A stretch of DNA of 64,000 bases. Source: Clostridia bacterium. GTDB lineage: Bacteria; Bacillota; Clostridia; Oscillospirales; CAG-272. The DNA lies in contig JAFUMU010000083.1 in NCBI GenBank assembly GCA_017482495.1, positions 3,342 to 67,341 on the forward strand, in the 5' to 3' direction. The notes beneath the pieces were generated by a model. That model saw only the letters and a program-made list of their open reading frames with translations, did no database searches and had not been told where the DNA came from. Within the stretch, counting starts at the first letter, position 1; every line of letters begins with the position of its first letter. Positions 1 through 64,000 of this stretch are shown one piece after another. Both the position numbers and the translations under genes were made by a program.

Positions 1-1671
1 CTTACCCTCCTTAATAAGGGTGGGAAGGAGGCGATAGAACATTGTAAGCAGAAGCGTTCTTATCTGGAATCCATCCTCATCGGCATCGGTACAGATGATT
101 ATCTTTGACCAACGGAGATTTTTTATGTCAAAGGTCATCATATCGTCCTTTGCCTTTGTCTTTATCTCGACACCGCATCCTATAACACGGAGCAGGTCTA
201 CAATGATATCGCTTTTGAATATTTTATCGTAAGTGCTTTTAAGACAGTTGAGAGTTTTACCTCTGACGGGGATTATAGCCTGAAACTCCGCATCGCGACC
301 CAGCTTACAGCTTGTCATAGCAGAGTCACCCTCCACTATATAGACCTCTCGCTTTTCCGGATCCTTGGAACGGCAGGAAACGAACTTTTCAACTCTGCTT
401 GCAACATCTGTCTGTGAAGCAAGTTTCTTTTTGATATCAAGCTTTGTAGTTTCAGCTCTTTCTCTTGCTCTCTTATTTATAAGCACCTGAGAAAGGAACT
501 TGTCCGCCTCTGTGGGATTTTCGGCAAAATAAAATTCAAGCTGCTCCTTCATAAAAGCTGTAAGAGCTTCTGCAATAAAGGAATTTGTTATAGCCTTCTT
601 GGTCTGGTTTGCATAGGAGGTCTGAGTGGAAAGAGAGTTTGTAACAAGCACAAGGCAGTCCTCAATATCGGAGAAGGTCACCTTGGATTCATTTTTATTA
701 TATTTGCCGAGAGCCTTAAGACGCTTGTCCACCGCATAGGTAAATGCTGTTTTTACAGCTCTCTCAGGGGAGCCGCCGTGCTCAAGAAAGCTGGAGTTGT
801 GATAATATTCAAGAACGTTAACTGTGTTCGATATACAAAAAGCAACATCGGCAACAAGTCGGTATTCGTCCTTGTCATCACGGTCGCGGCCCTTTGTTTC
901 AGGCATCTTCCACAGAACAGGCTGCGTCATTGCAGTCTCACCCGCAAGTCTTGCTACATAGTCAGCTATACCCTTGGGATATTCAAATTCCTTTGTGTCA
1001 AAGCTTCCGTCGGGATTCTCCCAGTTAAAAATAAATTTAAGACCTGCATTTACCACAGCCTGCTTCTCAAGCACCTCTTCGAAATGGGCACGAGGAATAG
1101 CTATGTCGGTAAATACCTCAAGGTCGGGACGCCAGTATGTGACAGTACCCGTCTTCTTTTCCCTTCTCTCAAGCTCTCTTATCTGCATCTCGCCGACAGG
1201 ATTACCTTTTTTAAAGGACATATGGCGCTCATTTTTTCCGTCGTAAGAGTATACCTCGAAAAACTCGGAGGAATACTGAGTTGCGCAGGCACCGAGACCG
1301 TTAAGACCAAGGGAAAACTCGTATGCGGAATCTCCGGAGTTGTTATTATACTTACCGCCTGCGTAAAGCTCGCAGTATACGAGCTCCCAGTTATAGCAAT
1401 TATACTTTTCGTTGTAATCCAGAGGGACGCCGCGTCCCTTGTCCTCTACCTTAAGAGAATGGTCGGCATATGCCGTAACGGTGATAACATTACCGTATCC
1501 CTCTCTTGCTTCGTCAGCAGAATTGGACAGTATTTCAAAGAAAGCATGGCAGCAGCCCTCAAGTCCGTCAGACCCGAAAATGACCGCAGGGCGCAGACGA
1601 ACTCTGTCAGCGCCCTCCAGCTTTTCAATTGATTGATCGTTATATTTTACAGTTCCTTTTTTCTCAGCCAT
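1..1671 (-). CDS. Type IIA DNA topoisomerase B subunit (GyrB/ParE family), 3' end cut by window edge
   Basis: My own minus-strand translation from ATG at 1669-1671; the ORF is absent from the track because it runs off the edge. Starts MAEKKGTVKYNDQSIEKLEGADRVRLRPAVIFGSDG...FEILSNSADEA (GHKL ATPase N-box). Later has YIVEGDSAMTS and ICTDADEDGFQIRTLLLT (Toprim motifs). Open reading frame continues to base 1. Confidence 0.85.
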   Translation of the reverse strand, partial: MAEKKGTVKYNDQSIEKLEGADRVRLRPAVIFGSDGLEGCCHAFFEILSNSADEAREGYGNVITVTAYADHSLKVEDKGRGVPLDYNEKYNCYNWELVYCELYAGGKYNNNSGDSAYEFSLGLNGLGACATQYSSEFFEVYSYDGKNERHMSFKKGNPVGEMQIRELERREKKTGTVTYWRPDLEVFTDIAIPRAHFEEVLEKQAVVNAGLKFIFNWENPDGSFDTKEFEYPKGIADYVARLAGETAMTQPVLWKMPETKGRDRDDKDEYRLVADVAFCISNTVNVLEYYHNSSFLEHGGSPERAVKTAFTYAVDKRLKALGKYNKNESKVTFSDIEDCLVLVTNSLSTQTSYANQTKKAITNSFIAEALTAFMKEQLEFYFAENPTEADKFLSQVLINKRARERAETTKLDIKKKLASQTDVASRVEKFVSCRSKDPEKREVYIVEGDSAMTSCKLGRDAEFQAIIPVRGKTLNCLKSTYDKIFKSDIIVDLLRVIGCGVEIKTKAKDDMMTFDIKNLRWSKIIICTDADEDGFQIRTLLLTMFYRLLPTLIKEGK

Positions 1672-1705
1672 TAAAAAATATACCTTTCAACAAACTGAAT
1701 ATTAA

Positions 1706-2191
1706 TTACCAGTCAAATTTTGTGATCTTTCCCTCAGGAGTGATTATAAGATATCCGCTGTTAGTATATCTGTCGTCTTCTTCGATATACGCAGCTATTC
1801 TTATCTTATAATCCCCCTCATCAGTCATTTCCTCAAATCTATAGGATAACTTGTATCCGGAGTCGGGATCAACATCACCGTTATAATCACGTGCGATCTG
1901 CAGAGCTCTCTCAACAGTCATAGCGGTCGCAGGTTCTGTTGCAGGCTCGGTAACATCTTCAGTATCAAGTTCGTCATCCTCTGTTTCCGTCTCCTCACCC
2001 TTACCCGTTGTTGTCTCTTCGATAATAGGAGCAGGAGGATCCTCACGCTCCGATGTGGTTCCATCTCCGTTCTCATCTGTGGTAACATCATAGGCATCCG
2101 TTGTATCCTCAGGTGTATCGTCAGTTCCCTTGCAGGAAGCAAGAGTAACTACAGCAGTGAGAATAAGCATAATAGCAATTAACTTTTTCAT
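1706..2191 (-). CDS. Acidic secreted lipoprotein, unknown function
   Basis: Track ORF. N-terminus MKKLIAIMLILTAVVTLASC gives a signal peptide plus lipobox Cys. A D/E/T-rich linker is followed by a small C-terminal domain. Confidence 0.6.
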   Translation of the reverse strand: MKKLIAIMLILTAVVTLASCKGTDDTPEDTTDAYDVTTDENGDGTTSEREDPPAPIIEETTTGKGEETETEDDELDTEDVTEPATEPATAMTVERALQIARDYNGDVDPDSGYKLSYRFEEMTDEGDYKIRIAAYIEEDDRYTNSGYLIITPEGKITKFDW

Positions 2192-2211
2192 AAGCGACCG
2201 CCTTTCTTTTA

Positions 2212-3522
2212 TTATTTAGCTCCTATCTGCAGTGACTTAAGATAAGCCGCCTCGGTAAGTGTTTCCATATTATACATCAAAAGCACCTTATCGATATCAT
2301 TTGTCTCAGCATAACGTAGCATTGATGCAGGATAGTAACGAAGGTCAACAAGAACAAGGTCATAATGGCGCGCAAGAAAAGGCACAAGAGAATGTGCAAA
2401 GGAGTCCTTTACTACAAGAAGTGTTTCCCTTTCCTCGTCCGTATTCTTTGTGATCTTTGTTATACCGTGATTGCCTCCGATAAAGGAAGCGTATTTATCC
2501 TTTTCGTTTAAAAACTTTTCCACATAGAAACCGTTGCAAACAGCATATTTTGCACCGTCCTCCTCAATATGTGTGAAGCCTTCAAGACCTTCAAACTCTC
2601 CCGACTTATCGATGATCTTCATTGTATAATCCTCATCTCCGTCAAATCGGTAGTATTCGATGGTGTCGCCCTTAGTCCACTTAGCCCCTGCTGCAGACCA
2701 GGTAGTACCGTAAAAGTCGTCCGTCACTGTCTCTATTCTGAAATCATCCTCAGCATAGGGAGTGCCTCCAAGCTCTGTTATTATCTCAACATACGCAAGA
2801 TATGCACCGTGTGAGGTCCAGTGATGGTCGGAATCATAATAAAGACCGTCATCGTTTTTTGCAGCTTCTCTGAGAGTATTTCTCAGATTAAGATAACTAA
2901 GCTCTCCGCCTGCCGCTATCTCATCAAGCTTATTCCATATGCGGTCGGAATAGTATGAGCCGTAATAGGACGGTAATTTATTATCATAGACATCCATCTT
3001 TCTGCCTGCAAAGGCTGCCACCACATCTATTCCCTTTTTTTCTGCTGCATTTTCAAACTTTGCCGCAGAGGATACATTTATGTTGAGAAAATCCTCGTTG
3101 GGATAATCGTTTCTCGCCACAAGAAAGTCACCGATAATAAATGTATCGTTATTGACCTGCTTAAGCTGAGCTGTCTCACTTACAGCCTTAAGCCCAACAA
3201 AGAACTTTCTTGCAGGAAACTGATCTGCCATATATTCGCCAAACTCGCTCGTGAATTCACCTGAAAGGAAGGTCTCACGAGTAAACTCCGGAAACATTTT
3301 AAGTCCGCTTTCCTCGGAAGTATATTCCCTATCGGGCACTACCCAAAAGAGGATAGCAAAAATAAAGATAAATGCCATTGCCAAAATCGAGCACAGCCAG
3401 TTAGAGACCTTGCTCTTATCCTTAAGCGAAAGCTGAAGCTCAAGAAGTCTGTCAGCTTCGCTGTCACCGTCTATCCTCTTTTTTTTAGGAGCGGGAACCG
3501 CATCAACATTTTTCTCTTCCAT
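2212..3522 (-). CDS. DHHW-motif protein (AlgX/AlgJ-like partner of MBOAT acyltransferases)
   Basis: Track ORF with an N-terminal TM helix and the motif YYDSDHHWTSHGAY. Lies directly downstream of the MBOAT gene on the same strand. Confidence 0.75.
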   Translation of the reverse strand: MEEKNVDAVPAPKKKRIDGDSEADRLLELQLSLKDKSKVSNWLCSILAMAFIFIFAILFWVVPDREYTSEESGLKMFPEFTRETFLSGEFTSEFGEYMADQFPARKFFVGLKAVSETAQLKQVNNDTFIIGDFLVARNDYPNEDFLNINVSSAAKFENAAEKKGIDVVAAFAGRKMDVYDNKLPSYYGSYYSDRIWNKLDEIAAGGELSYLNLRNTLREAAKNDDGLYYDSDHHWTSHGAYLAYVEIITELGGTPYAEDDFRIETVTDDFYGTTWSAAGAKWTKGDTIEYYRFDGDEDYTMKIIDKSGEFEGLEGFTHIEEDGAKYAVCNGFYVEKFLNEKDKYASFIGGNHGITKITKNTDEERETLLVVKDSFAHSLVPFLARHYDLVLVDLRYYPASMLRYAETNDIDKVLLMYNMETLTEAAYLKSLQIGAK

Positions 3523-3538
3523 AACAGCTCACCTCCGC

Positions 3539-4957
3539 TTAGAATCTAAAATAAAGGAAGGGATTATATGACGAATCAACCAGATACGCCGTACATACTA
3601 CAAGCATAAACACTGCAACCACACTGAGTACACACCTGCAAATCTGATTTTTTTCATAGATCTTATAGAATATCTTTCTCGGCAGAGGTGTAGACGCAAC
3701 GCAAAGTACAGCAACGAAGAACAGATTGCGCACAACATCAAATGTTACACCGGGATCAGTAAAGCCTACGACCCCCTGGCCGAACATCTGAGAAAGGAAG
3801 GTAACTCCTGCGCCAAGATCTTCAAACACGAACAGCCACCATCCAAACAGCACTATCACAAGGCTGTATATATGGCTTACAAAGGAAGGAAGCTTCTCAA
3901 GCCACTTCATCAGGAAGGCTTTCTCTATAAGGAGGAACAAGCAGTAGTAAAGGCCCCAAAGAACATAGTTCCAGCTTGCGCCGTGCCAGAAGCCTGTAAC
4001 AAGCCAAACTACTATAATATTGCGGTACATTTTCCACTTTGCACATCTGTTACCGCCCAAGGGAATATAAACATATTCTCTGAACCAAGTGCCCATGGAG
4101 ATATGCCATCTTCTCCAGAATTCCGTTATACTCTTTGAAACATAAGGATAGAAGAAGTTCTCCTTAAATCGGAAGCCCATCATCTTGCCGAGACCGATCG
4201 CCATATCCGAATATCCGGAAAAGTCAAAATATATTTGGAATGCGTAGAATATAAGTCCCGCCCAAGCACCAAGCACCGTTGCATTTGTGTCGGAAAGTGC
4301 TCTGAAATGATCCCACATAGCGCCTGCAGCATTTGCAAGAAGTATCTTCTTGGAAAGACCGCATATAAATGTACGTATACCGGAGGCAAAAAGCTCTATA
4401 TTATGAGGACGGCTGCGAAGCTGGTCGTCCACGTCCTGATATCTTACGATAGGTCCTGCAATAAGCTGAGGGAACAGAGTTACGTAAGCACCGAAGGAGG
4501 CAATATTCTTCTGAACCTTAGCATCGCCTCTGTAAATGTCGATGGTGTAAGACATTGTCTGGAAGGTGTAGAAGGAAATACCGATAGGAAGCTCCACATC
4601 AGCAAATGTGGGAATAGCCTGCAGAAAATCAAGGGGGATAAGCTGCAGATTGGTGACAATAAACGTGTAGTACTTAAAAAATCCAAGAACAGCTAGGTTA
4701 AGCATAGCACTGGCGATAACAGCCGCTCGCGCTTTTTTCTTATTGGTCTCCCGATATTTTCCCGCAAAATAACCGCATATGTAGTCTACAATTATGGAGT
4801 ATACCATTATGAACACATATAAAGGCTCGCCCCAACCGTAGAAAACAAGGCTCACAATAAGGAGCACAAAGTTACGAAGCTGCAACGGTACTGCAAAATA
4901 TATAAAAATGCTTGCGGCAAAATAGAGAAACAGGAATTCAAGAGATGAAAATACCAT
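3539..4957 (-). CDS. MBOAT family O-acyltransferase (AlgI/DltB-like)
   Basis: Polytopic membrane protein with FWRRWHISMGTWFREYVYIPLGGNR and the conserved His region WHGASWNY. Confidence 0.9.
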   Translation of the reverse strand: MVFSSLEFLFLYFAASIFIYFAVPLQLRNFVLLIVSLVFYGWGEPLYVFIMVYSIIVDYICGYFAGKYRETNKKKARAAVIASAMLNLAVLGFFKYYTFIVTNLQLIPLDFLQAIPTFADVELPIGISFYTFQTMSYTIDIYRGDAKVQKNIASFGAYVTLFPQLIAGPIVRYQDVDDQLRSRPHNIELFASGIRTFICGLSKKILLANAAGAMWDHFRALSDTNATVLGAWAGLIFYAFQIYFDFSGYSDMAIGLGKMMGFRFKENFFYPYVSKSITEFWRRWHISMGTWFREYVYIPLGGNRCAKWKMYRNIIVVWLVTGFWHGASWNYVLWGLYYCLFLLIEKAFLMKWLEKLPSFVSHIYSLVIVLFGWWLFVFEDLGAGVTFLSQMFGQGVVGFTDPGVTFDVVRNLFFVAVLCVASTPLPRKIFYKIYEKNQICRCVLSVVAVFMLVVCTAYLVDSSYNPFLYFRF

Positions 4958-5181
4958 ATTCCCTCCACAGTTACTAATTTTCTATCATAGTATAACACAT
5001 CTTTGTTAATAAATAAAGAAGAAAATTATTTTTTGCAAACTTTTAACTTTACTGTTGTTTCTGAAATATATTTAGTGTATAATCTTTCATATCTTATTTT
5101 TTAGTTCTCCGGAAAGGGTGTGTTATGCCCTCTCTTTCACAGAGATGTCATAACACAATAAATATATCAAGGACATATACT

Positions 5182-6429
5182 ATGAACATTTCAAATGAAA
5201 CAAGGTCGCTCTGCCTGCAGGCGGAGGAGGCGCTAAGCGAGCAGTTTGCTCATATAGATAAGGTTTCCCGCATATGCACGGAACGGGTCATGGACATTTT
5301 CCGCGAAGAAAGAGTTAACGAATCCATGTTTGCCGCAACGACGGGCTACGGCTACGGCGACCGCGGACGCGATGCCATCGACCGAATTGCCGCAAGAATT
5401 TTCGGCGCAGAAGCAGGATTTATGCGCCCTTCAATACTCAGCGGTACCCACGCCATCTCCATCGGTCTTTTCGGACTTCTCCGTCCCGGCGACATAATGC
5501 TTTCCGTTACAAGCGCGCCCTACGACACACTTCGCGGAGTTATCGGTATCGGCGACAGCTGCGGACAGGGCAGTCTTGACGAATTCGGCGTTGAATACCG
5601 TCAGATAGAGTTCAACAGCGAGGGCTACATAGACATTCCTGCTCTTGATGCCGCTATTACAGAATGCGGCGACAGGCTGAAGGTGGTATTTATGCAGCGC
5701 TCCAAGGGTTATCTTGACAGACGCACGCTTTCAGTTGCTGAAATTGCAGAGGTTGCCAAGCTGGTTCACTCCAAGTGCAATGCTTACGTGGTTCTTGACA
5801 ACTGCTACGGTGAATTTACGGAAACCACCGAGCCCGCCGCCCACGGAGTTGACCTTATGATAGGCTCACTCATAAAAAATCCCGGAGGCGGTATGGCTGA
5901 TATCGGCGGATATCTTGTAGGCTCCCCCAAGGCTGTAGAGCTTGCAAGCTACAGACTCTCCTGCCCCGGAGTCGGGCTTGAAGTCGGCGCATCTCTCGGT
6001 CAGAACAGAAATCTTCTGAGAGGTCTGTTCTTTGCCCCCCACACCACAGCTCAGGCATTGAAAACAGCCCATCTTGCCGCATATATCTTTGACAGTCTGG
6101 GCTACGAGGTCTCTCCCGGACCCTTCGAGAAGAGAAGCGACATTATTCAGACAGTCAAGCTGGGAAGTCCCGAGGGACTTGTTGATTTCTGCCGCGGCAT
6201 TCAGTCTGCGTCTCCCGTTGACGCATATGTTTCTCCCGAAGCCTGGGATATGCCCGGATATGACGATCCTGTTGTTATGGCGGCAGGTGCATTTATCGGA
6301 GGCTCCTCCATCGAGCTTTCCGCCGACGGCCCCATCCGTCCTCCCTACATTGCATTTATGCAGGGCGGTCTTACCTACGAAAGCGCACGTCTCGGCATTA
6401 TGGCAGCAGCTGACAGGCTTAAGAAATGA
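5182..6429 (+). CDS. YnbB-like PLP-dependent enzyme (aluminium-resistance / methionine gamma-lyase family)
   Basis: Track ORF 5125-6429 trimmed to the internal ATG preceded by AAGGA. Contains TTGYGYGDRGRDAIDRIAARIFGAEAGFMRPSILSGTHAIS, typical of the family. Confidence 0.75.
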   Translation: MNISNETRSLCLQAEEALSEQFAHIDKVSRICTERVMDIFREERVNESMFAATTGYGYGDRGRDAIDRIAARIFGAEAGFMRPSILSGTHAISIGLFGLLRPGDIMLSVTSAPYDTLRGVIGIGDSCGQGSLDEFGVEYRQIEFNSEGYIDIPALDAAITECGDRLKVVFMQRSKGYLDRRTLSVAEIAEVAKLVHSKCNAYVVLDNCYGEFTETTEPAAHGVDLMIGSLIKNPGGGMADIGGYLVGSPKAVELASYRLSCPGVGLEVGASLGQNRNLLRGLFFAPHTTAQALKTAHLAAYIFDSLGYEVSPGPFEKRSDIIQTVKLGSPEGLVDFCRGIQSASPVDAYVSPEAWDMPGYDDPVVMAAGAFIGGSSIELSADGPIRPPYIAFMQGGLTYESARLGIMAAADRLKK

Positions 6430-6436
6430 TTAGTAA

Positions 6437-6495
6437 TGCAGGGAGGCTTTTTAAGGAAAAGCCCCCTGCACCCCCAAAACCTTTTCGGATAAAAT
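6437..6495 (+). repeat. Solo L module of the intergenic repeat family
   Basis: TGCAGGGAGGCTTTTTAAGGAAAAGCCCCCTGCA hairpin followed by CCCCCAAAACCTTTTCGGATAA. Same as the left ends of the copies at 27045, 37101 and 43748. Confidence 0.75.
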
Positions 6496-6575
6496 CCGTG
6501 GGTCCGCATAATGCACAGCCAAAGTATATGGCACAGAGCTGCGTCAAGCAGTATGAAAAAAGTATTTGCACCGGG

Positions 6576-6604
6576 TTGACCAAATCAATAACATATGGTA
6601 TAAT
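6576..6604 (+). promoter_or_regulatory. Sigma-A type promoter
   Basis: TTGACC (6576-6581), 17 bp spacer, TATAAT (6599-6604). Confidence 0.7.
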
Positions 6605-6610
6605 ATTACG

Positions 6611-6682
6611 ACTGAACAGGCAGCGGCAAGTCCGCGAAGCCGGGTCTTACAAGACAACAGATACGCATCTGTGGGACAGTAC
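6611..6682 (+). promoter_or_regulatory. NiCo (czcD-type) riboswitch aptamer
   Basis: ACUGAACAGGCA..GAAGCCGGGUC..GACAACAGAU..AUCUGUGGGACAGU matches my recollection of the conserved NiCo junction nucleotides. P1 is ACUG/CAGU and three hairpins lie inside. It sits upstream of a CDF transporter. Confidence 0.7.
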
Positions 6683-6711
6683 ACAAAAAGCTGTTTCTCA
6701 GATGCTTTTTT
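6665..6711 (+). terminator. Riboswitch expression-platform terminator
   Basis: GCATCTGTGGGACAG pairs with CTGTTTCTCAGATGC (15 pairs including two G-T wobbles, plus one T-T mismatch) and is followed by a T-run. The 5' arm overlaps the 3' part of the aptamer, so the two folds are mutually exclusive. Confidence 0.65.
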
Positions 6712-6726
6712 ATTTGGGAGGTACAA

Positions 6727-7842
6727 TTGAAAAAAGAGATAAACAGATCGAAAATAGGGCAGATATCCGGAATAATCGGAATAATATGCAACTGCGTTCT
6801 TTCTGCAACCAAAATATTCGCAGGAGCCGTTTCAGGTTCCCTGTCAGTTACAGCAGACGGATTAAACAATCTCAGCGATGCCGCAAGCTCCGTCGTCGCC
6901 TTTCTCGGTTACAGGCTGTCCGAAAAGCCCGCAGACAAGAAGCATCCCTTCGGACACGCAAGAATAGAGTATCTTGCCAATCTGACGGTTGCAACCCTTA
7001 TGCTTTTTATGGGATTTGAGCTTACGAAATCATCCGTTATAAAAATGATCTCCACCGAAAAAGCCTCATTTTCCGTCCTCACCTTCATCATCCTTGCCAT
7101 ATCCATAGCAGTAAAGATATTTATGATGCTGTTCAACAGGCATATGGGCAAAAAGATATCTTCAGCTACACTTATGGCGGTTGCCGCAGACAGCAGAAAC
7201 GATGCCATAGCAACAACCGTTGTTGCCCTTTCAGCCGCAACCGAATATTTTTTCAACATCAAAGTCGACGGTATAGCAGGACTTCTTCTGGCATTATTCA
7301 TACTTTACAGCGGAATAATCACGGCCAAGGGCGCCGTCTCCACTCTTTTGGGCGAGGGCGGGTCGCCGAAGCTGAAAAACGAAATAACAGCTCTTATCCT
7401 CTCAAACAATGATATCATAGGATGCCACGACCTTATAGTACACGACTACGGGCCCGAAAAAATATACGCCAGCATCCACGTTGAGATGAACAAAAACGCC
7501 ACTCCTATGTACAGCCACAGAATAATCGATCTTCTTGAGAGGAAATGTCTTAAGCGCCTCGGTGTGCATCTGGTCATCCACCACGATCCCGTTGCAACCG
7601 ACGATCCGGGGGAAAATCAGATCCGACAAGCAATAGAAGATTTTTTATCGGAAAGAGACCCTCGGCTAAAATTCCACGATCTTCGCATAGTTGAGCGAAA
7701 TACCGCAACTCTTCTCTATTTCGACATAGAGATCCCCGAAGAAATCTTCGGTGAGCGGCACAGCATTGCTCTTGAGCTTGAATCACATCTGAACGAAAGC
7801 CTCAGCCGCCGCTTCATACTGAATATTACCTACGACATTTAA
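6727..7842 (+). CDS. Cation diffusion facilitator (CDF) family metal exporter
   Basis: TTG start 6 nt after GGGAGG. Contains SLSVTADGLNNLSDAASS and KKHPFGHARIEYL motifs, six TM helices and a cytoplasmic C-terminal domain. Confidence 0.9.
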   Translation: MKKEINRSKIGQISGIIGIICNCVLSATKIFAGAVSGSLSVTADGLNNLSDAASSVVAFLGYRLSEKPADKKHPFGHARIEYLANLTVATLMLFMGFELTKSSVIKMISTEKASFSVLTFIILAISIAVKIFMMLFNRHMGKKISSATLMAVAADSRNDAIATTVVALSAATEYFFNIKVDGIAGLLLALFILYSGIITAKGAVSTLLGEGGSPKLKNEITALILSNNDIIGCHDLIVHDYGPEKIYASIHVEMNKNATPMYSHRIIDLLERKCLKRLGVHLVIHHDPVATDDPGENQIRQAIEDFLSERDPRLKFHDLRIVERNTATLLYFDIEIPEEIFGERHSIALELESHLNESLSRRFILNITYDI

Positions 7843-7883
7843 AAAAACGCATTGGTCTCGCTAAACGAAGCCAATGCGTTTTT
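7841..7883. terminator. Bidirectional intrinsic terminator
   Basis: AACGCATTGG...CCAATGCGTT stem flanked by an A-run and a T-run, between convergent genes. Confidence 0.7.
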
Positions 7884-7897
7884 ATCATATCTGAAAA

Positions 7898-8320
7898 TTA
7901 TTTGAACTTAGACTCGCAATAGATACAGCGATATACCTTGTTCTCGCGGTCGATGAGTTTGAACTTATGGGGAAGCTCCTGCTCTATGGAAGTGATACAT
8001 CTGGGGTTCTTACAATGAATAACGTCGCTGATGGTATCGGGAAGAGAGAGGTGCTTGCGCTCAACAACCACGGAATCCTCTATCTTATTGATAGTAACGC
8101 CGGGATCGATATAGCCGATAACGTCAAGATCCAGAGCAACAGCCCCGTCGATCTTGATAATATCCTTCTTGCCCATTTTCTGGCTGTATGCGTTTGTGAT
8201 GATGGCAACAGGGCATTCAAGCTCGTTAAGGCGAAGGATCTTATAAAGCTTCATACCGTTACCTGCGCTGATATGGTCAAGAACAGTACCGTTTTTAATA
8301 GGGTTGACTAACATTTGCAT
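7898..8320 (-). CDS. pyrI: Aspartate carbamoyltransferase regulatory subunit
   Basis: VNPIKNGTVLDHI N-terminal domain and a C-terminal Zn domain (CKNPRC...CIYC). Confidence 0.9.
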   Translation of the reverse strand: MQMLVNPIKNGTVLDHISAGNGMKLYKILRLNELECPVAIITNAYSQKMGKKDIIKIDGAVALDLDVIGYIDPGVTINKIEDSVVVERKHLSLPDTISDVIHCKNPRCITSIEQELPHKFKLIDRENKVYRCIYCESKFK

Positions 8321-8327
8321 TTCCTCC

Positions 8328-9242
8328 TTATTCTATTCCCAGGAGCTTCATAATAAGCGCCATTCTTATGATCTTACCGTTGAATACCTGCTTGAAGTAA
8401 CAAGCTCTGGGATCGTCGTCAACTGCAACGGATATCTCATTAACTCTGGGCAGGGGATGGAGGATGCACATATCGCTCTTTGCATTTTCAAGCTTATCGG
8501 GAGTGAGGATATAGCTATCCTTCAGGCGGATATAATCAGCCTCGTTGAAGAATCTCTCCTTCTGAACTCTTGTCATATAAAGGATATCAAGCTCGGGCAT
8601 TGCATTCTCAAGGCTTGTTGTTTCAACATATGTGATGTTATCCATCTTATCAAGAGCGTCCTTCATATATCCGGGGAGCTTAAGCTCGTCGGGTGAGATA
8701 AGAACTATCTTAACGCCCTTATATCTTGTAAGGGCATCGATAAGGGAGTGAACCGTACGTCCGAACTTAAGGTCGCCGCAGAAGCCCACTGTTATGTTAC
8801 CGAATGTACCCTTTTCGCGTCTTATGGTGAGCAGGTCTGCAAGAGTCTGAGTGGGGTGATTGTGTCCGCCATCGCCTGCGTTGATGATCGGCACTGTGCT
8901 CTTCATGGAAGCAACAAGGGGCGCGCCCTCCTTGGGATGACGCATTGCAATGATATCAGCATAGTTGCTTACAACGCGAACTGTGTCGGAAACGCTTTCG
9001 CCCTTAGATGCAGAGGAGCTTCCCGCATCGGAAAATCCGATAACGTGACCGCCCAGCTCATACATTGCCGCCTCAAATGAAAGACGTGTTCTTGTGGAGG
9101 GCTCGAAGAAGAGAGTAGCGAGCTTCTTCCCCTCGCACTTGTGCGCATACTTTGCAGGATTCTCGATGATATCAAGACCTGTATTAACAAGCTGATCTAT
9201 CTCCTCTACGGAGAGATCAAGAATACTTATAAGACTTCTCAT
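8328..9242 (-). CDS. pyrB: Aspartate carbamoyltransferase catalytic subunit
   Basis: Contains [17 protein letters not shown] and HPLPR motifs. Confidence 0.95.
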
Positions 9243-9280
9243 TTTTTGTATTCCTTTCAGAGTTTCAAAGGGGGGTATTA

Positions 9281-9979
9281 TCAGCCTACAAATTCAGCCA
9301 TGCAACGGCGGTATGCCGCAACAGGGTCTGCAGCCGCTGTGATAGGTCTGCCTACAACGATATAGTCGCTGCCGATCTCCTTAGCCTTCTCGGGAGTTGT
9401 AACGCGAACCTGGTCGCCGATGTCGCCGTCTGCAAATCTTACGCCGGGAGTTACCGTGAAAAACTCCTTGCCGCAAGCTTCCTTAACGAGACCTGCCTCA
9501 AGGGGAGAGCATACAACGCCGTCAAGTCCTGCAGCCTTAGCATTCGCCGCATAGTGGCAAACAACGTCTGCAATATTTTCGTTAATAAGAAGGTCGCGTG
9601 TCATGACCTCCTGGCTTGTGGATGTGAGCTGTGTAACAGCAAGAAGGATAGGACGGCTGCCATCTTCTCTTGTAAGGCCCTTGATAGCTGCTTCCATCAT
9701 GGGGATAGTGCCTGCGGCGTGCAGATTACACATATCAACGCCAAGGTTTGCAAGAACAGACATTGCCTTCATAACTGTGTTGGGGATATCGTGGAGCTTA
9801 AGGTCGAGGAATATCTTATGTCCTCTTTCCTTGATCTCACGAACGATATCGGGGCCTGCTCCGTAGAACAGCTCCATACCGATCTTAACGAAAGGCTTCT
9901 CCTCCTCGAACTTGTCAAGGAATTTCATACATTCATCTCTTGAGGGAAAATCGCATGCGATAATTACGTCACGTCCCAT
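9281..9979 (-). CDS. pyrF: Orotidine 5'-phosphate decarboxylase
   Basis: Contains [12 protein letters not shown] and VVGRPIT motifs. Confidence 0.95.
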
Positions 9980-10890
9980 TAGTGTGCTCCTCCTATTATA
10001 TCAGATAGTTTATTAATACCGTATTTTTCACAGGCCTCGGGCAGAGCCTCGATAATATCCTTACAAGCATAAGGATTAACAAGGTTCTCAGCACCTACCT
10101 GAACTGCGCTGGCGCCTGCAAGCATAAGCTCGATCACGTCATCTGCGCTTCTTACTCCGCCCATACCGATTATGGGAATATTGACCGCCTCGTATACCTG
10201 ATAGATCATTCTGCAGGCAACGGGGAAAATAGCGGGTCCGGAGAATCCTCCCATCTTGTTTGCAATAACGGGCTTCTTTGTCTTAAGGTTGATTCTCATT
10301 CCGAGAAGAGTATTTATCATAGAGATACCGTCGGCGCCCTCTGCCTCAACTGCGCGAGCGATCTCGGTAATATCTGTAACGTTGGGTGTAAGCTTGATAT
10401 AAACAGGCTTATTTGTAACGCTTCTGACAGTCTTTGCAACAGAAGCAGCAGCAGCCGCGTTAGTACCGAAGCTGATACCGCCGCCGTGAACGTTGGGACA
10501 GCTGATATTTACCTCGATAATACCAACCTGATCAACTGCGTCCATCTTCTCTGCGCAAAGCTTATATTCGTCAAGTGAAAATCCGCTTATATTTGCTATA
10601 AGAGGCTTCTTATAGAATTTTGCAAGGTGGGGAAGCTCCTCGTTTACCACCTTTTCAACACCGGGATTCTGCAGACCTACGGAATTGATAAGTCCCTCTG
10701 TGCATTCAGCTATACGGGGAGTGGGGTTACCGAAGCGGGGCTCGGCTGTGGTTCCCTTGAAGGAGATGGAGCCGAGGATGTTTATATCGTAGTAATCTGC
10801 AAATTCATAGCCAAAGCCGAAGGTTCCGCTGGCGGGAATTACAGGATTGTCAAGCTTGATGCCGGACAGTGTTGTTGAAATGTCTACCAT
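9979..10890 (-). CDS. pyrD: Dihydroorotate dehydrogenase (class 1B) catalytic subunit
   Basis: Contains NPVIPASGTFGFG, NISCPN and GGV..DV.E...AGASAVQVG. Its stop overlaps the pyrF start (TAATG). Confidence 0.95.
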   Translation of the reverse strand: MVDISTTLSGIKLDNPVIPASGTFGFGYEFADYYDINILGSISFKGTTAEPRFGNPTPRIAECTEGLINSVGLQNPGVEKVVNEELPHLAKFYKKPLIANISGFSLDEYKLCAEKMDAVDQVGIIEVNISCPNVHGGGISFGTNAAAAASVAKTVRSVTNKPVYIKLTPNVTDITEIARAVEAEGADGISMINTLLGMRINLKTKKPVIANKMGGFSGPAIFPVACRMIYQVYEAVNIPIIGMGGVRSADDVIELMLAGASAVQVGAENLVNPYACKDIIEALPEACEKYGINKLSDIIGGAH

Positions 10891-11621
10891 ATGATCTCTC
10901 CCTTTCTGAGAACCGGACCTTCCTTGCAGATTCTCTTGTTACCGTATTTTGTCTTGCAGCTGCATCCCATGCAAGCGCCGAATCCGCATCCCATTCTTTC
11001 TTCGAAGGAAAGCTGGCCGTCAAGCTCGCTTGCGTTGTAGAGCGCCTTCAGCATAGGCTCGGGACCGCATGCGTAGTAGAAGGTGGGAGCTTCAACTGTC
11101 TCAAGAGCGTTGGTAACGAATCCCTTAACTCCGTAGCTTCCGTCGGCTGTTGCAACGATAACGTCTGCGCCGATAGCCTTGAAGTCGTCCTCGCAGAAGA
11201 TCTCCTCTTTTTTATTAAATCCAAGGATCGCCGTAACCTTCTTGCCCTCAGCAATAAGCTCCTTTGCAAGAAGGAACATGGGAGGAACACCAACGCCGCC
11301 GCCGATAACAACAGCGTGATCTCCGGAAAGGCTTGTGTCAAATCCGTTGCCGAGACCTGTAAGAACGTCAAGCTCGCCCTCTGTCATATTCATCATAGCC
11401 TCTGTGCCGCGACCGACCACCTTATAGATGACGGTAACAGTACCCGCTTCTCTGTCAACGTCGTGAACGGAGATGGGACGGCGAAGATAGAAGCCCTCGA
11501 GAGCGATATTGATAAACTGACCGGGAGCAGTTATATGAGATACGTCGCCAGAGAGCACCATTTTATAAACCATAGGTGCAATGCACTTATTTTCAATTAT
11601 CTTATAAATGCCTTTATTCAT
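10884..11621 (-). CDS. pyrK: Dihydroorotate dehydrogenase electron-transfer subunit
   Basis: FAD/NAD-binding fold (RRPISV, GGGVGVPP) and a C-terminal 2Fe-2S Cys cluster (CGFGACMGCSC). Overlaps pyrD by 7 nt. Confidence 0.9.
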   Translation of the reverse strand: MNKGIYKIIENKCIAPMVYKMVLSGDVSHITAPGQFINIALEGFYLRRPISVHDVDREAGTVTVIYKVVGRGTEAMMNMTEGELDVLTGLGNGFDTSLSGDHAVVIGGGVGVPPMFLLAKELIAEGKKVTAILGFNKKEEIFCEDDFKAIGADVIVATADGSYGVKGFVTNALETVEAPTFYYACGPEPMLKALYNASELDGQLSFEERMGCGFGACMGCSCKTKYGNKRICKEGPVLRKGEIIW

Positions 11622-11635
11622 CTCTATATCCTTTC

Positions 11636-12904
11636 TTATGCCTTATATGCTACGTTACCGTCGCAAACAGTAAGGAGGCATTTACCGTATACCTTATCTC
11701 CCGCAAAGGGAGTTGCGCGGCCCATCGTTGCAAAGTCGTCGGGGCAAACAGTATATTCACAGCTTACGTCAAAAACTGTAAGGTTTGCAACCTGTCCCTT
11801 CTCAATGCCATGCTCTCTTCCGAGTCCGAAGCGGCGGCAGGGATTTTCGTACATTATTTCAACCAGCTTCTCAAGAGTGATAACGCCTGTCTTTACAAGG
11901 TGAGTATACATTTCTGCGAAGGCTGTTTCAAGACCCACAACGCCCATAAGGCTCTTTTCAAGGCCTCTTCCTTTTTCCTCGGCGGAATGGGGAGCGTGGT
12001 CAGTTGCAAGCATGTCGATGGTGCCATCCTTGATTCCTTCAACAAGGGCTTCCATATCGCTTCTTGCGCGAAGGGGAGGATTCATCTTGAATCTTGCATC
12101 CTCCATGAGATCCTCATCGCAAAGGATGAGATAGTGAGGTCCTGTTTCGCAGGTGATATCAACGCCCTCGGCCTTAGCCTGTCTGATTATGTCAACGCTT
12201 TCCTTTGTGGATATATGGCATACGTGGTAGGGGCATCCTGTTTTCTTAACAAGCTCGATATCTCTTGCTATCTGCACCCATTCGCTCTCAGAGCATATGC
12301 CCTTGTGACCGTGTGCTGCGGCATACTGACCGTCATGGATATATCCGCCGCGAAGAAGCTCGTTTACCTCGCAATGGGCAACGATCATCTTGCCTAGCGA
12401 CTTTGCCTTGTACATAGCCGCCTCCATCATAGAGTCTGCCTGAACTCCGCGTCCGTCGTCGCTGAATGCAACTGCCTCGGGCATAGCCTCCATATCGGAA
12501 AGCTCCTCGCCCATCTGCCCCTTTGTGATGGTGGCATAAGGATGAACTCTTACTACAGCATCGCGCTCGATGATGTCAAGCTGTATCTTCAGATTTTCCG
12601 CAGAGTCGGGTGCGGGCTTAAGGTTGGGCATTGAGCAAACATCTGTATATCCGCCTCTTGCCGCCGCCGCAGTACCGCTTGCGATGGTCTCTTTGTATGA
12701 AAAACCCGGCTCTCGCAAATGTACATGTACATCGGCAAAGCCGGGGAAAATAAAGCTACCGTTCAAATCGAAAATAATAGCATCATCGGGGACAAAACCG
12801 TCACTGAAAGTGTCGGAAATAATACCGTTGTCAATAACAAGAGTGCCGTATTCAAAGCCGTTTTTAGTATAGATATTTGCGTTTTTGAGTACTGCGTTCA
12901 GCAT
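11636..12904 (-). CDS. pyrC: Dihydroorotase
   Basis: Track ORF trimmed to ATG at 12902-12904, which lies 5 nt after GGAGG. Contains DVHVHLREPG and ATDHAPH metal-binding motifs. Confidence 0.9.
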   Translation of the reverse strand: MLNAVLKNANIYTKNGFEYGTLVIDNGIISDTFSDGFVPDDAIIFDLNGSFIFPGFADVHVHLREPGFSYKETIASGTAAAARGGYTDVCSMPNLKPAPDSAENLKIQLDIIERDAVVRVHPYATITKGQMGEELSDMEAMPEAVAFSDDGRGVQADSMMEAAMYKAKSLGKMIVAHCEVNELLRGGYIHDGQYAAAHGHKGICSESEWVQIARDIELVKKTGCPYHVCHISTKESVDIIRQAKAEGVDITCETGPHYLILCDEDLMEDARFKMNPPLRARSDMEALVEGIKDGTIDMLATDHAPHSAEEKGRGLEKSLMGVVGLETAFAEMYTHLVKTGVITLEKLVEIMYENPCRRFGLGREHGIEKGQVANLTVFDVSCEYTVCPDDFATMGRATPFAGDKVYGKCLLTVCDGNVAYKA

Positions 12905-12932
12905 ACTGTCCTCCATTATATTCATTTTTATA

Positions 12933-12961
12933 AGTATACCATATTCCGCAAAATGTGTCAA
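12933..12961 (-). promoter_or_regulatory. Sigma-A type promoter of the pyr cluster
   Basis: Minus strand: TTGACA, 17 bp spacer, TATACT. Confidence 0.6.
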
Positions 12962-13099
12962 GCAGAATTAATACCCTTTACTTCTGTTTTAGTGTACAAA
13001 AGATACCGCAATTACTCATCGGTTTTCGCCGATTTACAGTACAACCTTCCGCTTTCTTACTAAAAAATCGCATTCAGCCGACCGACCTGTTAAAAAGAC

Positions 13100-13135
13100 T
13101 TGTTTTAAACTCACATTTGTGATATAATATTATAT
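13100..13135 (+). promoter_or_regulatory. Promoter with overlapping 14-bp AT palindrome (possible operator)
   Basis: TTGTTT, 17 bp spacer, TATAAT with an upstream TGTG. The perfect palindrome ATATAATATTATAT (13122-13135) covers the -10 box. Confidence 0.45.
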
Positions 13136-13161
13136 TATCGAAAAAAAGAGGTAGATAAAAA

Positions 13162-14304
13162 ATGACTAAGATAGATATTTTCTCAGGCTTTCTCGGAGCA
13201 GGCAAGACCACTCTTATAAAGAAGCTTATTTCCGAAGCATACAAGGGCGAAAAGCTTGTTCTTATTGAAAACGAATTTGGTGAGATCGGCGTTGACGCAG
13301 GATTTCTTACCGACGCAGGTATCAACATCACAGAAATGAACTCAGGATGTATATGCTGCTCTCTTGTGGGAGACTTCAGTCAGGCACTTAAAAAGGTCAT
13401 AGCAGAATATGCTCCCGACAGGATCCTCATCGAACCCTCCGGAGTCGGCAAGCTTTCCGACGTTATGGCGGCTGTTAAGGGTAGCGCAGAGGGTGCGGAG
13501 CTTTCTGCGGCGGTAACAGTTGTTGACGCTAAAAAATGCAGAATGTATATGAAGAATTTCGGTGAATTTTTCAACAATCAGGTTGAAAATGCAACCACCA
13601 TCGTCCTCAGCCATACCAAGGGACTTTCAGAGGATAAGCTGAACCGTGCAATAGAAATGATCAGAGAGCACAATGCAAAGGCAAGCCTTGTTACAACTGA
13701 GTGGGACGAAATAAGCGGCGCTGATATTCTATCTGTTATTGACGGCACAGATTCCCTTGAAGCAGAGCTTCACAAGCTGGAGGAGGAGGCTGTTTGTCCC
13801 GAATGCGGTCACCATCACGGCCCTCATCATCACCACGATGAAAGCTGCGACTGTCACGAGCATCATCACGACCATCACCATCACGATGAGGGCTGCGACT
13901 GTCATGAGCATCATCACGACCATCACCACCACGATGAGGGCTGCGACTGTCATGAGCATGAACATCATCACCATCATCATGACGAAGAATGCTCCTGCGG
14001 ATGCGGCGGTCACGGTCACCATCATCACCATGCAGACGAGGTGTTCTCAAGCTGGGGAATGGACGGCACACGCAAGTATACAAAAGAAGAGATCGAAAAA
14101 GCTCTTCACGAGATAGAAAACGAAGAAAAATACGGTATGGTTCTCAGAGCTAAGGGGATAGTTCCCTCCGACGGCTGCTTTATCCACTTCGACTATACCC
14201 CCGGCGAAGCAGATATAAGAGAGGGCAGTGCAGTTGCCGCAGGCAGACTTTGCGTTATCGGCTCAAATATCAAGGAAGATGCTCTGAGAGAGCTCTTTGC
14301 ATAA
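13162..14304 (+). CDS. COG0523 (CobW/HypB/UreG, G3E) GTPase metallochaperone with His/Cys-rich insert
   Basis: Walker A GFLGAGKTT, CxCC motif GCICCS and an EPSGVG switch. Carries a long HHHH/CDCHEHHH insert before the CobW C-terminal domain. Confidence 0.9.
   Translation: MTKIDIFSGFLGAGKTTLIKKLISEAYKGEKLVLIENEFGEIGVDAGFLTDAGINITEMNSGCICCSLVGDFSQALKKVIAEYAPDRILIEPSGVGKLSDVMAAVKGSAEGAELSAAVTVVDAKKCRMYMKNFGEFFNNQVENATTIVLSHTKGLSEDKLNRAIEMIREHNAKASLVTTEWDEISGADILSVIDGTDSLEAELHKLEEEAVCPECGHHHGPHHHHDESCDCHEHHHDHHHHDEGCDCHEHHHDHHHHDEGCDCHEHEHHHHHHDEECSCGCGGHGHHHHHADEVFSSWGMDGTRKYTKEEIEKALHEIENEEKYGMVLRAKGIVPSDGCFIHFDYTPGEADIREGSAVAAGRLCVIGSNIKEDALRELFA
13837..13980 (+). repeat. In-frame 48-bp tandem repeat (3 units) coding DE[SG]CDCHEH[HE]H[DH]HHHH
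   Basis: Three consecutive near-identical 48-nt units are visible in the DNA and the protein. A fourth, degenerate unit (DEECSCGCGGHGHHHHH) follows. Confidence 0.85.
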
Positions 14305-14316
14305 AGGAGAATATCA

Positions 14317-15237
14317 ATGCTTGATACACCTGTATACCTTGTTACCGGCTTTCTGGAAGCAGGTAAAACAAAGTTTATAAATGACACCATGGGTGACCCC
14401 AAATTCACCGACGCAGACAAGGTCCTTGTGATTGCTTGCGAAGAAGGCGAAGAGGAATTCGATGACTTTGCCGTTGAATATATTGATGACATAAGCGAGA
14501 TCTCCCCCGAAAATATGATCCGTCTTCAGAAGCGTCACGATGCAACAAAGATCATTGTTGAATATAACGGTATGTGGCAGATATCCGACCTTTACAGCAG
14601 AGCGCCGGAGCATTGGATAATCGGACAGAATATCCTCTTCTTCAATGCCGAGACATTCGATGGCTACAATAAGAACATGAGAAGCCTTGTGGTTGATAAG
14701 ATACAGAATGCAGATCTCATCATCTTCAATAGAGTTGACGATGCGGACTGCATGGAGCTTCACAAGGCCGTAAGAGGACTTTCACGAAGCGCCGATATCA
14801 TATATGAAAAATCCACAGGCGAAACTGCCTATGATGATATCGAAGATCCCCTGCCCTTTGACAAGGAAGCGGACGTTATCACCATTGAGGACAGAGACTA
14901 CGCCCTTTTCTACCGCGATCTCAGCGAGGATATGGCATCCTACGACGGAAAAACAGTCTCCTTCAAAGCTGTTGTTGCAAAGGACAGATCTCTTGGATGC
15001 GGTACGATGTTCGTAGGACGTCATATTATGGTCTGCTGTGCAGACGATATCCAGTACAGCCCGCTTGTTTGCAAATGGGGCAGAAGCGATGACTATGAAA
15101 GCTATGACTGGGTAAACGTTACGGCAAAGATCAAGATAGCACATCATAAGGCATATCAGACAGCAGGTCCTGTGCTGACAGCCATCAGCGTTACCAAAGC
15201 ATATCAGCCCACAGATCCCGTGGCAACATTTTATTGA
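14317..15237 (+). CDS. Divergent G3E-like GTPase domain fused to a DUF1980/TIGR03943-like C-terminal domain
   Basis: Good RBS (AAGGAGA). The N-terminus LVTGFLEAGKTKF fits GxxxxGKT, but I see no CxCC motif. The C-terminus FVGRHIMVCCADDIQYSPL...WVNVTAKI resembles the CCxAD motif region as I recall it. Confidence 0.6.
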   Translation: MLDTPVYLVTGFLEAGKTKFINDTMGDPKFTDADKVLVIACEEGEEEFDDFAVEYIDDISEISPENMIRLQKRHDATKIIVEYNGMWQISDLYSRAPEHWIIGQNILFFNAETFDGYNKNMRSLVVDKIQNADLIIFNRVDDADCMELHKAVRGLSRSADIIYEKSTGETAYDDIEDPLPFDKEADVITIEDRDYALFYRDLSEDMASYDGKTVSFKAVVAKDRSLGCGTMFVGRHIMVCCADDIQYSPLVCKWGRSDDYESYDWVNVTAKIKIAHHKAYQTAGPVLTAISVTKAYQPTDPVATFY

Positions 15238-15246
15238 TAAGCATAT

Positions 15247-15274
15247 AAAAACGGACGCCGCGGCGTCCGTTTTT
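15247..15274. terminator. Bidirectional intrinsic terminator
   Basis: AAAA-ACGGACGCCG/CGGCGTCCGT-TTTT perfect palindrome between convergent genes. Confidence 0.8.
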
Positions 15275-15291
15275 CGTATGTTTAATTCTGA

Positions 15292-15867
15292 TTACTTAAT
15301 GATCTCGCCGTAGCAGACACCGAACGCGCAAGCCGCGTTAGATTCGTCTGTGTCGATATGCATAGCAGCAGCGAAGTTGGGGTTAACACGAACTACAACA
15401 TCACCGAATACTGTGCTTCTTGTGTCGTTTTCAATCTTAACGCTGACTATCTGCTTATCCTCAACGCCGAAAGCCTCAGCATCAGCGGGAGTAAGGTGAA
15501 TGTGACGCTTAGCCACGATAACACCCTCTGTAAGCTCAACCTCACCGCAGGGACCAACCAGCTTGCAAGCGCCGCTTCCTGCAACGTCGCCGCTTTCGCG
15601 AACGGGAGCAGCTATACCGAGAGTGCGTGCGTCTGTGAGAGAAACCTCAACCTGGCTCGCAGGTCTTGCAGGTCCGAGAATAATAACGTTGGGAATAGAC
15701 TTCTTGGGTCCTACAACTGTAACTCTCTCCTCGCAGGCAAACTGACCGGGCTGGCTCAGATCCTTCTTGTGTGTAAGTGTTGCACCCTCGCCGAAAAGGA
15801 TAGCGATATGCTCTGCAGAAAGATGCACGTGACGTGCGCTTGTTTCAACTAAAACTTTATTTTCCAT
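15292..15867 (-). CDS. pduL: Phosphate propanoyl/acetyl-transferase PduL type
   Basis: Track ORF trimmed to the ATG after AGGAGGG. Shows the duplicated PduL signature SARHVHLS ... AKRHIHLTPADAE. Confidence 0.85.
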   Translation of the reverse strand: MENKVLVETSARHVHLSAEHIAILFGEGATLTHKKDLSQPGQFACEERVTVVGPKKSIPNVIILGPARPASQVEVSLTDARTLGIAAPVRESGDVAGSGACKLVGPCGEVELTEGVIVAKRHIHLTPADAEAFGVEDKQIVSVKIENDTRSTVFGDVVVRVNPNFAAAMHIDTDESNAACAFGVCYGEIIK

Positions 15868-16013
15868 GGGACTTGCCCTCCTAACATTAATTTCTATTTT
15901 GATTATAGCACTACACGCATTCAAAATCAACCGGATTAAGAAAAAATATGTATCTATCAGGAGCTCCTTTTGTTGAAAGTTTCCTCGCCAAAATGATTTT
16001 TTTTAAAAAACTG

Positions 16014-16042
16014 TTGTAAATAAAAGGATAATGTGCTATAAC
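16014..16042 (+). promoter_or_regulatory. Sigma-A type promoter upstream of pgk
   Basis: TTGTAA, 17 bp spacer, TATAAC, preceded by an A/T-rich tract. Confidence 0.5.
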
Positions 16043-16106
16043 TAATATGAAAGATTATGTCGGCGCTTTTGCGGCGGCAAGTTATATAAAAGAAAGGGTT
16101 TTTACA

Positions 16107-17303
16107 ATGAACTACAATAAGAAATCCGTTGAAGACATTGACGTTGCCGGCAAGAAAGTTCTCGTTCGTTGCGACTTTAACGTTCCTCTCAAGGACGGCG
16201 TTATCACAAACGATAAGAGAATCGTTGCAGCTCTCCCCACGATCAAGTACCTTATGGAAAAGGGCGCAAAGGTCATCCTTTGCTCTCACCTTGGCAGACC
16301 CAAGGGCGAATACAAGCCTGAATTCAGCCTTGCTCCCGTAGCTGCCCGTCTTTCCGAGTATCTCGGCAAAGAGGTTAAGCTTGCAGAGGATCCCGAAGTT
16401 GTTGGCGAAAACGCACGCGCTATGGCTGCAGCTCTCGAAAACGGCGATGTAATGCTTCTCGAGAACGTTCGCTACAGAAAGGAAGAAACAAAGAACGAAG
16501 AGAACTTCACAAAGGAGCTTGCTTCCCTTGCAGAAGTATTCGTTAACGACGCATTCGGTACAGCTCACAGAGCTCACTGCTCCACAACAGGCGTAGCTTC
16601 CTACCTCCCTGCTGTTTGCGGTTACCTCATCGAGAAGGAGATCAACTTCATGGGCGGCGCTCTTGCTAACCCCAAGAGACCTCTCGTTGCTATCCTCGGC
16701 GGTGCTAAGGTTTCCGATAAGATCGGCGTTATCACAAACCTCATCGACAAGTGTGACACACTTATTATCGGTGGCGGTATGGCATACACATTCATGAAGA
16801 GCCTTAACTACAACATCGGTACATCCCTCCTTGAAGAGGACCAGGTTGAAAATGCAGGTAAGATGATGAAGGACGCAGAGGCTAAGGGCGTTAAGTTCCT
16901 TATCCCCGTTGACAACAAGGTTGGTCTTGAGTTCGACGAGAACACAGAGAGCCAGATCGTTGAAAGCTGCAAGATCCCCGACGGTTGGATGGGTCTTGAT
17001 ATCGGTCCTAAGACACAGGAGCTCTTCGCTGACGCACTTAAGGGCGCAGGTACAGTTATCTGGAACGGACCTATGGGCGTTTCCGAGTGGGACAACTTTG
17101 CTTCCGGTACAATTTCCGTAGCAAAGGCTGTTGCTGAATCCGGCGCTATCTCCATCGTTGGCGGCGGCGACTCTGTTGCAGCAGTTACAAAGCTTGGCTA
17201 CAGCGACAAGATGAGCCACATCTCAACAGGCGGCGGCGCATCCCTCGAGTTCCTTGAAGGCAAGGAGCTTCCCGGTATAGCTGCTCTTATGGACAAGGAA
17301 TAA
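16107..17303 (+). CDS. pgk: Phosphoglycerate kinase
   Basis: Trimmed to [28 protein letters not shown]. Contains SHLGRPKG and GGGDS motifs. Confidence 0.95.
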
Positions 17304-17327
17304 TTCCAAATTTGTCAATACACCTGA

Positions 17328-17352
17328 AAGCGGCGGGAGACCGCCGCTTTTC
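17328..17352 (+). terminator. Intrinsic terminator or attenuating hairpin after pgk
   Basis: AAAGCGGCGG-GAGA-CCGCCGCTTTTC. Confidence 0.6.
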
Positions 17353-17382
17353 TTAAAAATAATAATAAAGAGGTATACTGAA

Positions 17383-18150
17383 ATGAACAAGGCTACTCGT
17401 AAGGCTATTATTGCCGGCAACTGGAAAATGAACATGACTCCCTCCGAGGCAGCAGCTGCAGTTAAGAAGACAGCTGAGCTCGTAGCAGGTAAGGACGGCT
17501 GTGAGATCGTTCTCTGCGTTCCCTTCGTTGATATCGCAGCAGCAGTTGAGGCTGCTAAGGGTACTAACGTTAAGATCGGTGCTCAGAACGTTCACTTTGA
17601 GGCTAAGGGCGCTTTCACAGGCGAGATCTCCGCAGCTATGCTCGTAGAGTGCGGCGTTGAGTACGTTGTAATCGGTCACTCCGAGAGAAGACAGTACTTC
17701 GGCGAAACAGACGAAACAGTTAACAAGAGAACTAAGGCTGCTCTCGCTGCAGGTCTTAAGGTTCTTCTTTGCCTCGGTGAGGTTAAGGAGGAGAGACTCG
17801 CAGGTATCACAGATGAGGTTGTTTCTATCCAGACTAAGCTTGACCTTGCAGGCATCAGCGCTGAGGATATGAAGAACGTTATCATCGCATACGAACCCGT
17901 TTGGGCTATCGGTACAGGTCTTACAGCTACTCCCGAGCAGGCTGATGAAACTTGCGGCGTTATTCGTGCAACGATCGCAAAGCTTTATGGCACAGAGGTT
18001 GCAGAGGCTACAACTATCCAGTACGGCGGTTCTATGAACGATGCTAACGCAGCAGAGCTTCTCTCCAAGTATAACGTTGACGGCGGTCTTATCGGCGGCG
18101 CTTCTCTCGTTCCCGAAAAGTTCGACGCTATCGTTACTGCTGCTAACTAA
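17383..18150 (+). CDS. tpiA: Triosephosphate isomerase
   Basis: Contains AGNWKMN, IGHSERR and AYEPVWAIGTG motifs. Confidence 0.95.
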   Translation: MNKATRKAIIAGNWKMNMTPSEAAAAVKKTAELVAGKDGCEIVLCVPFVDIAAAVEAAKGTNVKIGAQNVHFEAKGAFTGEISAAMLVECGVEYVVIGHSERRQYFGETDETVNKRTKAALAAGLKVLLCLGEVKEERLAGITDEVVSIQTKLDLAGISAEDMKNVIIAYEPVWAIGTGLTATPEQADETCGVIRATIAKLYGTEVAEATTIQYGGSMNDANAAELLSKYNVDGGLIGGASLVPEKFDAIVTAAN

Positions 18151-18177
18151 GCTTTAGAATTTGATATGTGTTATTTT

Positions 18178-18676
18178 AAGGGGGGACCTCTCTTTCGGAG
18201 AGCGGTCCCCCTTTTTTTATATGGGGGAACCTCTCTTTCGCAGAGAGGCTTCCCCCAAGCCCCCTCCAGAGAACCTATAACAAGGGTAAATGTTATTAGG
18301 TGCGCTGTATTTCGCGCATTCCCGCCGAGAGCTTTTTCGGTGGAACCTCTCTTTCGCAGAGAGGCTTCCCCCGTACCCCCTCCAGAGAACTTTGAATAAA
18401 GGTGAACGTAATATGATGCGCTGAACGAACGCGTCTTCCCGCCCCAATGCTGTGCATTGGGGATAAGGAAAAGAAAAGGATATTGAAAAAGGAAGCTCGT
18501 TTCCTTTTTCAATATTCTTTTGCTTTTCCGGGCGACCTGCGGTCGCTTACGGGAAGACTAACCTAACTTACGGTGCTCAGAATCCCATTTAGCCTTAGAA
18601 CATCGTAACCACCAAAATAAGCGTTATCTTAAAAGGTTTGGGGGCGTGGGGGCCTTTCCTTAAAAGGCGCCCCACA
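18178..18676 (-). repeat. Intergenic modular repeat, inverted orientation, with duplicated R module
   Basis: Reverse complement of the 27045 and 37101 copies. On the + strand it reads three GGGGGA.CTCTCTTTCG.AGAGAG..CCCCC hairpins, two R modules, the core (GTCTTCCCG...CGGGAAGAC) and the L hairpin at 18645-18675. Confidence 0.85.
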
Positions 18677-18689
18677 TATCCTCTTCCCC

Positions 18690-19193
18690 TCACATATCGA
18701 TCACCAAGGTGTGGCCGTCGGAGAAGCTAAGCTCTATTTTAACGGGAGTACCGTCGGAATCGGTAATGACCTTGCCGGAGAGATCGGGGGATATGACGGT
18801 AGCCTCGGTGAGTCCGTTATCAGCGGCAACGATATCGGAGATCATATCCTCTGAAAGGGAGAATGCCGACTCGATCTTTTTAACGATGCCTGCGGTTTTT
18901 TCACCGAAGGGTATCTCAACATCGCCCATTTTCCCCTTGTATGTACCGCCACTTTTTTCAAGAATATAACCACCGATTATGGAAGGGGAGATGTATTCAA
19001 CGGAAACTGTTTCACGCACACCGTTTTCGTCGGGTGCACTGAGGGTAATTTTAGCTTCATTTTCATTTCCGTCGTACACGAGGACGCAATCGAAGCAAAA
19101 ATCACTGTTCTGATAGTCAAAAAAATTGGTATGTGTAACATCACATGACACCATAAATATAACACACAAAAGGCACAGCACGATCTTACGCAT
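18690..19193 (-). CDS. Lipoprotein, unknown function
   Basis: Trimmed to the ATG after GGGAGGAAAT. MRKIVLCLLCVIFMVSC gives a signal peptide plus lipobox. Confidence 0.6.
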   Translation of the reverse strand: MRKIVLCLLCVIFMVSCDVTHTNFFDYQNSDFCFDCVLVYDGNENEAKITLSAPDENGVRETVSVEYISPSIIGGYILEKSGGTYKGKMGDVEIPFGEKTAGIVKKIESAFSLSEDMISDIVAADNGLTEATVISPDLSGKVITDSDGTPVKIELSFSDGHTLVIDM

Positions 19194-19252
19194 ATTTCCT
19201 CCCAAAAAAGCAAAGCGCACATATTTCTAAATGAAATATATGCGCCGTTTTT

Positions 19253-20251
19253 TTATTTATTACCGATAAGGCTAATAAGTGATGAGGGTGCAAGGATGTC
19301 CTCGCCGTAGTAAAGGTCGTACATAAGCATATCTCTGTTGTCCTCGCTGTATTCAATTTCCTTGGAGTAAAGCTTGGCGGCGGAAACGTAGGCCTCAAGA
19401 GTCGTGTCCTCTGCCATAACGGATATCATCAGACATCCTGCCGCGGCAAAGCACACCTTTGAGAGAAGGTCTTCGTCAAAGAGTGCCTTCATAAAATACC
19501 GCCACAAAAAATATACGAATATTCTTGAAAGATATGTGTCGTTTGTTTCCGGTGACTTGCCGTTAAGCGAATTAAGCTTTTCTGTCCATACTTGGTCGAT
19601 GGGCTCAAAACGTGAAAACAATGAGACAAATTCCGAAAAGTCCGCTTCCTGCATCTCGTTATCATAAAACTTGGCTTGCGGAACGCTTCCTACCAGACCT
19701 ATATCCATACAGTCCTGCAGGTCCTCTGCGTAGTTGAGTGATATAGCGATTTTTTCGGCAAAGCTAAGATTTCCTTCAAATATTTCAAAAAGCTTTTTTC
19801 GTGCGTTCTGAAGAAATGCAAGAAGCTTTTCGTTCTCTTCTTCGCCTTCTTCATCTGTTTCCACTTCATAATACTGACCGGAACCCTCAGTGAGTATAAG
19901 CTTTGCCGCCGCCTCACAGCTGAGTCCCACGCCGCCTTCCTTTATATCTCCGTACCAACCGTAGTATCTTGGATGATTGTCGCAGATATAACAAAGATGC
20001 TCACTTCCGAGATTTATGATTATGTCGCAGAGATTGCGCTCGTTGAGAAACGGACATCTCTCTCCGCACAGCTTGAAGCTGCTGTTTTCTATATTATCCC
20101 GAAGCCTTTTACCGAAATCTCCTTTAACCGTATCATAAAATGATTTGGTCGCAGGATCAATATCTATTTCCCAGCCGACACAGCAGTTGTCCGTACAACG
20201 GTCTGCTATGCAGGAGAATTTTTTATAGTACAGTGGATAACGGAGCTTCAT
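19253..20251 (-). CDS. Cys-cluster protein, FliB-like (flagellin lysine-N-methylase family / YkgJ-type)
   Basis: N-terminus FSCIADRCTDNCCVGWEIDID plus CGERCPFLNERNLC. Family assignment is from memory of the motif. No flagellar genes are nearby. Confidence 0.5.
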   Translation of the reverse strand: MKLRYPLYYKKFSCIADRCTDNCCVGWEIDIDPATKSFYDTVKGDFGKRLRDNIENSSFKLCGERCPFLNERNLCDIIINLGSEHLCYICDNHPRYYGWYGDIKEGGVGLSCEAAAKLILTEGSGQYYEVETDEEGEEENEKLLAFLQNARKKLFEIFEGNLSFAEKIAISLNYAEDLQDCMDIGLVGSVPQAKFYDNEMQEADFSEFVSLFSRFEPIDQVWTEKLNSLNGKSPETNDTYLSRIFVYFLWRYFMKALFDEDLLSKVCFAAAGCLMISVMAEDTTLEAYVSAAKLYSKEIEYSEDNRDMLMYDLYYGEDILAPSSLISLIGNK

Positions 20252-20964
20252 TTTGCAAGCCCTTCAAGATAGAGGCACATTTCTTCAAATGTACCGCGTC
20301 TGCAATCTGTTGCGTATTCATCGTTTGGAATAAGACAGTCTGTAACAAGGTAGGTGTCAAGCCCTGCCGCATTTGCCGCATAGGCGTCCTCTCTCTCATC
20401 ATTACCGATCATAAGACAGTCCTCGGGGTCAACCCCCATCCTTTCGCAGATCGAGAGGTAATATTTGGGATTGGGCTTGCAATAGCAGTCGCTGTCGTAG
20501 GAGGTTATAAGGTCGAAGTCATTTTCAGATAGACCGATCCATCAGATTCTTGTAAGCTGACCCTGATGGGGGAAGAAGGGGTTGGTTGCAAGGATCACCT
20601 TGCCCGCCGCCGCTCTTGCCGCCTCCACAGCTCTTCTTGCAAGAGGATTGTCCTTTGTTGCGGCTCTTGCCTTGTGGAACTCTCCTGTGTAATAGCTGTC
20701 GCAAAGCTTCTTTGCCTCTGTTGTGTCTGTGCCGATAATTGCATCGAAGGTCTCCCAGAACACCTCGCCATTCAGCTTTGCGCCGTCATTTTTCACCATT
20801 GCGCCCGTGCCCTTCCAAACGGAGTCCACAATAAGGTTTGCATCAAGCCCTGTAGGGGCAAGGACGGCGCAGAGATTCTTGAAATATGCATTCATAAATG
20901 CGTTCATATCCATGGGGAGAAGTGTTCCGTCAAGGTCGAAAAGTATTGCTTCGTATTTTTTCAT
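20248..20964 (-). pseudogene. HAD-superfamily hydrolase interrupted by one in-frame TGA
   Basis: Track ORFs 20542-20964 and 20248-20439 are in the same frame. Motif I is LFDLDGTLL. TGA at 20542-20544 is followed by WIGLSENDFDLITSYDSDCYCKPNPKYY and motif IV MIGNDERED. Confidence 0.65.
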
Positions 20965-20973
20965 AAATACCTC

Positions 20974-22146
20974 TTATTTTCTTGCAAGATTGGAGATGCC
21001 GCGCTTAAGAGCTGAAAGAAATATATCTATTTCATCTTCAGTGTTTTCGTGGGAAAGGCTGATGCGTACAGATGTGTCTGCTTCGTTTTTAGGAAGACCG
21101 TATGCAAGCAGAGCGGAGCTTGGACCTGAAGAATGAGTTGAGCAGGCGCTTCCTGCTGAAATACATATTCCCTCGCCTGAGAGATAGTTGAGCATGATCT
21201 CACTTCTGATGCCGGGAAGGGTGATGTTTACTATATTGGGTAGATGGCTTTCGGGGATGTTGGGTCGCACTTCAATTTCACCGAGACCGCAGAGAAGCTT
21301 TTCTCGCAGGGCGTTCATTTTTTCGATCCTTGCAGTAAAGCTTTCCTTTCCCTCTGCCGCTGCGGCGCCGAATGCGGCGATGGCGGGGACGTTTTCCGTT
21401 CCGCTTCTGTAATTATCCTCCTGACCGCCGCCGTAGATAATAGGTATGATACGCTTAGCTGTTATCATCTCACGGGTAACGCAAAGTGCGCCTGCGCCCT
21501 TGGGTGAGAATATCTTGTGGGCGCTTACGGAGATAGCATCTGCGGTGAGCGATGTGGGAGTGAATTTTGTTTTCAAAAATGCCTGAACCGCGTCAACATG
21601 GCATACTGCCTTGGGCGATACTGCGCGAATAGCGGAAAATGCACTCTTAACATCGTAAATTGCGCCTGTTTCATTATTTGCCAGCATAAAGGATGCTAAA
21701 ACTGTGTTATTATCTGCATTTTCGCGGATAAAGTCAAGATCAAGAACTCCGCCCCTTGTTGGCACCTTAAGGACGGTAAATCCGTCGTCCTCAAGCTTTT
21801 TTGCGGCGTTTGCAACAGAGGAATGCTCTCCGTCGGAAATAAGTATCTTACCTCGGCTTCCGTTTTTCACCGGTCTTTCCTTTGCATATACGCATCCGAA
21901 TATTGCAAGGTTATTTGCTTCTGTTCCTCCTGAGGTAAAGATAAGTCGGCAGTCATCAGCTCTGCGTACTCCCAAAGCTGATATTATCTGCTTTCTTGCT
22001 TCATTTGTTATTCTTTTTGCCTCGTTACCCATTTTATGAACGGACGAGGGATTTCCCCACGCAACATTCAAAGCCTCTCCCATTTTACGGAGAGAGGCCT
22101 CGGAGGGTTTCGTTGTTGCGCTGTTATCAAGATAAATACAGTTCAT
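20974..22146 (-). CDS. Cysteine desulfurase (NifS/IscS-like class V aminotransferase)
   Basis: Contains YLDNSATT, SVSAHKIFSPKG (PLP Lys) and the active-site loop SAGSACS. Confidence 0.85.
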   Translation of the reverse strand: MNCIYLDNSATTKPSEASLRKMGEALNVAWGNPSSVHKMGNEAKRITNEARKQIISALGVRRADDCRLIFTSGGTEANNLAIFGCVYAKERPVKNGSRGKILISDGEHSSVANAAKKLEDDGFTVLKVPTRGGVLDLDFIRENADNNTVLASFMLANNETGAIYDVKSAFSAIRAVSPKAVCHVDAVQAFLKTKFTPTSLTADAISVSAHKIFSPKGAGALCVTREMITAKRIIPIIYGGGQEDNYRSGTENVPAIAAFGAAAAEGKESFTARIEKMNALREKLLCGLGEIEVRPNIPESHLPNIVNITLPGIRSEIMLNYLSGEGICISAGSACSTHSSGPSSALLAYGLPKNEADTSVRISLSHENTEDEIDIFLSALKRGISNLARK

Positions 22147-22149
22147 TTA

Positions 22150-22680
22150 TTAGTCCTTGAATTCAAAATAGCTTACAACCTCATCAAGTGTTTCAAGATG
22201 AGCTTCATATTTTTCGGGAGTGGATGTGTAGAGCATATAGTAAACGTAGTTGTCCTTCACAACGGCGATGCAGATAAAATTATACTGTTTTTCTGCCAAC
22301 ATGGCTGTGTATGTGAATTTTTTACCGTCAACTCCGCCAAGCTTAGCGTCTTCTGTGGAGAGAAGCTCATAGCTTTCAAATGCTTCGTTAAACTGAGCTT
22401 CATATCCCTTCCACCAATCTTCAACTGTGGAATCCTCAAAATCCATTCCGCCTGCTGTAACAGAGATGCTTGAAGGGTCGCCGGAGGAATGGTATGCGCT
22501 TGTGTAGAGGGTCTGATTATCGATCATCCAGGTGTCGGGAACGTACAGAACGTAGTCGCAGTCGGAGATCGATGCTATTTGATATCCCTTGGGAATTTCG
22601 GACGGTGTCTTATCTCCGCATCCTGCAAGGAAAAGCACAGGTATCATAAGAAGTGCTATAACAGAAAGTATCTTTTTCAT
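22150..22680 (-). CDS. Lipoprotein, unknown function
   Basis: MKKILSVIALLMIPVLFLAGC gives a signal peptide plus lipobox. Confidence 0.6.
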   Translation of the reverse strand: MKKILSVIALLMIPVLFLAGCGDKTPSEIPKGYQIASISDCDYVLYVPDTWMIDNQTLYTSAYHSSGDPSSISVTAGGMDFEDSTVEDWWKGYEAQFNEAFESYELLSTEDAKLGGVDGKKFTYTAMLAEKQYNFICIAVVKDNYVYYMLYTSTPEKYEAHLETLDEVVSYFEFKD

Positions 22681-22691
22681 TTTTCAGCCTC

Positions 22692-23933
22692 TTATTCGTA
22701 AAGGGGATACTTTTCGCAGAGCTTTGTAACCTCGGCACGGATGTAATCTGCCTTTGTTTCAAATTCTGTTGCAGTAAGTGTGATAAGGCGTGCAAGAACT
22801 TCCATATCCTCTTCCTTAAGTCCTCTTGAGGTTACTGCAGGTGTACCGATTCTGATACCGCTTGTAACTGCAGGCTTTTCAGGGTCATTGGGGATAGCAT
22901 TCTCATTAACTGTAATATAAACCTCGTCAAGTCTTCTCTCAAGCTCCTTGCCTGTGATATGCATGGGACGAAGGTCCAGAAGCATAAGGTGATTGTCGGT
23001 TCCGCCTGAAACAAGGTCGAATCCGCCTTCAAGAAGTCCCTTTGCAAGAGCCTTTGCGTTCTTTACGATCTGCTCCTGGTATGCCTTGAATTCGGGCTTA
23101 AGTGCTTCGCCGAAGCAGATAGCCTTAGCCGCGATGATGTGCTCAAGAGGACCGCCCTGCATTCCGGGGAATACTGCCTTGTCTATTGCCTTGGCATATT
23201 CCTCCTTGCAGAGGATAAGGCCGCCGCGGGGCCCGCGGAGAGTTTTGTGAGTTGTTGTTGTAACGATGTCTGCATAGGGTACGGGAGAGGGATGAACGCC
23301 TGCGGCAACAAGACCTGCGATGTGCGCCATATCTACCATGAATATTGCGTCTACCTTCTTTGCGATCTCGGAAATTCTCTTGAAGTCGATAGTTCTTGCA
23401 TAAGCAGATGCTCCTGCAACGATAAGACGGGGACGGGCTTCAAGGGCGATGCGCTCCATCTCGTCATAGTCGATAAAGCCATCCTCGTTTACTCCGTAGG
23501 GAACGAAGTTATAGTTCTTACCGGAGAAGTTAACAGGGCTGCCGTGTGTAAGGTGACCGCCGTGAGCAAGGTTCATACCCATAACTGTGTCGCCGGGGTT
23601 GAGAAGGGAGATATAAACTGCCGTGTTTGCCTGTGCGCCGGAATGGGGCTGAACGTTTGCATGGTCAGCACCGAAAAGCTTGCAGGCACGATCGATCGCG
23701 ATCTGCTCTGTAACATCAACACACTCGCATCCGCCGTAGTAACGGCGTCCGGGATAGCCTTCTGCATACTTGTTTGTAAGAGGTGTACCCATAGCAAGCA
23801 TAACAGCCTCGGAAACTGCGTTTTCACTTGCGATAAGCTCAAGACCTCTCTTCTGTCTCTTGTATTCAGCGTCAATGGATGCGCCCACCTCTGGGTCGTA
23901 TTCCTTAAGCATTTCAATAATATTCTTAATCAT
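22692..23933 (-). CDS. glyA: Serine hydroxymethyltransferase
   Basis: Trimmed to MIKNI. Contains [19 protein letters not shown] and [14 protein letters not shown]. Confidence 0.95.
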
Positions 23934-24063
23934 TTTTTTATTCCTTTCGGGCATACTATTTATTTATTTTACATCACATTTCCGTCAATTTCAAGGGGAT
24001 TTTGTAAATACATCAGCATTTTTGCGATTTAAAGCATTAAATTTTCGCTTTTTTTAGTAATCA

Positions 24064-24092
24064 TTGACTTTATGGCACTTTGGTTGTATAAT
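24064..24092 (+). promoter_or_regulatory. Sigma-A type promoter
   Basis: TTGACT, 17 bp spacer, TATAAT. Confidence 0.7.
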
Positions 24093-24131
24093 TAATCTGT
24101 ATATTTTTATTTTGTACAAAGGTACGGTTCA

Positions 24132-24686
24132 ATGGTGGATCTTCTTCAGCTTCAGAAGCATTTTATATTAAACCATCTTCACGAAGGCGATGTTGCCTGC
24201 GATTTTACTATGGGCAACGGTCACGACACAGAATTTCTTTCAAAAACTGTGGGCAAAAGCGGAAGCGTTACAGCATTCGACATTCAGCCACTTGCGCTGG
24301 AAAGTACGGCGCGCAATCTCAGAAATGCAGGCTGTCCCGATAACTGGCGACTTATCTGCGCTTCACATCATCTTGCTCCCGAATATGTAAAGGGACCCAT
24401 AAAGGCAGGTATGTTCAATCTGGGATATCTCCCCGGAAGCGGCAACAAGGCGCTAACCACTATGAGGGAAACTACTCTTCCTGCCGTAGAGAATGCACTT
24501 TCAATGCTTGGACGCGACAGTATACTTCTTGTGGCAGTATATCCGGGGCATCCCGAGGGCGCACTTGAAGGTGAAGAGTTGGAAAAATATTTTGCCACAC
24601 TTTCAAGATTCAAAATGAGTATCGGCAAGTTCCGTTTTGTCAATTCACCCACATCTCCCTATTTTATGATAGCGGAAACAAAATAA
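24132..24686 (+). CDS. Class I SAM-dependent methyltransferase (YtqB-like putative RNA methylase)
   Basis: Contains DFTMGNGHDT, FDIQ and NLGYLPG motifs. About 184 aa. Confidence 0.7.
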   Translation: MVDLLQLQKHFILNHLHEGDVACDFTMGNGHDTEFLSKTVGKSGSVTAFDIQPLALESTARNLRNAGCPDNWRLICASHHLAPEYVKGPIKAGMFNLGYLPGSGNKALTTMRETTLPAVENALSMLGRDSILLVAVYPGHPEGALEGEELEKYFATLSRFKMSIGKFRFVNSPTSPYFMIAETK

Positions 24687-24710
24687 CAAGTGAAAGGAGT
24701 GAGATGTTAA

Positions 24711-25784
24711 GTGGAACAGAGAAATAATGTAAACAGAGCATCTCGCTCTGCAGCAAATCCCCCCCCTCAGAGAATGCCCCGTCAGGCACGGCCAGGCGTG
24801 ACCTCCCCCCGACATACCGGCAATACGCCTATGAGAGATCCGAGGGGACAGAAGCCTCAAGGTCAACGTCCTTCACGGCCCATGCAACAGAAAAAAAGAC
24901 CTGCAAACAGCTCACATCCCGCAAATGATAAAGGTCGTTCAGCAAACGCCCCTGTAAGAGAGCGCAGAAATACGCCTTCTGCCGCAGGCAGACAGGGAAG
25001 GCGTCCTGCAGAACAGCAAAAGCAGAGGCGCCCCGCCAATACCCAGCCGAGAAATAACACAGTTCCCCGCGCAAAAAGGAGTAATGAATGGATATATCCC
25101 GAGGGATATACTCCTCCGAAGTCTCAAAATCGTCGTCCTGCCGACAACAGAAGAAAGGCTCCTGCAAAGAAACAGCAGAAGCCTGCGGTAATCGTTGACT
25201 GGAAGCGTGTGGGCAGTATCATTCTGGCAATACTTATAAGATTCCTCATTTGCCTTGCCGCGGTGGTGCTTGTAATGGGCATTGCATACAGGAATATATT
25301 CTATTCGACCATGAAGCCTCCCGTAAAAAACGTTACTTACAAATTTATCACCGTGGAAGGCGAAGGAGACGAGGCTGAAACTCTCACAAACGAAATGGAT
25401 TTCCCATATACCAAGGCATACAGCGGTGACCAAATGCTCATCAGCTTCTCCGAGGTATCCAAATGGCTTGGTACGGCGCAAGTGGGCGATGTATACCAAA
25501 TGAGATTTATTTTGGGTGAGGGCACGGATTCCGACGAAGACGTAGTCTTCCACAATTCCTCCCATAACGCAATTGTAAACGGTTCCATAATCACTATGAA
25601 AGCTCCTGCTCAGTTCAGAAACGGAGAGGTCTGGATACCTGTATCGTTTTTGACCGATTATCTTGTGGGAGTAGAAATAATTCAGACTCCGGAAGCGGCA
25701 ACTCTCAGCCTTTCAGGCGAGCCTGTTTCCTTTATACTCCGCCCATCTCAGCCACTTACACCTGCTGAGCCGCCGGAAGATTGA
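24711..25784 (+). CDS. Membrane-anchored protein with long basic disordered N-terminus
   Basis: GTG start. About 170 aa are rich in R/P/Q/K, then one TM helix (VGSIILAILIRFLICLAAVVLVMGIAY), then an extracytoplasmic domain. Confidence 0.5.
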   Translation: MEQRNNVNRASRSAANPPPQRMPRQARPGVTSPRHTGNTPMRDPRGQKPQGQRPSRPMQQKKRPANSSHPANDKGRSANAPVRERRNTPSAAGRQGRRPAEQQKQRRPANTQPRNNTVPRAKRSNEWIYPEGYTPPKSQNRRPADNRRKAPAKKQQKPAVIVDWKRVGSIILAILIRFLICLAAVVLVMGIAYRNIFYSTMKPPVKNVTYKFITVEGEGDEAETLTNEMDFPYTKAYSGDQMLISFSEVSKWLGTAQVGDVYQMRFILGEGTDSDEDVVFHNSSHNAIVNGSIITMKAPAQFRNGEVWIPVSFLTDYLVGVEIIQTPEAATLSLSGEPVSFILRPSQPLTPAEPPED

Positions 25785-25796
25785 TTTGCAGAAAAT

Positions 25797-27002
25797 ATGA
25801 AATACGATACACTATCTAAAGAACTGTCCCAACGTATAGAGGAGGACAGGCTCAAAGGCAGACAGCCCAAGGTCGGTTTTCCCGATCATATGGCGCTGAG
25901 ACGCCGAATGAATCATGATAAGCCCACTGTGTGGAGACCGGCATTTGTCCGCGACGTAGATAAGATCCTTCACTCAGCCTATTACAGCAGATTTGCCGAC
26001 AAAACTCAAGTCTTTTCCTTCTACAGAAACGACGATATCTCAAGGCGCGCGCTTCACGTTCAGCTTGTATCAAGAATAGCGCGAAGCATAGGAAGCGTTC
26101 TCAATCTCAATCTTGACCTTATAGAGGCTATCGCCCTCGGTCACGATATGGGACATACTCCCTTCGGACACGCAGGCGAGAAATATCTTGACCAGCTTTA
26201 CAGCGGTGCAACAGGACGCCATTTTGCTCACAATGTCCATTCCGTAAGAGTCCTTGACGGTATATATCCCTACAATATGACTCTTCAGACCTTAAACGGT
26301 ATCATCGCTCACAACGGCGAGATGGAATGCGAGATATACCGTCCGAGGGCGCTCTCTTCCTTTGATGAGCTTGACCAGCAGATCGAGTCATGCTACCGCG
26401 ACACAGCAAACTGCGCTCATATTATGCCCTCCACACTTGAAGGATGCGTGGTACGTATATGCGACATCATTGCATATCTGGGCAAGGATAGGCAGGATGC
26501 AGTAAAGGCAGGGCTTATCGGTAAGGAAGAAGATATATTTGAGTATGGGGTAATAGGACGCCATAACGCTGAAATAATCAATAATCTCAGCGTTAACATA
26601 ATTGAAAACAGCTACGGCAAGCACGAGATCAAAATGAGCCGCGATTATTTTGAGGCTCTGCGCGCCGCAAAACGTAACAATTACGAGCGTATCTATCTTT
26701 CCAATGATGTTTCAAAACCGCAAAATGAAATAATCCGACCTATGTTCTGCCGTTTGTATGAAAAACTGGTCAAGGACCTTAAGGAGGATAACAGAACATC
26801 ACCCATATTTGAGCATCATATAATCCCTGTTGACAGCTCCTTCTACAAAAGAGATATCCCCTATAGGGAAACTGATGCCGACACCATAGTTTGCGATTAT
26901 ATCGCTTCTATGACCGATGACTATTTTGTTTGGCTTCATCAGTATCTCTTCCCCCATCTGCCTACGATCGAATATAAGAGCTATTTGGAATTGTCTAAGT
27001 GA
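25797..27002 (+). CDS. HD-domain phosphohydrolase, dGTP triphosphohydrolase-like
   Basis: Contains RALHVQLVSRIARSI and LGHDMGHTPFGHAGE. Confidence 0.8.
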   Translation: MKYDTLSKELSQRIEEDRLKGRQPKVGFPDHMALRRRMNHDKPTVWRPAFVRDVDKILHSAYYSRFADKTQVFSFYRNDDISRRALHVQLVSRIARSIGSVLNLNLDLIEAIALGHDMGHTPFGHAGEKYLDQLYSGATGRHFAHNVHSVRVLDGIYPYNMTLQTLNGIIAHNGEMECEIYRPRALSSFDELDQQIESCYRDTANCAHIMPSTLEGCVVRICDIIAYLGKDRQDAVKAGLIGKEEDIFEYGVIGRHNAEIINNLSVNIIENSYGKHEIKMSRDYFEALRAAKRNNYERIYLSNDVSKPQNEIIRPMFCRLYEKLVKDLKEDNRTSPIFEHHIIPVDSSFYKRDIPYRETDADTIVCDYIASMTDDYFVWLHQYLFPHLPTIEYKSYLELSK

Positions 27003-27012
27003 ATATTTTTGT

Positions 27013-27037
27013 GGGGACTTTTAGTAAGTCCCCTTTT
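27013..27037 (+). terminator. Intrinsic terminator
   Basis: GGGGACTTTTAGTAAGTCCCC followed by a T-run. Confidence 0.7.
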
Positions 27038-27044
27038 GTTTTTT

Positions 27045-27380
27045 GCGGAGGACCTTTTAAGGAAAGGTCCCCCTCGCCCCTCCAAACCTTTTAGTGAAAC
27101 GCTTATTTTGGTGCCTGTGATATTATTCAGCTAAATGGGATTCGGAGCAGATTGCTGTATAAGTCTTCCCGTATGCGACCGCAGGTCGCCGGGAAAAGCA
27201 AAAGGATATAAAAAAAGGAAACGAGCTTCCTTTTTTTATATCCTTTTCTTTTCCTAATCCCAAATGCACAGCATTTGGGCGGGAAGACGCGACATTCAGC
27301 GCATCATATTACATTCACCCTTATTCAAAGTTCTCTGGGGGAGCACGAGGGGGACTCTCTCCGAAAGAGAGTCCCCCTCG
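27045..27380 (+). repeat. Intergenic modular repeat, single-unit copy (L - core - R)
   Basis: L hairpin 27045-27077. Closing helix GTCTTCCCG (27163-27171) / CGGGAAGAC (27280-27288) encloses three hairpins. R module ends with hairpin 27346-27380. Confidence 0.85.
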
Positions 27381-27404
27381 TAAATCATAAAATTCTAAAC
27401 CAAA

Positions 27405-29492
27405 TTAAAACAGTCCGAAGTTAACAACCAGAGCTGCGAACACGATAGAAACCATAGAGAGCAGCTTAATAAGGATGTTGATAGCGGGGCCGGAGGTATC
27501 CTTGAAGGGGTCACCAACAGTATCACCGACAACAGCCGCCTTGTGGCAATCGGAGCCCTTACCACCGTGGTCACCGCCCTCGATATGCTTCTTAGCATTA
27601 TCCCAAGCGCCGCCTGAGTTAGACATAAAAATAGCCATAAGGAAGCCTGTAGCTGTAGCGCCTGCAAGCATACCAACAACGCCTGTGCAACCAAGCAGGA
27701 AGCCTACGGCAATGGGAACAATAACAGCAACGATAGTGGGAAGGATCATTTCGTGGAGGCTGGCCTTGGTACAAAGATCAACACATCTTGCGTAGTCTGC
27801 CTCGCCCTTGCCTTCCATAAGGCCGGGGATCTCCTTGAACTGACGGCGAACCTCAACTACAACGCTCTGTGCAGCCTTACCAACAGATTCCATAGTAAGA
27901 GCCGCGAACACGAAGGGGAGACACGCACCCACAAAAAGACCTATAAGAACGTTGGGATTCATAAGACTGAGGTTAGCGATCTTTTCAGCACCGCCTTCAA
28001 GAGACTGTACCTTTTCAATATATGAAGCCATAAGCGCAAGAGCTGTAAGTGCGGCAGAGCCGATAGCAAAGCCCTTACCTGTAGCTGCAGTAGTGTTGCC
28101 GAGAGCATCCAACGCGTCTGTGCGCTCTCTTACCTCAGGCTCAAGACCTGCCATCTCAGCGATACCTCCTGCGTTATCTGCAACAGGACCGTATGCGTCT
28201 GTTGCAAGAGTGATACCGAGAGTGGAGAGCATACCTACTGCTGCAAGTGCTATTCCGTAAAGACCCATCGATGGGCTGTTTCCGCCGCCTGATACGAAGT
28301 ATGATACCATAACGCAAATAGCAATAATAAGGATGGGGGCTGCAGTTGAAAGCATACCGAGAGAAAGACCGCTGATCATGATAGTTGCGGAACCTGTCTC
28401 AGAGGAATCGGAAAGCTTAATGGTAGGTCTGTATGTATCGGAGGTAAAATATTCTGTGGACTGACCGATAAGCACACCTGCAATAAGACCTGCAAGGATA
28501 GCAAAGTAGATCATCCAGTTTTCACGTCCCAGAACCAACCAAACAAGGGGGAAGGAAAGAATTCCTATAAGAACAGCGGAGAAATTGGTACCTCGGCTGA
28601 GAGCCTTCAGAAGATTCTTCTGACTTGCGCCCTCCTTGGTACGAACAAGGAATGTACCGAAGATGGAGCAAATGATACCAAGTGTCGCAAGAATAAGAGG
28701 AAGAGCCATTGCTGTAATACTGCCGCCGAAAGCAGCAACGCCCAGCGCAGATGCTGAAATAATAGAGCCTACATAGGACTCGTACAGGTCAGCGCCCATT
28801 CCCGCAACGTCACCGACATTGTCGCCAACATTGTCCGCAATAACCGCAGGATTTCTGGGGTCGTCCTCAGGGATACCTGCTTCGACCTTACCTACAAGGT
28901 CTGCACCAACGTCTGCAGCTTTTGTAAAAATACCGCCTCCTACTCTTGCAAAAAGAGCCATGGAGGAAGCACCCATACCAAAGGTAAGCATTGCACCGGT
29001 GATCTCGCTTGCTGTGAGATCGAATACAAACTTAAGCAGGAAGAACCACAGAGAGATATCAAAAAGTCCGAGACCGACTACCGTGAAGCCCATAACGCTT
29101 CCTGCAGAAAATGCAACACGGAGACCGCGGTTAAGACCCTCGCGGCAAGCATTGGCTGTTCTTGCATTGGAAAGAGTGGCTATCTTCATACCAATAAAGC
29201 CGGAAAGTGCTGAGAAAAATCCGCCTGTTACAAATGCGAAGGGAACGAAGGGAGTAAGAAGACCGAAAATCGCCATAACGCCCAGAATAAGAAACATGAC
29301 AGCAAAGAAAACGAGAACTATGGCGTACTGACGTTTGAGATAGGCATTGGCGCCTGCTCTGATAGATGCGGAGATCTTCTGCATCTTTTCTGTACCCTCA
29401 GAAAATTTAAGAACCTTTCTTGCAGTGAACAGCGCAAACAGAAGTGCTGCCGCTGCACCGATGAATGTAAAAATTACAAGATATAATTCCAT
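27405..29492 (-). CDS. hppA: Membrane-bound H+/Na+-translocating pyrophosphatase
   Basis: 695 aa polytopic protein with GGIFTKAADVGADLVGKVE, DNVGDNVGD and DTVGDPFKDT motifs. Confidence 0.95.
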   Translation of the reverse strand: MELYLVIFTFIGAAAALLFALFTARKVLKFSEGTEKMQKISASIRAGANAYLKRQYAIVLVFFAVMFLILGVMAIFGLLTPFVPFAFVTGGFFSALSGFIGMKIATLSNARTANACREGLNRGLRVAFSAGSVMGFTVVGLGLFDISLWFFLLKFVFDLTASEITGAMLTFGMGASSMALFARVGGGIFTKAADVGADLVGKVEAGIPEDDPRNPAVIADNVGDNVGDVAGMGADLYESYVGSIISASALGVAAFGGSITAMALPLILATLGIICSIFGTFLVRTKEGASQKNLLKALSRGTNFSAVLIGILSFPLVWLVLGRENWMIYFAILAGLIAGVLIGQSTEYFTSDTYRPTIKLSDSSETGSATIMISGLSLGMLSTAAPILIIAICVMVSYFVSGGGNSPSMGLYGIALAAVGMLSTLGITLATDAYGPVADNAGGIAEMAGLEPEVRERTDALDALGNTTAATGKGFAIGSAALTALALMASYIEKVQSLEGGAEKIANLSLMNPNVLIGLFVGACLPFVFAALTMESVGKAAQSVVVEVRRQFKEIPGLMEGKGEADYARCVDLCTKASLHEMILPTIVAVIVPIAVGFLLGCTGVVGMLAGATATGFLMAIFMSNSGGAWDNAKKHIEGGDHGGKGSDCHKAAVVGDTVGDPFKDTSGPAINILIKLLSMVSIVFAALVVNFGLF

Positions 29493-29543
29493 ACTGACAT
29501 TACTCCTTTAATATTCAATAGAAGAGTTTTTGCTGTCTGCGTC

Positions 29544-29572
29544 ATTATAGTCCCCGTTTTACATAAAGTCAA
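29544..29572 (-). promoter_or_regulatory. Sigma-A type promoter of hppA
   Basis: Minus strand: TTGACT, 17 bp spacer, TATAAT. Confidence 0.7.
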
Positions 29573-30026
29573 TAGGATTTGATGATTTTAGGCGATTTCA
29601 CCAAAGAAACTTGGTAAAATAATTTGTAAATACTTTTATGAAATGTCTTGCACAGCGACAAAATCTTGTATTTTTATGTGAATTTTCGTGTTGAATTTGT
29701 CATCAGATAGTCGCTTTTGTCAATCTGTACACTATAGTTACAATATGTTTTAGTCATTTTCACGATTATACTTTATGTCATTTGATGTGACAACAACTTT
29801 CATCAAATCATTTTTTTGCACAGCATAAGATCACAATCCTGCAAAATTACCTGCGAGAATAAAAAAATTTTTTCTAAGATTTTATTTTTACCGTAAAACT
29901 TGTTTTTTGTGTAATTTTACCCCGTAAATACGGGAAAATTTTCTACTCCACTTGTATTGGGAGATGTATTATGATAAAATCAAATCAATAATAACCGCAT
30001 ATTTGCGGCACACAGGAGAATATTTT

Positions 30027-31712
30027 ATGGAAGAAAAAGTAAAAGAGGTTTCTACTGTTATTTTTAAGCCTATTCCGGAAACTGAGAAGTGTTTCCTTGA
30101 CGAAGATATTGCAACAAAGGCTCCCCATAGAAAAGCATCTATGCTCAGAGGTGAGCGTTTCAGCTTCCAGCTTGCATATCAGGATATGAAGATGCGCTAT
30201 GACAGACGTATCGGACATATCAAGGTCGAGGGCGATATTGCAGATTGGGTCACGATCCAAAGAGCGGAATGTGTTCCCCTCCGACTCCCTATCAGCCGCG
30301 CCTGCGAAGACATGAATTTCCTGCGCCGCACCCCCGGTCTCTATCCCGACCTTCTCCGACCCATAACAGAGAAAAACAGGATCTATGTTACAAACGATCT
30401 TCAGTCCGTTTGGGTAGATATCAGAGTTCCCGAGGATGCTCCTGCAGGAGAGCACAAGCTGAAGTTTACCCTTTATAACGGAGAAAGCACGGAGGAGGAA
30501 ATATTCGGCTCCTGCGAATTCACAGCGGTGGTTATCCCCGCAACATTACCGAAGCAGAAGCTTATCGTTACACAGTGGTTCTATTGCGACTGCCTTGCTT
30601 CCTACTATGATGTTGAAATGTTCTCAGAACGCCATTGGGAGATCATTGAGAACTTTATAAAAACTGCCGTTGATAACGGCATCAATATGATACTTACTCC
30701 TGTTTTCACTCCTGCTCTTGATACTCAGGTGGGTGGCGAGCGTCCCACAAACCAGCTTGTTGCCATCACTCGTAGCAACGGCAAATGGAGCTTTGACTTC
30801 ACTCTCCTTCACAGATGGATAGAGATGTGCAAAAGATGCGGAGTGGAATATTACGAGATATCTCATCTCTTTACCCAGTGGGGAGCGGAGCATGCCCCCA
30901 AGGTAATGGCAACGGTAGACGGCGAATACAAGAAGGTATTCGGATGGGAAACAGACGCAGGCGCAGAGGAATATACAGGCTTCCTTACGGAAATGATCCC
31001 TCAGCTTATCGAGGTGCTTAAGGCTCACGGAGTTGATAAAAATACTGTATTCCACATTTCCGACGAGCCCGGCGGATGGATGCTTGAATCATATAAGAAG
31101 GCTAAAAGCACCGTGGAAGACGTTCTTGACGGTCAGATGATCATAGACGCACTTTCCGATTATTCCTTCTATGAGCAGGGTATACTTAAAAATCCCGTTG
31201 TTTCCACAGACCATGTTGATAAGTATATCGAAAACAACGTACAGGATCTTTGGGTCTACTACTGCTGCTGTCAGGTAAATAAGGTGTCCAACAGAATGAT
31301 CGCAATGCCTACAGCAAGAAACAGAATAATCTCCACTCAGTTCTATAAATACAAGATAGCCGGCTTCCTCCATTGGGGATACAACTTCTATTTCACCCAG
31401 CATTCCTGCGAGCCCTGTAACCCCTATAGCTGCAGCGACGGAGGATTCTGGGTTCCCGGCGGTGATACATTCTCTGTTTATCCCGCTCCCGACGGAACCG
31501 CATACGAAAGCATCCACCTCCTTGGCTTTACAGCCGCGCTCAACGACCTTCGCGCCATGGAGCTTGCAGAAAGCCTTTGCGGAAGAGAAGCTGTTATGGC
31601 ACTGATCGAGGATGATATCGATCCCATTACCTTCTCCGAGTATCCTCACGAGCAGGAGTATATTCTTGATATGAGAGAGAGACTTAATAAGCTTATCGCA
31701 GATAATATATAA
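30027..31712 (+). CDS. DUF4091-like protein (glycoside-hydrolase-like)
   Basis: Track ORF trimmed to the ATG after AGGAGA. Family call is from overall resemblance (about 560 aa, WFYCDCLASYY, HISDEP) and is not verified. Confidence 0.6.
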   Translation: MEEKVKEVSTVIFKPIPETEKCFLDEDIATKAPHRKASMLRGERFSFQLAYQDMKMRYDRRIGHIKVEGDIADWVTIQRAECVPLRLPISRACEDMNFLRRTPGLYPDLLRPITEKNRIYVTNDLQSVWVDIRVPEDAPAGEHKLKFTLYNGESTEEEIFGSCEFTAVVIPATLPKQKLIVTQWFYCDCLASYYDVEMFSERHWEIIENFIKTAVDNGINMILTPVFTPALDTQVGGERPTNQLVAITRSNGKWSFDFTLLHRWIEMCKRCGVEYYEISHLFTQWGAEHAPKVMATVDGEYKKVFGWETDAGAEEYTGFLTEMIPQLIEVLKAHGVDKNTVFHISDEPGGWMLESYKKAKSTVEDVLDGQMIIDALSDYSFYEQGILKNPVVSTDHVDKYIENNVQDLWVYYCCCQVNKVSNRMIAMPTARNRIISTQFYKYKIAGFLHWGYNFYFTQHSCEPCNPYSCSDGGFWVPGGDTFSVYPAPDGTAYESIHLLGFTAALNDLRAMELAESLCGREAVMALIEDDIDPITFSEYPHEQEYILDMRERLNKLIADNI

Positions 31713-31717
31713 TTGAA

Positions 31718-31746
31718 AAAGGGGCTTCACAGCCCCTTTTGGTGTT
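31718..31746 (+). terminator. Intrinsic terminator
   Basis: AAAAGGGGCTTCACAGCCCCTTTTGG. Confidence 0.65.
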
Positions 31747-31772
31747 GCGAAAACAAAAACACGGAGGCAGAT

Positions 31773-33353
31773 ATGGCAAAGAAAAAAATATCAATAAAGC
31801 TATTTTCAATAATGCTTGCCCTGTTGATGGTAATTATGACGGGATGCATTAATACTAAGTATCCCAGATATGACAAAGCGGCTCAGCTTAAGGAGCCGTA
31901 TTACGGAAGTCTTGAAAACGGAGATACATACTATACTCCCGCAAGCAAAAGCTGCGTTGCTGATAAGGACAGAACTGTCCTTTATTACAACGAGCTGGTT
32001 CTGGTGTTTACAAAAACAGACCTTTCGGACGATGACATCAATGACATAGCAAAAAAAGCAGGCGGAGAAGCAGTGGGAATTGTCAGCGGAGCGATCCATT
32101 CCATACAGATAAAGATCCCCGCCGCAACTCTTGGGGAAATTGAGGCCCTTGCCAATGAGCTTTGCGAGGATGAAAATGTCATGTATGCCTGCCCCGAATA
32201 CCCTCTGCAGATAATGAACACCGACGAGCCCTGGGGCGAAGAGGAAGAAAATATTATCGGTAATGAGGCAGAGCCCGGAGGAAGCGACTGGTGGGCAGAA
32301 GCTATCGGAGCATATACAGCATGGGAATACAGCGAGCTTTGTGGAAAGATAAATGTTGGCATAGTAGATAACAGCTTTTCCATAGGCCATTCTGAATTAA
32401 AAGGCCAAATAACTATGATAAATGATAATACAGTGGATACGGAAATGGACCACGGTACACACGTAACAGGTATTATGGCTGCACACGCAAACGGCGATGG
32501 AATACGTGGGATCGCCTCCACGGCACACTACTACTGCGCGGATATGTGGCCTTCTGTCGGCGACACATCATTCCATACCATAGGAGAGCTGTTGGCTATC
32601 TATAATTATATGGCTGAGCTTGATGTTAAGGTGATAAATAACTCATGGGGATGCGTTGCATATACAGAAACCGCCTATAAAAGGCTGTCTGTGGGAAATG
32701 AGCTTCCTTACAGTCAGTGGATGGATATGCGAAAGGATAAGGATATCGTTCCCACGGCAGAGGCTATGATCGTTATGATAAGCCAGCTTATAATGTCAGG
32801 AATAGAGAATATCATATTTGTACAGGCGGCAGGTAACGGACTTGATGACAATGTTGCAACAGAAAACACAGATGCTGTGTATAACGGATTCTTTTCAACG
32901 ATAACAGAAGAAATATTCGACAGCATGGACGAGGATTTCATAAATACCGTAAAGGAAAAAGGTATTGACTATAAAACTATTGACGACAGAATATTTGTTG
33001 TGGGCTCCGTTGATTGTGTGGTTGACGGAAACGGTAACTATTTTATGTCTGACTTCTCCAATTATGGCGAAACAGTTGATATATGCGCTCCGGGCGGAGG
33101 AGTTTACAGTACCGTTGGCGTCATGGGAGGCGGATATGAGTTTTTTTCAGGAACATCAATGGCATCTCCCATGGTCACAGCATCCATAGCATTTGTCTGG
33201 TCGATCGACCCTACACTTTCTGTGTGTGAGGTAAGAGATATTATTCTCAACAGCGCACAGGTCAAAGCCCTTGGCGTGGAAAACGGAAGCGATTACAGCT
33301 ACCCCATGCTAAATGTAGGCGCAGCAGTAGAGCGCGTTGTGCAGATCCAATAA
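31773..33353 (+). CDS. S8 (subtilisin-like) serine peptidase, lipoprotein
   Basis: Trimmed to the ATG after GGAGG. Signal plus lipobox LMVIMTGC. Catalytic motifs VGIVDN, DHGTHVTG and GTSMASPMV. Confidence 0.85.
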   Translation: MAKKKISIKLFSIMLALLMVIMTGCINTKYPRYDKAAQLKEPYYGSLENGDTYYTPASKSCVADKDRTVLYYNELVLVFTKTDLSDDDINDIAKKAGGEAVGIVSGAIHSIQIKIPAATLGEIEALANELCEDENVMYACPEYPLQIMNTDEPWGEEEENIIGNEAEPGGSDWWAEAIGAYTAWEYSELCGKINVGIVDNSFSIGHSELKGQITMINDNTVDTEMDHGTHVTGIMAAHANGDGIRGIASTAHYYCADMWPSVGDTSFHTIGELLAIYNYMAELDVKVINNSWGCVAYTETAYKRLSVGNELPYSQWMDMRKDKDIVPTAEAMIVMISQLIMSGIENIIFVQAAGNGLDDNVATENTDAVYNGFFSTITEEIFDSMDEDFINTVKEKGIDYKTIDDRIFVVGSVDCVVDGNGNYFMSDFSNYGETVDICAPGGGVYSTVGVMGGGYEFFSGTSMASPMVTASIAFVWSIDPTLSVCEVRDIILNSAQVKALGVENGSDYSYPMLNVGAAVERVVQIQ

Positions 33354-33367
33354 ATTCTTTCACACTA

Positions 33368-33396
33368 TTGAAAAGTGTATAAAAATAAGATATAAT
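33368..33396 (+). promoter_or_regulatory. Sigma-A type promoter
   Basis: TTGAAA, 17 bp spacer, TATAAT. Confidence 0.7.
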
Positions 33397-33426
33397 GATA
33401 AAAACGTAAATTAAGAGGTAAAGCCC

Positions 33427-34365
33427 ATGAAGCACAGAGTGTTAGTAGTAAGCTCAGCCAATATGGATTTTGTACAGAGGATAGATAAGATACCAAGCGC
33501 AGGGCAAACTGTGGTTACCGACTGTACATACAGCTATATTCCCGGAGGCAAGGGCGCTAACAGTGCCGTCGCCTTTGCACGTCTTGGCGCTGATACCGTA
33601 TTTTGCACAAGAGTGGGCAAGGATTCAAACGGAGCGGCTCTCAAGCGCATATATCAAAAAGAAGGTATAGATACACGTTTTCTTGTTGAAGACGTCGAAA
33701 AGCCCACAGGTCTTGCCTCCATCATCGTAGAGGATGACGGCGCCAACAGAATAATAGTATATCCCGGAGCCAATACCGAGATATCCGAAAACGAGATCGA
33801 GGACGCATTCACCACATATCCCGATGCAGTATTTTTGCAGTTTGAGATACCCTTTGAAGCAGTGGTAACTGCGGCAGAATTTGCCGCAGAGCAGAATATC
33901 CCCATGTTTGTAGACGCCGGCCCCGTCAACGGCGAGGTAGACCTTAGCCGCCTGAAAAAGGTGGAAATACTTTCACCCAACGAATCCGAATGTGAAGCAC
34001 TTACAGGCATATATCCCGACTCTCTCGAAAATTGCCTGCGCGCCTGCATACGCCTTTGCTCCATGGTAGAGATCAAATATGTTGTCCTCAAGCTGGGCAA
34101 GAGAGGCGCATTTGTATACGACGGCAAATACTATCACTTGGTACAGGGACACAAGGTAAATGCAGTTGACACGACAGCCGCAGGAGACGTGTTCTCTGCG
34201 GCAGTAACATATGCTTATCTGAAAAAGGGAGATATTCTTGAGGCAACAAGATTTGCTAATCTTGCGGCAGCCCTTTCCGTGACAAAAGAGGGAGCATTCC
34301 CTTCAATACCTACTCTTGCAGAGGTCAAAGAATTTTCCATAACATTGAAAAGTAAGGAACAGTAA
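33427..34365 (+). CDS. rbsK: Ribokinase
   Basis: PfkB family with GGKGANSAV and DTTAAGDVF motifs. Confidence 0.85.
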   Translation: MKHRVLVVSSANMDFVQRIDKIPSAGQTVVTDCTYSYIPGGKGANSAVAFARLGADTVFCTRVGKDSNGAALKRIYQKEGIDTRFLVEDVEKPTGLASIIVEDDGANRIIVYPGANTEISENEIEDAFTTYPDAVFLQFEIPFEAVVTAAEFAAEQNIPMFVDAGPVNGEVDLSRLKKVEILSPNESECEALTGIYPDSLENCLRACIRLCSMVEIKYVVLKLGKRGAFVYDGKYYHLVQGHKVNAVDTTAAGDVFSAAVTYAYLKKGDILEATRFANLAAALSVTKEGAFPSIPTLAEVKEFSITLKSKEQ

Positions 34366-34366
34366 T

Positions 34367-34777
34367 ATGAATAAGGTTTTACTCGGAGTTGACTACGGCG
34401 ATGCAAGAACAGGACTTGCGACAAATGCAGGTACATTTGCTTTCGGCGCAGGATGCATAAAAAGCGAAGGTATGAAAAAAACAGCACAGGCTGTAGCTGA
34501 TGCCGCTATAGCAAAAAAGGCTGAGCTGATCGTTGTGGGTAACCCCATAAATATGAACGGGACCGAAGGACCTCGAAGCGAGAAATGCAGAGCATTTGCG
34601 GCTATGCTTACAGAAATGTCCGGAATTCCCGTGGAGCTGTACGATGAAAGACTCACAACAGTCAATGCCCATAATATTCTTTCCGAGCTGAACGTAAGGG
34701 GAAAAAAGCGCAAGGATAACGTGGACGAGTTGTCCGCGACACTTATTCTGCAAGCTTATATAGACAGTAATAAATGA
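34367..34777 (+). CDS. ruvX: Holliday-junction resolvase-like nuclease YqgF/RuvX
   Basis: Contains LGVDYGDARTGLA and a DERLTT motif. 136 aa. Confidence 0.9.
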   Translation: MNKVLLGVDYGDARTGLATNAGTFAFGAGCIKSEGMKKTAQAVADAAIAKKAELIVVGNPINMNGTEGPRSEKCRAFAAMLTEMSGIPVELYDERLTTVNAHNILSELNVRGKKRKDNVDELSATLILQAYIDSNK

Positions 34778-35022
34778 TCGGATAATTTTTTTAAAGGAGT
34801 TCTTCATATACGTGAGAGCTCCTTTTTAGATTGTCGAAAAAAGAAGGTCGGATGAGACCATAGAGAACAGGCGGATAAAATGAAATCACACAGCGGCGTC
34901 ATGGCTTTCTCTGCGGATATTTGGAAAACATATTGCCAAAATTCAGCAAAACAATAATATTGAATGTGGAGATCATATATGATAGAATTATAGTAACAAG
35001 CTTACGAAAAGAGAATGATGAT

Positions 35023-35811
35023 ATGTTCACCTACAAAAAAGGAATATGGCAATCGGACATACTGAATATGAAAGGAATAAGTCATGGATTTTCCACACGT
35101 CTCGGCGGAAAAAGCGTACTTTCCCATACAGCATCTATGAATACGGGTTTTTTTCGCGGAGATGACGACAGCCTTGTTGTCGAAAACATCAGAGAGCTTT
35201 GCACTCTTTCCGACTCAAGCATGGATGTAGTATGCACTCCGCAAATACATTCTGATATTATCCGTTATGTTACAGAAGAAAATATAGGTGAGGGAACTGT
35301 ATGCGACGTTCCGTTTTCCTGCGACGGATTTGTAACAGACCGCCCGGGCGTAACTCTTCTTGTAAGAGTTGCCGACTGCACCCCTATACTTATGTGCGGC
35401 AAAAAGGCTGACGGATCTCCTGTTGTGGCGGCTGTCCACGCAGGATGGAAGGGCGCTGTTGCGGGAATAGGATCCAATGCTGTTCAAAAAATGCGAGAGC
35501 TTGGTGCTGACAATATACACTGTGCCATCGGAGCCTGTATACACAAATGTTGTTTTCAGGTGGGGGAGGATTTCATAGAGTCGGTAAAAACGGCAAGAGG
35601 AGCTGATTTTGCAAGTGAATATATTGAGCATCGAAACGGCTCATATTATGCAGATCTGCCCGGTATGAATGCAAACATCCTTCGCAGCGCAGGCATTGAT
35701 CAGATCGATATTATCGACGAATGTACACTTTGTAAGCCGTATCTCTACCATTCCCACAGAGCGACAGGCGGCAAGCGCGGCACCATGGGTGCAGTTATTT
35801 GTATTAACTGA
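35023..35811 (+). CDS. pgeF: Peptidoglycan editing factor PgeF (YfiH / laccase-domain family)
   Basis: Trimmed to MFTYKK. Contains HGFSTRLGG, QIHSD, VRVADCTPIL, HAGWKG and SHR motifs. Confidence 0.85.
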   Translation: MFTYKKGIWQSDILNMKGISHGFSTRLGGKSVLSHTASMNTGFFRGDDDSLVVENIRELCTLSDSSMDVVCTPQIHSDIIRYVTEENIGEGTVCDVPFSCDGFVTDRPGVTLLVRVADCTPILMCGKKADGSPVVAAVHAGWKGAVAGIGSNAVQKMRELGADNIHCAIGACIHKCCFQVGEDFIESVKTARGADFASEYIEHRNGSYYADLPGMNANILRSAGIDQIDIIDECTLCKPYLYHSHRATGGKRGTMGAVICIN

Positions 35812-35824
35812 GAAATATTAAATC

Positions 35825-35853
35825 GGGGGACTTTCTTTCAGCGAAAGTCCCCC
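35825..35853. terminator. R-type hairpin acting as terminator between convergent genes
   Basis: GGGGGACTTTCTTTCAGCGAAAGTCCCCC, the same design as the terminal hairpins of the repeat family. Confidence 0.6.
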
Positions 35854-35863
35854 TTCATAGAAT

Positions 35864-36001
35864 CTAATACAAATTGTTTTTTGAGTCTATAATATAATCA
35901 AGCTTCTCATCGTCGGAAAGAGAATTAAAATACAGCATTTTTTCCTCATTCTGCGCCAGTTCCATTGCCAGTTCCTCAGGCATTTTTATTGTTTCGTCCA
36001 T
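35864..36001 (-). CDS. Possible small protein (45 aa)
   Basis: My own translation: MDETIKMPEELAMELAQNEEKMLYFNSLSDDEKLDYIIDSKNNLY. AAAGGA lies 8 nt upstream. Below the size cutoff of the track. Confidence 0.35.
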   Translation of the reverse strand: MDETIKMPEELAMELAQNEEKMLYFNSLSDDEKLDYIIDSKNNLY

Positions 36002-36049
36002 ATTCAAAATCCTTTCGTGTTACTGTTAAAAGTATTCCCGAAAAAATTC

Positions 36050-36078
36050 TTGACATAAGCACTTTTTGATGTTAATAT
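36050..36078 (+). promoter_or_regulatory. Sigma-A type promoter
   Basis: TTGACA, 17 bp spacer, TAATAT. Confidence 0.65.
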
Positions 36079-36097
36079 ACCATTGTAGCTACAAAAT

Positions 36098-36190
36098 TCA
36101 ATACAGGGGTGCTGTTACAGGACGGCTGAGACGGAAATTTTCCGAACCCTTTAACCTGATACGGGTAATTCCGGCGTAGGGAGCATTGTT
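36098..36190 (+). promoter_or_regulatory. TPP (THI-box) riboswitch
   Basis: CAGGGGUGC...GGCUGAGA...ACCCUUUAACCUGAUACGGGUAAUUCCGGCGUAGGGAGC matches the TPP aptamer consensus. Confidence 0.9.
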
Positions 36191-36223
36191 TTAAGGCACT
36201 ATTATATTATTTTGCTTTTTACT

Positions 36224-36251
36224 ACACCCTGCCGAGAGCAGGGTGTTTTTT
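36224..36251 (+). terminator. Riboswitch terminator
   Basis: ACACCCTGC-CGAGA-GCAGGGTGT followed by a T-run. Confidence 0.8.
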
Positions 36252-36291
36252 GCTCTTATATTTCGGAAACGAAAGGAGTAATTATTTTAAA

Positions 36292-37086
36292 ATGAAAAAA
36301 AATTTAGCACTTAAACTTACGGAAAGCGCAATGATGATCGCGCTGGCTACCATTCTCAGCTTTATCAAGCTGGCAAATCTGCCTTACGGCGGCAGTATAA
36401 CTATCGCATCTATGCTGCCAATACTTATTATCGCCGTTCGCTACGGCACACCGTGGGGTCTTTTCACAGGACTTGTCCACGGAACCCTGCAGCTTATAAT
36501 TGATCCCGGACCTCTCAGCTACTTCTCTGACGGGCTGAGCGTTGCGGCAATAATTGTGCTTGACTATATTCTCGCCTTCAGCCTTATAGGCTTAGGAGGA
36601 CTTGCCGGAAAAGCCAAAGCTCCCACTGTTTCACTTAGCATAGGAGCACTTATCGCAGGTGTGCTTCGCTATCTGTGTCACGTGGTATCAGGTGCAACAG
36701 TTTGGGCGGGACTCTCTATTCCCACCTCCGCCGCACTTGCTTATTCCTTCGTCTACAATGCAACATATATGCTTCCCGAAACACTTATCCTCATTATATC
36801 AGCATATTTTATCGCTTCATCTGTGAACTTCCGTTCTCAGCGCCTCGCTCCTGCAAAGCGCGGCGATAAAAAGGTCTCCGTTTTCTCTGTTTTAGGATTG
36901 GCATTTTTCTCCGGCGGACTTATCTTTGACATTGCTTCAGTATTCTCTAAGCTGCAAAACGGAGAAACAGGTGAGTTCGATATCACAGGCATCGCTTCTG
37001 TTAACTGGATCCTCGTTCTTGCTGTAACCGCTGTCTGCTTCGCCCTCGGTGCAGTTATGCTCCTTGTGGCAAAGAGGAAGAAATAA
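36292..37086 (+). CDS. thiT: ECF-type thiamine transporter S component ThiT with C-terminal extension
   Basis: Trimmed to MKKNLALKLTESAMMIALATILSF. Has a ThiT-like six-TM core downstream of the TPP riboswitch and about 80 extra C-terminal residues with two further hydrophobic helices. Confidence 0.7.
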   Translation: MKKNLALKLTESAMMIALATILSFIKLANLPYGGSITIASMLPILIIAVRYGTPWGLFTGLVHGTLQLIIDPGPLSYFSDGLSVAAIIVLDYILAFSLIGLGGLAGKAKAPTVSLSIGALIAGVLRYLCHVVSGATVWAGLSIPTSAALAYSFVYNATYMLPETLILIISAYFIASSVNFRSQRLAPAKRGDKKVSVFSVLGLAFFSGGLIFDIASVFSKLQNGETGEFDITGIASVNWILVLAVTAVCFALGAVMLLVAKRKK

Positions 37087-37100
37087 TTTGAGGATTTTAT

Positions 37101-37608
37101 GCAAGGGGGATTTTAAGGAAATCCCCCCTGCACCCCCAAACCTTTTCGGATAACGCATGATTTGGTGGCTACGATATTCTATATCTAAACGGGATTCGGA
37201 GCAGTATAAGGTAGGTTAGTCTTCCCGTATGCGACCGTAGGTCGCTCGGAAAATTAAAAGGATATTGAAAAAGGAAACAAGCTTCCTTTTTCAATATCCT
37301 TTTCTTTTCCTTAACCCAAATGCAATAGCATTTGGGCGGGAAGACGCGCCCGTTCAGCGCACAATATTACATTCACCCCTATTCAAAGTTCTCTGGAAAG
37401 GGGTACGGGGGAGAACCTCTCTGCGAAAGAGAGGTTTCCCCCGAAAAAGCTTCGTGCGGGAATGCGCGAAATTCAGCGCACCTTATAAAGTTCACCCTTA
37501 TTCAAAGTTCTCTGAAAGGGGCGGCCGGGGTTCCCCAATGCGAGCTTGCCGAGCCTTGGGGGTTCACGGTACGGGGGAATCTCTCTCCGAAAGAGAGATT
37601 CCCCCCGC
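37101..37608 (+). repeat. Intergenic modular repeat, copy with duplicated R module
   Basis: L hairpin 37101-37131. Closing helix 37219-37227 / 37337-37345. First R module ends with hairpin 37407-37442; second R module ends with hairpin 37573-37607. Confidence 0.85.
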
Positions 37609-37624
37609 ATTAATTCACACATAA

Positions 37625-38263
37625 TTAAATTAACTCAGCGATGTCAATGTTTTCACCAATGAGACCGACATAAGCGCCGTCGGAAGCCTCAGAGGAATCG
37701 GGATGAGCCAGGAGCCATTTGTTTCTTGCACGAAGGAGAGTGTCTTCAAAGTTTCTGGGCTCGAAAACAGGCTTGTCTGTGTTTGTACCCTTGGGGAGCG
37801 CAATAAGAACCTTAAAACCCTTGCTTGCATCTGCGTGGCAGGGGGCATAGTGAAGAGTTGTAGCATAGCACTCAACCATAACGCCTGCAGGAGCACGGAA
37901 AGCCTTGACCTTTGCTGTATCCAGCTTGCCGTCTTCTATCTCGTCCTGCTTGGCAACAAGGAGGATAAAATCCTCACATCCAAGATTAAACTCGCTGTCT
38001 CTGTGATATTCAAGGCAGTTGAGACGGGTGTTGTGGCCGTTGCACCAGCCCATCTGAACGGGCATGCCGCCATAGAGATGCTCAGAAACCTCAACTGTTG
38101 CCGGAAGCTCCTGCAGAGCCTCGTCCTCCGCAGTATATTCCACGCCCTCGGGAAGAGGTGTTCTTGAGAGAGCGCCAAGAATTTCGGAAACAGCCTCATC
38201 AAGACCGGAGACAACCTTGCCGTAGGAGGCAAATTCTTTATCATATACTGAATAGATCTTCAT
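37625..38263 (-). CDS. DUF4867-like cupin-fold protein
   Basis: Trimmed to MKIYSVYDKEF after GGAAGGA. Family call from memory (GWCNGHNTRLNCLEYHRDSEF). Confidence 0.65.
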   Translation of the reverse strand: MKIYSVYDKEFASYGKVVSGLDEAVSEILGALSRTPLPEGVEYTAEDEALQELPATVEVSEHLYGGMPVQMGWCNGHNTRLNCLEYHRDSEFNLGCEDFILLVAKQDEIEDGKLDTAKVKAFRAPAGVMVECYATTLHYAPCHADASKGFKVLIALPKGTNTDKPVFEPRNFEDTLLRARNKWLLAHPDSSEASDGAYVGLIGENIDIAELI

Positions 38264-38286
38264 AATTACATCCTTCCGTTCTAATT

Positions 38287-39714
38287 TTACTGCCAATAAT
38301 CAACATCGTGAGGCAAACCGATGTCTTTCGCCTTAAATACAGGATCCTTGCCTGCCTTTCTCTGCTTGGTATAATCGTCAAGCGCTCTGAAAGCATATTT
38401 GCCCAAAATAATGATAACAGGCATATTGATAAGAGTCATTCCACCCATCATAACGTCGGCAACTCCCCAAAGAAGATCTGCGCTGAGTCCGGCACCAAGG
38501 AAGATAACAGCAGAAGCGATAATGTAGTATACTGTGTTGAATACCTTGCCGGGAGTTTTCCTAAGAAGGAAGGTGAATGTCTTATCAACGTAGAAAAGGT
38601 TACCGAGAAGGGTCGTAAATGCAAAGAGAAGCATTGCAACTGTGATAAATACAGGACCGAAATCACCAAGAGTTGCCTTGATAGCCTCCTGAACATAGGG
38701 CGCACCTGAAAGATCTTCTGTAGGAGCGACGCCTGATGCCATACACATAAATGCTGTTGCGGAGCAAACAAGGATAGTGTCGATAAACACAGAAAGAACC
38801 TGAACCAATCCCTGCTTAACAGGATGAGCTACCTCAGCGGAAGCGGAAGCGTTGGGCGCTGAACCGACACCTGCCTCATTTGAGAAGAGACCTCTCTTAA
38901 TACCGTACATAACACAGGAACCGGAGAATCCTCCGAATATAGCCTTAAAATCGAAAGCACCTTTGAAGATCTGATGTAAGATGCCGGGAAGCGCGGGGGC
39001 ATTCATAAGAGTGATAACAAGAGCAACTAAGATATAAGCCGCGCCCATAAAGGGAACGATAAATGAGGTTGCCGCAATAATTCTCTTGCCACCGCCGAAA
39101 AGGCAGAAGCAAACGAGAGCAGCAATAATAAATCCGATTATCCAAGGAGCAATGTTTGCGTGATCCTTGTAAAAACCGTAGCCCGAGAATGTGGACTGCA
39201 GATTGTAGGAGGCAAGCATGTTGAAGCCTACACCGTATGTAAGAATAAGAAAAACTGAAAATACTATAGCAAGAGCACGGTTTTTAAAAGCAGCCTCGAT
39301 ATAGTATGCAGGTCCGCCGAAGCTTCCCTCAGGTCCTCTTTTCTTGTATATCTGAGCAAGTGTACTTTCAACAAAGGCAGATGCACCGCCGATGATGGCA
39401 ATTACCCACATCCAAAAAACAGAGCCGAAGCCGCCGAGGCAAAGCGCCGTTGAAACGCCGACGATATTACCTGTACCAACTCGGGAAGCAGTTGACACCA
39501 TAAGCGCCTGAAAGGATGAAACACCCTTTCCGTCTGCAGGCTTTTCCATAACAGCGCGGAACTGTTCTCCAAGCATTCTGAACTGAACGAATTTTGTTCT
39601 GATGGTAAAATAAATACCGCCGAGAACAAGAAGTATTATGAGAACATAGCTGTAAAGTGCATCATTGGCTGTGTTTACAATGTTCTCAAGAAAATTGATT
39701 ATATTTGTAAGCAT
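38287..39714 (-). CDS. Alanine/glycine:cation symporter (AGCS family)
   Basis: Trimmed to MLTNIINFLE after AGGGGGG. Contains SSFQALMVSTASRVGTGNIVGVSTA and GLFSNEAGVGSAPNA. Confidence 0.9.
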   Translation of the reverse strand: MLTNIINFLENIVNTANDALYSYVLIILLVLGGIYFTIRTKFVQFRMLGEQFRAVMEKPADGKGVSSFQALMVSTASRVGTGNIVGVSTALCLGGFGSVFWMWVIAIIGGASAFVESTLAQIYKKRGPEGSFGGPAYYIEAAFKNRALAIVFSVFLILTYGVGFNMLASYNLQSTFSGYGFYKDHANIAPWIIGFIIAALVCFCLFGGGKRIIAATSFIVPFMGAAYILVALVITLMNAPALPGILHQIFKGAFDFKAIFGGFSGSCVMYGIKRGLFSNEAGVGSAPNASASAEVAHPVKQGLVQVLSVFIDTILVCSATAFMCMASGVAPTEDLSGAPYVQEAIKATLGDFGPVFITVAMLLFAFTTLLGNLFYVDKTFTFLLRKTPGKVFNTVYYIIASAVIFLGAGLSADLLWGVADVMMGGMTLINMPVIIILGKYAFRALDDYTKQRKAGKDPVFKAKDIGLPHDVDYWQ

Positions 39715-39742
39715 ACGATCCCCCCTACGTTTATATACCAAC

Positions 39743-39771
39743 ATTATATCTTGAATTGAAAATTTTGTCAA
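39743..39771 (-). promoter_or_regulatory. Sigma-A type promoter of the symporter gene
   Basis: Minus strand: TTGACA, 17 bp spacer, TATAAT. Confidence 0.7.
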
Positions 39772-39857
39772 TTGGTGACGCCGGGATTTATGCACGCTCT
39801 GCATGATAATAAGCGACAACCTCAGGTGGATTTATTCCGCTGTCGGATGATCTAACT

Positions 39858-39990
39858 AAAAAAAGAACCCACACTTGTCATTGACAAATGTGGGGACAGC
39901 CAAAAACTCCGCAATATCACATATCACCATGAAAATGGTGAATATAACGCCTAAAAACTTAAAAATACTCTTTATTTATCTCTCACCTTT
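39858..39990 (-). ncRNA. Candidate small RNA or leader (promoter-to-terminator unit, no credible ORF)
   Basis: Lies between a consensus promoter (39997-40025) and the terminator CCCACATTTGTCAATGACAAGTGTGGG plus U-run (39858-39895). Contains an internal GAAA-tetraloop hairpin CACCAUgaaaAUGGUG. Confidence 0.35.
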
Positions 39991-39996
39991 CTCGAA

Positions 39997-40025
39997 ATTA
40001 TATCAAGCTTACACAAATCAGTCAA
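39997..40025 (-). promoter_or_regulatory. Sigma-A type promoter
   Basis: Minus strand: TTGACT, 17 bp spacer, TATAAT, with a TG at -15/-14 (extended -10 context). Confidence 0.6.
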
Positions 40026-40227
40026 AGCGAAGACTGTATATCATAAAACGTGAATCTGCGGCAAGCCGCAGTGAAATTTGGGCTATCGCTCAAGTGAAGT
40101 ATTGCACCTGCGATGCAATATGAAGTTAATGTTCCAACTATCGTGCCGAAGGCATATATAATCGCTCGCAGAACGATATCATATCGAAGATATATCACCC
40201 GTTCCGCAGGGAACGGGTATCATTGAA

Positions 40228-40258
40228 AAAAGACGATTGCTCTCGCAATCGTCTTTTT
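40228..40258. terminator. Bidirectional terminator downstream of tRNA-Ser
   Basis: AAAAAAGACGATTGC-TCTC-GCAATCGTCTTTTT. Confidence 0.75.
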
Positions 40259-40260
40259 CA

Positions 40261-40351
40261 TGGCGGAGAAGGAGAGATTCGAACTCTCGAACCCTTTTAC
40301 AGGTTACACGATTTCCAATCGTGCGCGCTCGACCAGCTACGCGACTTCTCC
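40261..40351 (-). tRNA. tRNA-Ser (anticodon GGA), CCA encoded
   Basis: Minus strand reads GGAGAAG..CACGA-UUGGAAA-UCGUG..long variable arm..GAGAG-UUCGAAU-CUCUC-CUUCUCC-G-CCA. The cloverleaf was folded by hand. Confidence 0.9.
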
Positions 40352-40371
40352 GTGTCGTTACTGACTCGATT

Positions 40372-40431
40372 ATAATAACACAACGATTTTAAAAAATCAA
40401 TACCTTTTTTAAATTTTTTTAAATTTTTTTC
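40372..40431 (-). promoter_or_regulatory. tRNA promoter with phased A-tract UP element
   Basis: Minus strand: AAAAAAATTTAAAAAAATTTAAAAAAGG (10-bp phased A-tracts), then TTGATT, 17 bp spacer, TATTAT. Confidence 0.6.
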
Positions 40432-40500
40432 TTTGCTTTCATCTACACCTTTTTCGCCGACGGTGGCGGGCATATCCGCCAACCACCGCCGTCATTTGAT

Positions 40501-40749
40501 TTAGCTGTAAGCTGCAATGCTTTTATTATAGTTTTCAGGTGTATATTTGTACATCAATGAGGAATACACTCCGCACCCTCTGCAGCACTTTCCTACGCAG
40601 AAGTTGTTTTCATATTCCTTCTTATCCTTTTCTGAAACAAACTGATTCACTGTTTTGTCGCCGATTATACCCTCACAGGTAATTGAAGTCTTTGCCTCGC
40701 TGATGTAAAACGGACAGTACACCAGCGCATCTATTGCTTTATTTGCCAT
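40501..40749 (-). CDS. Small Cys-rich protein (82 aa), unknown function
   Basis: Strong RBS (AAGAGGAG, 5 nt spacer). Cys pattern YCPFY..ITCEG..FCVGKCCRGCG. Confidence 0.55.
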   Translation of the reverse strand: MANKAIDALVYCPFYISEAKTSITCEGIIGDKTVNQFVSEKDKKEYENNFCVGKCCRGCGVYSSLMYKYTPENYNKSIAAYS

Positions 40750-40764
40750 ATATTCTCCTCTTTA

Positions 40765-41055
40765 TTAAACATGATCCCTTACTCTTTTCGACCGCTCTGC
40801 GCACTCCTTGCACAAAACCAGGTCATCTGAAACCAATGCCTCTTGGCCGTCCGGAAGATATACAGAGCATCGGGAACACACCGCACTCCCATGCCTTTCT
40901 ATCCGTACACATCTTCCGCAAACGTTTATGTCGAAAATCTTATAATATTCTTCATCAGATCGGAGTCTACCTCCGCATATGTCACACACAGATGCACTGA
41001 AACAATCCCGACACGCTGTGCATTTCCGCGCGCCGTTAATACATATGTATCCCAA
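40765..41055 (-). CDS. Multi-CxxC zinc-ribbon protein (96 aa)
   Basis: TTG start immediately after the upstream stop (TAATTG), with GGAGG 6 nt upstream. Has five CxxC pairs plus CxxCxxC. Confidence 0.55.
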   Translation of the reverse strand: MGYICINGARKCTACRDCFSASVCDICGGRLRSDEEYYKIFDINVCGRCVRIERHGSAVCSRCSVYLPDGQEALVSDDLVLCKECAERSKRVRDHV

Positions 41056-41268
41056 TTACTGCCTCCAGAAAAGCTCTGTTGCTTCCTTATCGCTGAGATT
41101 CAAAAACTTCGTGATCCTTTTTGCTTCACCTATTGTCAAAGACGATAATCCTCCTTTCGTTTTTCTGTAGAGAGTGCTACGATCTATCCCAAGAGCCGTG
41201 GCGACTGCTTCAAGGGTCGTGTTTTTCTGTGCTACCGTACGCTTAAATTCAACTGATTCTTTTTCCAT
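41056..41268 (-). CDS. Small HTH DNA-binding protein (Cro/XRE-like, phage type)
   Basis: TLEAVATALGIDRSTLYRKTKG is the helix-turn-helix. The LTIGEAKRITKFLNLSDKEATELF tail resembles DUF739-type phage regulators (from memory). RBS is AAGAGG. Confidence 0.6.
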   Translation of the reverse strand: MEKESVEFKRTVAQKNTTLEAVATALGIDRSTLYRKTKGGLSSLTIGEAKRITKFLNLSDKEATELFWRQ

Positions 41269-41301
41269 ATTTTACCTCTTATGTTAATTACTTACAGTTA
41301 C

Positions 41302-41330
41302 ATTTTACTTCACCAATCTTAAACGGTCAA
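41302..41330 (-). promoter_or_regulatory. Sigma-A type promoter of the small-gene trio
   Basis: Minus strand: TTGACC, 17 bp spacer, TAAAAT. Confidence 0.55.
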
Positions 41331-41491
41331 TGCTGCATATGTTGAATTATCGCAACAAAACTGTTTTTTCAGAGATTTTTGGTTCCTTATGTAATGATTT
41401 TAGCACAGATGTTCGCGTTTTTCTCCCTATGCTTGCAATTATAACACAACATGTGTCCAATAAACCGGACTTATCTCAATAAATTTCACTC

Positions 41492-41520
41492 TTGACAAGT
41501 TTTTTTTGCTGTGATATACT
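41492..41520 (+). promoter_or_regulatory. Sigma-A type promoter of thrS leader
   Basis: TTGACA, 17 bp spacer, TATACT. Confidence 0.75.
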
Positions 41521-41526
41521 TTTTCT

Positions 41527-41760
41527 GTCGGATGATTCCGACGAAGCAGAACATGTCCGGTGAATTTCCTTTGTCAGAGAGCCGCTCCCCGTGCTGAAAG
41601 GGCGGTCAAACGAACCACTCGGGTACCATCTGCGGATATTATGAATACAAATTGAGTTAAACGCTCGGGTGGAACCGTGGGAATTTCTGTAGCAATGCAG
41701 TTTCTCACCCCGACAATCTTTTTTGTCGGCGCCGGGCTTTTTTCATTTTAACCGCGCCGA
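41527..41760 (+). promoter_or_regulatory. T-box leader (Thr specifier ACC)
   Basis: Has an AGAGA box (CAGAGAGCC), the specifier context GGUACCAUC and the T-box sequence AAACGCUCGGGUGGAACCGUGGGA. A terminator-like hairpin plus U-run follows (CCGACAA..TTGTCGG..CTTTTTT). It is upstream of thrS. Confidence 0.8.
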
Positions 41761-41790
41761 TCACCAAAATCTTATAGGAGGTATTTTGAA

Positions 41791-43725
41791 ATGAAGATCA
41801 GATTTACAATTGGCGCCGAGATCGAAAGTGCCGAAGTAAAAAGCGTTTATGACCTTGCGGCAGAAGCTTCTCTGATTTCAAGAGAGGTCATTGCGGCTAA
41901 GGTAAACGGCGAGGTAGTTGACCTCACAACTCCTGTTTCCTGTGATGCGGAGATCGAGCTGCTCACCTTTGAAAACGAGGAAGGACAGAAGGTATTCAAC
42001 CATACAGCAAGCCACATCCTTGCGCAGGCAGTCAAGCGTCTCTATCCCGATGCTAAGCTTACTATCGGACCTGCCATCGATAACGGCTTCTACTACGACT
42101 TTGATTCAGACGAAACATTTTCTTCAGAGGCTCTTGCCAAGATAGAGAAGGAAATGAAGAAGATCGTTCGCGAAAATCTTAAGCTTGAGAGATTTACTCT
42201 TCCCCGCGATGAGGCTATTAAATTTATGGAAGAAAAGGGCGAGCCCTATAAGGTTCAGCTTATTGCAAGAGTTCCCGAAGGAGAGGATATCTCCTTCTAC
42301 CGCCAGGGTGAATTTACAGACCTTTGCGCAGGTGCTCACCTCTTCTCAACAGCCGCGGTTAAGGCATTCAAGCTCCTTTCCTGCACAGGCGCTTATTGGG
42401 AGGGTAACAGCAAGAATAAGATGCTGCAGCGTATCTACGGTACAGCATTCCCCACAAAGGAGGCTCTCCAGGCTCACCTTACACAGCTTGAAGAAGCAAA
42501 GAAGCGCGACCACAACAAGCTTGGCCGCGAGCTTGAATATTTTACAACAGTAGACTACATCGGTCAGGGTCTTCCCATTCTTCTGCCCAAGGGCGCAAGA
42601 ATGATCCAGCTTCTTCAGCGCTTCGTTGAGGATGAGGAGCAGAAGAGAGGCTATCTCCTTACCAAAACTCCTCTTATGGCAAAGAGAGATCTTTATAAGA
42701 TCTCAGGTCACTGGGATCACTACCGCGACAGTATGTTCATCCTTGGCGATCCCGACGATGAAACAAAGGAATGCTTTGCGCTCCGTCCCATGACATGCCC
42801 CTTCCAGTATCAGGTATATCTCAACAGAAAGCGCTCCTACCGCGATCTGCCTATGCGTCTTGGCGAAACATCAACTCTTTTCCGTAACGAAGAATCAGGC
42901 GAGATGCACGGACTTATCAGAGTTCGTCAGTTTACAATTTCCGAGGGTCACCTTGTTCTCCGTCCCGACCAGCTTGAAGAGGAGTTCAAAGGATGTCTGG
43001 AGCTTGCTAAGTATATGATGGATACTCTCGGACTTGCAGAGGACTGCACATACCGCTTCTCACAGTGGGATCCCAACAATACAGAAAAGTACGAGGGTAC
43101 AGCCGAGCAGTGGGACGAGGCTCAGGGCATTATGAAGAAGATCCTCGATAACCTTGGGGTTGACTACAAGATCGGTATCGACGAAGCAGCATTCTACGGA
43201 CCTAAGCTTGATATCCAGATCAAGAACGTACACGGCAAGGAGGATACACTTATCACTATCCAGATCGATATGCTTCTTGCAAAGAAGTTCGGCATGGAAT
43301 ATACAGATTCCGACAACACTCAGAAAACTCCCTATATCATCCACCGCACAAGCCTTGGATGCTACGAGAGAACTCTTGCTCTTCTTATAGAAAAATATGC
43401 AGGTGCAATGCCTCTTTGGCTCTCACCTACTCAGGTTACAGTTCTCCCCGTTTCCAATCTCTTTGAGGACTACGCTAAGAAGGTTGCAGACAAGCTTGAG
43501 GCTATCGGCATCAGAGTTGAGTGCGACACACGTAACGAAAAGATCGGCTACAGAGTCCGCGAGGCTCAGCTTTCCAAGGTGCCTTATATGGTCATCGTTG
43601 GTGCTGATGAGCAGGACGCAGGTACTGTTTCCGTTCGTGCTCGTAAGGAAGGCGAGGGCGGAGTTATGTCCCTTGACGAATTTAAAGCGAAGCTCCTCCT
43701 TGAGGTGGCTACAAAGAAGCACTAA
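41791..43725 (+). CDS. thrS: Threonine--tRNA ligase
   Basis: 644 aa with a TGS domain, an editing domain (HTASHILAQAV), class II core motifs and an anticodon-binding domain. Confidence 0.97.
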   Translation: MKIRFTIGAEIESAEVKSVYDLAAEASLISREVIAAKVNGEVVDLTTPVSCDAEIELLTFENEEGQKVFNHTASHILAQAVKRLYPDAKLTIGPAIDNGFYYDFDSDETFSSEALAKIEKEMKKIVRENLKLERFTLPRDEAIKFMEEKGEPYKVQLIARVPEGEDISFYRQGEFTDLCAGAHLFSTAAVKAFKLLSCTGAYWEGNSKNKMLQRIYGTAFPTKEALQAHLTQLEEAKKRDHNKLGRELEYFTTVDYIGQGLPILLPKGARMIQLLQRFVEDEEQKRGYLLTKTPLMAKRDLYKISGHWDHYRDSMFILGDPDDETKECFALRPMTCPFQYQVYLNRKRSYRDLPMRLGETSTLFRNEESGEMHGLIRVRQFTISEGHLVLRPDQLEEEFKGCLELAKYMMDTLGLAEDCTYRFSQWDPNNTEKYEGTAEQWDEAQGIMKKILDNLGVDYKIGIDEAAFYGPKLDIQIKNVHGKEDTLITIQIDMLLAKKFGMEYTDSDNTQKTPYIIHRTSLGCYERTLALLIEKYAGAMPLWLSPTQVTVLPVSNLFEDYAKKVADKLEAIGIRVECDTRNEKIGYRVREAQLSKVPYMVIVGADEQDAGTVSVRARKEGEGGVMSLDEFKAKLLLEVATKKH

Positions 43726-43747
43726 TAGAATAGGAATAATAAAGAAA

Positions 43748-44057
43748 GGGGGCTTTTAAGAAAAGCCCCCCCTGCCTCATGAATATACATCGACTACATT
43801 ATCGTTCAACTAAAATGAATTTCGAAGTATTAGCCGTGTTAGTCCTCCCTGCAAATCCCCTGAATAATCCGGATAATTAAAAGGAGATGGATGTAAAAAC
43901 GGAAGCTTATTTCCGTTTTTACATCCATCTCCTTTTACATTGCCGCTTTGTGGCACATGAGAAGGCGCAAGGTTCTGCGCACATATATTATTACCTTCAT
44001 TTCAGGTTCTCTGAAGGGGGCTCGTGGAGAACTCTCTGCGAAAGAGAGTTCTCCACG
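43748..44057 (+). repeat. Divergent copy of the intergenic modular repeat
   Basis: Same order of elements: L hairpin GGGGGCTTTTAAGAAAAGCCCCC, long central hairpin, GCGCA/TGCGC hairpin, TTCAGGTTCTCTGAAGGGGG, and terminal hairpin 44023-44057. Stem sequences are largely different. Confidence 0.7.
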
Positions 44058-44072
44058 AAATAACTAACCTAA

Positions 44073-45485
44073 TCAACCGTTGATCTTCTCATGTATAGCC
44101 TTTGCCGCAGTTTTACCTGCACCCATTGCGAGTATAACAGTAGCGGCACCTGTAACAGCATCGCCGCCTGCGTAAACCCCGTCACGTGATGTGAGTCCGG
44201 TTTCTTCTTCAACAATGATACCACCGCGACGGTTAACATCAAGACCGTCCGTAGTGTCCTTGATAAGAGGATTGGGACTCGTACCGATAGACATGATAAC
44301 ACAGTCAACATCCAGTACAAACTCACTGCCTTCCTTAACGATAGGACTGCGGCGACCGCCCTCATCAGGCTCGCCAAGCTCCATTTCCACGCATTCCATT
44401 CCGCAAACGAAGCCATTCATGGGATCGCGCTTGTCTTCTTCGTTACGGTAGCCAAGTATTTTTGTCGGATTGGTAAGGAGCTTGAACTCGATACCCTCCT
44501 CCATGGCATGCTCTACCTCCTCGCGTCTTGCGGGAAGCTCGTCAAGAGAACGGCGATATACAATGTATACCTTGTCCGCACCGAGACGGAGAGCAGTTCT
44601 TGCAGCATCCATAGCAACGTTACCGCCGCCCACAACTGCAACCTTTTTCGCCTTCATAATAGGTGTTGCGCTGCCGTCTCTGTATGCCTTCATAAGATTG
44701 CTTCTTGTGAGGAATTCGTTTGCTGAGTAAACACCCTTAAGACTCTCGCCGGGAATACCCATAAATCTGGGCAGACCTGCGCCGCTGCCTACAAACACCG
44801 CCTCATAGCCTTCCTCAAAAAGCTCATCGATGGTCAGTGTCTTACCTATTATAATATTTGTCTTTATATCAACTCCGAGAGCGCGGAGAGTTTCCACTTC
44901 CTTTGCAACGATAGCCTTGGGAAGACGAAACTCGGGAATTCCGTACACAAGCACGCCTCCTGCTGTGTGAAGCGCCTCAAAAACAGTAACACTGTATCCA
45001 AGCTTTGCAAGGTCGCCTGCACAGGTAAGCCCTGAAGGACCGCTTCCTACCACTGCAACCTTGTGACCGTTAGCTTCGGGCTTAACAGGTGCTTCTGCGC
45101 AATATGTATTGTGCCAGTCGGCAACAAATCTCTCAAGTCTGCCTATACCTACAGGCTCGCCCTTGATACCTCTGATACATTTAGATTCGCACTGGGTTTC
45201 CTGAGGGCACACTCTTCCGCAAACTGCAGGAAGAGAGGACGACTGATTGATTATCTGATATGCACCCTCAAAATCTCCTTCCTTTACCTTTGAAATAAAT
45301 TCGGGAATATGGATCTTGACCGGGCATCCGTCCACACAAAGAGGCTTTTTGCAATTGAGACAGCGCGCCGCTTCGTCAAGAGCTGTCGCCTCGTCATATC
45401 CTGTTGCCACCTCGTCGAAGCAGGAAGCTCTCAGCTTTGCATCAAGCGTGGGCATAGGATTCTTAGTATTCTTCATATTTGCCAT
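44073..45485 (-). CDS. nfnB: NADPH-dependent oxidoreductase, glutamate synthase small-chain-like (NfnB type)
   Basis: Trimmed to MANMKNTK. Has two 4Fe-4S Cys motifs and GSGPSGL and GGGNVAMD dinucleotide folds. Paired with an NfnA-like gene. Confidence 0.8.
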   Translation of the reverse strand: MANMKNTKNPMPTLDAKLRASCFDEVATGYDEATALDEAARCLNCKKPLCVDGCPVKIHIPEFISKVKEGDFEGAYQIINQSSSLPAVCGRVCPQETQCESKCIRGIKGEPVGIGRLERFVADWHNTYCAEAPVKPEANGHKVAVVGSGPSGLTCAGDLAKLGYSVTVFEALHTAGGVLVYGIPEFRLPKAIVAKEVETLRALGVDIKTNIIIGKTLTIDELFEEGYEAVFVGSGAGLPRFMGIPGESLKGVYSANEFLTRSNLMKAYRDGSATPIMKAKKVAVVGGGNVAMDAARTALRLGADKVYIVYRRSLDELPARREEVEHAMEEGIEFKLLTNPTKILGYRNEEDKRDPMNGFVCGMECVEMELGEPDEGGRRSPIVKEGSEFVLDVDCVIMSIGTSPNPLIKDTTDGLDVNRRGGIIVEEETGLTSRDGVYAGGDAVTGAATVILAMGAGKTAAKAIHEKING

Positions 45486-45495
45486 TGCTCTTACC

Positions 45496-46332
45496 TCAAT
45501 TCTGCTTGAAAAGATTGCAGACCTTTTCTCTCTCAGCGGCTTCGTGGCTGTGGTACATTGTGCTTCTTTCCATAGCCTCGTCGAAATCAACCAGATATCC
45601 GTCGAATTCGGGGCCGTCTACGCAAGCAAACTTTGTCTTGCCGCCAACTGTAAGTCGGCATCCGCCGCACATTCCCGTACCGTCGATCATAATGGGATTC
45701 ATTGACACAACTGTGGGGATCCCATAGGGCTTCGCCGTTGCAACAACGAACTTCATCATAACAAGAGGACCGATGGCAATGATACGGTCATATTTCTCAC
45801 CGGAATCGATAAGCGCCTTGAGAGGAGAGGTTACAACGCCCTTTTCTCCATATGATCCGTCGTCGGTGACCATAATAAGCTTGTCGGAGCAAGCTCTGAA
45901 TTCGTCCTCAAGAATAACCAGATCTCGATTTCTGAATCCGATTATTGAATGCACCTCACAGCCCTCGCTGTGAAGCTTCTCGGCAACGGGCAGTGCAATT
46001 GCACAGCCTACACCGCCGCCAACCACGGCAACCTTCTTAAGCCCTTCGGTTTCTGTTGCACGTCCGAGAGGACCTGCAAAATCGGGGATAAAGTCGCCTT
46101 CGCTCAGCGCGCCAAGCTTCATTGTTGAAGCGCCAACTGTCTGAAATATTATCTTAACTGTTCCCTCTTCCCTGTCATAGCCTGCAACTGTCAGGGGAAT
46201 ACGCTCTCCCTCACTGTCTGCTCTGAGAATGATAAATTGACCCGCCTGCGCTTTTCTTGCAACATAGGGAGCCTCTATATCCATCATTATTACAGAAGAA
46301 TTAAGAACCTTTTTTCTTACGATGCGGTACAT
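45496..46332 (-). CDS. nfnA: Ferredoxin-NADP+ reductase-like FAD/NAD subunit (NfnA type)
   Basis: PyrK-like fold (RIPLTV, GGGVGCA) with the C-terminal Cys cluster GTGMCGGCR. Confidence 0.8.
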   Translation of the reverse strand: MYRIVRKKVLNSSVIMMDIEAPYVARKAQAGQFIILRADSEGERIPLTVAGYDREEGTVKIIFQTVGASTMKLGALSEGDFIPDFAGPLGRATETEGLKKVAVVGGGVGCAIALPVAEKLHSEGCEVHSIIGFRNRDLVILEDEFRACSDKLIMVTDDGSYGEKGVVTSPLKALIDSGEKYDRIIAIGPLVMMKFVVATAKPYGIPTVVSMNPIMIDGTGMCGGCRLTVGGKTKFACVDGPEFDGYLVDFDEAMERSTMYHSHEAAEREKVCNLFKQN

Positions 46333-46525
46333 AATAAAACTCCAAGTCTTTAAATATACAGCATAAGTATAAACCCATTTTATATTTTTGTCAACGGCAT
46401 ACCCTGACCAAATAAGTCCAAATATTTGCTAACGGAAAGTAAATTTTTTATATAATCCTTGAAATAACAGGAAAACTGTGGTATACTTACTGTAATCATC
46501 AATACATAAAGGAGAAATTTCTATT

Positions 46526-47107
46526 ATGGCACGTTTTCATGACGGTCAGGAGATCGACCGCGCTACTCATTCGACCAACTTTACAGAATTTACAGTAAAG
46601 AAAGCAATGGAAGGCTCTCTTGTTACAACAAGACTCCTTCTTATCCTTGGCTACATTGCAATCGTAGCTCTTGCGTTTGTTGTAATGACTATCCCCGGCC
46701 CCGGTATGTATCTCGGTATCGTATTCTTCCTTGCAGTTATTATCGTAGTATTCTTCACATGGCCTCTTACAACAATTGAATATGAATATGTAACCGCGTC
46801 GGGAGAAATAACATTTACCACTATCATCGGCGGTGGCAAGATGAAGAAGGAAAACCTCAAGTTCAAGATCAAGGATTGCGAGATCATTGCTCCCTACACA
46901 TCCGAGCACACAGACAAGTTCGCAACAGTGACCAAGAAATACGATTTCCGCAGATCCGTTAAGGATACAGAGGATATCTACTTCGCAGTTATCAACGAAA
47001 AGGACGCTAAGGCAATGGTGATCTTCCAGTGCACAAACAAGGCTCTTAAGATCTTCAAGTCCTACAATAAGGAACACACAGTATCTGTTGATACTCTCCG
47101 TTATTAA
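46526..47107 (+). CDS. Two-TM membrane protein, unknown function
   Basis: RBS is AAAGGAG. Two adjacent hydrophobic helices are followed by a soluble domain. The overlapping antisense ORF was rejected. Confidence 0.55.
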   Translation: MARFHDGQEIDRATHSTNFTEFTVKKAMEGSLVTTRLLLILGYIAIVALAFVVMTIPGPGMYLGIVFFLAVIIVVFFTWPLTTIEYEYVTASGEITFTTIIGGGKMKKENLKFKIKDCEIIAPYTSEHTDKFATVTKKYDFRRSVKDTEDIYFAVINEKDAKAMVIFQCTNKALKIFKSYNKEHTVSVDTLRY

Positions 47108-47112
47108 TATGT

Positions 47113-47140
47113 AAAAAAGGATCCTTTCGGATCCTTTTTT
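47113..47140 (+). terminator. Intrinsic terminator
   Basis: AAAAAAGGATCC-TTTC-GGATCCTTTTTT. Confidence 0.8.
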
Positions 47141-47206
47141 GTTTCCTTCTTTCTTGACGCACATGGCAATTTATGCTATTATCTAAGAAAAAAGGAGGTT
47201 TTTCTT

Positions 47207-47926
47207 ATGTTTGAAAATATAGGCAGAAAAATAATGACATTAGCAGAGATAGTCACATGGCTGGGTATCATCGGATTCATACTATACGGACTTGTAATAA
47301 TGGCGCAGGACGAAGATCTTATTATCGTCGGTTTCCTCGTAATGGGTCTTGGCTCCCTTGGCTCATGGATCGGATCTTTCCTGCTTTACGGCTTCGGTCA
47401 GCTTATTGAAAATACCGAGGAAATGACACGTATTCTTAAAAGCACCAACGCCATCATCTCGTATAATGAAAATTACGCACGCAGGCAAAAGACAACCAAA
47501 AAGGCCACAGATGAGTATTATGATAACGGCAGAGGCGAGAGCGCTCCGACTCCACCATCATATATACCTCCCATAGATGTTTCAGACGTTCACAGTTGGC
47601 GTTGCAGCGGATGCGGAAAAACCATCACCACGGATATCTGCCCCTTCTGCGGCACAAATTCTGTAACAGCATTTCCGTTCTCTGATGAAAGTGAATCCGT
47701 CGAAGTCGAAACTGAGGCCGAAGCTATCAGCGATGAGGATGCTATCGCCAACGCTTACCTTGAGGGCAAAGACCACAATACAAAGGATAAGTTTGCCGAC
47801 GATGATGACTCAGAGATCATTGACGGTCATAACGGAGACTCAGGCTCTGTTAAAATATGCCGCCTGTGCGGCGCAGTCCTTGAGGAGGATAGCCTGTTCT
47901 GTACATCCTGCGGTAATAAATTGTGA
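47207..47926 (+). CDS. Membrane protein with two C-terminal zinc ribbons
   Basis: RBS is AAGGAGG. Two TM helices, then CSGCG..CPFCG and CRLCG..CTSCG. Confidence 0.55.
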   Translation: MFENIGRKIMTLAEIVTWLGIIGFILYGLVIMAQDEDLIIVGFLVMGLGSLGSWIGSFLLYGFGQLIENTEEMTRILKSTNAIISYNENYARRQKTTKKATDEYYDNGRGESAPTPPSYIPPIDVSDVHSWRCSGCGKTITTDICPFCGTNSVTAFPFSDESESVEVETEAEAISDEDAIANAYLEGKDHNTKDKFADDDDSEIIDGHNGDSGSVKICRLCGAVLEEDSLFCTSCGNKL

Positions 47927-47941
47927 TTAATTACGTTTTTT

Positions 47942-48087
47942 GCAGGGAACCTATTAAGTATAGGTTTCCTGTCCTCAAACCTTTTGGTATAGGTGTCTTG
48001 TTGGTGTTTGCAGACATTGCTAAAAAGGTCAGAGAGACAGAGAACATAAGGTGGGGGAATCGCTCTTTTGCAGAGCGGTTCCCCCAC
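47942..48087 (+). repeat. Short form of the intergenic repeat (L module + terminal hairpin)
   Basis: GGGAACCTATTAAGTATAGGTTTCC followed by CTCAAACCTTTTGG. Ends with GTGGGGGAATCGCTCTTTTGCAGAGCGGTTCCCCCAC. Confidence 0.6.
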
Positions 48088-48101
48088 TAAATATATACAT
48101 G

Positions 48102-49031
48102 TTATTCATCAAAAAGAGGTGTAGAGAAGTAGCGCTCCGCTGTGTCGGGAAGGATGGTTACAACAGTTTTGCCGGGGCCAAGCTTCTTTGCCAGTTTGAG
48201 CGCTGCGCAAACATTGGTGCCGGCGGAGATGCCGCACATAATACCCTCCCTTGCCGCCAGATCTCTCGCAGTACCGATAGCCTCGTCGTCGGTGATGATA
48301 CATATCTCTGAATAGATATCGCAATTCAGAATAGGAGGAATAAGTCCGTCGCCGATGCCCATCTGAATGTGAGTTCCTATATTACCGCCTGCAAGGATAG
48401 CCGCATTTTCGGGCTCAACTGCCCATATCTCCATGTCGGGATTCTTCGACTTGAGAGTTTCGCCGATACCTGTGATAGTTCCGCCGGTGCCAATACCTGA
48501 GCAGAAGCCGTCAATAGGTCCGTCCACCTGAGAAAGAAGCTCAATGCCTGTGTTGGAGCGGTGAACAGCAGGGTTGGCAGGATTTTCAAACTGCTGAGGA
48601 ACGAAAACGTTGGGATTCTCTCTTGCCATTCTGAGAGCTGTTTCGAGACACTCTTCGATACAGAGACCGATATTTCCCGCATCATGTATAAGGATAACCT
48701 CGGCACCGTAGTGACGCACCAGCTTTCTTCTTTCTTCGCTTACAGAATCGGGCATGATGATAATAGTCTTATATCCTTTAACTGCACCCACAAGAGCAAG
48801 ACCGATGCCCTGGTTGCCGCTTGTAGGCTCAACGATAATGGTATCCTTGTTAATAAGCCCTCTCTGTTCAGCATCAAGGATCATATTGTATGCAGTTCTT
48901 GTTTTGATAGAGCCTCCCACATTAAGTCCTTCAAACTTAACAAGCACGCGTGCCATATCCGGTGTTGTCATTCTGGAAAGCTGTATCACGGGAGTATTTC
49001 CCATAGCCTCAAGTATATTGTTATATATCAT
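48102..49031 (-). CDS. cysK: Cysteine synthase A (O-acetylserine sulfhydrylase)
   Basis: Contains GGSIKTRTA (PLP Lys region), TSGNQGIGLA and GTGGTITG. Confidence 0.9.
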   Translation of the reverse strand: MIYNNILEAMGNTPVIQLSRMTTPDMARVLVKFEGLNVGGSIKTRTAYNMILDAEQRGLINKDTIIVEPTSGNQGIGLALVGAVKGYKTIIIMPDSVSEERRKLVRHYGAEVILIHDAGNIGLCIEECLETALRMARENPNVFVPQQFENPANPAVHRSNTGIELLSQVDGPIDGFCSGIGTGGTITGIGETLKSKNPDMEIWAVEPENAAILAGGNIGTHIQMGIGDGLIPPILNCDIYSEICIITDDEAIGTARDLAAREGIMCGISAGTNVCAALKLAKKLGPGKTVVTILPDTAERYFSTPLFDE

Positions 49032-49062
49032 AAACCTGTTTCCTTTAAAATGAATCCTTTAC

Positions 49063-49091
49063 ATTATACACAACTTTTTCCGCTTTTGCAA
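49063..49091 (-). promoter_or_regulatory. Sigma-A type promoter of cysK
   Basis: Minus strand: TTGCAA, 17 bp spacer, TATAAT. Confidence 0.65.
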
Positions 49092-49156
49092 CCGTATGCA
49101 GAAAATTGTTTGTATATTGACAAAATTTATTAGCACCACAGTTAACGGAAATCCTG

Positions 49157-49185
49157 TTGAAATGAGACTTTGAATGTGTTATAAT
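49157..49185 (+). promoter_or_regulatory. Sigma-A type promoter
   Basis: TTGAAA, 17 bp spacer, TATAAT. The track start ATG at 49184 lies inside the -10 box, which supports the later start. Confidence 0.65.
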
Positions 49186-49222
49186 GAAGGATAATAATGG
49201 CCAAAGGAGAAAAAACAAGTTT

Positions 49223-50350
49223 ATGAAAATATTGCACACAGGAGATCTGCATCTTGACAGCCCTTTTTCAAGCCTTTCAGGGGAATTGGCGCAGAAGGCT
49301 AAAGCTGAGCTGAGAAACACATTTTCAAGTATGCTTTCTTATGCAAAAGAAGCAGAAACAGACCTTATACTCATCTCCGGCGACCTTTTCGATTCAGGCT
49401 TTGCCACAAGGGAAACTGCAGCACTTATCACAAGAGGATTTGAAAGCGTAAGCTGTCCCATAATCATATCTCCCGGCAACCACGATTGCTACAGTGATAA
49501 CAGCATATGGAAATACATGAGCTTTCCCGACAACGTTTACATATTCAGCTCATCAGAGCTTTCATATTTTGATTTTCCCCACCTGGGAGCACGAGTCTAC
49601 GGCTACGCATTTGAAAGTCCCTCAATGAAGATATGTCCCCTCTCCGGAAAAACAGTTGAGGACAAAAGCATCATCAATATACTATGCGCACACGGAGATA
49701 CCTCATCTCCGCTGTCTCTCTATTGCCCCATAACCTCAGGGGATCTTGTTAGCTTCGAAGCAGACCATGCAGCTCTCGGTCATATCCACAATCCCGAAGC
49801 CGCCAACGAAGCGCTTCGCTCCAAGGGGATATCAGCAGTTTATTGCGGATGTCCTCAGGGCAGAGACTTCGGAGAAACAGGAATAAAAGGAGCTCTCCTT
49901 ACCGAAATAGAAAAATCAGGTGAAAAAACACAGGTAAATACCACCTTTATCCCCTTTTCCAAAAAGGTATATAAGGAAATACAGCTTGAGCTTGACGGAG
50001 CTGAGACCACAGCGGATATCATAAGTGAGCTTCGCACCCGTATATCTGAGGAAGCTCCCGATGAAAACACTGTTTTGCGCGCAGAGCTGTGCGGATATAT
50101 ATCCCCCCGACTTGCAGTGGTATGCAGCGAGATCGAGGAGGCTTGTAAAGATGGGCTGTGCTCCATTACAGTTACCAACAACACTGTACCAATGCTTTCA
50201 TCAGAAGAATTGGAGCTTGACCGAGGCATCAGAGGAGAAGTCTATAGACTTCTGTCCCCCACGATTGAAAACGGAAGCAAGGAAGAAAGAAACGAAGCTC
50301 TCGGCGCCCTCAGATATGCTCTCAGCGCGCTCAGTGGCGAAAATATATAA
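49223..50350 (+). CDS. SbcD/Mre11-type metallophosphoesterase nuclease (YhaO-like)
   Basis: MKILHTGDLHLD, ISGDLFD and GNHD motifs. Confidence 0.8.
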   Translation: MKILHTGDLHLDSPFSSLSGELAQKAKAELRNTFSSMLSYAKEAETDLILISGDLFDSGFATRETAALITRGFESVSCPIIISPGNHDCYSDNSIWKYMSFPDNVYIFSSSELSYFDFPHLGARVYGYAFESPSMKICPLSGKTVEDKSIINILCAHGDTSSPLSLYCPITSGDLVSFEADHAALGHIHNPEAANEALRSKGISAVYCGCPQGRDFGETGIKGALLTEIEKSGEKTQVNTTFIPFSKKVYKEIQLELDGAETTADIISELRTRISEEAPDENTVLRAELCGYISPRLAVVCSEIEEACKDGLCSITVTNNTVPMLSSEELELDRGIRGEVYRLLSPTIENGSKEERNEALGALRYALSALSGENI

Positions 50351-50362
50351 GAAGGAGCTATC

Positions 50363-52615
50363 ATGCAGATAAAAACAATACATATCGACTCCTTCGGAGG
50401 AGTCAGAGACCTGACTCTCGAACTGAAGCAGGGACTCAATATTCTTGAGGGAAAAAACGAAAGCGGCAAAAGCTCCGTTGCAATGTTTATCAAATTCATC
50501 TTCTACGGTCTTTCAGGCAGAGGGGTCGACGGCAAGATGAGCGAGAGAAGCAGATACGTCAACTGGGAAAGCGGAAGTGCCGCAGGATATATAATTCTCG
50601 AAAAAAACGGCATTACATACAAAATATCCCGTGAGCTTTACGTCTCGGACGATGCCACCAGAGAAAGAGTTAACATAACTGATACAGAAACAGGCGAAAA
50701 GCTGTTCAAGGGAGAATGTCCCGGAGTTGCACTGTTGGGTATGCCTGAGCAGATGTTTTACAACTCAGTTTTCGTACGTCAGCTTTCCGATGCCTCAATT
50801 GACGGAAACGGTATGAGCGAGGCTATAGAAAACATCCTCTATTCCGGAGACGAGGAGGTAAGTACAAGACGCGCACTTGAAAAGCTGGAAAAATCAAGAA
50901 AATCTCTACTTCATAAAAACGGCAACGGCGGCAGAATATACGAGCTGCGCCGCGAGATAGCAAGACTTGAAGCATCTCTCAGTGAGGCTGTGGCAAACAA
51001 TGCTGAAATAATGCAGAATGAATACCTTGTGGCAGACAGCGCAAGGCTCATCGCCTCAAGAGAAAAGCATGCAGAGGAGCTGGAGGAAATACTTGAATGT
51101 CACGACAAGCTGGCAAGACTTGCTTCTCTTGAAGAACTTGAAAAGCAGGAAGCGGAAATACGCAGGCTTAAGGCTATGCTTGACAGCTTCCCCTCAAGAA
51201 CAGAGCTTGAAGGTGCCTGCGATGAGATGAGAAATGTGTCATCAAAGCGCAGAGAAGCTGAGCTGAAGCTTAAGACCGTCAGGATCAATCTTGCTACACT
51301 TAATAAGACCCTTCCTCCCATGGTTTCAGAGGAGGAAAAGGCGGAGGATAAGCTGGATATAAACACGGCTGCCAAAGCGCTTGGTAAAAGAAAGAGCTGC
51401 TTCGGCATTTCTGTTGCTCTGTTTGTTCTCAGCGTCATTTGCGGAGCAGGAGTATTCTTCCTGCTTGCTGTTGATAAGTCACTTGCTATAATAGCAGGCG
51501 GAGCCGCAGCGGTTATGCTTGCGGTCGCAACAGTCCTGCTGTGCATCAGCATCACTTCTCTAAAAAAATATAACGCCATCCTTGATAAATGGAGAGCAAG
51601 AACCATTGAGGAAATGGTGCATATGGCGGAGGAAAAGGTGGAAAAGGCTCTTCGACTCAGAGGAGAAGGCTCTGAATATGAGACTCTTATGAGAAATGAG
51701 GAGGAAACTGACAGAGAGAGAGAGAGATTGCTTTGCGAGCAAAGAAATCTCTCAGCCAGATTCACCCCCGAGGAACCTGACACAGATACAATGACAGAAA
51801 AGGCTCTCTCAAGAGCCACAGCAACTCTTAGAGAAATGGCGGCAGTCACAAGAGAATATGACACTGCCATGGGTAAGCTGTCAGCTATGGGAGAGAGAAC
51901 TGCCGAGGAAAGAGTCAAGATACGTCTTGACGCCGCAGCTGCACTTGAAACAGAAGCAGGTAAAACAGCTCAAAAGCTCACTCACGCAGAATATGAAAAA
52001 ACTGTAAGGGACAAGGGCTTTTTCAGAAGCAGTACAGACGCACAGAAGCGCCGTCATCAGTCTCTTGAAAAGGAGCTTAGCGCACTGATCGCAGTTGCAG
52101 TATCTCCGGCAGATATATCCATGAAGATAAATGAAGCAAAGGCTGAGCTTGAAGAGCTCAGCGCAAAATATAACGCAGTCGCCCTTGCTATAGATACCAT
52201 AACCAAAGCAAGCGAAAGCCTGAGAGCATCCCTTCTTCCAAGAATAGTTGGAGAAGCGGGAGTTCTTATGGGCGCCTTTACCGCAGGCAAATACACGGGT
52301 CTGGGAGTTGACCGCAACTTTGATATGAGCTATAATCACGGCGGATATCAAAGAGAGGCTGATTTCATGTCAGCCGGTACAAGAGACGCAGCATACCTGA
52401 GCGTGAGAAACGCACTGATGAAAGTGCTTTTCCCGGGAAATGCTCCCTTTGCCGTTTATGATGAAAGCTTTTCAAGAATTGATGAGGAGCGACTTAAGAG
52501 ACTTCTGGATGTGCTGAGCACAGCGGGGGACGAAGGAACACAATCGCTTGTGTTCACCTGCAGAAGTCTTGAAGGACATCTTACGGGAGAAAACATTCCC
52601 ATAATCAAGCTGTAA
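50363..52615 (+). CDS. SbcC/Rad50-like AAA ATPase with central hydrophobic hairpin (YhaN-like)
   Basis: N-terminal Walker A GKNESGKSS, long coiled coils, and a C-terminal signature / Walker B region (FAVYDESFSRID). Confidence 0.75.
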   Translation: MQIKTIHIDSFGGVRDLTLELKQGLNILEGKNESGKSSVAMFIKFIFYGLSGRGVDGKMSERSRYVNWESGSAAGYIILEKNGITYKISRELYVSDDATRERVNITDTETGEKLFKGECPGVALLGMPEQMFYNSVFVRQLSDASIDGNGMSEAIENILYSGDEEVSTRRALEKLEKSRKSLLHKNGNGGRIYELRREIARLEASLSEAVANNAEIMQNEYLVADSARLIASREKHAEELEEILECHDKLARLASLEELEKQEAEIRRLKAMLDSFPSRTELEGACDEMRNVSSKRREAELKLKTVRINLATLNKTLPPMVSEEEKAEDKLDINTAAKALGKRKSCFGISVALFVLSVICGAGVFFLLAVDKSLAIIAGGAAAVMLAVATVLLCISITSLKKYNAILDKWRARTIEEMVHMAEEKVEKALRLRGEGSEYETLMRNEEETDRERERLLCEQRNLSARFTPEEPDTDTMTEKALSRATATLREMAAVTREYDTAMGKLSAMGERTAEERVKIRLDAAAALETEAGKTAQKLTHAEYEKTVRDKGFFRSSTDAQKRRHQSLEKELSALIAVAVSPADISMKINEAKAELEELSAKYNAVALAIDTITKASESLRASLLPRIVGEAGVLMGAFTAGKYTGLGVDRNFDMSYNHGGYQREADFMSAGTRDAAYLSVRNALMKVLFPGNAPFAVYDESFSRIDEERLKRLLDVLSTAGDEGTQSLVFTCRSLEGHLTGENIPIIKL

Positions 52616-52638
52616 CAGGAAAGGGGAAATATACAGGC

Positions 52639-53925
52639 ATGGATACCGATTATCTCAAAAGAGTAGGTCTATATATAGTCAGCGCCGTTATCTCACTGGG
52701 CATAATAGTGTATTTCGGATATCATATCTGGAGCACATTTAAGCCTGATGTAAAAACCGAGCCTGTTATGCAGACTACTGTTACAAAAACCGTGGATTCA
52801 CAGTGCTATATTTTCAGACATGAGCTTCCATTGTCTACCGATTCTGCAGGAGTGCTTGTACCTACAGCCGCAGAGGGAGAAAGAGTTCGCTCCTACGGAG
52901 AGGCTGCAGCCATCTACAGCGATGCTGATGCCGAAACAATACGCCGCATCAAGGAGATAGACGTTCAGACAGAGCTTCTCAGTGAAGCGGCCGCAAACGG
53001 AAATATGACCTTCAAGGATGCGGCAAAAACGGATAACGAGCTTTACGATGTTATGACCCGTATACGGCAGTGCCTTGCAAAGGGTGATGCGGAGGCGGCA
53101 AATATGCTCAGACAGGAGCTCATTTCCGGAGTTAATAAAAAAGAAGTAATTATGGGCAACAGCGGAGATATAGAGCAGAAGCTCAGCGAGCTGAAGACCG
53201 AAAGACAAGAGCTTGTTGAGAGTCTCGGAACAAAAACAGGCTCTGTTACAACATCGAAAAGCGGATTCTACTATAGCACATCAGACGGATTTGAAACTTT
53301 GTTTGACCCCACTGTGTTTGCCTCGTCAGATTATGAGACATTGAGAGCGCTCACCGCAGAATCAGTACCGGAAACCGCGTCAAACGCCGGCAAGGTAGTA
53401 ACGGACTCAAGATGGTATGCAGTGTGCTTTGTGGATAAAGGCATAGGCGCGCTTATGACAGAGGGAGAAAGCAGAAAGGTCTCCTTCCCATATAACGGTC
53501 TTGAGATCGAAATGGAGCTTGAAAATCTTATTCGTGGAGACGACGGATATGCTTGCGTCTTTTCAAGCGATATCATTCCCGATGGATTTGACTATGCAAG
53601 AACCCAGCCTGCGGAAATAGCACTGGCGGAATATACAGGCTTTAAGGTGCGTATAAGTGACGTAAGAATGATAGACGGAAAGCAGGGAGTCTATATCCTT
53701 GACGGAAGCACAGTAAGATTCAGGTTGGTAGTTCCCATAACAGACCATGAGGGCTATTATATTCTTGAAACTGCCCCTGACACAGACAGCTATCCGTCTG
53801 ACGAAGAACAAACATCCGACGGTGAGACTACAGACACAGGAGACAACTACCCGTATCTTAAGCTGCACGATATTATAATCACAGAGGGCACCGGACTCTA
53901 TGACGGACGCATTCTCGGAAAGTGA
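52639..53925 (+). CDS. Membrane-anchored coiled-coil / beta-barrel protein (HlyD-like), unknown function
   Basis: One N-terminal TM helix, a coiled-coil segment and a beta-rich C-terminus. Family call is tentative. Confidence 0.45.
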   Translation: MDTDYLKRVGLYIVSAVISLGIIVYFGYHIWSTFKPDVKTEPVMQTTVTKTVDSQCYIFRHELPLSTDSAGVLVPTAAEGERVRSYGEAAAIYSDADAETIRRIKEIDVQTELLSEAAANGNMTFKDAAKTDNELYDVMTRIRQCLAKGDAEAANMLRQELISGVNKKEVIMGNSGDIEQKLSELKTERQELVESLGTKTGSVTTSKSGFYYSTSDGFETLFDPTVFASSDYETLRALTAESVPETASNAGKVVTDSRWYAVCFVDKGIGALMTEGESRKVSFPYNGLEIEMELENLIRGDDGYACVFSSDIIPDGFDYARTQPAEIALAEYTGFKVRISDVRMIDGKQGVYILDGSTVRFRLVVPITDHEGYYILETAPDTDSYPSDEEQTSDGETTDTGDNYPYLKLHDIIITEGTGLYDGRILGK

Positions 53926-54654
53926 GTGAAAATGGATCAGATAAGGAAAGCTATAATACGCGACAATTATATGCGCGTTATGGAAAAAATAGAGACGGCA
54001 AAGGCGAGAAGCCCCTATCATCAGGAGGTCACCCTCCTTGCCGCAACGAAAACAGTTCCCGCAGAGGAAATAATATACGCAATAGAAGAGCTGGGACTTC
54101 CCGTGGCAGGAGAAAATAAGGTCCAGGAGCTTCTCTCAAAATATGATGAGCTGAAAGGCAAATGCCCCCTTCATATCATAGGTCATCTGCAGACAAATAA
54201 AGTAAAAAGCATCATCGGCAAGGTGGATATGATACAGTCAGTCGACAGTATCAGACTTGCAGAGGAAATAGCTAAGAGAAGCCGTGATGCGGGCGTTGTG
54301 ACAGACGTGCTGTGCGAGATAAATATAGGCCGTGAGGAAAATAAGGGCGGCATAATGCCCGAGGAAACAGAGGAGTTCGTTTCCCGACTTCTGGAAACGG
54401 AAGGCTTACGACTGAGGGGCCTTATGACCATGGCTCCGGTTTGTGAGAAAAATGACGAATATAAAAAATATTTTAGCAAAACATACGATATTTATCTTGA
54501 CATTTTAGGAAAAAAATCGCATAATATAATAGAGCCTATATTATCTATGGGTATGAGCGACAGCTTTGAAGTCGCAATTGAAGAGGGGGCTAACCTTGTA
54601 AGAGTAGGAAGCTCCATATTCGGAAGCAGATTTTATCCCGAGAAGGGCGTATAA
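53926..54654 (+). CDS. YggS/YlmE family PLP-binding protein
   Basis: Contains LLAATKTV (PLP Lys), HIIGHLQTNK and MGMSDSFEVAIEEGANLVRVGSSIFG. The start may be the ATG at 53932. Confidence 0.9.
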   Translation: MKMDQIRKAIIRDNYMRVMEKIETAKARSPYHQEVTLLAATKTVPAEEIIYAIEELGLPVAGENKVQELLSKYDELKGKCPLHIIGHLQTNKVKSIIGKVDMIQSVDSIRLAEEIAKRSRDAGVVTDVLCEINIGREENKGGIMPEETEEFVSRLLETEGLRLRGLMTMAPVCEKNDEYKKYFSKTYDIYLDILGKKSHNIIEPILSMGMSDSFEVAIEEGANLVRVGSSIFGSRFYPEKGV

Positions 54655-54689
54655 TTAAATTTTCATATTAAATACGGAGGTATACTACC

Positions 54690-55220
54690 ATGGGTATCGT
54701 TGATAATATCAGAAAGAGAATGGGCGGTAACGTTGCAGACGACAACTACGATGATGCATACGAGGATGACGGCTACTACGCTGACAACTTCGGTTCATAC
54801 GAAAGCGATGATTCCGACATGAATATGGGAGGAGCAGCTCCTTCTGCAGGCGTTGGAATGGGAACAGGAATGAGCGGCGGCATCAGCCTTTCCGGCAACT
54901 CCGGAAGCGCACTTGAGATGAAGGTCGTTAAGCCCGACTCCTTCGACAGCGTTGCGCAGATCGCTGACCACCTTCTTTCCAAGAGAACTATCGTTCTCAA
55001 CCTTGAGAGCACAAATAAGGAGACAGCACGCCGTCTTATCGACTTCCTTTCCGGCGTAGCATATTCCATCGACGGATCTCTCAAGAAGATCGCATCCAAT
55101 GCATATGTTATCACACCCAGCAACGTAGACGTTGGCGATGCAAAGCTCACACGCAAGGCCCAGGCACCTGCTGCACAGCCTGTTGCTGAAGAGAGCGGCG
55201 ATGAATTCGGCGACTATTAA
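54690..55220 (+). CDS. sepF: Cell division protein SepF
   Basis: Low-complexity N-terminus, then the conserved core VVKPDSFDSVAQIADHLLSKRTIVLNLE...RRLIDFLSG. Confidence 0.9.
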   Translation: MGIVDNIRKRMGGNVADDNYDDAYEDDGYYADNFGSYESDDSDMNMGGAAPSAGVGMGTGMSGGISLSGNSGSALEMKVVKPDSFDSVAQIADHLLSKRTIVLNLESTNKETARRLIDFLSGVAYSIDGSLKKIASNAYVITPSNVDVGDAKLTRKAQAPAAQPVAEESGDEFGDY

Positions 55221-55230
55221 TTAGCCGACT

Positions 55231-56085
55231 TTGAAAAATATCAATAACAAGGTGGGAAATATTCCTGACCTGACCGATGAAGAGCGACTGCTGATTTCGA
55301 GGGCGGCGGAACTTTCCGCACGTTGTGACTATCAAGCAGTCGCATCGTGTTTTTTGTCCCCCCGAGAGCAGAGGATACTGTATGAGACAGGCGTCTCCCA
55401 TGGGGGATTTTTCTATGGAGGCACAAAAGGCGCCTCAAGAAGAAAGCTCATATTTCTGCCGCAGTGGATAGAAGCGGATAAAGGTGTGACGGGCATTTTT
55501 TCCGATGAGCACGAGAATGCCCTCAGAGAAGCGCTTGAAGCATACGGAGCATCAGATATGCTGGACGAATTTTATGTACCGGTACACCTTGTAAGCAGTG
55601 GATATCTGCAGCTCACTCACCGTGATTGGCTGGGCTCTCTTATGTCTTTGGGTATAAAGAGAGAAACTCTTGGGGATATATGCTTTTTCAGTGGAGAAGC
55701 GTACGTTTTTGCCGAGCCGAAGGCGGCGGAATATATCACACTTGAACTGAAAAGAGCCGGCAGAGACAAGGTAAAGGGCGAAATATGTAAGCTTCCCGAA
55801 GGATTTGTACCCGAAACCGATTTTGAAGAAATAAATACCACCGTCGCTTCACCCAGACTTGACGGTATCGTAAGAGCTCTGTGCAATATTTCCCGCGATG
55901 ATGCGTCGGAATCGGTCACATCAGGACTTTGCGAGCTTAATTACTTTATGGAAACAAAGCCTGATGCACAGGTAAAAAACGGCGACGTGATCTCCGTGCG
56001 GGGCTACGGTAAATATATCGTGGACTCAACTGACGGAATAACAAAAAAAGGACGCTGCAGATTGACAGCACGTAAATATATTTGA
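55231..56085 (+). CDS. YlmH-like RNA-binding protein (S4 domain)
   Basis: TTG start. C-terminal S4-like RLDGIVRALCNISRDDASESVTSGLCELN. Position between sepF and divIVA fits. Confidence 0.7.
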   Translation: MKNINNKVGNIPDLTDEERLLISRAAELSARCDYQAVASCFLSPREQRILYETGVSHGGFFYGGTKGASRRKLIFLPQWIEADKGVTGIFSDEHENALREALEAYGASDMLDEFYVPVHLVSSGYLQLTHRDWLGSLMSLGIKRETLGDICFFSGEAYVFAEPKAAEYITLELKRAGRDKVKGEICKLPEGFVPETDFEEINTTVASPRLDGIVRALCNISRDDASESVTSGLCELNYFMETKPDAQVKNGDVISVRGYGKYIVDSTDGITKKGRCRLTARKYI

Positions 56086-56098
56086 CGAGGTATAAACA

Positions 56099-57157
56099 AT
56101 GAATTGTAAGTACGGCTTTAAGGAAGCAAGAAAGGGCTACGATCCTCAGGAGGTCGATGCATATATCGATGAACAGCTTGCCCGCATGACTGCTATGCAG
56201 AAGCAAAATGAAATACTTATGCGTAAGCTGCAGGAGGCAGAGGATAAGCTCAGCACACTTTCAGAGAAAGAACAGTCCCTTCGTAACAGTATTGCAGAAT
56301 CCAAGAGAGGTGCTGCCGCAATGCTCAGCGACGCAAGAACACGCAGTAACACACTTATCGACTCCGCAAGACAGGAGTGCAATAAGATCGTTGACGAGCT
56401 TGACGCAGAGATCGAAAGCCGCTATAAGACCATCGAGGATATGCGAGGCGCAGTTTCCGCATTCAAGAGCGAGCTTTTCAGACTTTACAGCGACCATATT
56501 GAAAATATAGAAGCTCTTGCAGCGGCGGCCGAAGGCTTCACCTATGAGCCTGATTTCACAGCCCTCTCCGAGGCCATCGATGAATTTGAGGAAAGCGGAG
56601 ATGTTGCTCCCGCGCAGATACCCGATTTCCCCGAGATAACAGAGGAAACTGTGGCGGCAGAACTTGAAATGGATGATGAAGATATCGAGGAGCCCGAGCT
56701 TTCACAGCTTGAATTCGGATTTGATGAGTCCGAAGAAACAGAATTTGAACCTGACGCTTCTGAAGAAGAGACATTGCTTTTCTATGACCCCGCAGAGACG
56801 ACTCAGCTTCCCGAGGATGAGCCGGTATTTGCCGCAGAAAAGCCTGAGCGCGAGGAAAAAGAACCGGAAGCCATGAACGAGGATGACGAGCTCTTTAGCT
56901 TTCCCGAGGAAGAAACATCAGATGGGGAAGAACTTGATTTCGTCACAGAGGAAGAAATGTTTGCATTCCTCGACGAAACAGATGAAGATAAAGCGGAAGC
57001 TGAAGAAACAGAGCAGGAGGAGATCTTCGCATTCCCCGAGGAGGAAGCAGAAGTAGACCCCGACGACGATATGTTCATCACAGACAAGGATGAGCATAAG
57101 GATAAAGAAGACCTTTTCAACTTCCTGAAAGATTTCGTTAACGGTACTGAGGAATAA
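56099..57157 (+). CDS. divIVA: DivIVA-domain protein with long acidic tail
   Basis: N-terminus FKEARKGYDPQEVDAYIDE (DivIVA lipid-binding domain), a coiled coil, then about 200 aa rich in D/E. Confidence 0.8.
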   Translation: MNCKYGFKEARKGYDPQEVDAYIDEQLARMTAMQKQNEILMRKLQEAEDKLSTLSEKEQSLRNSIAESKRGAAAMLSDARTRSNTLIDSARQECNKIVDELDAEIESRYKTIEDMRGAVSAFKSELFRLYSDHIENIEALAAAAEGFTYEPDFTALSEAIDEFEESGDVAPAQIPDFPEITEETVAAELEMDDEDIEEPELSQLEFGFDESEETEFEPDASEEETLLFYDPAETTQLPEDEPVFAAEKPEREEKEPEAMNEDDELFSFPEEETSDGEELDFVTEEEMFAFLDETDEDKAEAEETEQEEIFAFPEEEAEVDPDDDMFITDKDEHKDKEDLFNFLKDFVNGTEE

Positions 57158-57159
57158 AT

Positions 57160-57651
57160 ATGATCCTATCCTTTGCTATAATGCTTCTGGCAGTAGCGCT
57201 GGACCAGATATCAAAATATCTTGTAGTACAAAACATGGATCTTTTTGAATCTGTTCCCGTTATACCCGGATTTTTCCGATTCACCTATATCGAGAATAAA
57301 GGTGCGGCATTCGGAATGCTTGCAGAGCATAGATGGGTGTTTCTTATAGTATCCACAGTTGCTATTGCGGCATTTGTTTTCTATCTTGTAAAATACCGTC
57401 CCCGTGACCTTCTTCTCAGAATATCCGCATCCTTTATAATAGGCGGCGGAGTGGGCAATATGATCGACCGTTGTCTGAGAGGAAGTGTGGTGGACTTTAT
57501 CGACGTTGAATTTATAGACTTTTATATATTCAACGTTGCAGATATGTTCGTGTGCGTTGGCTGCGGACTTATGATACTTTATCTTATTTTGTCAGAGATA
57601 AAGGAAAAAAAGAAAAATAAAGCTGAAGGGGAAACAGACTCAAATGAATAA
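57160..57651 (+). CDS. lspA: Signal peptidase II
   Basis: Contains DQISKYLV, NKGAAFG and FNVADMF motifs. Confidence 0.9.
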   Translation: MILSFAIMLLAVALDQISKYLVVQNMDLFESVPVIPGFFRFTYIENKGAAFGMLAEHRWVFLIVSTVAIAAFVFYLVKYRPRDLLLRISASFIIGGGVGNMIDRCLRGSVVDFIDVEFIDFYIFNVADMFVCVGCGLMILYLILSEIKEKKKNKAEGETDSNE

Positions 57652-58588
57652 CGCTGTTACAGCAGACTATAAATTGACAGTTGCCTCTGACAAAGCAGGT
57701 ACGCGCCTTGATAGCTTTATTGCAGAGCATACGCCCCTGAGCCGCAGTGCGGCACAGGGGCTTCTTCCGGAAAACAAAATAACAGTTAACGGTAAATGCG
57801 TGTCAAAAAGCTGTAAGCTGAAGGCAGGAGATATCATCGAGGTATTTCTCCCCGAAGCTGAATTGTGTGAAGCAGTGCCCGAGGATATCCCCCTTGATAT
57901 CGTCTACGAGGACGATGATGTGGTGGTGATAAATAAGCCTCAGGGAATGGTTGTCCATCCCGCACCGGGACATGAAAGAGGTACACTTGTAAATGCTGTC
58001 ATGTTCCACTGCAAGGACAGCCTCTCTGATATTAACGGAGTTATCCGTCCCGGTATCGTCCATAGGATAGATCGTGACACAAGCGGACTTCTTATCGTTG
58101 CAAAAAATAACGAGGCACACCTTGCCCTTGCCGCTCAGCTTGAGGACCATTCTCTTTCCAGAGTTTACAAAACTATCCTCTGCGGAAGACTCAAGGGAGA
58201 CGGAACTGTGGACGCTCCCATCGGACGCCATAAAACTGACAGAAAGAAAATGGCAATATCCCCCGACGGCAGACGCGCCGTCACTCACTATAAGCAGATT
58301 TGCGAGCTGGAGGGAGGCTTTTGCCTGGCGGAAATGCGTCTTGAAACAGGAAGGACCCATCAGATAAGAGTCCATATGGCACATATAGGCCACCCGGTTC
58401 TTGGCGACCCTGTGTACGGAAGACCTACCCAGTTTGAAAAAAAGCATCCGTCTCTCTTTATGGGGCAATGCCTGCACGCAGGCGAGCTTACCTTTCGCCA
58501 TCCCCGCGACGGCAGAGAGGTCACGGTCACAGCTCCCTTGCCTGAAAATTTCAAGAGAATACTGACCTTGCTTGGTTATGAGCAATAA
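57644..58588 (+). CDS. rluD: RluA-family 23S rRNA pseudouridine synthase
   Basis: S4 domain followed by HRIDRDTSGLLIVAK and GRTHQIRVH. Confidence 0.9.
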   Translation: MNNAVTADYKLTVASDKAGTRLDSFIAEHTPLSRSAAQGLLPENKITVNGKCVSKSCKLKAGDIIEVFLPEAELCEAVPEDIPLDIVYEDDDVVVINKPQGMVVHPAPGHERGTLVNAVMFHCKDSLSDINGVIRPGIVHRIDRDTSGLLIVAKNNEAHLALAAQLEDHSLSRVYKTILCGRLKGDGTVDAPIGRHKTDRKKMAISPDGRRAVTHYKQICELEGGFCLAEMRLETGRTHQIRVHMAHIGHPVLGDPVYGRPTQFEKKHPSLFMGQCLHAGELTFRHPRDGREVTVTAPLPENFKRILTLLGYEQ

Positions 58589-58626
58589 AAAATGCAGTAT
58601 CACGTTTTGTGATACTGCATTTTTTA
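58587..58626. terminator. Bidirectional intrinsic terminator
   Basis: AAAAAATGCAGTATCAC-GTTTTGT-GATACTGCATTTTTT. Confidence 0.8.
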
Positions 58627-58627
58627 T

Positions 58628-59340
58628 TTAAAGCTTGTCGAAAAACTGTTGCTTGTTTGTAACCTCTTCTGCCAAAACCGCCTGCTCCTCAGCATATACC
58701 AAAAGATCATATATGGGTCTCATTGCCAAAAAAGTCTGCCTCACCTGCTCCGCAAGATCAGGAGAAAAAAGCTGTTTTCCCGAGGGAAATACCGTAATCG
58801 AATAGTCTTCCTGTCAAGCCAAATCCGTTTATCTTCAGAATAGTGGGGATAACGGCTTCTTTTGTACATTTCTCCGTCAATGACTATTTCCTCATTTGCC
58901 ATCAAAACATCTCTTGCGCGAATATACATAGGATGGTCGGAAGCGACCATCTTTCTTATCTCCGCCATAACTGGAGTCTTCGTACAATAGTAACCGCAAC
59001 CGTAGAAAAATGTACCGGGCGAAATAATAAAATAAAATTCCGGCCACGCCTGAAAGCACTTCTTGTCACGTCTGAAAGATACCCACAGCATATCTCTGTA
59101 CAAGCTTCCTTTTGCAAAACGCGCATCTCTGTATATACGTGAGACCGTATTTCTCGGTAATGTAATTATGTGTGGATCTATGTCCTCAACAGCAGGAGCA
59201 ACATACTGAGAAAGTGCCACAAGCGGCTCTTGCACATACTTTTTATATTTATCTTTATGCTCCTCAAACCATACCTTGCTGTTCATAAAAGCATTTTCTG
59301 CTATAAAATCAAGGGTTTCGGGGTAAAAAATCGTCTTCAT
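58628..59340 (-). pseudogene. DUF2461 (TIGR02453-like) gene with frameshift at a T6 run (A6 on the + strand)
   Basis: Track ORF 58741-59340 ends as ...FPRENSFFLLILRSR*. The -1 frame continues SPDLAEQVRQTFLAMRPIYDLLVYAEEQAVLAEEVTNKQQFFDKL* and ends at 58628, next to the terminator. Confidence 0.6.
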
Positions 59341-59349
59341 ATCTCTCTG

Positions 59350-61149
59350 TTAATTATTCATAAGAAAATCAAACAGCTCTTCAAAATCACTTTTGCGATT
59401 TGCATTCACATAGGCATTGAGTGCTGTTGCAATATCAGCCATATACTTCTTTCTCTTGGCAGCATCTGCGGCACTCTCGCCCCTATTTTCCTCTGCTGGC
59501 GCTTTAGTATATGCCACAGCCTTATCATATGCCTCTCTGCACAAAGCCTCCAGCTCTTTATCGCTGAACTTAAGGCGCAGAGTTTTCTCCATTGTACCGA
59601 TCTTATTCTTTATTTCTTCATCAGTAAAATTCTTACCTGCTCCCAGATCACGTAGAAGTGAAACCGCAAGATATGCGCTCATGGCTTCAACGCTTTTATA
59701 GCCTGCGGCTATATTAAAGAACATAAGAGCAGAGGAAATGTCCCCGTTTTTCCACGCCTTCTTAGCGGATGCCACAGACTTTTCAATGCTGTCCTTTGTT
59801 ACTATATCTTTAACGCTTGTGACTACAGCAGATGCTATAGTCTTATTTCCTGTAATCGAGAATTTTCTCTGAATGTATGGGTCTACGATATCCAGTATTG
59901 CTGCAAAAATAGCCTTTTCTCTGTCACTCAGATCATCTCTCTTGCGCAGAGTCTCAATGGACTGCAATACAAAAGACTCTTCCATACGCGATAAGGTCTG
60001 AGCCAGTCTGCAATAAAGGTCCAGCAAAAGTGCTCCGCTTATACCCTCATAGCAGGCATCCTCACAGAGGAGTATTGCAGAATTGTAGTCGGATTTCGTC
60101 TCCACAAGCTGAAGTGCCTGTGTGTATTTTTCCATAGCCTGCTCTGTTCTCTTCTTTTTCAGCTCTGCAACCTTTCCTTGAAGGGCATTAGCTGTATTCA
60201 CGCAGAATCTTTCTACGTCCTTATTCTGTATTCCCTCTCCGATAACCTGAAGGAGATGCTTATAATTATTTTCCATACGGGACGGCTCTGTCTCTCCCAT
60301 AGCGGCTACTGCCACAGCCGCCGCTTCTCCGTCTCTATTATTCATTGAAGCCGAATATCTGATCTTTCGGATAGCCTCGTCTGCATTGCCTGCCGCCATT
60401 TCTGCCATGGCTTCCTCAATTGCTTTGATACCGCTCCTTGTGCGTCTGAGAGTATTTTCATATTCTCTGATGCTTGTACTTATGGTTTCAACGTCGATGA
60501 TCTTCATTTTAGCAAAGGTGATCGCACGAAGGATAAGACCTATCACCAGGTATATCACATACAGAGCTCCTGCCGTCAAGACCGCTCTTACGATCACAGA
60601 AGCCTCAAACACTGCCGTCATTGCTACCGCTGCCGCAAATGCCGCAAAAACTGCAACAAGCGGACCGATCGTCATATATAAACGTAACCTATCCAGCTTG
60701 CCGCACTCATCAGGGATCACAGCACAATAGTAGTGTATCTTCTTAAAAAGCTCTTCTTCATCATCCGGAACACTGTATTCATCCTCATCCTTTATCTTCG
60801 CCGCAGGACGCAGACGCATAAGAACTGAGGTGAGGACAGTAAGCGCTACCACAACGCCAACTGATATCAATGCAGCACCTATACTGTTCGCATCAACGGG
60901 CAAATACTGAAGAAGCAATGTGTACTCGCACATCAATGAGTTATCCGTAAAAGCTTCTTCTCCGTACATCCCTATTATTGTATTGAGTATAACAAACAAC
61001 GCCCCCGCAAAGACCGCAAGAGTGTAAACCAGTCCTGTTGAATTATTAACAGATAAAGCCTTGGGCAGTCTTCTCTTGACCATTTTATAGTCCTCTGCCA
61101 AGGTTATACATGAGCTTTTCAGCCTTTCAAAAGCCTTATTATCGTCCAT
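59350..61149 (-). CDS. Polytopic membrane protein with large helical cytoplasmic domain, unknown function
   Basis: 599 aa. Several N-terminal TM helices, then about 370 aa of helical sequence with no motif I recognise. Confidence 0.5.
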   Translation of the reverse strand: MDDNKAFERLKSSCITLAEDYKMVKRRLPKALSVNNSTGLVYTLAVFAGALFVILNTIIGMYGEEAFTDNSLMCEYTLLLQYLPVDANSIGAALISVGVVVALTVLTSVLMRLRPAAKIKDEDEYSVPDDEEELFKKIHYYCAVIPDECGKLDRLRLYMTIGPLVAVFAAFAAAVAMTAVFEASVIVRAVLTAGALYVIYLVIGLILRAITFAKMKIIDVETISTSIREYENTLRRTRSGIKAIEEAMAEMAAGNADEAIRKIRYSASMNNRDGEAAAVAVAAMGETEPSRMENNYKHLLQVIGEGIQNKDVERFCVNTANALQGKVAELKKKRTEQAMEKYTQALQLVETKSDYNSAILLCEDACYEGISGALLLDLYCRLAQTLSRMEESFVLQSIETLRKRDDLSDREKAIFAAILDIVDPYIQRKFSITGNKTIASAVVTSVKDIVTKDSIEKSVASAKKAWKNGDISSALMFFNIAAGYKSVEAMSAYLAVSLLRDLGAGKNFTDEEIKNKIGTMEKTLRLKFSDKELEALCREAYDKAVAYTKAPAEENRGESAADAAKRKKYMADIATALNAYVNANRKSDFEELFDFLMNN

Positions 61150-61227
61150 TTTATACCTGCCGTCACATATTATGTATATATTATACTTGACTGTAACAAT
61201 TTGTCAAGGAAAAGCTGTACATAACAG

Positions 61228-61254
61228 AAAAGGGCTGCCGAAAGACAGCCCTTT
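61228..61254 (-). terminator. Intrinsic terminator after typA
   Basis: Minus strand: AAAGGGCTGTCTTTCGGCAGCCCTTTTC. Confidence 0.7.
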
Positions 61255-61262
61255 ATTATGTC

Positions 61263-63098
61263 TTATTTCTGAGCTTTCTTAAGCTTAGCCTCTTCCTTGA
61301 GACGAAGCTCTGTATTGAGTATCCTCTTTCTCAGTCTGATAGACTTGGGAGTCACCTCCATAAGCTCGTCCTCGCCGATAAATTCGATAGCCTGCTCAAG
61401 ACTGAACACCTTGTGAGGAACAAGTCTGAGCGCTTCATCCGCTCCGCTGGAACGGATAGCTGTCAGATGCTTCTTCTTACAAACATTGAGGGCAATATCC
61501 ATCTGCTTGGGGCATTCGCCAACGATCATTCCCTCGTATACGGGGGTCTGAACGCCGATGAACATTGTACCTCTGTCCTGACAGTTGAAGAGGCCGTAGG
61601 ATGTGGACTCGCCTGCCTCGCTTGCAACAAGGCTGCCTGTGTATCTTGTTGTGATCTCTCCCTTGAAGGGCTCGTATCCTGCGAAGATGGATGCCATGAT
61701 GCCCTCTCCGCGAGTATCTGTGAGAAATTCGCTTCTGTAGCCGAAGAGTCCACGTGCGGGGATAACATATTCGATCTTCATTCTTGTTCCGCGGAGGTTC
61801 ATTTCAAGAAGCTCGCCCTTTCTTGAGCCAAGCTTTTCGATAACTGTACCAACGTATTCCTCGGGAACGTCAAGGGTAACCTTTTCCATAGGCTCGTGCT
61901 TCTTGCCGTCTATCTCCTTATAAAGCACGTGAGGTGTGGAGCAGCAGAGCTCGTAGCCCTCTCGTCTCATATTCTCGATGAGAATGGAAAGGTGCATCTC
62001 TCCTCGTCCTGCAACCTTGAAGCTGTCGGTGGTCTCGCCGTCTTCAACTCTGAGGGAAACGTCGCGAAGTGTTTCCTTATAAAGTCTTTCTCTGATCTGA
62101 CGGCTTGTTACGAACTTGCCCTCCTTACCTGCGAAGGGGCTGTCATTAACGGCAAAGGTCATTTCCAGCGTGGGCTCGCTTACCTTAACGAATTCAAGCG
62201 CTTCGGGAGCTTCAACTGCTGTGATAGTGTCACCGATGGTGATGGACTCAGCGCCGGAGAAGCAAACGATGTCGCCGACAGTTGCGCTGTCGACAGTTTT
62301 CTTGCCCAGACCGTCGTACTGATAGAGAGAAACGATCTTAGTTTTCTTGGGGGCAGCGTCGGGTGTGTGGAAGTTAACGATAACTGCCTCTCCGCCTACC
62401 TTCATAGTACCTCTTTCGATTCTGCCTATACCGATCCTACCAACGTAGTCGTTATAGTCGATGGAGGAAACCAGCATCTGAAGGGGCTCGTCGGGCTCGC
62501 CCTCGGGCTGGGGGATATATTCAAGAATAGTATCAAGCAGAGGCTTAAGGTCGGTTCCCTCACCGTGGGGGTCAATAGATGCCGTACCTGCTCTGCCGGA
62601 ACAGAAGAGCATGGGAGAATCAAGCTGCTCGTCTGTTGCATCAAGCTCAAGAAGAAGCTCAAGCACCTCGTCGATTACCTCATCGATTCTTGCATCGGGA
62701 CGGTCTATCTTGTTAACAACAACGATCACTCTGTGGCCAAGCTCCATCGCTCTCTGAAGAACAAATCTTGTCTGAGGCATGGGACCCTCTGCAGCGTCTA
62801 CAAGAAGGATAACGCCGTTAACCATCTTAAGGATACGCTCGACCTCACCGCCGAAGTCTGCGTGTCCGGGTGTATCTACAATATTGATCTTAACATCTTT
62901 ATAAATAACAGAAGTATTCTTTGCAAGGATGGTGATACCGCGCTCACGCTCAATATCGCCCGAGTCCATAACTCTGTCCTGCACCACCTGATTTTCGTGA
63001 TATTCACCGCACTGCTTGAGCATTTCGTCAACAAGGGTAGTCTTACCGTGGTCAACGTGAGCGATGATAGCCACATTTCTTAAATCTTCTCTCTTCAT
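61263..63098 (-). CDS. typA: Translational GTPase TypA/BipA
   Basis: Trimmed to [22 protein letters not shown]. Contains [11 protein letters not shown] and NKID motifs. Confidence 0.95.
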
Positions 63099-63239
63099 AA
63101 AACCAATTCCAATCTTTTGAATTTCCAACTATTTATTATAACGCAGGATCACACATATATCAAGAACTTTTTTGGATTTTTAGGGAAAAAGAAAGATAAA
63201 AAGTTTTTTCATATATATGTGAGCAAATTAATAAACTAC

Positions 63240-63268
63240 TTGAAAAAAATAAGGGAATGTGATAAGAT
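63240..63268 (+). promoter_or_regulatory. Sigma-A type promoter
   Basis: TTGAAA, 17 bp spacer, TAAGAT. Confidence 0.5.
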
Positions 63269-63317
63269 TAGTGTAGAAAATAATGCCGATACGGCTATAT
63301 ACGGAGGTCATTCTGAA

Positions 63318-64000
63318 ATGGAAAAAGTTATTAATGTTACCATCTGGAACGAATTCAGACATGAGAAGACAGTCGATGAAGTAAAAGCACTTTATCCTGA
63401 CGGAATCCATGCTTACCTCAAGGGCGTTCTTGAGTGCGACGAGGTAAAGATCACACTTGCAGCTCTTGACGACGGTCCTGAGCACGGTCTTACAGATGAT
63501 GTGCTTAACAACACCGACGTTCTTATGTGGTGGGCACACATGGCGCATCACGAAGTAAGCGATGCTATTGTTGAAAAGGTGCGCGAGAGAGTATATATGG
63601 GTATGGGTCTTATCGTTATGCACTCCGGACACTACTCCAAGGTATTCCAGAGAGTAGTCGGCACAACAGGTAACCTGCTTTGGGGCGCAAACGTTAAGGA
63701 GATCGTTTGGAACATCAACCCCACTCACCCCATCGCCGAGGGTATCCCCTCTCACTTCAAGCTTGATGCTGAAGAGATCTATTCCGAGCCCTTCCAGATC
63801 CCCCAGCCCGAGGAGCTTGTATTCAGCGGTTGGTATGAAACAGGCTATGTATTCCGCAGCGGCTGCTGCTGGACACGCGGCTTCGGTAAGGTGTTCTACT
63901 TCCAGCCCGGTCACGAGACAGTTCCCACATATCACAACAAGCACGTTCAGAGAATTCTGGCAAACGCTATCCGTTGGGCTGCCCCCAAGGAAACAGGCTT
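63318..64000 (+). CDS. ThuA-domain protein, 3' end cut by window edge
   Basis: My own translation; the ORF is absent from the track because it is open at the edge. Reads MEKVINVTIWNEFRHEK...DVLMWWAHMAHHEVSD...LIVMHSGHYSKVF...FRSGCCWTRGFGKVFYFQPGHETVPTYH. GGAGG lies upstream. Confidence 0.8.
   Translation, partial: MEKVINVTIWNEFRHEKTVDEVKALYPDGIHAYLKGVLECDEVKITLAALDDGPEHGLTDDVLNNTDVLMWWAHMAHHEVSDAIVEKVRERVYMGMGLIVMHSGHYSKVFQRVVGTTGNLLWGANVKEIVWNINPTHPIAEGIPSHFKLDAEEIYSEPFQIPQPEELVFSGWYETGYVFRSGCCWTRGFGKVFYFQPGHETVPTYHNKHVQRILANAIRWAAPKETG

Follow-up and report, generated by a model that had tools for sequence, protein, structure and literature searches.

COG0523 proteins (among them YjiA, YeiR, ZigA, MigC, ZagA/YciC, CobW, Nha3 and eukaryotic ZNG1) are ubiquitous and, in pathogens, important under zinc starvation. 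We know of no described member that has an obligate paralogous operon partner. Two-protein arrangements are familiar from HypB-HypA and UreG-UreE, in which a G3E NTPase, often rich in histidine, exchanges metal with a small dedicated partner under nucleotide control. COG0523 proteins are metallochaperone GTPases, and the RxKG motif of their C-terminal domain acts as an arginine finger (bioRxiv PMC13001444). According to a 2024 review, no metalloenzyme client is known for the bacterial members regulated by Zur (PMC11672702).

A second family, TIGR03943/DUF1980, includes YcgQ of Bacillus subtilis, ScfB of Streptococcus and SMU.747, with YcgR and ScfA as the associated permeases. To our knowledge, the mechanism of the canonical proteins is not known. 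The DUF1980 gene adjoins a gene for an ArsP_1 (PF03773) permease in all 4 canonical loci examined, and in Priestia megaterium the TIGR03943 locus is located behind Zur-box-like sites, with ZinT and a metal-binding ABC protein as neighbours. These neighbourhoods agree with a preliminary description of the locus reported here, which had characterized the family as normally membrane-anchored, paired with a permease and found in zinc-responsive loci. In group A Streptococcus, scfAB is a locus for fitness and virulence (PMC5584981).

The locus described here lies in a 64-kb window (the whole stretch of DNA that was analysed) and brings relatives of both families together in two adjacent genes. Gene 1 encodes a COG0523 protein, and gene 2 a fusion of an NTPase domain, here called G', with a C-terminal DUF1980_C domain, here called OB. 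G' resembles COG0523 proteins in its G3E fold and in having the P-loop GFLxxGKT, switch I E-x-G-E and Walker B Glu-x-x-Gly. Unlike them, gene 2 has no GCxCC, no match to CobW_C (PF07683) with its RxKG, and neither the Lys nor the Asp of NKxD; the DUF1980_C OB fold takes the place of the C-terminal domain. This OB domain is of the TIGR03943/DUF1980 type (PF21537). Unlike the canonical proteins, however, gene 2 gives no match to the N-terminal transmembrane domain PF09323, has no adjoining permease gene and contains no transmembrane segment, its highest Kyte-Doolittle hydropathy over 19 residues being 0.98 compared to 2.0-2.9 in canonical members. The likeness to HypB-HypA and UreG-UreE is a two-protein analogy, and Foldseek matches the folds of HypB and UreG; unlike HypA and UreE, gene 2 bears a second, paralogous NTPase domain, and its OB fold is unrelated to them. 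No account of the G'-DUF1980 architecture was found in the literature, where DUF1980, YcgQ and TIGR03943 are barely mentioned, in keeping with the earlier remark that the mechanism is undescribed.

Organization and spread of the gene pair

The features of the operon, in order along the window, are as follows.

13100-13128, + strand: likely promoter, read from the sequence, with -35 TTGTTT (13100-13105), a 17-nt spacer and extended -10 TGaTATAAT (13120-13128)
13122-13135, + strand: perfect 14-bp palindrome ATATAATATTATAT overlapping the -10 box, read from the sequence
13162-14304, + strand: gene 1, encoding a complete 380-aa GTPase of the COG0523 metallochaperone type (Pfam, motifs)
13825-13959, + strand: His/Cys-rich tandem repeat in gene 1, with units like HHHHDEGCDCHEHHHD, between the G domain and CobW_C (TRF)
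14305-14309, + strand: ribosome-binding site (AGGAG) serving gene 2, within the 12-nt gap and 7 nt ahead of the ATG, read from the sequence
14317-15237, + strand: gene 2, a soluble G'-DUF1980_C fusion of 306 aa, ORF starting with ATG (Pfam, homologues, AlphaFold2)
15247-15274, + strand: intrinsic terminator with a 12-bp stem and a T run, 10 nt past the gene-2 stop (hairpin prediction)

Gene 1 is a member of COG0523, as it combines a cobW domain (E 2.7e-37), the GCxCC motif and a CobW_C domain with RxKG (24.5 bits, cut-off 22; the motif reads LRAKG). Its other motifs are the P-loop GFLGAGKT, switch I ENEFGE and Walker B IEPSG, and the metal motif reads GCICCS. Among the gene-1 proteins that accompany gene 2 in related loci, CICC is present in 83/83 and R-x-K-G in 80/81, and every one contains a His-rich insert, with 12-75 His residues per protein. 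In the window the insert is a tandem repeat with a 48-nt period, 2.8 copies and 93% matches; contigs with an identical gene-2 protein have 1, 3 or 4 units. The His/Cys repeat is likely to serve as a metal store or buffer.

Gene 2 starts 12 nt past the TAA of gene 1 (14302-14304), the gap being AGGAGAATATCA. Both this distance and the presence of a ribosome-binding site of its own had been noted in the preliminary description and could be read directly. The placement of AGGAG inside so short a gap suggests translational coupling of the two genes, and in related loci the gaps between them mostly range from -60 to +30 nt.

A COG0523 gene lies directly upstream of gene 2, on the same strand, in 83/83 testable loci, which bears out by co-occurrence across the Clostridia the coupling that had been proposed from this one locus. 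Genome matches to gene 2 number at least 598 and are all from Clostridia. By contrast, flanking genes are not conserved, even between loci at 89% identity, and the operon travels through genomes as a two-gene unit. The neighbours in the window are pyrBI/F/D/K/C, a PduL-type PTAC, pgk and tpiA. Clustering of the ORFs over 90 loci revealed no conserved third gene or client, the pair alone being conserved, and no linked hydrogenase or urease genes were found around it. The next most frequent neighbour families occur in 9 loci or fewer (a PotA-like ABC ATPase in 9, an aminopeptidase-like protein, by sequence reading, in 7, and a ThiI-like protein in 5) and look like lineage synteny. No fusion of gene 1 with gene 2 was found among the best 150 representatives; the longer matches there look like chimeric or frameshifted calls.

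The likely promoter was missed in a consensus scan because its -35 box fits just 3 of 6 positions. Nevertheless, -10 boxes of the TGnTATAAT type recur upstream of orthologous operons, and TATAATA is present in 33 of 76 upstream regions versus 9 expected. At the other end, the gene after the terminator is convergent, and the terminator closes the operon. A search for half-sites, palindromes and k-mers in the 76 unique upstream regions yielded promoter and ribosome-binding-site words and no shared operator; palindromes of any kind are found in 48 of them, versus 40+-4 in shuffled sequences. A Bacillus-type Zur box and a Clostridium candidate, TGCAAATNATTTGCA, which may not be the consensus of these taxa, occur at chance level (1/76 and 2/76, respectively). 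Neither in the window nor in 20 related loci did Rfam identify a riboswitch beside the pair.

Architecture of gene 2

Within gene 2 the following features were located.

14317-14826, + strand: G' domain, aa 1-170, a P-loop NTPase fold of G3E/COG0523 type without CxCC (Foldseek, alignment)
14347-14370, + strand: P-loop of G', aa 11-18, G11-F-L-E-A-G16-K17-T18
Further motifs of G': switch I CEEGEEE (aa 41-47), Walker B VEYNGM (aa 81-86) and the G4 remnant FNRVD (aa 137-141)
14839-14862, + strand: inter-domain motif IEDPLPFD, aa 175-182 (alignments)
14875-15234, + strand: DUF1980_C domain, aa ~187-306, with a helix at the N-terminus and then an OB-fold barrel of five strands (PF21537, AlphaFold2)
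15019-15048, + strand: signature G-R235-H-x-M-x-C240-C241-x-x-D244, at the end of strand 2 and in the next turn (alignment)

Gene 2 had been described as a soluble fusion of a COG0523-like GTPase domain with the C-terminal domain of TIGR03943/DUF1980 proteins. Profile searches and hydropathy support this in each part: both the cobW profile (PF02492; E 2.1e-7, 31.2 bits, cut-off 20.7, in two stretches) and DUF1980_C (PF21537; E 3.3e-20, 72.6 bits, cut-off 25.9, aa 179-301) score above their cut-offs. The NCBIfam equivalogs for COG0523 remain far under theirs, at 21-30 bits versus 180-600, and TIGR03943 scores 71.9 bits versus a cut-off of 88.8, covering only positions 87-220 of its 221. Among solved structures the only relative by sequence is YjiA, at E 0.73. 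AlphaFold2 predicts a G3E NTPase fold and an OB fold.

The G' domain is colinear with the G domain of gene 1, and Foldseek matched it to HypB (2hf8), YjiA (4ixm), UreG and MeaB, each with a probability of 1.0. In an alignment of 97 homologues of gene 2 (49-91% identity), the Walker A motif GxxxxGK[ST] is retained, with G11, G16 and K17 invariant and T18 in at least 90%; E42 and G44 of switch I and E82-x-N84-G85 of Walker B are likewise invariant. The Walker B Glu (hhhhExxG) and the G3E-type fold are thus both present. What is missing is the CxCC segment: the MAFFT alignment has a 7-residue gap exactly over SGCICCS of gene 1, as expected from the earlier reading that gene 2 lacks the motif. Also missing is [NT]KxD, in place of which G' has F-N138-R139-x-x, an invariant Arg standing in for the Lys and the Asp being variable (homologues read FNRVD, FNRLT, FNRMA or FNRFN). 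The G4 of gene 1 is itself atypical (S-[HR]-T-x). Because G4 is non-canonical in each paralogue, GTP specificity is putative for both. The term "degenerate", which the preliminary description had applied to this domain, is therefore too strong: CxCC, CobW_C and the NKxD Asp are gone, whereas P-loop, switch I and Walker B are kept in the 97 homologues.

The two domains are joined by IEDPLPFD, which alignments show to be invariant or nearly so among the fusion proteins and missing in canonical DUF1980 proteins. Modelled by itself, the OB domain gave a pLDDT of 91.3 and a pTM of 0.83, with strands at aa 213-221, 230-238, 246-253, 265-275 and 284-294. Its R-x4-C-C-x2-D is invariant among the 97 homologues, and conservation also extends to W265, G284-P285 and the C-terminal ATFY. 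Gene 2 and the TIGR03943 proteins of C. butyricum and P. megaterium have in common R-x4-[CH]-C-x2-D, W-V, a Pro and an aromatic C-terminus, with R235, C241 and D244 aligning with RYIMVCCAAD in the former species and RFGIIHCVAD in the latter. Foldseek matched the OB domain to the anticodon-binding N-domain of AsnRS/AspRS, RPA, Stn1/Ten1, SSB and MCM-N; these are generic matches, with probabilities of 0.95-1.0, TM scores of 0.35-0.52 and E about 1e-3.

Permease-linked relatives in Clostridium

The soluble pair has relatives in Clostridium that are linked to a permease, so the module is no orphan invention. In locus L098 the gene order is ZnuA, COG0523, a free-standing G' of 192 aa, ArsP_1 and DUF1980, with cbiMNQO adjoining. 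In L099, znuABC is divergent upstream, followed by COG0523 and then by a fusion of G' with ArsP_1. The annotated permease of C. butyricum (pNPD4_2) is likewise a CxCC-less cobW domain joined to ArsP_1, and is followed by TIGR03943. These loci resemble that of the window in the COG0523 subfamily, in the CxCC-less G' encoded 3-27 nt after it and in the presence of DUF1980_C in the operon. They differ in that G' stands alone or forms part of the permease protein, in that DUF1980 is membrane-anchored, and in that ZnuA or ZnuABC is accompanied by a candidate operator, TGCAAATCATTTGCA; none of these is found in the window family.

The COG0523 proteins of the Clostridium loci are 48-49% identical to gene 1 in the G domain and have the subfamily motifs in common with it. 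The order COG0523 to G' and the tiny gaps (3, 27 and 12 nt) are alike in both types of system, and in both the N-domain has the CxCC segment deleted and contains GKTxFI, E-x-NGM, Y-x-x-NM and the Asn of G4. However, the N-domain of the window is just 22-30% identical to the Clostridium G' (31-67 bits), which is no higher than the similarity of either to COG0523. Thus, loss of CxCC could represent two independent events.

The parent arrangement is taken to be COG0523, G', an ArsP_1 permease and a membrane-anchored DUF1980 protein, and the metal of this permease-linked system is probably zinc. Since the Clostridium loci show the parent-like order, the window pair seems to derive from such a permease-linked system by loss of the membrane parts. 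The positive-inside rule predicts that the OB domain of the C. butyricum protein and that of the L098 DUF1980 protein are outside the cell; in the latter, the loop between TM2 and TM3 contains 8 Lys and is followed by an S/T/N-rich linker. If the OB domain of the Clostridium type does lie outside, the parent system could lack the contact between G' and OB that the fusion suggests.

Proposed metal relay and rival readings

We consider it about as probable as otherwise that the locus is a self-contained two-gene operon for a cytoplasmic two-protein metal-handling module, for which we propose a relay mechanism. Gene 2 contains in G' a paralogue of the COG0523 G domain in which CxCC and CobW_C have been substituted by an OB domain with Arg...Cys-Cys...Asp. 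G' might bind nucleotide and pair with the G domain of gene 1, as do other G3E/SIMIBI NTPases. Such pairing would set the thiolate site of OB beside the CICC site and the His-rich store of gene 1, and a thiophilic divalent metal could then pass between the proteins, gated by NTP binding and hydrolysis. The fusion would act as a dedicated acceptor, donor or adaptor of its COG0523 protein.

Metal handling by the soluble pair is inferred from its families and genomic context, which suggest that the two proteins hand metal over in the cytoplasm. For the metal transferred, zinc is the favoured candidate, with nickel or cobalt as alternatives: L098 is next to cbiMNQO, and the His/Cys repeats would suit Ni, Co or Zn. 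ZnuA-family proteins bind Mn as well. A narrower version, in which the fusion protein is the dedicated metal acceptor or adaptor of the COG0523 protein, i.e. a self-contained cytoplasmic relay formed when G', as the inner NTPase component of a permease system, was fused to the metal-binding DUF1980 OB domain of that system while the membrane parts were discarded, is put forward tentatively and is on balance doubtful. If it is true, DUF1980_C would be a new class of Cys-Cys-Asp metal-binding OB domain, and gene 2 would encode the first obligate, genetically defined protein partner of a bacterial COG0523 protein. The pair could also give a first functional lead to DUF1980/TIGR03943 and its ArsP_1 permease (YcgQR, ScfAB), and a partner that is always encoded with the COG0523 protein and combines a paralogous NTPase domain with a cysteine site offers a two-protein system open to reconstitution.

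Fusion of G' to the N-terminus of ArsP_1 in C. butyricum and L099, together with the constant adjacency of DUF1980 to ArsP_1 in the canonical loci, might instead indicate that the gene-2 protein is a detachable cytoplasmic subunit of a permease (ArsP_1 or other) encoded elsewhere, which it would gate, energize or unload. We regard this as unlikely, given that the protein has no transmembrane segment and that the operon, bounded by a promoter and a terminator of its own, is mobile as a two-gene unit. Moreover, the preliminary description saw no permease gene nearby, and jackhmmer detected no ArsP_1 gene in the window or in the flanks of 90 related loci, about 1 Mb taken together.

With a similarly low probability, the gene-2 protein could be a regulatory pseudo-enzyme (an inhibitor, a nucleotide-state sensor or a storage clamp), or its OB domain might bind a ligand other than metal. 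The absence of CxCC and of the CobW_C GAP domain and the unconserved G4 Asp are consistent with a pseudo-enzyme, but invariant K17, E42 and E82, with T18 nearly so, would be unexpected in a dead domain. As non-metal ligands, a thiol-reactive small molecule, a peptide client or nucleic acid can be named. ArsP-family permeases are known for transport of organoarsenicals, which would accord with a non-metal ligand. The nearest solved folds of the C-domain are OB folds that bind nucleic acid, and the C. butyricum TIGR03943 protein has a weak tRNA_anti-like match in Pfam. Against nucleic acid, these fold matches are generic, as noted above, and the occurrence of the same domain on a membrane anchor next to a permease, in settings of zinc uptake, accords poorly with such a ligand.

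Finally, the reading of gene 2 as a gene-calling artefact or a decaying pseudogene made from two adjoining ORFs is refuted by an intact ORF, conserved length and columns and a confident model: there is one continuous ORF in 91/91 loci examined, the single-ORF architecture is common to at least 120 homologues of 306-320 aa among the matches listed, at E<=1e-3 the matches comprise 7,981 database clusters, and at E<=1e-30 there are 235 representatives of equal length, 38 columns are invariant over the 97 homologues, and the AlphaFold2 model of the whole protein has a pLDDT of 92. The gene pair is confirmed as real, very widespread among gut Clostridia and unstudied. With at least about 600 species-level genomes of Clostridia from gut and rumen carrying it, the pair probably matters for the metal economy of the microbiome.

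Architecture of the fusion gene

Gene 2 of the window encodes a soluble protein in which an N-terminal G3E-type NTPase domain lacking CxCC (G') is joined to a C-terminal DUF1980_C domain (OB), and lies directly behind a COG0523 gene.

13162-14304 (+): upstream ORF, gene 1 (COG0523), TAA stop at 14302-14304
14317-15237 (+): gene 2, a single 306-aa ORF

As the preliminary description had it, gene 2 is one ORF with its own ribosome-binding site: the 12-nt spacer after the COG0523 stop (AGGAGAATATCA) contains AGGAG, 7 nt before the gene-2 ATG. The two domain resemblances proposed there were borne out by Pfam HMMs, cobW (PF02492) matching at E 2.1e-7 and 31.2 bits (cut-off 20.7 bits) and DUF1980_C (PF21537) at E 3.3e-20 and 72.6 bits over aa 179-301 (cut-off 25.9 bits). 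NCBIfam TIGR03943 aligned through the C-terminal half of its model only, at 71.9 bits, below its cut-off of 88.8. No hydrophobic segment was found in gene 2 (KD-19 maximum 0.98), in agreement with the reported lack of a TM segment. The protein database search returned at least 7,981 homologous clusters at E<=1e-3, the best 120 of which span 306-320 aa at 49-91% identity to gene 2, and among 50%-identity representatives, searched exhaustively, 235 matched at E<=1e-30. A fusion of two ORFs by gene calling is ruled out by these numbers of homologues in the same length range. The finding is genuine, and the initial interpretation of gene 2 is supported. Database names for such proteins are only "GTPase", "GTP-binding protein" or "YcgQ"; we found no curated NCBIfam model covering gene 2 and no paper on its architecture.

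Both GCxCC and CobW_C/RxKG were looked for in gene 2 and are missing, and from its sequence it does not appear to be a COG0523 member. Nor is it a TIGR03943 member: unlike that family, it has neither a TM domain nor an adjacent permease, and its NCBIfam score falls short of the cut-off. Gene 2 joins an NTPase of the G3E fold to a genuine DUF1980_C domain.

The AlphaFold2 model of gene 2 (input alignment of 97 sequences) has a mean pLDDT of 92.1 and a pTM of 0.70. In Foldseek searches G' (aa 1-170) matched HypB 2hf8, YjiA 4ixm, UreG 4hi0 and MeaB-like proteins with probability 1.0. Among 97 homologues, G11, G16 and K17 of the P-loop are invariant and T18 nearly so; E42 and G44 of switch I (where CEEGEEE aligns with ENEFGE of the partner), E82, N84 and G85 of Walker B, and N138 and R139 of the NKxD remnant are all invariant. 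G' aligns colinearly with the G domain of the partner, with a 7-residue gap precisely over its SGCICCS, which accounts for the missing CxCC motif noted earlier. The GTPase domain had been called degenerate; this holds for the variable Asp of NKxD and for the CxCC deletion, but not for the invariant P-loop, switch I and Walker B residues, and the NTPase part is not simply degenerate.

Modelled separately (pLDDT 91.3, pTM 0.83), the C-domain is predicted to consist of a five-stranded OB barrel and a helix. In the PDB it best matches OB folds of a generic kind, namely AsnRS/AspRS anticodon-binding domains, RPA, Stn1/Ten1 and MCM-N (E about 1e-3, TM 0.4-0.5), and we know of no solved DUF1980_C structure. 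Invariant in the 97 homologues are R235, M238, C240, C241, D244, W265, Y280, G284 and P285; the C240/C241 pair lies in the turn that connects strand 2 (aa 230-238) to strand 3 (aa 246-253), just past the former. The two domains are linked by an invariant motif, IEDPLPFD, specific to the fusion family.

The COG0523 partner and the conserved pair

Gene 1 is a complete COG0523 protein, with cobW (Pfam, E 2.7e-37), CobW_C, GCICCS and a long insert rich in His and Cys. Every partner examined has CICC and a His-rich stretch (12-75 His) inserted, and 80 of 81 have R-x-K-G, which a 2026 preprint (PMC13001444) identifies as the arginine finger used by the COG0523 CTD to activate the G domain of the same protein.

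13606-13617: G4 motif LSHT of the partner (partner aa 149-152)
13825-13959: His/Cys-rich DNA tandem repeat in gene 1, 48-nt period, 2.8 copies in the window
14725-14739: G4 remnant FNRVD of the fusion

At G4 the 81 partners carry S-[HR]-T-x (SHTG, SHTD, SRTD or SHTK) and the fusion F-N-R-x-x. Since both paralogues depart from the guanine-specificity motif [NT]KxD, the label "GTPase" is only putative for the whole subfamily.

The 90 related loci came from a scan of GTDB species genomes and from look-ups of exact proteins. The scan gave at least 598 confirmed matches, those listed being all labelled Clostridia, from Oscillospiraceae, Acutalibacteraceae, Ruminococcus, Christensenellaceae and some Lachnospiraceae. 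The coupling to a COG0523 gene first noticed in the window extends to all 83 loci with sufficient upstream DNA, where the COG0523 gene immediately precedes gene 2 in the same orientation (the other eight loci, ended by a contig boundary, are left out of the count).

Three loci share an identical gene-2 protein, and their partners (L004:376-1635, L005:223-1320 and L006:224-1564; 419, 365 and 446 aa) differ solely in the number of 27-aa HHHHDHGEDCTCGCHEHEHEHEH units (3, 1 and 4 copies), a difference due either to copy-number polymorphism between strains or to collapse in assembly.

Permease-linked relatives and a proposed mechanism

Plasmid-borne canonical TIGR03943 proteins have three N-terminal hydrophobic segments, are encoded after an ArsP_1 (PF03773) permease gene, and have the motif R-x4-[CH]-C-x2-D in common with gene 2. 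On a Priestia megaterium plasmid (L093) two permease/TIGR03943 pairs are flanked by genes for a metal ABC binding protein and for ZinT, and are preceded by sequences 1-2 mismatches from the Bacillus Zur box consensus, TCGTAATNATTACGA.

L093:840-854: Zur-box-like site TCGTAATCATTACTA, upstream of the first permease/TIGR03943 operon
L093:5726-5740: Zur-box-like site TCGTAATGTTTACGT, upstream of zinT

In the second TIGR03943 protein of this plasmid, hydrophobic segments are separated by a DHDHDHNGDCSCGHSHE loop similar to the His/Cys repeats of COG0523.

In a C. butyricum plasmid locus (L092) the "permease" (537 aa) has ArsP_1 at aa 239-530 and, fused in front of it, a cobW domain that lacks CxCC (aa 7-179, E 8e-14). 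Tracing this domain led to two further Clostridium loci. L098 reads ZnuA, COG0523 (366 aa), free-standing G' (192 aa), ArsP_1 and DUF1980, with cbiMNQO next door; L099 has divergent ZnuABC, then COG0523, then G'-ArsP_1. The COG0523 proteins of these loci are 48-49% identical to the G domain of the window partner and have the subfamily motifs in common. Clostridium G' and the window N-domain, at an overall identity of only 22-30%, share the CxCC-segment deletion, GKTxFI, E-x-NGM, Y-x-x-NM and the Asn in G4. The order from COG0523 to G' and the very short gaps are alike in soluble and permease-linked systems. The DUF1980 gene of L098 (6706-7546) was split by gene calling into an N and a C part that lie in different frames; because the break falls in an A-rich, low-complexity S/T/N linker, this is most likely a sequencing frameshift rather than a natural free-standing OB protein.

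On the simplest reading, COG0523 and G' are an old pair working with permease and DUF1980; the window family lost the permease and the membrane anchor, and its G' took over the DUF1980 OB domain. The soluble module is derived from, or sister to, this four-component system, which is a new result. By the positive-inside rule, the OB of two Clostridium-type DUF1980 proteins (L092 and L098) is predicted to be outside the cell; if so, G' and OB had no contact in the parent system and the fusion made a new cytoplasmic combination.

What the analysis establishes is how gene 2 is built, which residues are conserved, that the pair is obligately adjacent, and that unfused and permease-fused versions occur in contexts of the zinc-uptake type. 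We propose that G' is a nucleotide-binding domain that associates with the G domain of the COG0523 protein, that the Cys-Cys-Asp site of OB would swap a thiophilic metal with the partner's CICC site and with its His/Cys-repeat store, and that NTP turnover may gate the transfer, a general model to which we give an even chance. Zinc is favoured as the metal because of the ZnuA, ZinT and Zur-box contexts, although L098 also has cbiMNQO beside it. The more specific suggestion that G'-OB is a dedicated acceptor/adaptor of the COG0523 chaperone, and DUF1980_C a new metal-binding OB domain, is tentative. HypB-HypA and UreG-UreE are G3E two-protein systems that may resemble the soluble pair in function, but here the partner bears its own paralogous NTPase domain. 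With ArsP_1 beside the relatives on the one hand and permease-free surroundings on the other, we think it unlikely that the fusion is a detachable subunit belonging to some permease whose gene lies elsewhere. It seems equally improbable that the fusion is a regulatory pseudo-enzyme or binds a ligand other than a metal. The chance of an artefact is negligible.

Regulatory signals and surroundings

The window pair has an extended -10 promoter (TGaTATAAT) and a strong terminator immediately past gene 2.

13122-13135: 14-bp perfect palindrome ATATAATATTATAT, overlapping the -10 box that serves the pair

AT-rich palindromes of other sequence occupy comparable positions in some orthologous loci (for example L067 ACGTTATAAATAACGT, L076 TATAAATATCATTTATA, L090 AATAATCAAAGATTATT); no common motif emerged among them, and no metal regulation of the soluble pair was detectable. 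In L048 and L051 a conserved GC-rich hairpin, GGTCAAGGG(A/G)AA(A/T)TTCCCTTGGCTT, lies in the COG0523 5' leader ~45 nt before the partner start and could be an operator or attenuator. Among the permease-linked loci, a perfect 7-1-7 palindrome, TGCAAATCATTTGCA, is found at L092:2861-2875, just before the RBS of the G'-permease gene. A two-mismatch copy, TGCAAATCAAATGCA, lies upstream of znuA at L098:2835-2849, within AAATGCA direct repeats, and AAATGCA/TGCATTT words recur in the znuA-COG0523 intergenic region of L099. This candidate metal-regulator operator is absent from soluble-pair promoters.

No further conserved gene was found around the pair in the related loci compared, and the flanks of a relative at 89% identity to the window gene-2 protein are entirely different. 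The window neighbours on the opposite strand are pyrBI, pyrF, pyrD, pyrK and pyrC, and those downstream are a PduL-type phosphotransacylase gene, pgk and tpiA; none is a permease, as had been remarked. The pair is directly preceded in 7 loci (for example L029, L040, L051, L067 and L090) by an aminopeptidase-like gene (identified by sequence reading, without HMM; product ending ...NGNWAF) and in 5 (L018, L022, L027, L060 and L069) by a ThiI-like gene (ending ...RAKF), the gap showing no obvious promoter; lineage-specific synteny is the probable cause. In one lineage two very small ORFs (38 and 33 aa) were called immediately 3' of gene 2 (L004:2595-2812, L006:2524-2741). Two ORFs of the window had no Pfam match at E<=1e-5, and several RNA elements were identified.

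18690-19220 (-): 176-aa ORF with a lipoprotein-like N-terminus
19253-20251 (-): 332-aa Cys-rich ORF
6603-6681 (+): NiCo riboswitch, 52.9 bits
6727-7842 (+): CDF-family exporter (Cation_efflux and ZT_dimer domains)
36095-36199 (+): TPP riboswitch
40151-40225 (-): Gut-1 sRNA match, 51.1 bits, barely over the gathering score of 50
40264-40351 (-): tRNA

The NiCo riboswitch, directly upstream of the CDF exporter, forms with it a standard metal-efflux arrangement, ~5.3 kb upstream of the pair operon and unlinked to it.

Follow-up and report, generated by a model that had tools for sequence, protein, structure and literature searches.

A composite multi-hairpin repeat, probably of the REP/BIME/BOX kind, between convergent genes of an uncultured gut Clostridia bacterium

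Prokaryotic MITEs (Correia/NEMIS, RUP, bcr1) are small, non-coding, multi-copy intergenic elements with inverted ends. Much is known about REP, BIME and BOX repeats from Proteobacteria and streptococci, whereas hardly any such repeats have been described from the uncultured Clostridia dominating animal guts. REPs are found for the most part 3′ of genes, in gaps between unidirectional and convergent ORFs (PMC3733652), and one REP has been described as both a terminator and an mRNA stabiliser (bioRxiv 10.64898/2026.03.23.713779). BOX, RUP and SPRITE are over-represented between convergent genes, and SPRITE was perhaps co-opted as a terminator (PMC3049150).

The 64-kb stretch of DNA analysed here (the window) belongs to an uncultured Oscillospiraceae/Ruminococcus-like gut Clostridia bacterium. 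The closest TpiA among 185,579 species genomes, at 84%, came from gut/rumen MAGs labelled Eubacteriales, Oscillospiraceae or Ruminococcus; exact-protein look-ups for two of the flanking genes gave no match. Candidatus Avispirillum is among the named relatives nearby. In the window, tpiA and the next gene, whose function is unknown, are 539 nt apart, and a repeat of ~500 nt at 18178-18676, hereafter copy A, fills this gap. We consider it probable that copy A represents a species-specific, non-coding composite repeat of the REP/BIME/BOX kind, one that probably serves as a bidirectional terminator and as a cassette protecting transcript 3′-ends.

A preliminary description of the region had presented it as the reverse complement of the 27045 and 37101 copies, all three belonging to a modular multi-copy element. 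An inverted-repeat search agreed with this: positions 18453-18672 matched 37105-37324 (83% over 220 nt) and positions 18430-18559 matched 27162-27291 (92% over 130 nt), both in inverted orientation. In multiple alignment the three copies had a common order of modules, and further copies emerged. Copy B (27037-27395, forward strand, one R module) lies between an HD-domain gene (forward) and an H+-pyrophosphatase gene (reverse); copy C (37095-37620, forward, modules R1 and R2) between a thiamine-transporter gene (forward) and a DUF4867 gene (reverse); copy D (43735-44075, forward), diverged yet full and with one R, between thrS (forward) and an oxidoreductase gene (reverse). Copy F (47935-48100, forward) is a short form with convergent flanks, in which H1-like and H5-like hairpins stand ~60 nt apart. 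Copy E (6430-6500, forward) is the H1 (5′) module alone, 3′ of a methionine gamma-lyase gene and 5′ of a NiCo riboswitch. The density in this window is thus four full and two partial copies per 64 kb, and the copies occupy six separate loci with unlike flanks. The hairpin core CTCTCTSCGAAAGAGAG, with at most two mismatches allowed, had eight occurrences in the window where shuffles predicted 0.02. The region of copy A was 100% identical in two metagenome contigs with the same TpiA.

In the reading direction of the 27045 copy, the parts follow in the order H1, C-rich echo, CCAAACCTTTT, an interior of ~100 nt, GTCTTCCCG, H2, H3, H4, R and H5. H1 is a hairpin with the loop TTTTAAGGAAA; a C-rich stretch echoes its 3′ arm and is followed by CCAAACCTTTT. 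H2 reads GCGACCGCAGGTCGC, H3 is a hairpin rich in AT that pairs over 20-28 bp and has a T tract on either side, and H4 has the form CCCAAATGC...GCATTTGGG. The R module starts with CGGGAAGAC and finishes with TTCAAAGTTCTCTG and a G-rich echo, and H5 is GGGGGA-CTCTCTSCGAAAGAGAG-TCCCCC. The core, H2 with H3 and H4, is clamped by GTCTTCCCG/CGGGAAGAC and is accompanied by one or two R+H5 units; beside the two different end modules, the internal R+H5 is present once in B and D and twice in A and C. Both ends of the element are terminal hairpin modules, mutually inverted (H1 against H5); inward of each terminal hairpin comes a C-rich or G-rich echo and then a motif of the CAAAC(C)TTT type. In the predicted fold the two echoes, C-rich and G-rich, pair with each other, and a three-way junction made of H2-H4 is clamped by GUCUUCCCG/CGGGAAGAC. 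The H1 stems vary from copy to copy (GTGGGGCGCC, GCGGAGGACC, GCAAGGGGGA and others); the loop and the tail are what is conserved. Local alignment of the left arm with the inverted right arm scored no higher than the best shuffle, H1 against H5 excepted; we therefore dropped the idea of homologous arms and describe the element as nested inverted repeats. Exact inverted repeats within the window family reach only 9-10 nt, the two ends being similar hairpins.

The gene preceding copy A, tpiA (17383-18150, forward strand), encodes triose-phosphate isomerase; it was taken from the ORF list, and an identical protein has PF00121 on record. Transcription of tpiA enters the copy at the H5 end. The element begins there with hairpin 1 (18178-18218, forward strand), a terminal hairpin of H5 type with 16 bp (-26.7 kcal/mol) followed by T7; its loop, read on the strand of copy A itself, is CCGAAAG, and in the inverted-repeat search the hairpins that terminate B and C matched it at 81-84%. 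Hairpin 2 (18223-18256, reverse strand; -26.1 kcal/mol) and hairpin 3 (18340-18372, reverse; -19.6 kcal/mol) are H5 hairpins of the GCGAAAG type and close the outer and the inner R unit, respectively. The outer R module (18257-18339, reverse) is of the R2 subtype, GGGAATGCGCGAAAT...GGTTCTCTGGAGGGGG. The inner one (18373-18441, reverse) is of the R1 subtype; in predicted folds its CGGGAAGAC end pairs with GTCTTCCCG of the left arm, and the same 9-nt inverted repeat is present in copy B. Then follow H4 (18442-18462, reverse; CCCCAATGC...GCATTGGGG, with a counterpart in copy B), the long AT-rich H3 (18467-18529, assigned to neither strand; up to 28 bp, T-rich tails on both strands) and H2 (18530-18558, reverse), which is flanked by GTCTTCCCG...CGGGAA and conserved in A, B, C and the related contig L133. 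The left-arm interior, known from the alignments (18559-18630, reverse; GGATAACGC...CTAAATGGGATTC.GAGCA...), leads to the H1 module (18631-18676, reverse), in which the C-rich echo and CCAAACCTTTT occupy 18631-18645 and the hairpin with loop TTTTAAGGAAA occupies 18646-18675 (-26.7 kcal/mol). The module starts 14 nt past the stop of the co-oriented gene (18690-19220, reverse), which is transcribed into this H1 end; the gene appears as a 167-aa gene call in contigs L001 and L002, and a Pfam search with its product gave no match.

Three near-identical hairpins had been reported just after the tpiA stop. The hairpins themselves are well supported, with folding z-scores of -3.6, -4.7 and -3.5 for hairpins 1, 2 and 3, but they are related to each other at 83% and 74% identity, so that near-identical overstates it; as for position, hairpins 1 and 2 do lie within ~110 nt of the stop (18150), while hairpin 3 begins 190 nt past it.

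Of the ~10 convergent junctions of the window, five have a copy (A, B, C, D and F), against one partial module (E) at the ~45 other junctions (Fisher p=4e-4). The element-bearing junctions are exactly the convergent gaps of at least 175 nt in the window; element-free convergent junctions have plain bidirectional terminators of A-tract, hairpin and T-tract. We saw no copy in the divergent gaps of the window, and in a co-oriented gap only partial copy E. In every copy the H1 end is found ~10-45 nt past the stop of the co-oriented gene, with the H5 end toward the opposing gene. The inverted orientation of copy A had been taken to mean that the element works or inserts whichever way it faces with respect to the flanking genes. 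This does not follow: A, B, C, D and F are all situated between convergent genes, and by the symmetry of such an arrangement copy A relates to its neighbours exactly as B and C do to theirs, so its inversion says nothing on orientation independence.

That the R module is present twice in copy A, as initially stated, is clear from two units of R module plus hairpin, 18223-18307 and 18339-18423, which are 82% identical (79% over 101 nt in a second alignment). Identity is 90-91% among the inner R of A, the single R of B and the first R of C. The outer module of A, on the other hand, is only 79% identical to its own inner R and 82% alike to the second R of C, with which it has the subtype GGGAATGCGCGAAAT in common; taken together, the outer Rs of A and C are 79-85% identical to the inner ones. 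Also, in both A and C the loop of the terminal hairpin is CCGAAAG versus GCGAAAG in the internal one. Since the R modules of A are nearer to those of other loci than to each other, the long R1+R2 form is an older variant that has been copied whole. Judging by these alignments, the two-R form is an inherited variant common to A and C and no recent local duplication; the variable number of R modules, earlier seen as modular expansion, would then have come about with no locus-specific slippage.

The elements fold far better than expected by chance, the forward-strand z-score being -11.0 for copy B and -12.7 for copy A. Forward and reverse strands folded equally well (-231/-226, -153/-159, -241/-239 and -131/-137 kcal/mol), and strand asymmetry of G.U versus A.C, a mark of one transcribed strand, was not found, as G.U counts were equal. 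H3 of copy A had -34.4 and -30.4 kcal/mol with z-scores of -6.4 and -7.7. With its stem of 20 bp or more and T-rich tails, H3 was marked as terminator-like on either strand in each of A, B and C; at the AT-rich centre of the element it looks like a bidirectional terminator. Hairpin 1 and the U7 tract after it, 28 nt past the tpiA stop, have the textbook form of an intrinsic terminator and, in line with the earlier suggestion, are probably that of tpiA. The other terminal hairpins that we read (H1, and H5 in B and C) have no adjacent U tract. At copy B a separate canonical terminator stands between the upstream gene and H1, thus the element would not be needed for termination there. No promoter-like site was seen inside A, B and C, and ORFs inside the repeats had no family match. 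Covariation in the H1 stems is purely Watson-Crick: both partners have changed in 10 of 13 pairs, and 260 cells contain a single G.U. Such covariation points to palindromes maintained at the DNA level or on both strands.

In build and context the family resembles BOX, and the analogy with BOX drawn in the preliminary description was apt. Like boxA-boxB(n)-boxC of S. pneumoniae and the BOX-like elements of S. suis, the repeats are non-coding composites of a few hundred nucleotides with an internal module present one or more times, ends that pair in a tight fold, enrichment between convergent genes, large copies that make spurious ORFs on both strands and no transposase of their own (PMC3049150). 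We claim no membership in BOX. The host order differs; each end of the element described here is a strong hairpin with a copy-specific stem, and a bidirectional terminator-like hairpin occupies the centre; its R+H5 units are two old subtypes, whereas BOX has tandem near-identical boxB units.

REP, BIME and REPIN elements share with this family the inverted GC-rich palindromic units with other conserved motifs between them, the location after genes with convergent or co-oriented ORFs, and clusters that gain and lose units (PMC3733652, PMC3116915). The proposed roles as terminators or mRNA 3′-stabilisers are also alike (PMC3733652, PMC3116915, bioRxiv 10.64898/2026.03.23.713779). As in REP-like inverted pairs, H1 and H5 are inverted, and the echoes as well as GTCTTCCCG/CGGGAAGAC pair across the element. 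Unlike REPs, the H1 stems have no common tetranucleotide head (GTAG/CGTC), and it is the loop and tail, not the stem, that are conserved; the elements are 340-530 nt long with a long conserved interior, and no RAYT gene was seen among the window ORFs scanned or on record. REP stems often contain G.T pairs (PMC3733652); the H1 stems are nearly free of them. H3 and hairpin 1 recall SPRITE by a long-stem terminator look and a position near the 3′-ends of convergent CDSs (PMC3049150); SPRITE is a single hairpin with a U-rich tract, whereas here the terminator-like hairpins belong to a larger multi-hairpin element.

These likenesses stand without sequence relationship to Rfam or to the collections searched. 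Two copies run against Rfam, at the gathering score and at E<=10, gave only spurious sub-threshold matches of miRNA-type hairpins to H3. Exact R+H5 patterns had zero matches in viral contigs and in the 185,579 species genomes, and blastn against plasmids and phages gave no match. An nhmmer search with copies A-D of 1.1 Mb of related genome loci and of metagenome loci found only contigs of the same species and similarity at the level of the H1 module. Over the species genomes, viral, plasmid and phage sequences and related loci, the full composite is thus known only from this species. In the literature on the motifs and on such repeats in Ruminococcaceae/Clostridia we found nothing relevant. 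Two further identities were considered and rejected: H2, with a 3-nt bulge, is faintly similar to group II intron domain V, but it has no AGC triad and no Rfam intron match; an integron attC-like site was discarded as the core RYYYAAC/GTTRRRY was unmatched and the flanking genes are housekeeping ones.

Comparison of strains and relatives revealed turnover. In contig L133 the flanks of locus B are 99.1% identical over 2466 nt, and the upstream terminator and the H1 stem are retained. The element itself, however, differs strongly; the arrangement at the 27045 locus is therefore not the same in all relatives. An extra 38-nt H1-like hairpin unit is bounded by duplicated TTTTGTTTTTTGCGG, and the interior is 78% identical to copy B and 80% to copy C, the divergence (~22%) running from the linker after the H1 3′ arm onward. 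The gain of a unit together with the diverged interior indicates exchange with other members of the family, or replacement. Contigs with the nearest relatives of TpiA (96, 87 and 85% amino-acid identity) have ordinary canonical terminators of their own after tpiA; in the 38-290 nt of sequence 3′ of tpiA we saw no H5, R or other module of the family. Synteny with the gene downstream of tpiA was kept in none of the fetched relatives, and for this reason no clean empty site was found at the orthologous junction, the comparison being limited to sequence immediately 3′ of tpiA.

The terminal module is present in other lineages as well. In contig L014 an element of 414 nt follows tpiA directly; its terminal inverted repeats measure ~58 nt (78-91%). 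The layout H1...R/H5 recurs with different interiors, facing gene ends, in L011, L093 and L014; the L093 element is located between convergent genes. Interiors are lineage-specific, and the H1 loop and tail are common across lineages. A metagenome pattern scan, in which H1 loop and tail were both fixed, yielded 45 loci, 26 of them with a real hairpin around the loop. The terminal modules found by the scan, many of them on gut and rumen contigs, have variable but complementary stems, the TTTTAAGGAAA loop, a pyrimidine echo and CCAAACCTTTT; in ~18 of the 26 cases the hairpin starts 5-37 nt past the stop of a long co-oriented ORF. Modules of H1 alone occur between co-oriented genes in L096 and L100, likewise as copy E in the window. 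The AAGG of the loop and the CCTT of the tail, possible pseudoknot partners, are both invariant across the collected set.

In 20 distinct H1 sequences the stem was 89.6% paired versus 67% in shuffles (inner pairs having been partly selected for). The tail appears to be coupled to the stem: read as a mirror it scored 88 against 68.4 +/- 3.95, a value reached in 0 of 5000 permutations, and read as a direct repeat 80 against 67.5 +/- 3.6 in permutations, the mirror being somewhat better; these similarities come from a sample drawn with fixed loop and tail and are inflated by low-complexity runs of G and C. The pyrimidine tail reads as the parallel complement of the purine-rich 5′ arm, i.e. the mirror of the 3′ arm: GGGGAAA occurs with CCCCTT, GAGAA with CTCT, GGGAGGGG with CCCTCCC and AAAGGGGG with TCCCC, while L014 has AAGAAGTTTCCCCC-ACA-CCCCTTTCAAGAA, a mirror repeat at 13 of 14 positions. 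The succession of purine arm, loop, pyrimidine arm, linker and mirror-pyrimidine is the strand order of an intramolecular pyrimidine-motif triplex; with this order the module could fold as a hairpin capped by a triplex or a pseudoknot. The mirror of the H5 and L014 types, however, continues into mixed sequence incompatible with a pyrimidine-motif triplex. One could speculate, giving it rather little credence, that the terminal module is a widespread, previously undescribed 3′-end element of gut/rumen Clostridia, acting as a triplex- or pseudoknot-capped block to exonucleases or as the site of an unknown single-strand recombinase. If the recombinase-site reading is true, the composite elements would be a Firmicute counterpart of REPINs; a stem-coupled tail, if true, would amount to a novel structural device for the ends of transcripts or DNA in bacteria.

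Several other explanations of the family have to be weighed. Chance similarity, local duplication or an assembly artefact might come to mind with a metagenome-type source and with contigs that break at the repeats; six separate loci with different flanks and the excess of core matches (eight versus 0.02) speak against it, and the presence of the same sequence in independent metagenome assemblies from several samples means that the repeat is no artefact, so the probability left to this explanation is negligible. Samples ERZ28654512, ERZ28654221 and ERZ27256817 are among those with DNA of this organism. A classical MITE, a non-autonomous cut-and-paste element relying on a full-length IS elsewhere in the genome, whose transposase recognises the element's terminal inverted repeats in trans, seems unlikely to us. 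Size below 600 nt, the many copies, the strain-level difference at locus B, ends conserved across lineages around differing interiors and the ~58-nt terminal inverted repeats of the 414-nt L014 relative would suit it. However, neither the four full copies (A-D) nor the L014 element is bordered by a direct repeat that would indicate target-site duplication, and the ends of the window family are different hairpin types, short of long exact inverted repeats. No transposase, integrase or RAYT gene was present among the ~44 window ORFs scanned or on record; no full-length IS with the same ends was found in the window, viral contigs, species genomes, plasmids or phages, nor was there a relative of the family in the latter four collections. 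Also, stems that vary between copies of one genome would be odd for a protein-binding terminal repeat. From the MITEs mentioned above the family differs, then, in having no target-site duplication or cognate IS found and in having ends that are hairpins with copy-specific stems.

Could RNA be the object of selection? The repeats would then be paralogous RNA genes, for a 3′UTR-derived or independent sRNA, or else a cis-acting structure of the 3′UTR. The ordered multi-helix predicted fold with its extreme z-scores, the many compensatory changes in H1 and H3 stems and the position of H1 shortly past a co-oriented stop in ~18 of 26 cases, where it would probably be transcribed as part of a 3′UTR, all go with this possibility. 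We think it quite improbable given the missing promoter-like sites in A, B and C, two strands that fold equally with equal G.U counts, a covarying H1 stem nearly without G.U pairs, modules that are gained, lost or truncated (copies E and F, L133), the same locus not conserved in the nearest relatives and the lack of an Rfam relative. Comparably improbable is a view of H1 as a resident REP- or terminator-like site at gene ends, beside which (next to CCAAACCTTTT) a separate element made of interior, R and H5 inserts site-specifically. As this view would have it, the window and L133 have the same H1 stem and diverge from the linker past its 3′ arm onward, and lineage-specific interiors stand against a common H1 loop and tail. 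On the same view stand-alone H1 modules (L096, L100 and others from metagenomes, as well as copy E) would be empty sites, to which we attach just as low a probability. But the polymorphism concerns a single locus and is equally well explained by crossover between copies in the conserved CCAAACCTTTT; the far end has an inverted module of the same design, suggesting that both ends make one unit, and no candidate integrase or transposase was found.

We thus prefer the composite repeat of the REP/BIME/BOX kind. In this case each incoming transcript would run first into a strong GC hairpin and then into H3, the AT-rich centre with its T tracts on either strand. Hairpin 1 with U7 would terminate tpiA transcripts and H3 those arriving from both directions, while the GC hairpins may block exonucleases and so protect 3′-ends. 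Copies would evolve by recombination among members of the family and as entire hairpin modules are gained or lost. Elements may persist in convergent gaps because they are harmless there and probably helpful.

The family makes false ORFs and probably sets the transcript ends of housekeeping genes, among them tpiA, thrS and the H+-pyrophosphatase gene. Differing as it does between near-identical strains, it could serve as a strain marker. Metagenome assemblies, too, are interrupted by it at gene ends: a 65-kb scaffold is among several contigs that terminate within the repeats, as expected for a high-copy family.

Among the H1 modules (the terminal hairpins of the repeat, with constant loop and tail) of loci L084-L127 and the window, aligned as A4, nearly all substitutions in the stem exchanged one Watson-Crick pair for another, with a G.U pair in 1 of 260 cells. 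In the same modules the 3′ arm of the hairpin is mirrored by the tail that follows it.

At locus B, the junction holding copy B (27037-27395), the near-identical strain L133 has flanks 99.1% identical to those of the window, whereas the interior of the element has diverged by ∼22%. This strain carries an additional H1-like hairpin unit of 38 nt (L133 2505-2545), preceding the H1 of copy B and bordered by duplicated TTTTGTTTTTTGCGG.

The closest TpiA relative has a different family of hairpin repeats after tpiA (L129 2090-2285); their stems are variable (GGGAGGAGC/GCCCCTCCC, GGAACGGTC/GACCGTTCC) and their tail is constant (CTACCGCGCGT). Similar units were seen in L011 at 4330-4440. Repeats combining a variable stem with a fixed tail may be a general habit of the clade.

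Metagenome contigs, one of them a 65-kb scaffold, stop within or just short of the repeats at locus B (L134, L133), at locus C, the junction of copy C (L141), and after tpiA in relatives (L129-L131). The repeat family is a systematic source of assembly breaks at gene ends.

The repeats wholly contain one ORF of 113 aa (18171-18512, minus strand) and another of 119 aa (37265-37624, plus strand); neither had a match in Pfam. They are likely to be false genes like those reported for large copies of BOX elements.

Convergent junctions free of the repeat (15246-15273 and 58583-58627) hold simple bidirectional terminators, an A-tract, hairpin and T-tract, a design shared by H3, the central AT-rich hairpin of the repeat.

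Copy E, a stand-alone H1 module (6430-6500), is situated 3′ of a methionine gamma-lyase gene and immediately upstream of a NiCo riboswitch (6603-6681, plus strand), itself upstream of a cation-efflux gene (6727-7842). Copy C comes after the stop of a thiamine-transporter gene (36250-37086) preceded by a TPP riboswitch (36095-36199, plus strand).

Elsewhere in the window, a Gut-1 RNA match barely over the gathering score (51.1 bits versus 50) adjoins a tRNA gene (the two features are at 40151-40225 and 40264-40351, both on the minus strand); the gap that holds them is 1 kb long and has small HTH ORFs close by. A cobW-like metallochaperone gene (13162-14304) contains a tandem coding repeat (13800-13991, plus strand) with a period of 48 nt and abundant His, Asp and Cys codons.

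Follow-up and report, generated by a model that had tools for sequence, protein, structure and literature searches.

A large mosaic palindromic repeat in convergent gene gaps of an uncultured Oscillospirales bacterium conserves structure rather than sequence

REPINs and the REP-BIME elements of Pseudomonas and E. coli are palindromic repeats that are mobilised by RAYT transposases. REPINs consist of inverted REP doublets that form hairpins at extragenic positions; compensatory changes are common among them, and singlets as well as tandem clusters occur (PMC3116915). In the bcr1 repeats of the Bacillus cereus group, base-pair compensatory changes keep a cruciform-like structure (PMC3184786). 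Further described elements include the modular BOX (A-Bn-C), whose internal units vary in number, SPRITE, a terminator-like element at convergent gene ends, as well as the ERIC and Correia elements (PMC3184786). That paired changes maintain hairpins has thus been described before, for REPIN, bcr1 and bacterial repeats like them. Arm-to-arm templated correction of DNA palindromes is documented too; here a single template switch can produce both double changes and mirrored indels (PMC8794818). Few such elements have been described in the uncultured Oscillospirales of gut metagenomes, the group of the host studied here, whose nearest named relatives are Acutalibacteraceae and Ruminococcaceae.

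A repeat search and alignment over the 64-kb window, that is, the whole stretch of DNA analysed here, identify region 27045-27380 as one copy (copy B) of a mosaic palindromic repeat, the elements of which are 330-530 bases long and occupy gaps between convergent genes. The window holds five composite copies (A-E) and two solo modules; every copy is intergenic, and all five composite copies sit in convergent (3'-3') gaps. Copy B (about 27040-27390, plus strand) lies between an HD-domain gene and an H+-PPase gene and carries one unit of right arm and R hairpin. This unit is doubled in copies A (18165-18690, minus strand) and C (37095-37620, plus strand); copy A lies between tpiA and an ORF of unknown function and directly adjoins the terminator hairpin of tpiA (18181-18211). 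Copy D (43745-44072, plus strand) represents a divergent subfamily that shares the architecture of the other copies and has a perfect 27-bp central hairpin, and copy E (47935-48095, plus strand) is a short form made of an L module, about 60 nt and then a flipped R-type hairpin. The remaining gaps with composite copies are those between the ThiT gene and a DUF4867 gene, between thrS and a gltD-like gene, and between the gene of a zinc-ribbon protein and cysK. Copy F (6435-6494, plus strand) is a lone L module after a methionine gamma-lyase gene, which the L-module covariance model scores at 66 bits. The other solo module is a solitary R-type hairpin, GGGGGACTTTC/GAAAGTCCCCC, at 35825-35853, where a related species has a full element.

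The window contains about ten convergent junctions, five with an element, one with a solo hairpin and four with ordinary A/T-flanked terminators, and more than 15 L- or R-type G5...C5 hairpins, all of them intergenic. Identity among the copies is 79-84% over the 330-530-nt units (79% between B and C); these units lie at unlinked loci beside unrelated genes. Copies A, B, C and D were recovered base for base in independent metagenome assemblies, so that the element is not an assembly artefact. The sole difference among assemblies of the species is one SNP, which turns an A.C mismatch in the central hairpin of copy A into a G-C pair. On this and the evidence presented below, we hold it to be reasonably likely that the family consists of palindromic repeats restricted to one lineage, which are probably mobile and serve at the same time as two-way terminator cassettes.

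Several other features were seen in the window. Two riboswitches score above their Rfam gathering thresholds: a TPP riboswitch (36095-36199) that precedes the gene of the ThiT transporter, and a NiCo riboswitch (6603-6681) that precedes a cation-efflux gene and comes straight after copy F. A Gut-1 RNA match lies immediately downstream of a tRNA-Ser(GGA) gene (40151-40225 and 40261-40351, both on the minus strand); at 51.1 it barely exceeds its gathering score of 50. A His-codon-rich, 48-nt tandem coding repeat (13800-13991) lies inside a CobW-like gene (13162-14304), and the start codon of the ORF at 37625-38296 is probably wrong.

All copies share a common plan, in which a G5...C5 hairpin adjoins the stop codon of each flanking gene and two mutually pairing arms enclose a three-hairpin core. 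The order is L hairpin, C-rich linker with the motif CCAAACCTTTT, left arm, closing helix, hp1, central hairpin, hp3, right arm and R hairpin, and minimum free energy (MFE) folds render the whole element as a nested imperfect palindrome. The L hairpin (G5...C5 stem, TAAGG loop) begins 10-45 nt past the upstream stop codon. Just outside copy B, on the plus strand at 27013-27043, a terminator scan finds the upstream HD-domain gene's own intrinsic terminator, a hairpin GGGGACTTTTAGTAAGTCCCC followed by a T-run, which is identical in strain contigs. The L hairpin of copy B follows at 27047-27073 (plus strand; GGAGGACCTTT-TAAGG-AAAGGTCCCCC, with one A.C mismatch and 71 bits under the L-module covariance model). 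The C-rich linker and the conserved CCAAACCTTTT occupy 27074-27092 (plus strand); in a motif search this motif has six sites in the window where 0.5 are expected, and it is kept in related species.

The left arm of copy B (27093-27162, plus strand) pairs imperfectly with the right arm in the MFE fold. The 5' strand of the helix closing the three-way junction, GTCTTCCCG (27163-27171, plus strand), is the perfect complement of its 3' strand, CGGGAAGAC (27280-27288, plus strand), and is invariant in copies A, B and C. Within the junction, hp1 (27175-27189, plus strand; GCGACC-GCA-GGTCGC, preceded by CCCGTAT) is a REP-like unit whose sequence is conserved across species. The central hairpin (27200-27247), AAAAGGATATAAAAAAAGGAA-acgagc-TTCCTTTTTTTATATCCTTTT, has 21 perfect pairs with a 5' A-run and a 3' T-run. 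The third hairpin, hp3 (27259-27279, plus strand), reads CCCAAATGC-ACA-GCATTTGGG, and copy A shows a compensated C-G pair where copy B has A-T. The right arm (27289-27344, plus strand) includes the conserved GTTCTCTG at 27330-27337, and the R hairpin (27345-27381; ACGAGGGGGACTCTCT-CCGAA-AGAGAGTCCCCCTCGT) ends the copy 24 nt from the H+-PPase stop codon. In its general form the right arm ends in GTTCTCTG and a G-run, and the R hairpin reads GGGGGAnCTCTCT-SCGAA-AGAGAGnTCCCCC.

The L-module covariance model also matches the reverse complement of the R module of copy B (26.8 bits, E = 8e-5), which indicates that L and R modules are inverted relatives. The second right-arm/R units of copies A and C are closest to each other, so the two-unit form was inherited and not made twice. 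In the second unit of copy C, at 37536-37570, we observed an additional small palindrome resembling hp3, CCCCAATGCGAGC...CCTTGGGGG, which suggests module shuffling or nesting. Folding is strong throughout the family: copy B reaches -152.6 kcal/mol on the plus and -159.4 kcal/mol on the minus strand. The z scores are about -11 for either strand of this copy and -11.4 for copy D, and across elements, those of relatives included, they range from -11 to -20.

A first-pass annotation of this DNA had proposed that compensatory changes between copies preserve the stems, and every sequence that it quoted was found in place on reading 26800-27600, 36900-37700 and 6200-7000. In the central hairpin, the proposed replacement of AA:TT by TG:CA on both arms is evident from comparison of copy B (27200-27247, GGATATAAAAAAAGGAA/TTCCTTTTTTTATATCC) with copy C (37256-37303, GGATATTGAAAAAGGAA/TTCCTTTTTCAATATCC). 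Exactly two adjacent pairs of the 21-bp stem differ between these copies, both arms are changed, and there are no one-sided differences. The chance that four random stem substitutions would form two complementary pairs is about 2e-4, or about 2e-3 if they are counted as two dinucleotide events. The L hairpin was likewise said to differ on both arms, and the three variants at 27047, 37105 and 6441 bear this out. One long-range pair between left and right arm is U-A in copy B, U.G in copy A and C-G in copy C.

The paired changes are non-random, and the two arms change together far above chance in statistics that rest on few, related sequences (about 11 elements in all). Among ten L hairpins from the window and from relatives, both sides change in 7 of the 11 pairs and 93.6% of cells are paired. 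Their covariation score is 0.428; shuffled controls score 0.174 +/- 0.035, with none of 500 attaining the observed value, and sliding the partner yields 0.08-0.15. When the central hairpins of seven copies are paired with their own arms, two non-complementary columns arise in total, whereas a non-cognate pairing has 8.4 on average. The cognate arms are equalled by permutations in 5 of 5000 cases for the central hairpin, and never in 5000 for either the R or the L hairpin. The arm-level comparisons were made by hand in scripts, as MAFFT and RNAalifold applied to four full copies misaligned the divergent copy D.

The comparison of paired with unpaired positions that the first-pass annotation had suggested supports the same conclusion: when copies A, B and C are compared, variation is seen in 39 of the 196 paired columns but in 55 of the 149 unpaired ones (Fisher p = 6e-4). 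Its claim of freely varying loops is borne out for hp1, including the GCA versus GTA difference in GCGACCnnnGGTCGC, for the central hairpin and for hp3, whereas the L loop (TAAGG/TGAGG) and the R loop (GCGAA/CCGAA) are conserved. What is kept while stems vary are the loops TAAGG and SCGAA and the single-stranded motifs CAAACCTTTT and GTTCTCTG. The copies conserve structure and not sequence, and simple drift is excluded. Selection on structure, as RNA or as cruciform DNA, had been put forward as the cause; the conservation of structure over sequence stands, but selection at the RNA level is unsupported.

Paired changes of this kind could also arise from DNA-level correction of one arm by the other alone, through template switching or hairpin-templated repair, in which case neither structural selection nor transcription would be needed. 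The documented mechanism (PMC8794818) fits several observations. The central hairpins are essentially perfect (no G.U, one strain-polymorphic A.C and one C.T in seven copies), a multi-base indel that separates copy D from copies A-C is mirrored on both arms, one element of a related genome has a 38-bp near-perfect long-range helix, and strand asymmetry is absent. Arm correction leaves unexplained, however, why the conserved loops and single-stranded motifs persist beside varying stems, and why paired columns are less variable than unpaired ones. An identical bulged G and an identical A.C mismatch have also escaped correction in several of the L and R hairpins, in different copies and different species, and the persistence of these bulges and mismatches is evidence against wholesale homogenisation of L and R. 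Moreover, such correction accounts for the maintenance of hairpins but not for the spread of the family. As a full account we regard it as unlikely. In the reading that we favour, that of a mobile repeat with a terminator function, template-switch repair between arms would be the likely mutational route to the double changes. The stems may then stay paired by selection of a fold that is needed on both strands, which would favour pure Watson-Crick pairs.

In the related genome GCA_054272055.1 (L007; PPase 94% identical), three elements follow this architecture (L, arm, three-way junction, arm, R) but differ in their stem sequences; among them is the one with the 38-bp helix, and their folding z goes down to -19.7. 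One of its stretches, 17975-18290, has an L module at each end. Modules are also found in two further close relatives, L018 and L041. When 185,579 species genomes were scanned for motifs of the family in two runs, no real match emerged, and one chance match in Polynucleobacter. A scan of metagenome contigs gave one match, the 1-kb contig L001, and two scans of viral contigs gave only chance matches in coding sequence. The family was absent from the stretches fetched of relatives at 87% PPase identity, as well as of two relatives at 93-94% ThrRS identity. Within the scans and stretches searched, it is thus confined to the host species and a few close relatives.

Some of the related sequences show additional arrangements. 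At 5350-5650 of L041, downstream of thrS, three tandem REP-like units, CCCGTAGG(G/A)GCG...CGCCC, resemble hp1 with its CCCGTAnG foot. Public short-read contigs end within the repeat in four instances (L002 at 2467-2728, L003 at 2162-2390, the end of L005 and the start of L044), and in two of them the break falls precisely within the central hairpin's loop. The L002 stretch, located after the same HD-domain gene, has an extra degenerate L-type hairpin with TTTTGTTTTTTGCGG duplicated around it, and its interior is a different, paralogue-like sequence with the hp1 GCGAC-TATA-GTCGC. This stretch represents either a chimeric contig or a variant of the strain that arose when copies recombined.

Occupied sites differ between close relatives. 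At the orthologous site between the Cu-oxidase_4 gene and a small ORF, which has cleanly alignable flanks, a 370-nt element in L007 stands against the 29-nt R-type hairpin in the window. This difference could be due to insertion beside the hairpin, or the hairpin could be the remnant of a deletion. The conserved small ORF of about 42 codons (35873-36001, minus strand; 16578-16706 in L007) converges on the Cu-oxidase_4 gene, and falls below the 80-aa cut-off used for the ORF listing of the window. In L007, tpiA and the PPase gene end with ordinary terminators, as does thrS in the relatives L039 and L040. In their behaviour the copies resemble a dispersed DNA repeat of a single lineage that is polymorphic for presence and absence, a MITE-type trait that is joined by terminal inverted repeats of MITE type, given that the L and R modules are inverted relatives and the arms pair. 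Within the species no ongoing movement was seen, the copies being fixed and identical in all assemblies apart from the one SNP. Pfam annotation of 30 ORFs in the 64-kb window returned housekeeping genes only and neither a transposase nor a RAYT gene. No target-site duplication was found at the boundaries of seven copies (A-E, L001 and a second L007 element, L007_2), which have AT-rich flanks and no shared direct repeat, and no parent insertion sequence with the same ends was found in the window or in the loci fetched.

A more specific version of mobility can be envisaged, namely a hitherto undescribed repeat system of Clostridia mobilised as single-stranded DNA. Here, a nested palindrome of 300-500 nt with its three-way junction would be recognised at the loops, at hp1 and at CAAACCTTTT/GTTCTCTG by a hypothetical enzyme of HUH/Y1 type or another kind, would insert beside terminator hairpins at 3' ends of genes, carrying a two-way terminator of its own, and would be a domesticated terminator cassette able to spread through the genome. 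In this detailed form we consider the proposal improbable. The broader reading, which we prefer, supposes non-autonomous mosaic palindromic DNA repeats that would work like REPIN, BIME or MITE elements and colonise the 3'-3' gaps of this uncultured Oscillospirales bacterium. Copies would spread as DNA, probably via a folded single-stranded intermediate, and the enzyme recognising them would presumably be encoded outside the window.

We also weighed whether the copies belong to a structured RNA family, either as 3'-UTR elements or as stand-alone small RNAs, with the three-way-junction fold selected on one strand. The covariation in local hairpins, the long-range series of U-A, U.G and C-G and the very low folding energy would fit such a family, and the L module, given its distance from the stop codon of the co-oriented gene, would be transcribed as part of a 3' UTR. 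Yet the opposite strand folds equally strongly, and G.U pairs are in excess on neither strand of the MFE folds (69 when the canonical strand is folded, 62 for its reverse complement). In the curated hairpins, the strand co-oriented with the upstream gene has eight A.C mismatches and three G.T (p = 0.23), where an RNA from the sense strand would be expected to show the opposite bias. The Rfam search of copies B and C, at gathering scores and at E <= 10, returned only generic microRNA-like hairpin matches far below threshold, and no promoter-like site was found in the repeat copies scanned. If the central hairpin terminates from both sides, the left and right arms would never be in one transcript, and copy B is in addition preceded by the terminator of its upstream gene. 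The number of modules varies, solo modules exist, and the family is limited to few close relatives. Nothing points to a strand-specific RNA; the evidence, to which the mirrored multi-base indels can be added, points away from RNA as the selected molecule, and we judge this explanation to be very doubtful.

In each of copies A-D, the central hairpin is picked up by a consensus scan as resembling a terminator in either direction, and judged on sequence features it looks like a bidirectional intrinsic terminator. Its stems of 17-27 bp are AT-rich (4-8 G-C pairs of 20 counted) and are in length and composition unlike those of the usual terminator, which is G+C-rich and about 5-14 bp long; the U-tracts of the central hairpins in L007 are weak. 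A requirement for folding on both strands, be it as RNA of a two-way terminator or as DNA, would favour pure Watson-Crick pairs, which matches the perfect central stems. R-type hairpins appear to be involved as well. The hairpin adjoining the PPase gene is identical in L018 and the window, and in L018 it is followed by a T-run and then by more R-type hairpins; the same layout is found after tpiA in the window (18171-18260). R-type hairpins thus seem to double as native terminators, and the elements abut them.

From these T-run-followed hairpins at tpiA and at the PPase gene of L018, together with the fixation of copies within the species, one could argue that the copies are immobile host terminators that diversified locally and whose similarity is upheld by recombination among them. 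This is hard to reconcile with units of such length and identity at unlinked loci by unrelated genes, with occupied sites that differ among close relatives and with the simple, unrelated terminators at the other four convergent junctions of the window, and it appears highly improbable to us. CRISPR, integron attC, retron, IS200/IS605 guide RNA and group II intron were rejected, since the genes associated with them are missing and neither the spacing nor the architecture fits.

Altogether, a mobile palindromic repeat doubling as terminator cassette remains the reading that we favour. In this scenario, copies may persist through what a convergent gene pair gains from them, namely a two-way terminator and protective 3' hairpins. 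If the terminator-cassette idea is true, the family would be a selfish repeat that earns its keep between convergent genes. Strong covariation without an RNA gene also calls for caution in covariation-based searches for non-coding RNAs. On the practical side, perfect palindromes break short-read assemblies and so reduce the contiguity of metagenome-assembled genomes in this lineage. The family adds a well-defined, unusually large and modular member to the small palindromic repeats of bacteria.

Among the known systems, the likeness to REPIN and REP-BIME elements comprises several traits. Both have short, G+C-rich palindromes in extragenic positions, often between convergent genes; inverted doublets give a long hairpin with both-sided compensatory changes (PMC3116915); and mosaic palindromic clusters (BIMEs) occur along with singlet remnants and higher-order tandem arrays. 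The inverted doublet layout of REP type is present here, as the reverse complement of R matches the L model and the MFE folds are nested. In contrast to REPIN and REP-BIME, the present element is 3-5 times longer (330-530 nt), its core is made of three hairpins, and one hairpin in its interior resembles a terminator. Its terminal L and R hairpins are without the 5' GTAG, and only the internal hp1 has GTA(G/A/T), in a foot that reads CCCGTA(G/A/T)G in four copies and CCCGTCAG in L007, the units of L041 reading CCCGTAGGGGCG...CGCCC. No RAYT gene was seen in the 64-kb window, and the host belongs to Clostridia and is not a proteobacterium. With no target-site duplication, a GTAG-like foot only at hp1 and no transposase seen, membership in REP/RAYT or MITE is not established.

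The ERIC and Correia elements are, like the present family, full-length imperfect palindromes that fold into long hairpins. They are co-transcribed with their neighbours, measure 100-155 bp, have defined terminal inverted repeats and TA duplications (Correia), and reside in proteobacterial hosts. The bcr1 repeat is another parallel, being an intergenic MITE-type repeat of a Firmicute that shows compensatory changes and a distribution that differs between close relatives. It is about 155 bp long, however, has 5-bp direct repeats at its ends, is known to be transcribed and showed no sequence relation to the present family. The BOX element of Streptococcus pneumoniae resembles our family in its variable internal units, comparable to the one or two right-arm/R units, but its modules are unrelated in sequence, and SPRITE of S. 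pneumoniae is a single hairpin of about 105 nt; both are without the nested palindrome and three-way junction. The family described here combines traits of REPIN, bcr1, SPRITE and BOX, is larger than these, and is best classed with them in a general sense, as a family that is new.

Follow-up and report, generated by a model that had tools for sequence, protein, structure and literature searches.

A modular, hairpin-rich family of non-coding intergenic repeats in an uncultured Oscillospiraceae-like Clostridia lineage

Introduction

Among the palindromic repeats described in bacteria, the REP, BIME and REPIN families of E. coli, Pseudomonas and Stenotrophomonas are species-specific, GC-clamped intergenic palindromes that occupy gene ends and the gaps between convergent genes, form mosaics with linkers, and display neither terminal inverted repeats nor target duplications. 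The BOX elements of Streptococcus pneumoniae are intergenic, structured boxA-boxB(n)-boxC mosaics without a known transposase, which lack clear inverted repeats or target duplication and may be co-transcribed with neighboring genes. MITEs, such as RUP, Correia and the bcr1-type elements of the Bacillus cereus group, are non-autonomous, multi-copy intergenic sequences with long hairpins that expand in a lineage-specific manner.

By published definition, a REP consists of a GT[A/G]G tetranucleotide followed by a palindrome (PMC3686654). Group 1 RAYTs, which are REP-associated transposases, are present in Clostridia (PMC5581495), and a 2013 survey that located GTAG REPs in four named bacterial groups does not mention the Firmicutes (PMC3733652).

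Here we report a computational analysis of a family of composite elements in a 64,000-nt stretch of DNA from an uncultured Clostridia bacterium (hereafter, the window), in which an earlier note, made by reading the sequence, had drawn attention to the element at 37101-37608. We argue that these elements are, on balance, probably a REP/BIME- or BOX-like mosaic family, non-coding and non-autonomous, that is assembled from palindromic DNA modules and acts at the DNA level.

Results

A modular repeat family at intergenic loci

A repeat search of the window returned an inverted repeat of 220 nt at 83% identity (18453-18672 versus 37105-37324), a match of 130 nt at 92% (18430-18559 versus 27162-27291) and a direct repeat of 107 nt at 89% (27162-27268 versus 37218-37324). 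In the same window, the 24-mer TTCACCCTTATTCAAAGTTCTCTG of the R module occurs four times at ≤1 mismatch, versus 0.00 expected, and the hairpin 17-mer CTCTCTSCGAAAGAGAG occurs eight times, versus 0.02 expected, with seven of the eight instances lying inside elements. Searching by module with nhmmer, as the earlier note had suggested, mapped the L module to six loci in the window, the linker to three, the core to four and the R module to six units, and four more copies are found in metagenome contigs. Unlinked loci are 80-92% identical over 130-410 nt, non-hairpin linkers included. These counts establish a modular non-coding repeat family that is present far above chance, although with only ~9 copies at hand statistics on the family are weak. 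Its six loci within 64 kb are all intergenic, and the 12.6 kb that adjoin the ends of the window contained no additional copy.

The earlier note had read these six loci as occurrences of one and the same composite. The full composite, defined as an L hairpin, linker, four-helix core, R module and terminal hairpin, is present at three of them: 18180-18675 on the reverse strand (c18), and 27045-27381 (c27) and 37100-37607 (c37) on the forward strand. A fourth, at 43746-44058 (c43), is a diverged copy without the GCGACC and CCCAAATGC hairpins. The proposal holds up to this point and fails for the remaining two loci, since 6437-6485 (c6) is an L module alone and 47942-48087 (c47) is a fragment containing L and one R-type hairpin. 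The motifs named in that note are all present where it had placed them, copies do occur in both orientations (c18 on the minus strand, c27 and c37 on the plus strand), and the duplication of R that it had reported at 37101-37608 is real and shared with c18, which carries the same R2 subtype (GCGGGAATGCGCGAAAT). It had also listed a solo R-type hairpin at 35825-35853, where a hairpin is indeed found; its likeness to R is marginal (nhmmer E = 0.0097).

The modules of each copy are arranged as follows, beginning with the longest description, that of c37.

37100-37132, forward strand: c37 L hairpin, TGCAAGGGGGATTT-TAAGG-AAATCCCCCCTGCA, GC-clamped, with an invariant TTTTAAGGAAA loop and a stem that covaries between copies
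37133-37146, forward strand: c37 C-rich tract plus AAACCTTTT, 95% conserved, part of the L module
37147-37218, forward strand: c37 linker, 72 nt, containing the conserved block CTAAAYGGGATTCGGAGCA
37219-37345, forward strand: c37 core, 127 nt, in which P1 closes the three hairpins P2, P3 and P4
37219-27 with 37337-45, forward strand: c37 core P1, a 9-bp helix of GTCTTCCCG paired to CGGGAAGAC
37231-45, forward strand: c37 core P2 hairpin, GCGACC-gta-GGTCGC
37248-37310, forward strand: c37 core P3, a 21-bp AT-rich stem plus a 6-bp A/T extension (GGAAAA/TTTTCC)
37315-36, forward strand: c37 core P4, CCCAAATGC/GCATTTGGG
37346-37396, forward strand: c37 R1, a weak GCGC hairpin (37346-60) followed by a conserved unpaired 35-mer that ends in GTTCTCTGG
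37406-37443, forward strand: c37 terminal-type hairpin 1, CGGGGGAGAACCTCTCT-GCGAA-AGAGAGGTTTCCCCCG, composed of GGGGGA-CTCTCT-GCGAA-AGAGAG-TCCCCC
37444-37515, forward strand: c37 R2, the second R unit, a distinct subtype that starts with GCGGGAATGCGCGAAAT and is common to c18 and L122
37516-37567, forward strand: c37 insert module, 52 nt (GGCGGCCGGGGTTCCCCAATGCGAGCTTGCCGAGCCTTGGGGGTTCACG), also in L122 and, diverged, in the sister-species locus L124 (13903-13945)
37572-37607, forward strand: c37 terminal hairpin 2, separated by 17 nt from the stop codon of the convergent DUF4867 gene
27045-27381, forward strand: c27, full short form with one R unit, preceded by a canonical terminator at 27013-27033
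c27 modules, first part, forward strand: L 27045-77; C-rich tract/AAACCTTTT 27078-92; linker 27093-27162
c27 modules, second part, forward strand: core 27163-27288; R 27289-27344; terminal hairpin 27345-81
18180-18675, reverse strand: c18, full long form with two R units; L 18646-75; core 18433-18558
c18 R units, reverse strand: R1 with hairpin 18338-73; R2 with hairpin 18222-57
18180-18211: c18 extra R-type hairpin with a T7 tail, read as a forward-strand terminator of tpiA
43746-44058, forward strand: c43, diverged copy; L 43748-70; core 43842-43966, probably inverted
c43, remaining modules, forward strand: perfect 27-bp P3 43878-43937; R 43958-44021; terminal hairpin 44022-58
47942-48087, forward strand: c47, fragment; L hairpin 47942-72; CCTCAAACCTTTT 47973-85; a unique spacer of ~65 nt
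48051-87, forward strand: c47 R-type hairpin, with its loop in the opposite orientation
6437-6485, forward strand: c6, solo L module; hairpin 6437-70 plus CCCCCAAAACCTTTT
35825-35853, forward strand: solo GGGGGAC...GTCCCCC hairpin after the gene at 34921-35811, marginally related to the R hairpins

Each locus thus draws in its own way on a common set of modules (L, linker, core, R in one or two units, terminal hairpins and an optional insert), and the number of R units and of terminal hairpins varies between copies.

Distribution beyond the window

The four additional copies in metagenome contigs (L119, L121, L122 and L139) span a range of forms. L119 carries a different variant at the c27 locus; L121 comprises the 3' end of a core followed by R, upstream of a response-regulator gene; L122 differs in P1 and P3 and contains the insert module seen in c37; and L139 is a fourth close, full, short-form copy. 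Using the translated spurious ORF of the element as a protein query recovered P0001 (on L122) and P0122 (on L139), and nothing more. A metagenome scan with the R 24-mer yielded no match, and one with an R-plus-hairpin pattern yielded a single 1-kb contig. A scan of viral sequences was negative. A scan of genome contigs with the unspecific pattern GTCTTCCCG-N(95-125)-CGGGAAGAC returned at least 118 chance loci, none of those listed containing the element. The L080 and L086 loci, among the matches listed, do harbor a real repeat, but this is an unrelated MITE.

Sister taxa were represented by ~115 kb of sequence from organisms whose ThrRS is 88-95% identical. Neither nhmmer nor the core covariance model detected a significant match to the linker, core or R in this sequence, the best core-model match having E ~0.05. 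L modules are present in these taxa, occurring twice in L132, and analogous hairpins follow thrS in L129 and L130; simple terminators are also found after thrS in sister species. These results demonstrate that the linker-core-R segment is confined to one species-level lineage of uncultured Oscillospiraceae-like Clostridia. Because linker-core-R is absent from sister taxa in which L is present, we take linker-core-R to be young and lineage-restricted, and L to be older. Sister species moreover contain GTAG-headed REP-like palindromes of their own, arranged in inverted doublets (L126, 12245-12590).

ThrRS relatives at 75-80% identity are labelled Ruminococcaceae/Oscillospiraceae, and the contigs encoding identical proteins belong to metagenome records labelled XIEF21-1. 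Read from the record labels alone, the habitat of the host is suggested to be the ruminant gut.

Signs of module turnover at the DNA level

Comparison of c27 with its counterpart in L119 bears on the replacement of modules. The flanking gene is ~99% identical and the L hairpin 100% identical between the two, and identity falls to ~78% from the first base after the L hairpin. L119 additionally contains an extra 38-nt hairpin flanked by a duplicated 15-mer (TTTTGTTTTTTGCGG). The linker and core at the c27 locus have hence been swapped in this near-identical strain. In c43, the opposite strand of the core fits the core model better (52 versus 35 bits, with an alignment score of 72 versus 50), and in its P3 the loop reads GCTTAT, the usual ACAAGC/ATAAGC type in reverse complement, which is suggestive of a core inverted relative to its flanks. 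Throughout the family, P3 remains a nearly perfect palindrome of 21-30 bp, its inner sequence being unrelated between the c37 type, c43, L122 and L119. Neither an empty site nor a polymorphism for the presence of an element was encountered: the elements of near-identical strains are identical, with no variation found inside them.

The hairpins fold equally well on both strands

Pairing is preserved by compensatory changes in every local helix. Of the 13 pairs in the L hairpin, 9 are altered on both sides, and 89.7% of cells remain paired; none of 500 shuffles attained the score of the real alignment, which lies far above the slid controls. P1 changes from GTCTTCCC/GGGAAGAC to GCATTCCC/GGGAATGC in L122, P2 reads GCGACT/AGTCGC in L119, and P4 reads CCCCAATGC/GCATTGGGG in c18. 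Fold z-scores are ~ -11. Among the four close copies, conservation reaches 100% in the L loop and in P1, 97% in P2, 95% in the C-rich tract with AAACCTTTT and 90% in the unpaired 35-mer of R, and it is poor in the L stems (48-59%) and in parts of the linker (62-71%). As judged from this pattern, an invariant loop on a covarying stem implies that something recognizes the L loop.

Covariation, which the earlier note had raised as a means of evaluating these elements, is evident in the form of compensatory changes in all local helices. Such changes do not by themselves demonstrate an RNA, since palindromic DNA sites recognized as hairpins would generate them too. Over 25 hairpin and core segments, the forward strand folds at -813.6 kcal/mol with 23 G-U among 536 pairs (~4%), and the reverse strand at -810.9 kcal/mol with 21 G-U among 532 pairs. 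The five known RNAs in the window, used as controls, behave differently: all five are stabler in sense (-153.1 versus -127.0 kcal/mol in antisense), with 21 G-U in 157 pairs (13%) in sense and 8 in 141 in antisense. Consensus folding energies for the two strands of the element are -127.6 and -131.8 kcal/mol, and the core covariance model scores the reverse strand as well, at 63-64 bits. Taken together, these results demonstrate the strand symmetry of the hairpins. In the insert module, the forward strand is the richer in G-U pairs.

Several candidate features within the elements were discarded. Long-range helices between the linker and R, together with a loop-to-linker pairing that showed apparent covariation (AAAYG with CRUU), were predicted by RNAalifold, and the complementarity of their arms is no better than that of shuffles; these pairings are also broken in the fourth full copy, L139. 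Covariation does not support a putative pseudoknot between the AAGG of the L loop and a downstream CCTT, where only a single sequence has a change on both sides of one pair, and all departures at the remaining three pairs are unpaired cells. Nor does a small ORF hold up: the linkers of c37 and c18 share a 20-codon frame, but c18 has no start codon for it, and both c27 and L119 interrupt it. The R 35-mer was considered as a promoter, and no sigma-70-like site is predicted in it, nor was any such promoter predicted inside the elements in scans of c18, c27 and c37.

These data bear directly on the possibility that the elements constitute a structured RNA family, borne in 3' UTRs or produced as independent sRNAs of ~230-350 nt, in which the core would be a four-way-junction scaffold and the L loop, C-rich tract and unpaired R 35-mer would serve as recognition or seed sequences. 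Such a family would account for the compensatory pairing in every local helix (0/500 shuffles for L), the low fold z-scores, and the patchy conservation with invariant loops and a 90% conserved unpaired segment. It would also fit the greater G-U content of the insert module on the forward strand and the orientation of the co-directional copies c6, L121 and L122, which share the orientation of the adjacent gene (the upstream gene for c6, the downstream one for L121 and L122). The hairpins, however, show no strand asymmetry and a G-U content of ~4%, unlike the control RNAs; the core model matches the reverse strand, and in one copy the core appears to be inverted with respect to the flanking modules; the long-range helices are at chance level and broken in L139; no promoter is predicted; two copies lie 3' of the canonical terminator of the upstream gene; and the element has no Rfam match and is absent from the ~115 kb of sister-species sequence. 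We therefore regard a structured RNA family as unlikely. For the same reasons of equal strand stability, low G-U content and chance-level long-range helices, the impression conveyed in the earlier note, that the core resembles a folded RNA more than a simple terminator, is not supported.

A related possibility, which we judge to be quite improbable, is that linker-core-R is a transcribed structured RNA of ~230-350 nt carried by a mobile element, either as a guide or scaffold RNA or as a 3'-UTR regulator. Were this the case, it would represent a class of RNA that Rfam lacks and that is particular to Oscillospiraceae-like Clostridia of the rumen, and its recognition sequences would be the invariant loop of L, the C-rich tract and the unpaired 35-nt segment of R.

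Comparison with known repeat and transposon families

The suggestion that the element matches no named family is supported. An Rfam scan of the window at gathering thresholds returned only TPP, NiCo, tRNA and Gut-1, leaving the element unmatched, and an E-value scan of 37080-37630 returned sub-threshold hairpin look-alikes, chance matches the best of which scored 28 bits versus a gathering threshold of 90. Rfam scans of the L119, L121, L122 and L139 contigs were likewise negative, and plasmid and phage collections contained no match to the element.

The modularity that had been likened to that of BOX and BIME mosaic repeats is supported by the different combinations of modules at different loci. 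Compared by modular style only, the element resembles BOX as a Firmicute mosaic with a fixed 5' module, a variable middle and a 3' module; BOX, in contrast, is shorter and lacks a four-way-junction core, and here it is R that varies in copy number (1-2). Sequence similarity to BOX would not be expected, the hosts belonging to different classes of Firmicutes. With the REP/BIME/REPIN families, the element shares GC-clamped intergenic palindromes at gene ends and in convergent gaps, linker mosaics, species specificity, and the absence of terminal inverted repeats and of visible target duplications. It differs from them in being a composite of 340-510 nt, with a four-helix core of 127 nt and long unpaired stretches that are conserved.

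The resemblance to REPs extends to P2. The P2 unit (CCCGTATGCGACCgtaGGTCGC) is similar to the GTAG-headed palindromes CCCGTAGGAGCGACCATCGGTCG and GTAGGGGAGACCatcGGTCTCCC, which form inverted doublets in the sister species, and it is itself GTAG-headed in the L119 variant only (GTAGGCGACTATAGTCGCC). In the window copies and in L139 the head is degenerate, reading GTAT, GTAA or GTGT. Terminal hairpins are headed by GTAC, GCAC or GCTC, and some L and terminal hairpins start with GTGG, which is there part of the stem. No REP doublet is found in the core: the P2 (GCGACC) and P4 (CCCAAATGC) hairpins differ, and only the 9-nt P1 arms are inverted repeats. True REP-like doublets, with the textbook GTAG-plus-palindrome arrangement, occur only in the sister-species locus L126. 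Because the head is degenerate, doublets are lacking and no RAYT was seen, we do not assign the element to the REP/RAYT system. Two further observations set it apart from these families: REPs do not usually contain conserved unpaired sequence, which would suit a role as an RNA or in protein binding, and typical BIMEs and BOX elements fall far short of 340-510 nt.

A likeness to MITEs had also been proposed, and the element is indeed non-autonomous, multi-copy, intergenic, hairpin-forming and lineage-specific. In a comparison of the left arm with the reverse complement of the right arm, using 300 shuffles each, however, the observed arm score was reached by 132/300 shuffles in c37, 5/300 in c27 and 296/300 in c18, and no target-site duplication was seen by eye at the outer ends, which are approximate, of c18, c27, c37, c43, c47, L121, L122 and L139. 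Lacking whole-element terminal inverted repeats (only the core has inverted termini, the 9 bp of P1) and visible target duplications, the element is not a MITE; nor was a parent insertion sequence seen. On these comparisons, it is best described as a new family, BIME- or BOX-like in its presumed working, and not as a new principle.

The absence of terminal inverted repeats and of visible target duplications is expected for hairpin-recognizing HUH transposition, and together with subterminal hairpins at both ends it would also suit miniature, palindrome-associated derivatives of IS200/IS605, in which the left-end and right-end hairpins would be L and the terminal hairpin, respectively, and core plus R a possible remnant of a guide-RNA scaffold (omega or right-end RNA). 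The element is orientation-specific and modular, a structured segment of 230 nt ends at the would-be right-end hairpin, and the finding of L alone is what a separable end or target would produce. No TnpA or TnpB gene is present in any locus, however, all 4227 Rfam families were scanned without a match, no conserved 4-5-nt target is apparent by inspection 5' of L, the structure is strand-symmetric, and the tandem duplication of R is unexpected for a transposon end. An origin in miniature IS200/IS605 elements is, as a result, very unlikely. More generally, no transposase, RAYT, TnpB or Y1 transposase genes were found in the window or in the gene lists of any fetched locus or overlapping contig.

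Genomic context and transcript termination

In agreement with the earlier note, five of the six loci lie between convergent genes, namely tpiA/unknown, HD-protein/pyrophosphatase, ThiT/DUF4867, thrS/gltA-like and Zn-ribbon protein/cysK. The flanking genes are housekeeping genes (tpiA, an HD-domain protein, a membrane pyrophosphatase, ThiT behind a TPP riboswitch, thrS, a gltA-like oxidoreductase and cysK). The sixth locus, c6, is located downstream of the stop codon of a co-directional gene and upstream of a NiCo riboswitch. That L follows a same-strand stop codon is automatic for any element placed between convergent genes.

In c18, c27 and c37, the terminator scan picked out P3 on either strand; P3 consists of an A-tract, stem and T-tract like native terminators of the window (e.g. 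58584-58628 and 47113-47140); on the basis of these predictions, P3 probably acts as a bidirectional terminator. By inspection, the hairpin at 18180-18218 qualifies as a terminator through its T7 tail, and this R-type hairpin should terminate tpiA. The L hairpins and the other terminal hairpins have no T-tract. A canonical T-tailed terminator of the upstream gene directly precedes the element at c27 and in L139, where, by reading of the sequence, the convergent gene also appears to possess a terminator. P3 resembles bidirectional intrinsic terminators in its location between convergent genes and in its A-tract, long stem and T-tract; it differs from them in being embedded in a conserved repeat with extra helices and in the AT-richness of its stem, and the other hairpins of the element, unlike such terminators, are devoid of T-tracts.

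It is highly improbable that the elements are simply immobile, locally evolved terminators or 3'-end stabilizers made alike by gene conversion and a common terminator style: P3 is terminator-like on both strands, 18180-18218 has its T7 tail, ordinary terminators share the GGGGA...TCCCC or A-tract/T-tract style and the elements are always at gene ends, but an identity of 80-92% over 130-410 nt, linkers included, is beyond what convergence can produce, a T-tract is missing from most L and terminal hairpins, canonical terminators already in place precede copies of the element, and simple terminators follow thrS in the sister species.

Discussion

The interpretation that we favor, a mosaic of palindromic modules operating as DNA, involves several steps. 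The family would have expanded recently, with exchange or replacement between copies continuing, and its hairpins would be maintained as DNA palindromes and not as one functional RNA strand. A trans-acting enzyme may recognize each hairpin in single-stranded or cruciform form. Our best guess for this enzyme is a REP-associated (RAYT) or IS200-like tyrosine (HUH) transposase, a candidate put forward because P2 resembles GTAG-headed REPs as these are defined in the literature and because Group 1 RAYTs occur in Clostridia. Recombination between copies would also contribute. Copies would survive at the sites where they are least harmful, in the space between terminators or immediately after one, and the modules probably have the side effect of shaping the 3' ends of transcripts.

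If this interpretation is correct, it would extend REP/BIME- or BOX-style mosaic repeats to uncultured rumen Clostridia, which would be a new host group given that the 2013 survey of GTAG-tagged REPs leaves the Firmicutes unmentioned. The near-invariant L loop and unpaired 35-mer, next to stems that covary, form a patchy conservation pattern that points to a specific binding partner.

The repeats also affect the recovery of these genomes: several metagenome contigs start or end inside elements, and the repeats therefore fragment assemblies of this lineage. The thrS neighborhoods are not syntenic among close relatives, and for this reason the elements may mark rearrangement points.

Contig boundaries in repeat elements and gene order around thrS

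Boundaries of public metagenome contigs were found to fall in the repeat elements, at the ends of L119 (a variant at the c27 locus) and L120 and at the start of L127. The contig ends break off in the loop formed by P3, the long hairpin of the core, and the contig start lies in the interior of the c37 element (37100-37607). Short-read assemblies of this organism are thus fragmented by these repeats. The start of L122 (1-33), another metagenome contig carrying the element, resembles an Illumina adapter (...CCCTACACGACGCTCTTCCGATCT); this suggests untrimmed adapter contamination of the public assembly. Among relatives whose ThrRS is 88-95% identical (loci L123-L126 and L129-L132), no thrS has the same flanking genes as another, revealing that gene order is heavily rearranged in this lineage.

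Palindromes and hairpin mosaics in other genomes

Sister species harbor GTAG-headed palindromes, such as GTAGGGGAGACCatcGGTCTCCCGC, arranged as forward/inverted doublets, at the following positions:

L126, 12245-12590
L123, 12610
L129, 5527 and 5624
L130, 5470-5700

These doublets fit the published REP/REPIN definition (PMC3686654). A 2013 survey located GTAG repeats in four bacterial groups that it names, with Firmicutes unmentioned (PMC3733652). A hairpin-rich intergenic mosaic in a sister species (L124, 13690-13990) contains a diverged form of the c37 insert module (37516-37567 in the window), with repeated GGGGTTCACGC at its flanks.

Another Clostridia MAG presents a MITE-like repeat (L080, 4330-4500; L086, 4320-4490) that is unrelated to the element family of the window and was picked up only because the 9-mer GTCTTCCCG is common to both. 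Its terminal inverted repeats, of approximately 28 nt, are each a hairpin in their own right (TGTAGGGGAAGACATTGTCTTCCCG).

Known RNAs and an internal coding repeat

Annotation of the window identified the following features:

6603-6681, + strand, NiCo riboswitch, reaching the Rfam gathering score
13800-13991, three 48-nt units, detected as overlapping 96-nt copies
36095-36199, + strand, TPP riboswitch, reaching the Rfam gathering score
40151-40225, - strand, Gut-1 RNA, scoring 51.1 bits where the gathering score is 50
40261-40351, - strand, tRNA-Ser(GGA), adjoining the Gut-1 RNA
41532-41715, + strand, T-box-like leader upstream of thrS (28 bits, E = 1.4e-4)

The score of the thrS leader is well under the Rfam gathering score of 93, and the leader is hence either a T-box that has diverged or just a weak match. 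Two of the four SNPs separating the window from L128, a 15.6-kb contig, lie within Gut-1 (40197 and 40202). The TPP riboswitch directly precedes a ThiT thiamine transporter gene (36250-37086), and the NiCo riboswitch is located upstream of a cation-efflux gene (6727-7842). The 48-nt units encode a His-rich stretch within a CobW/G3E-family GTPase gene (13162-14304).
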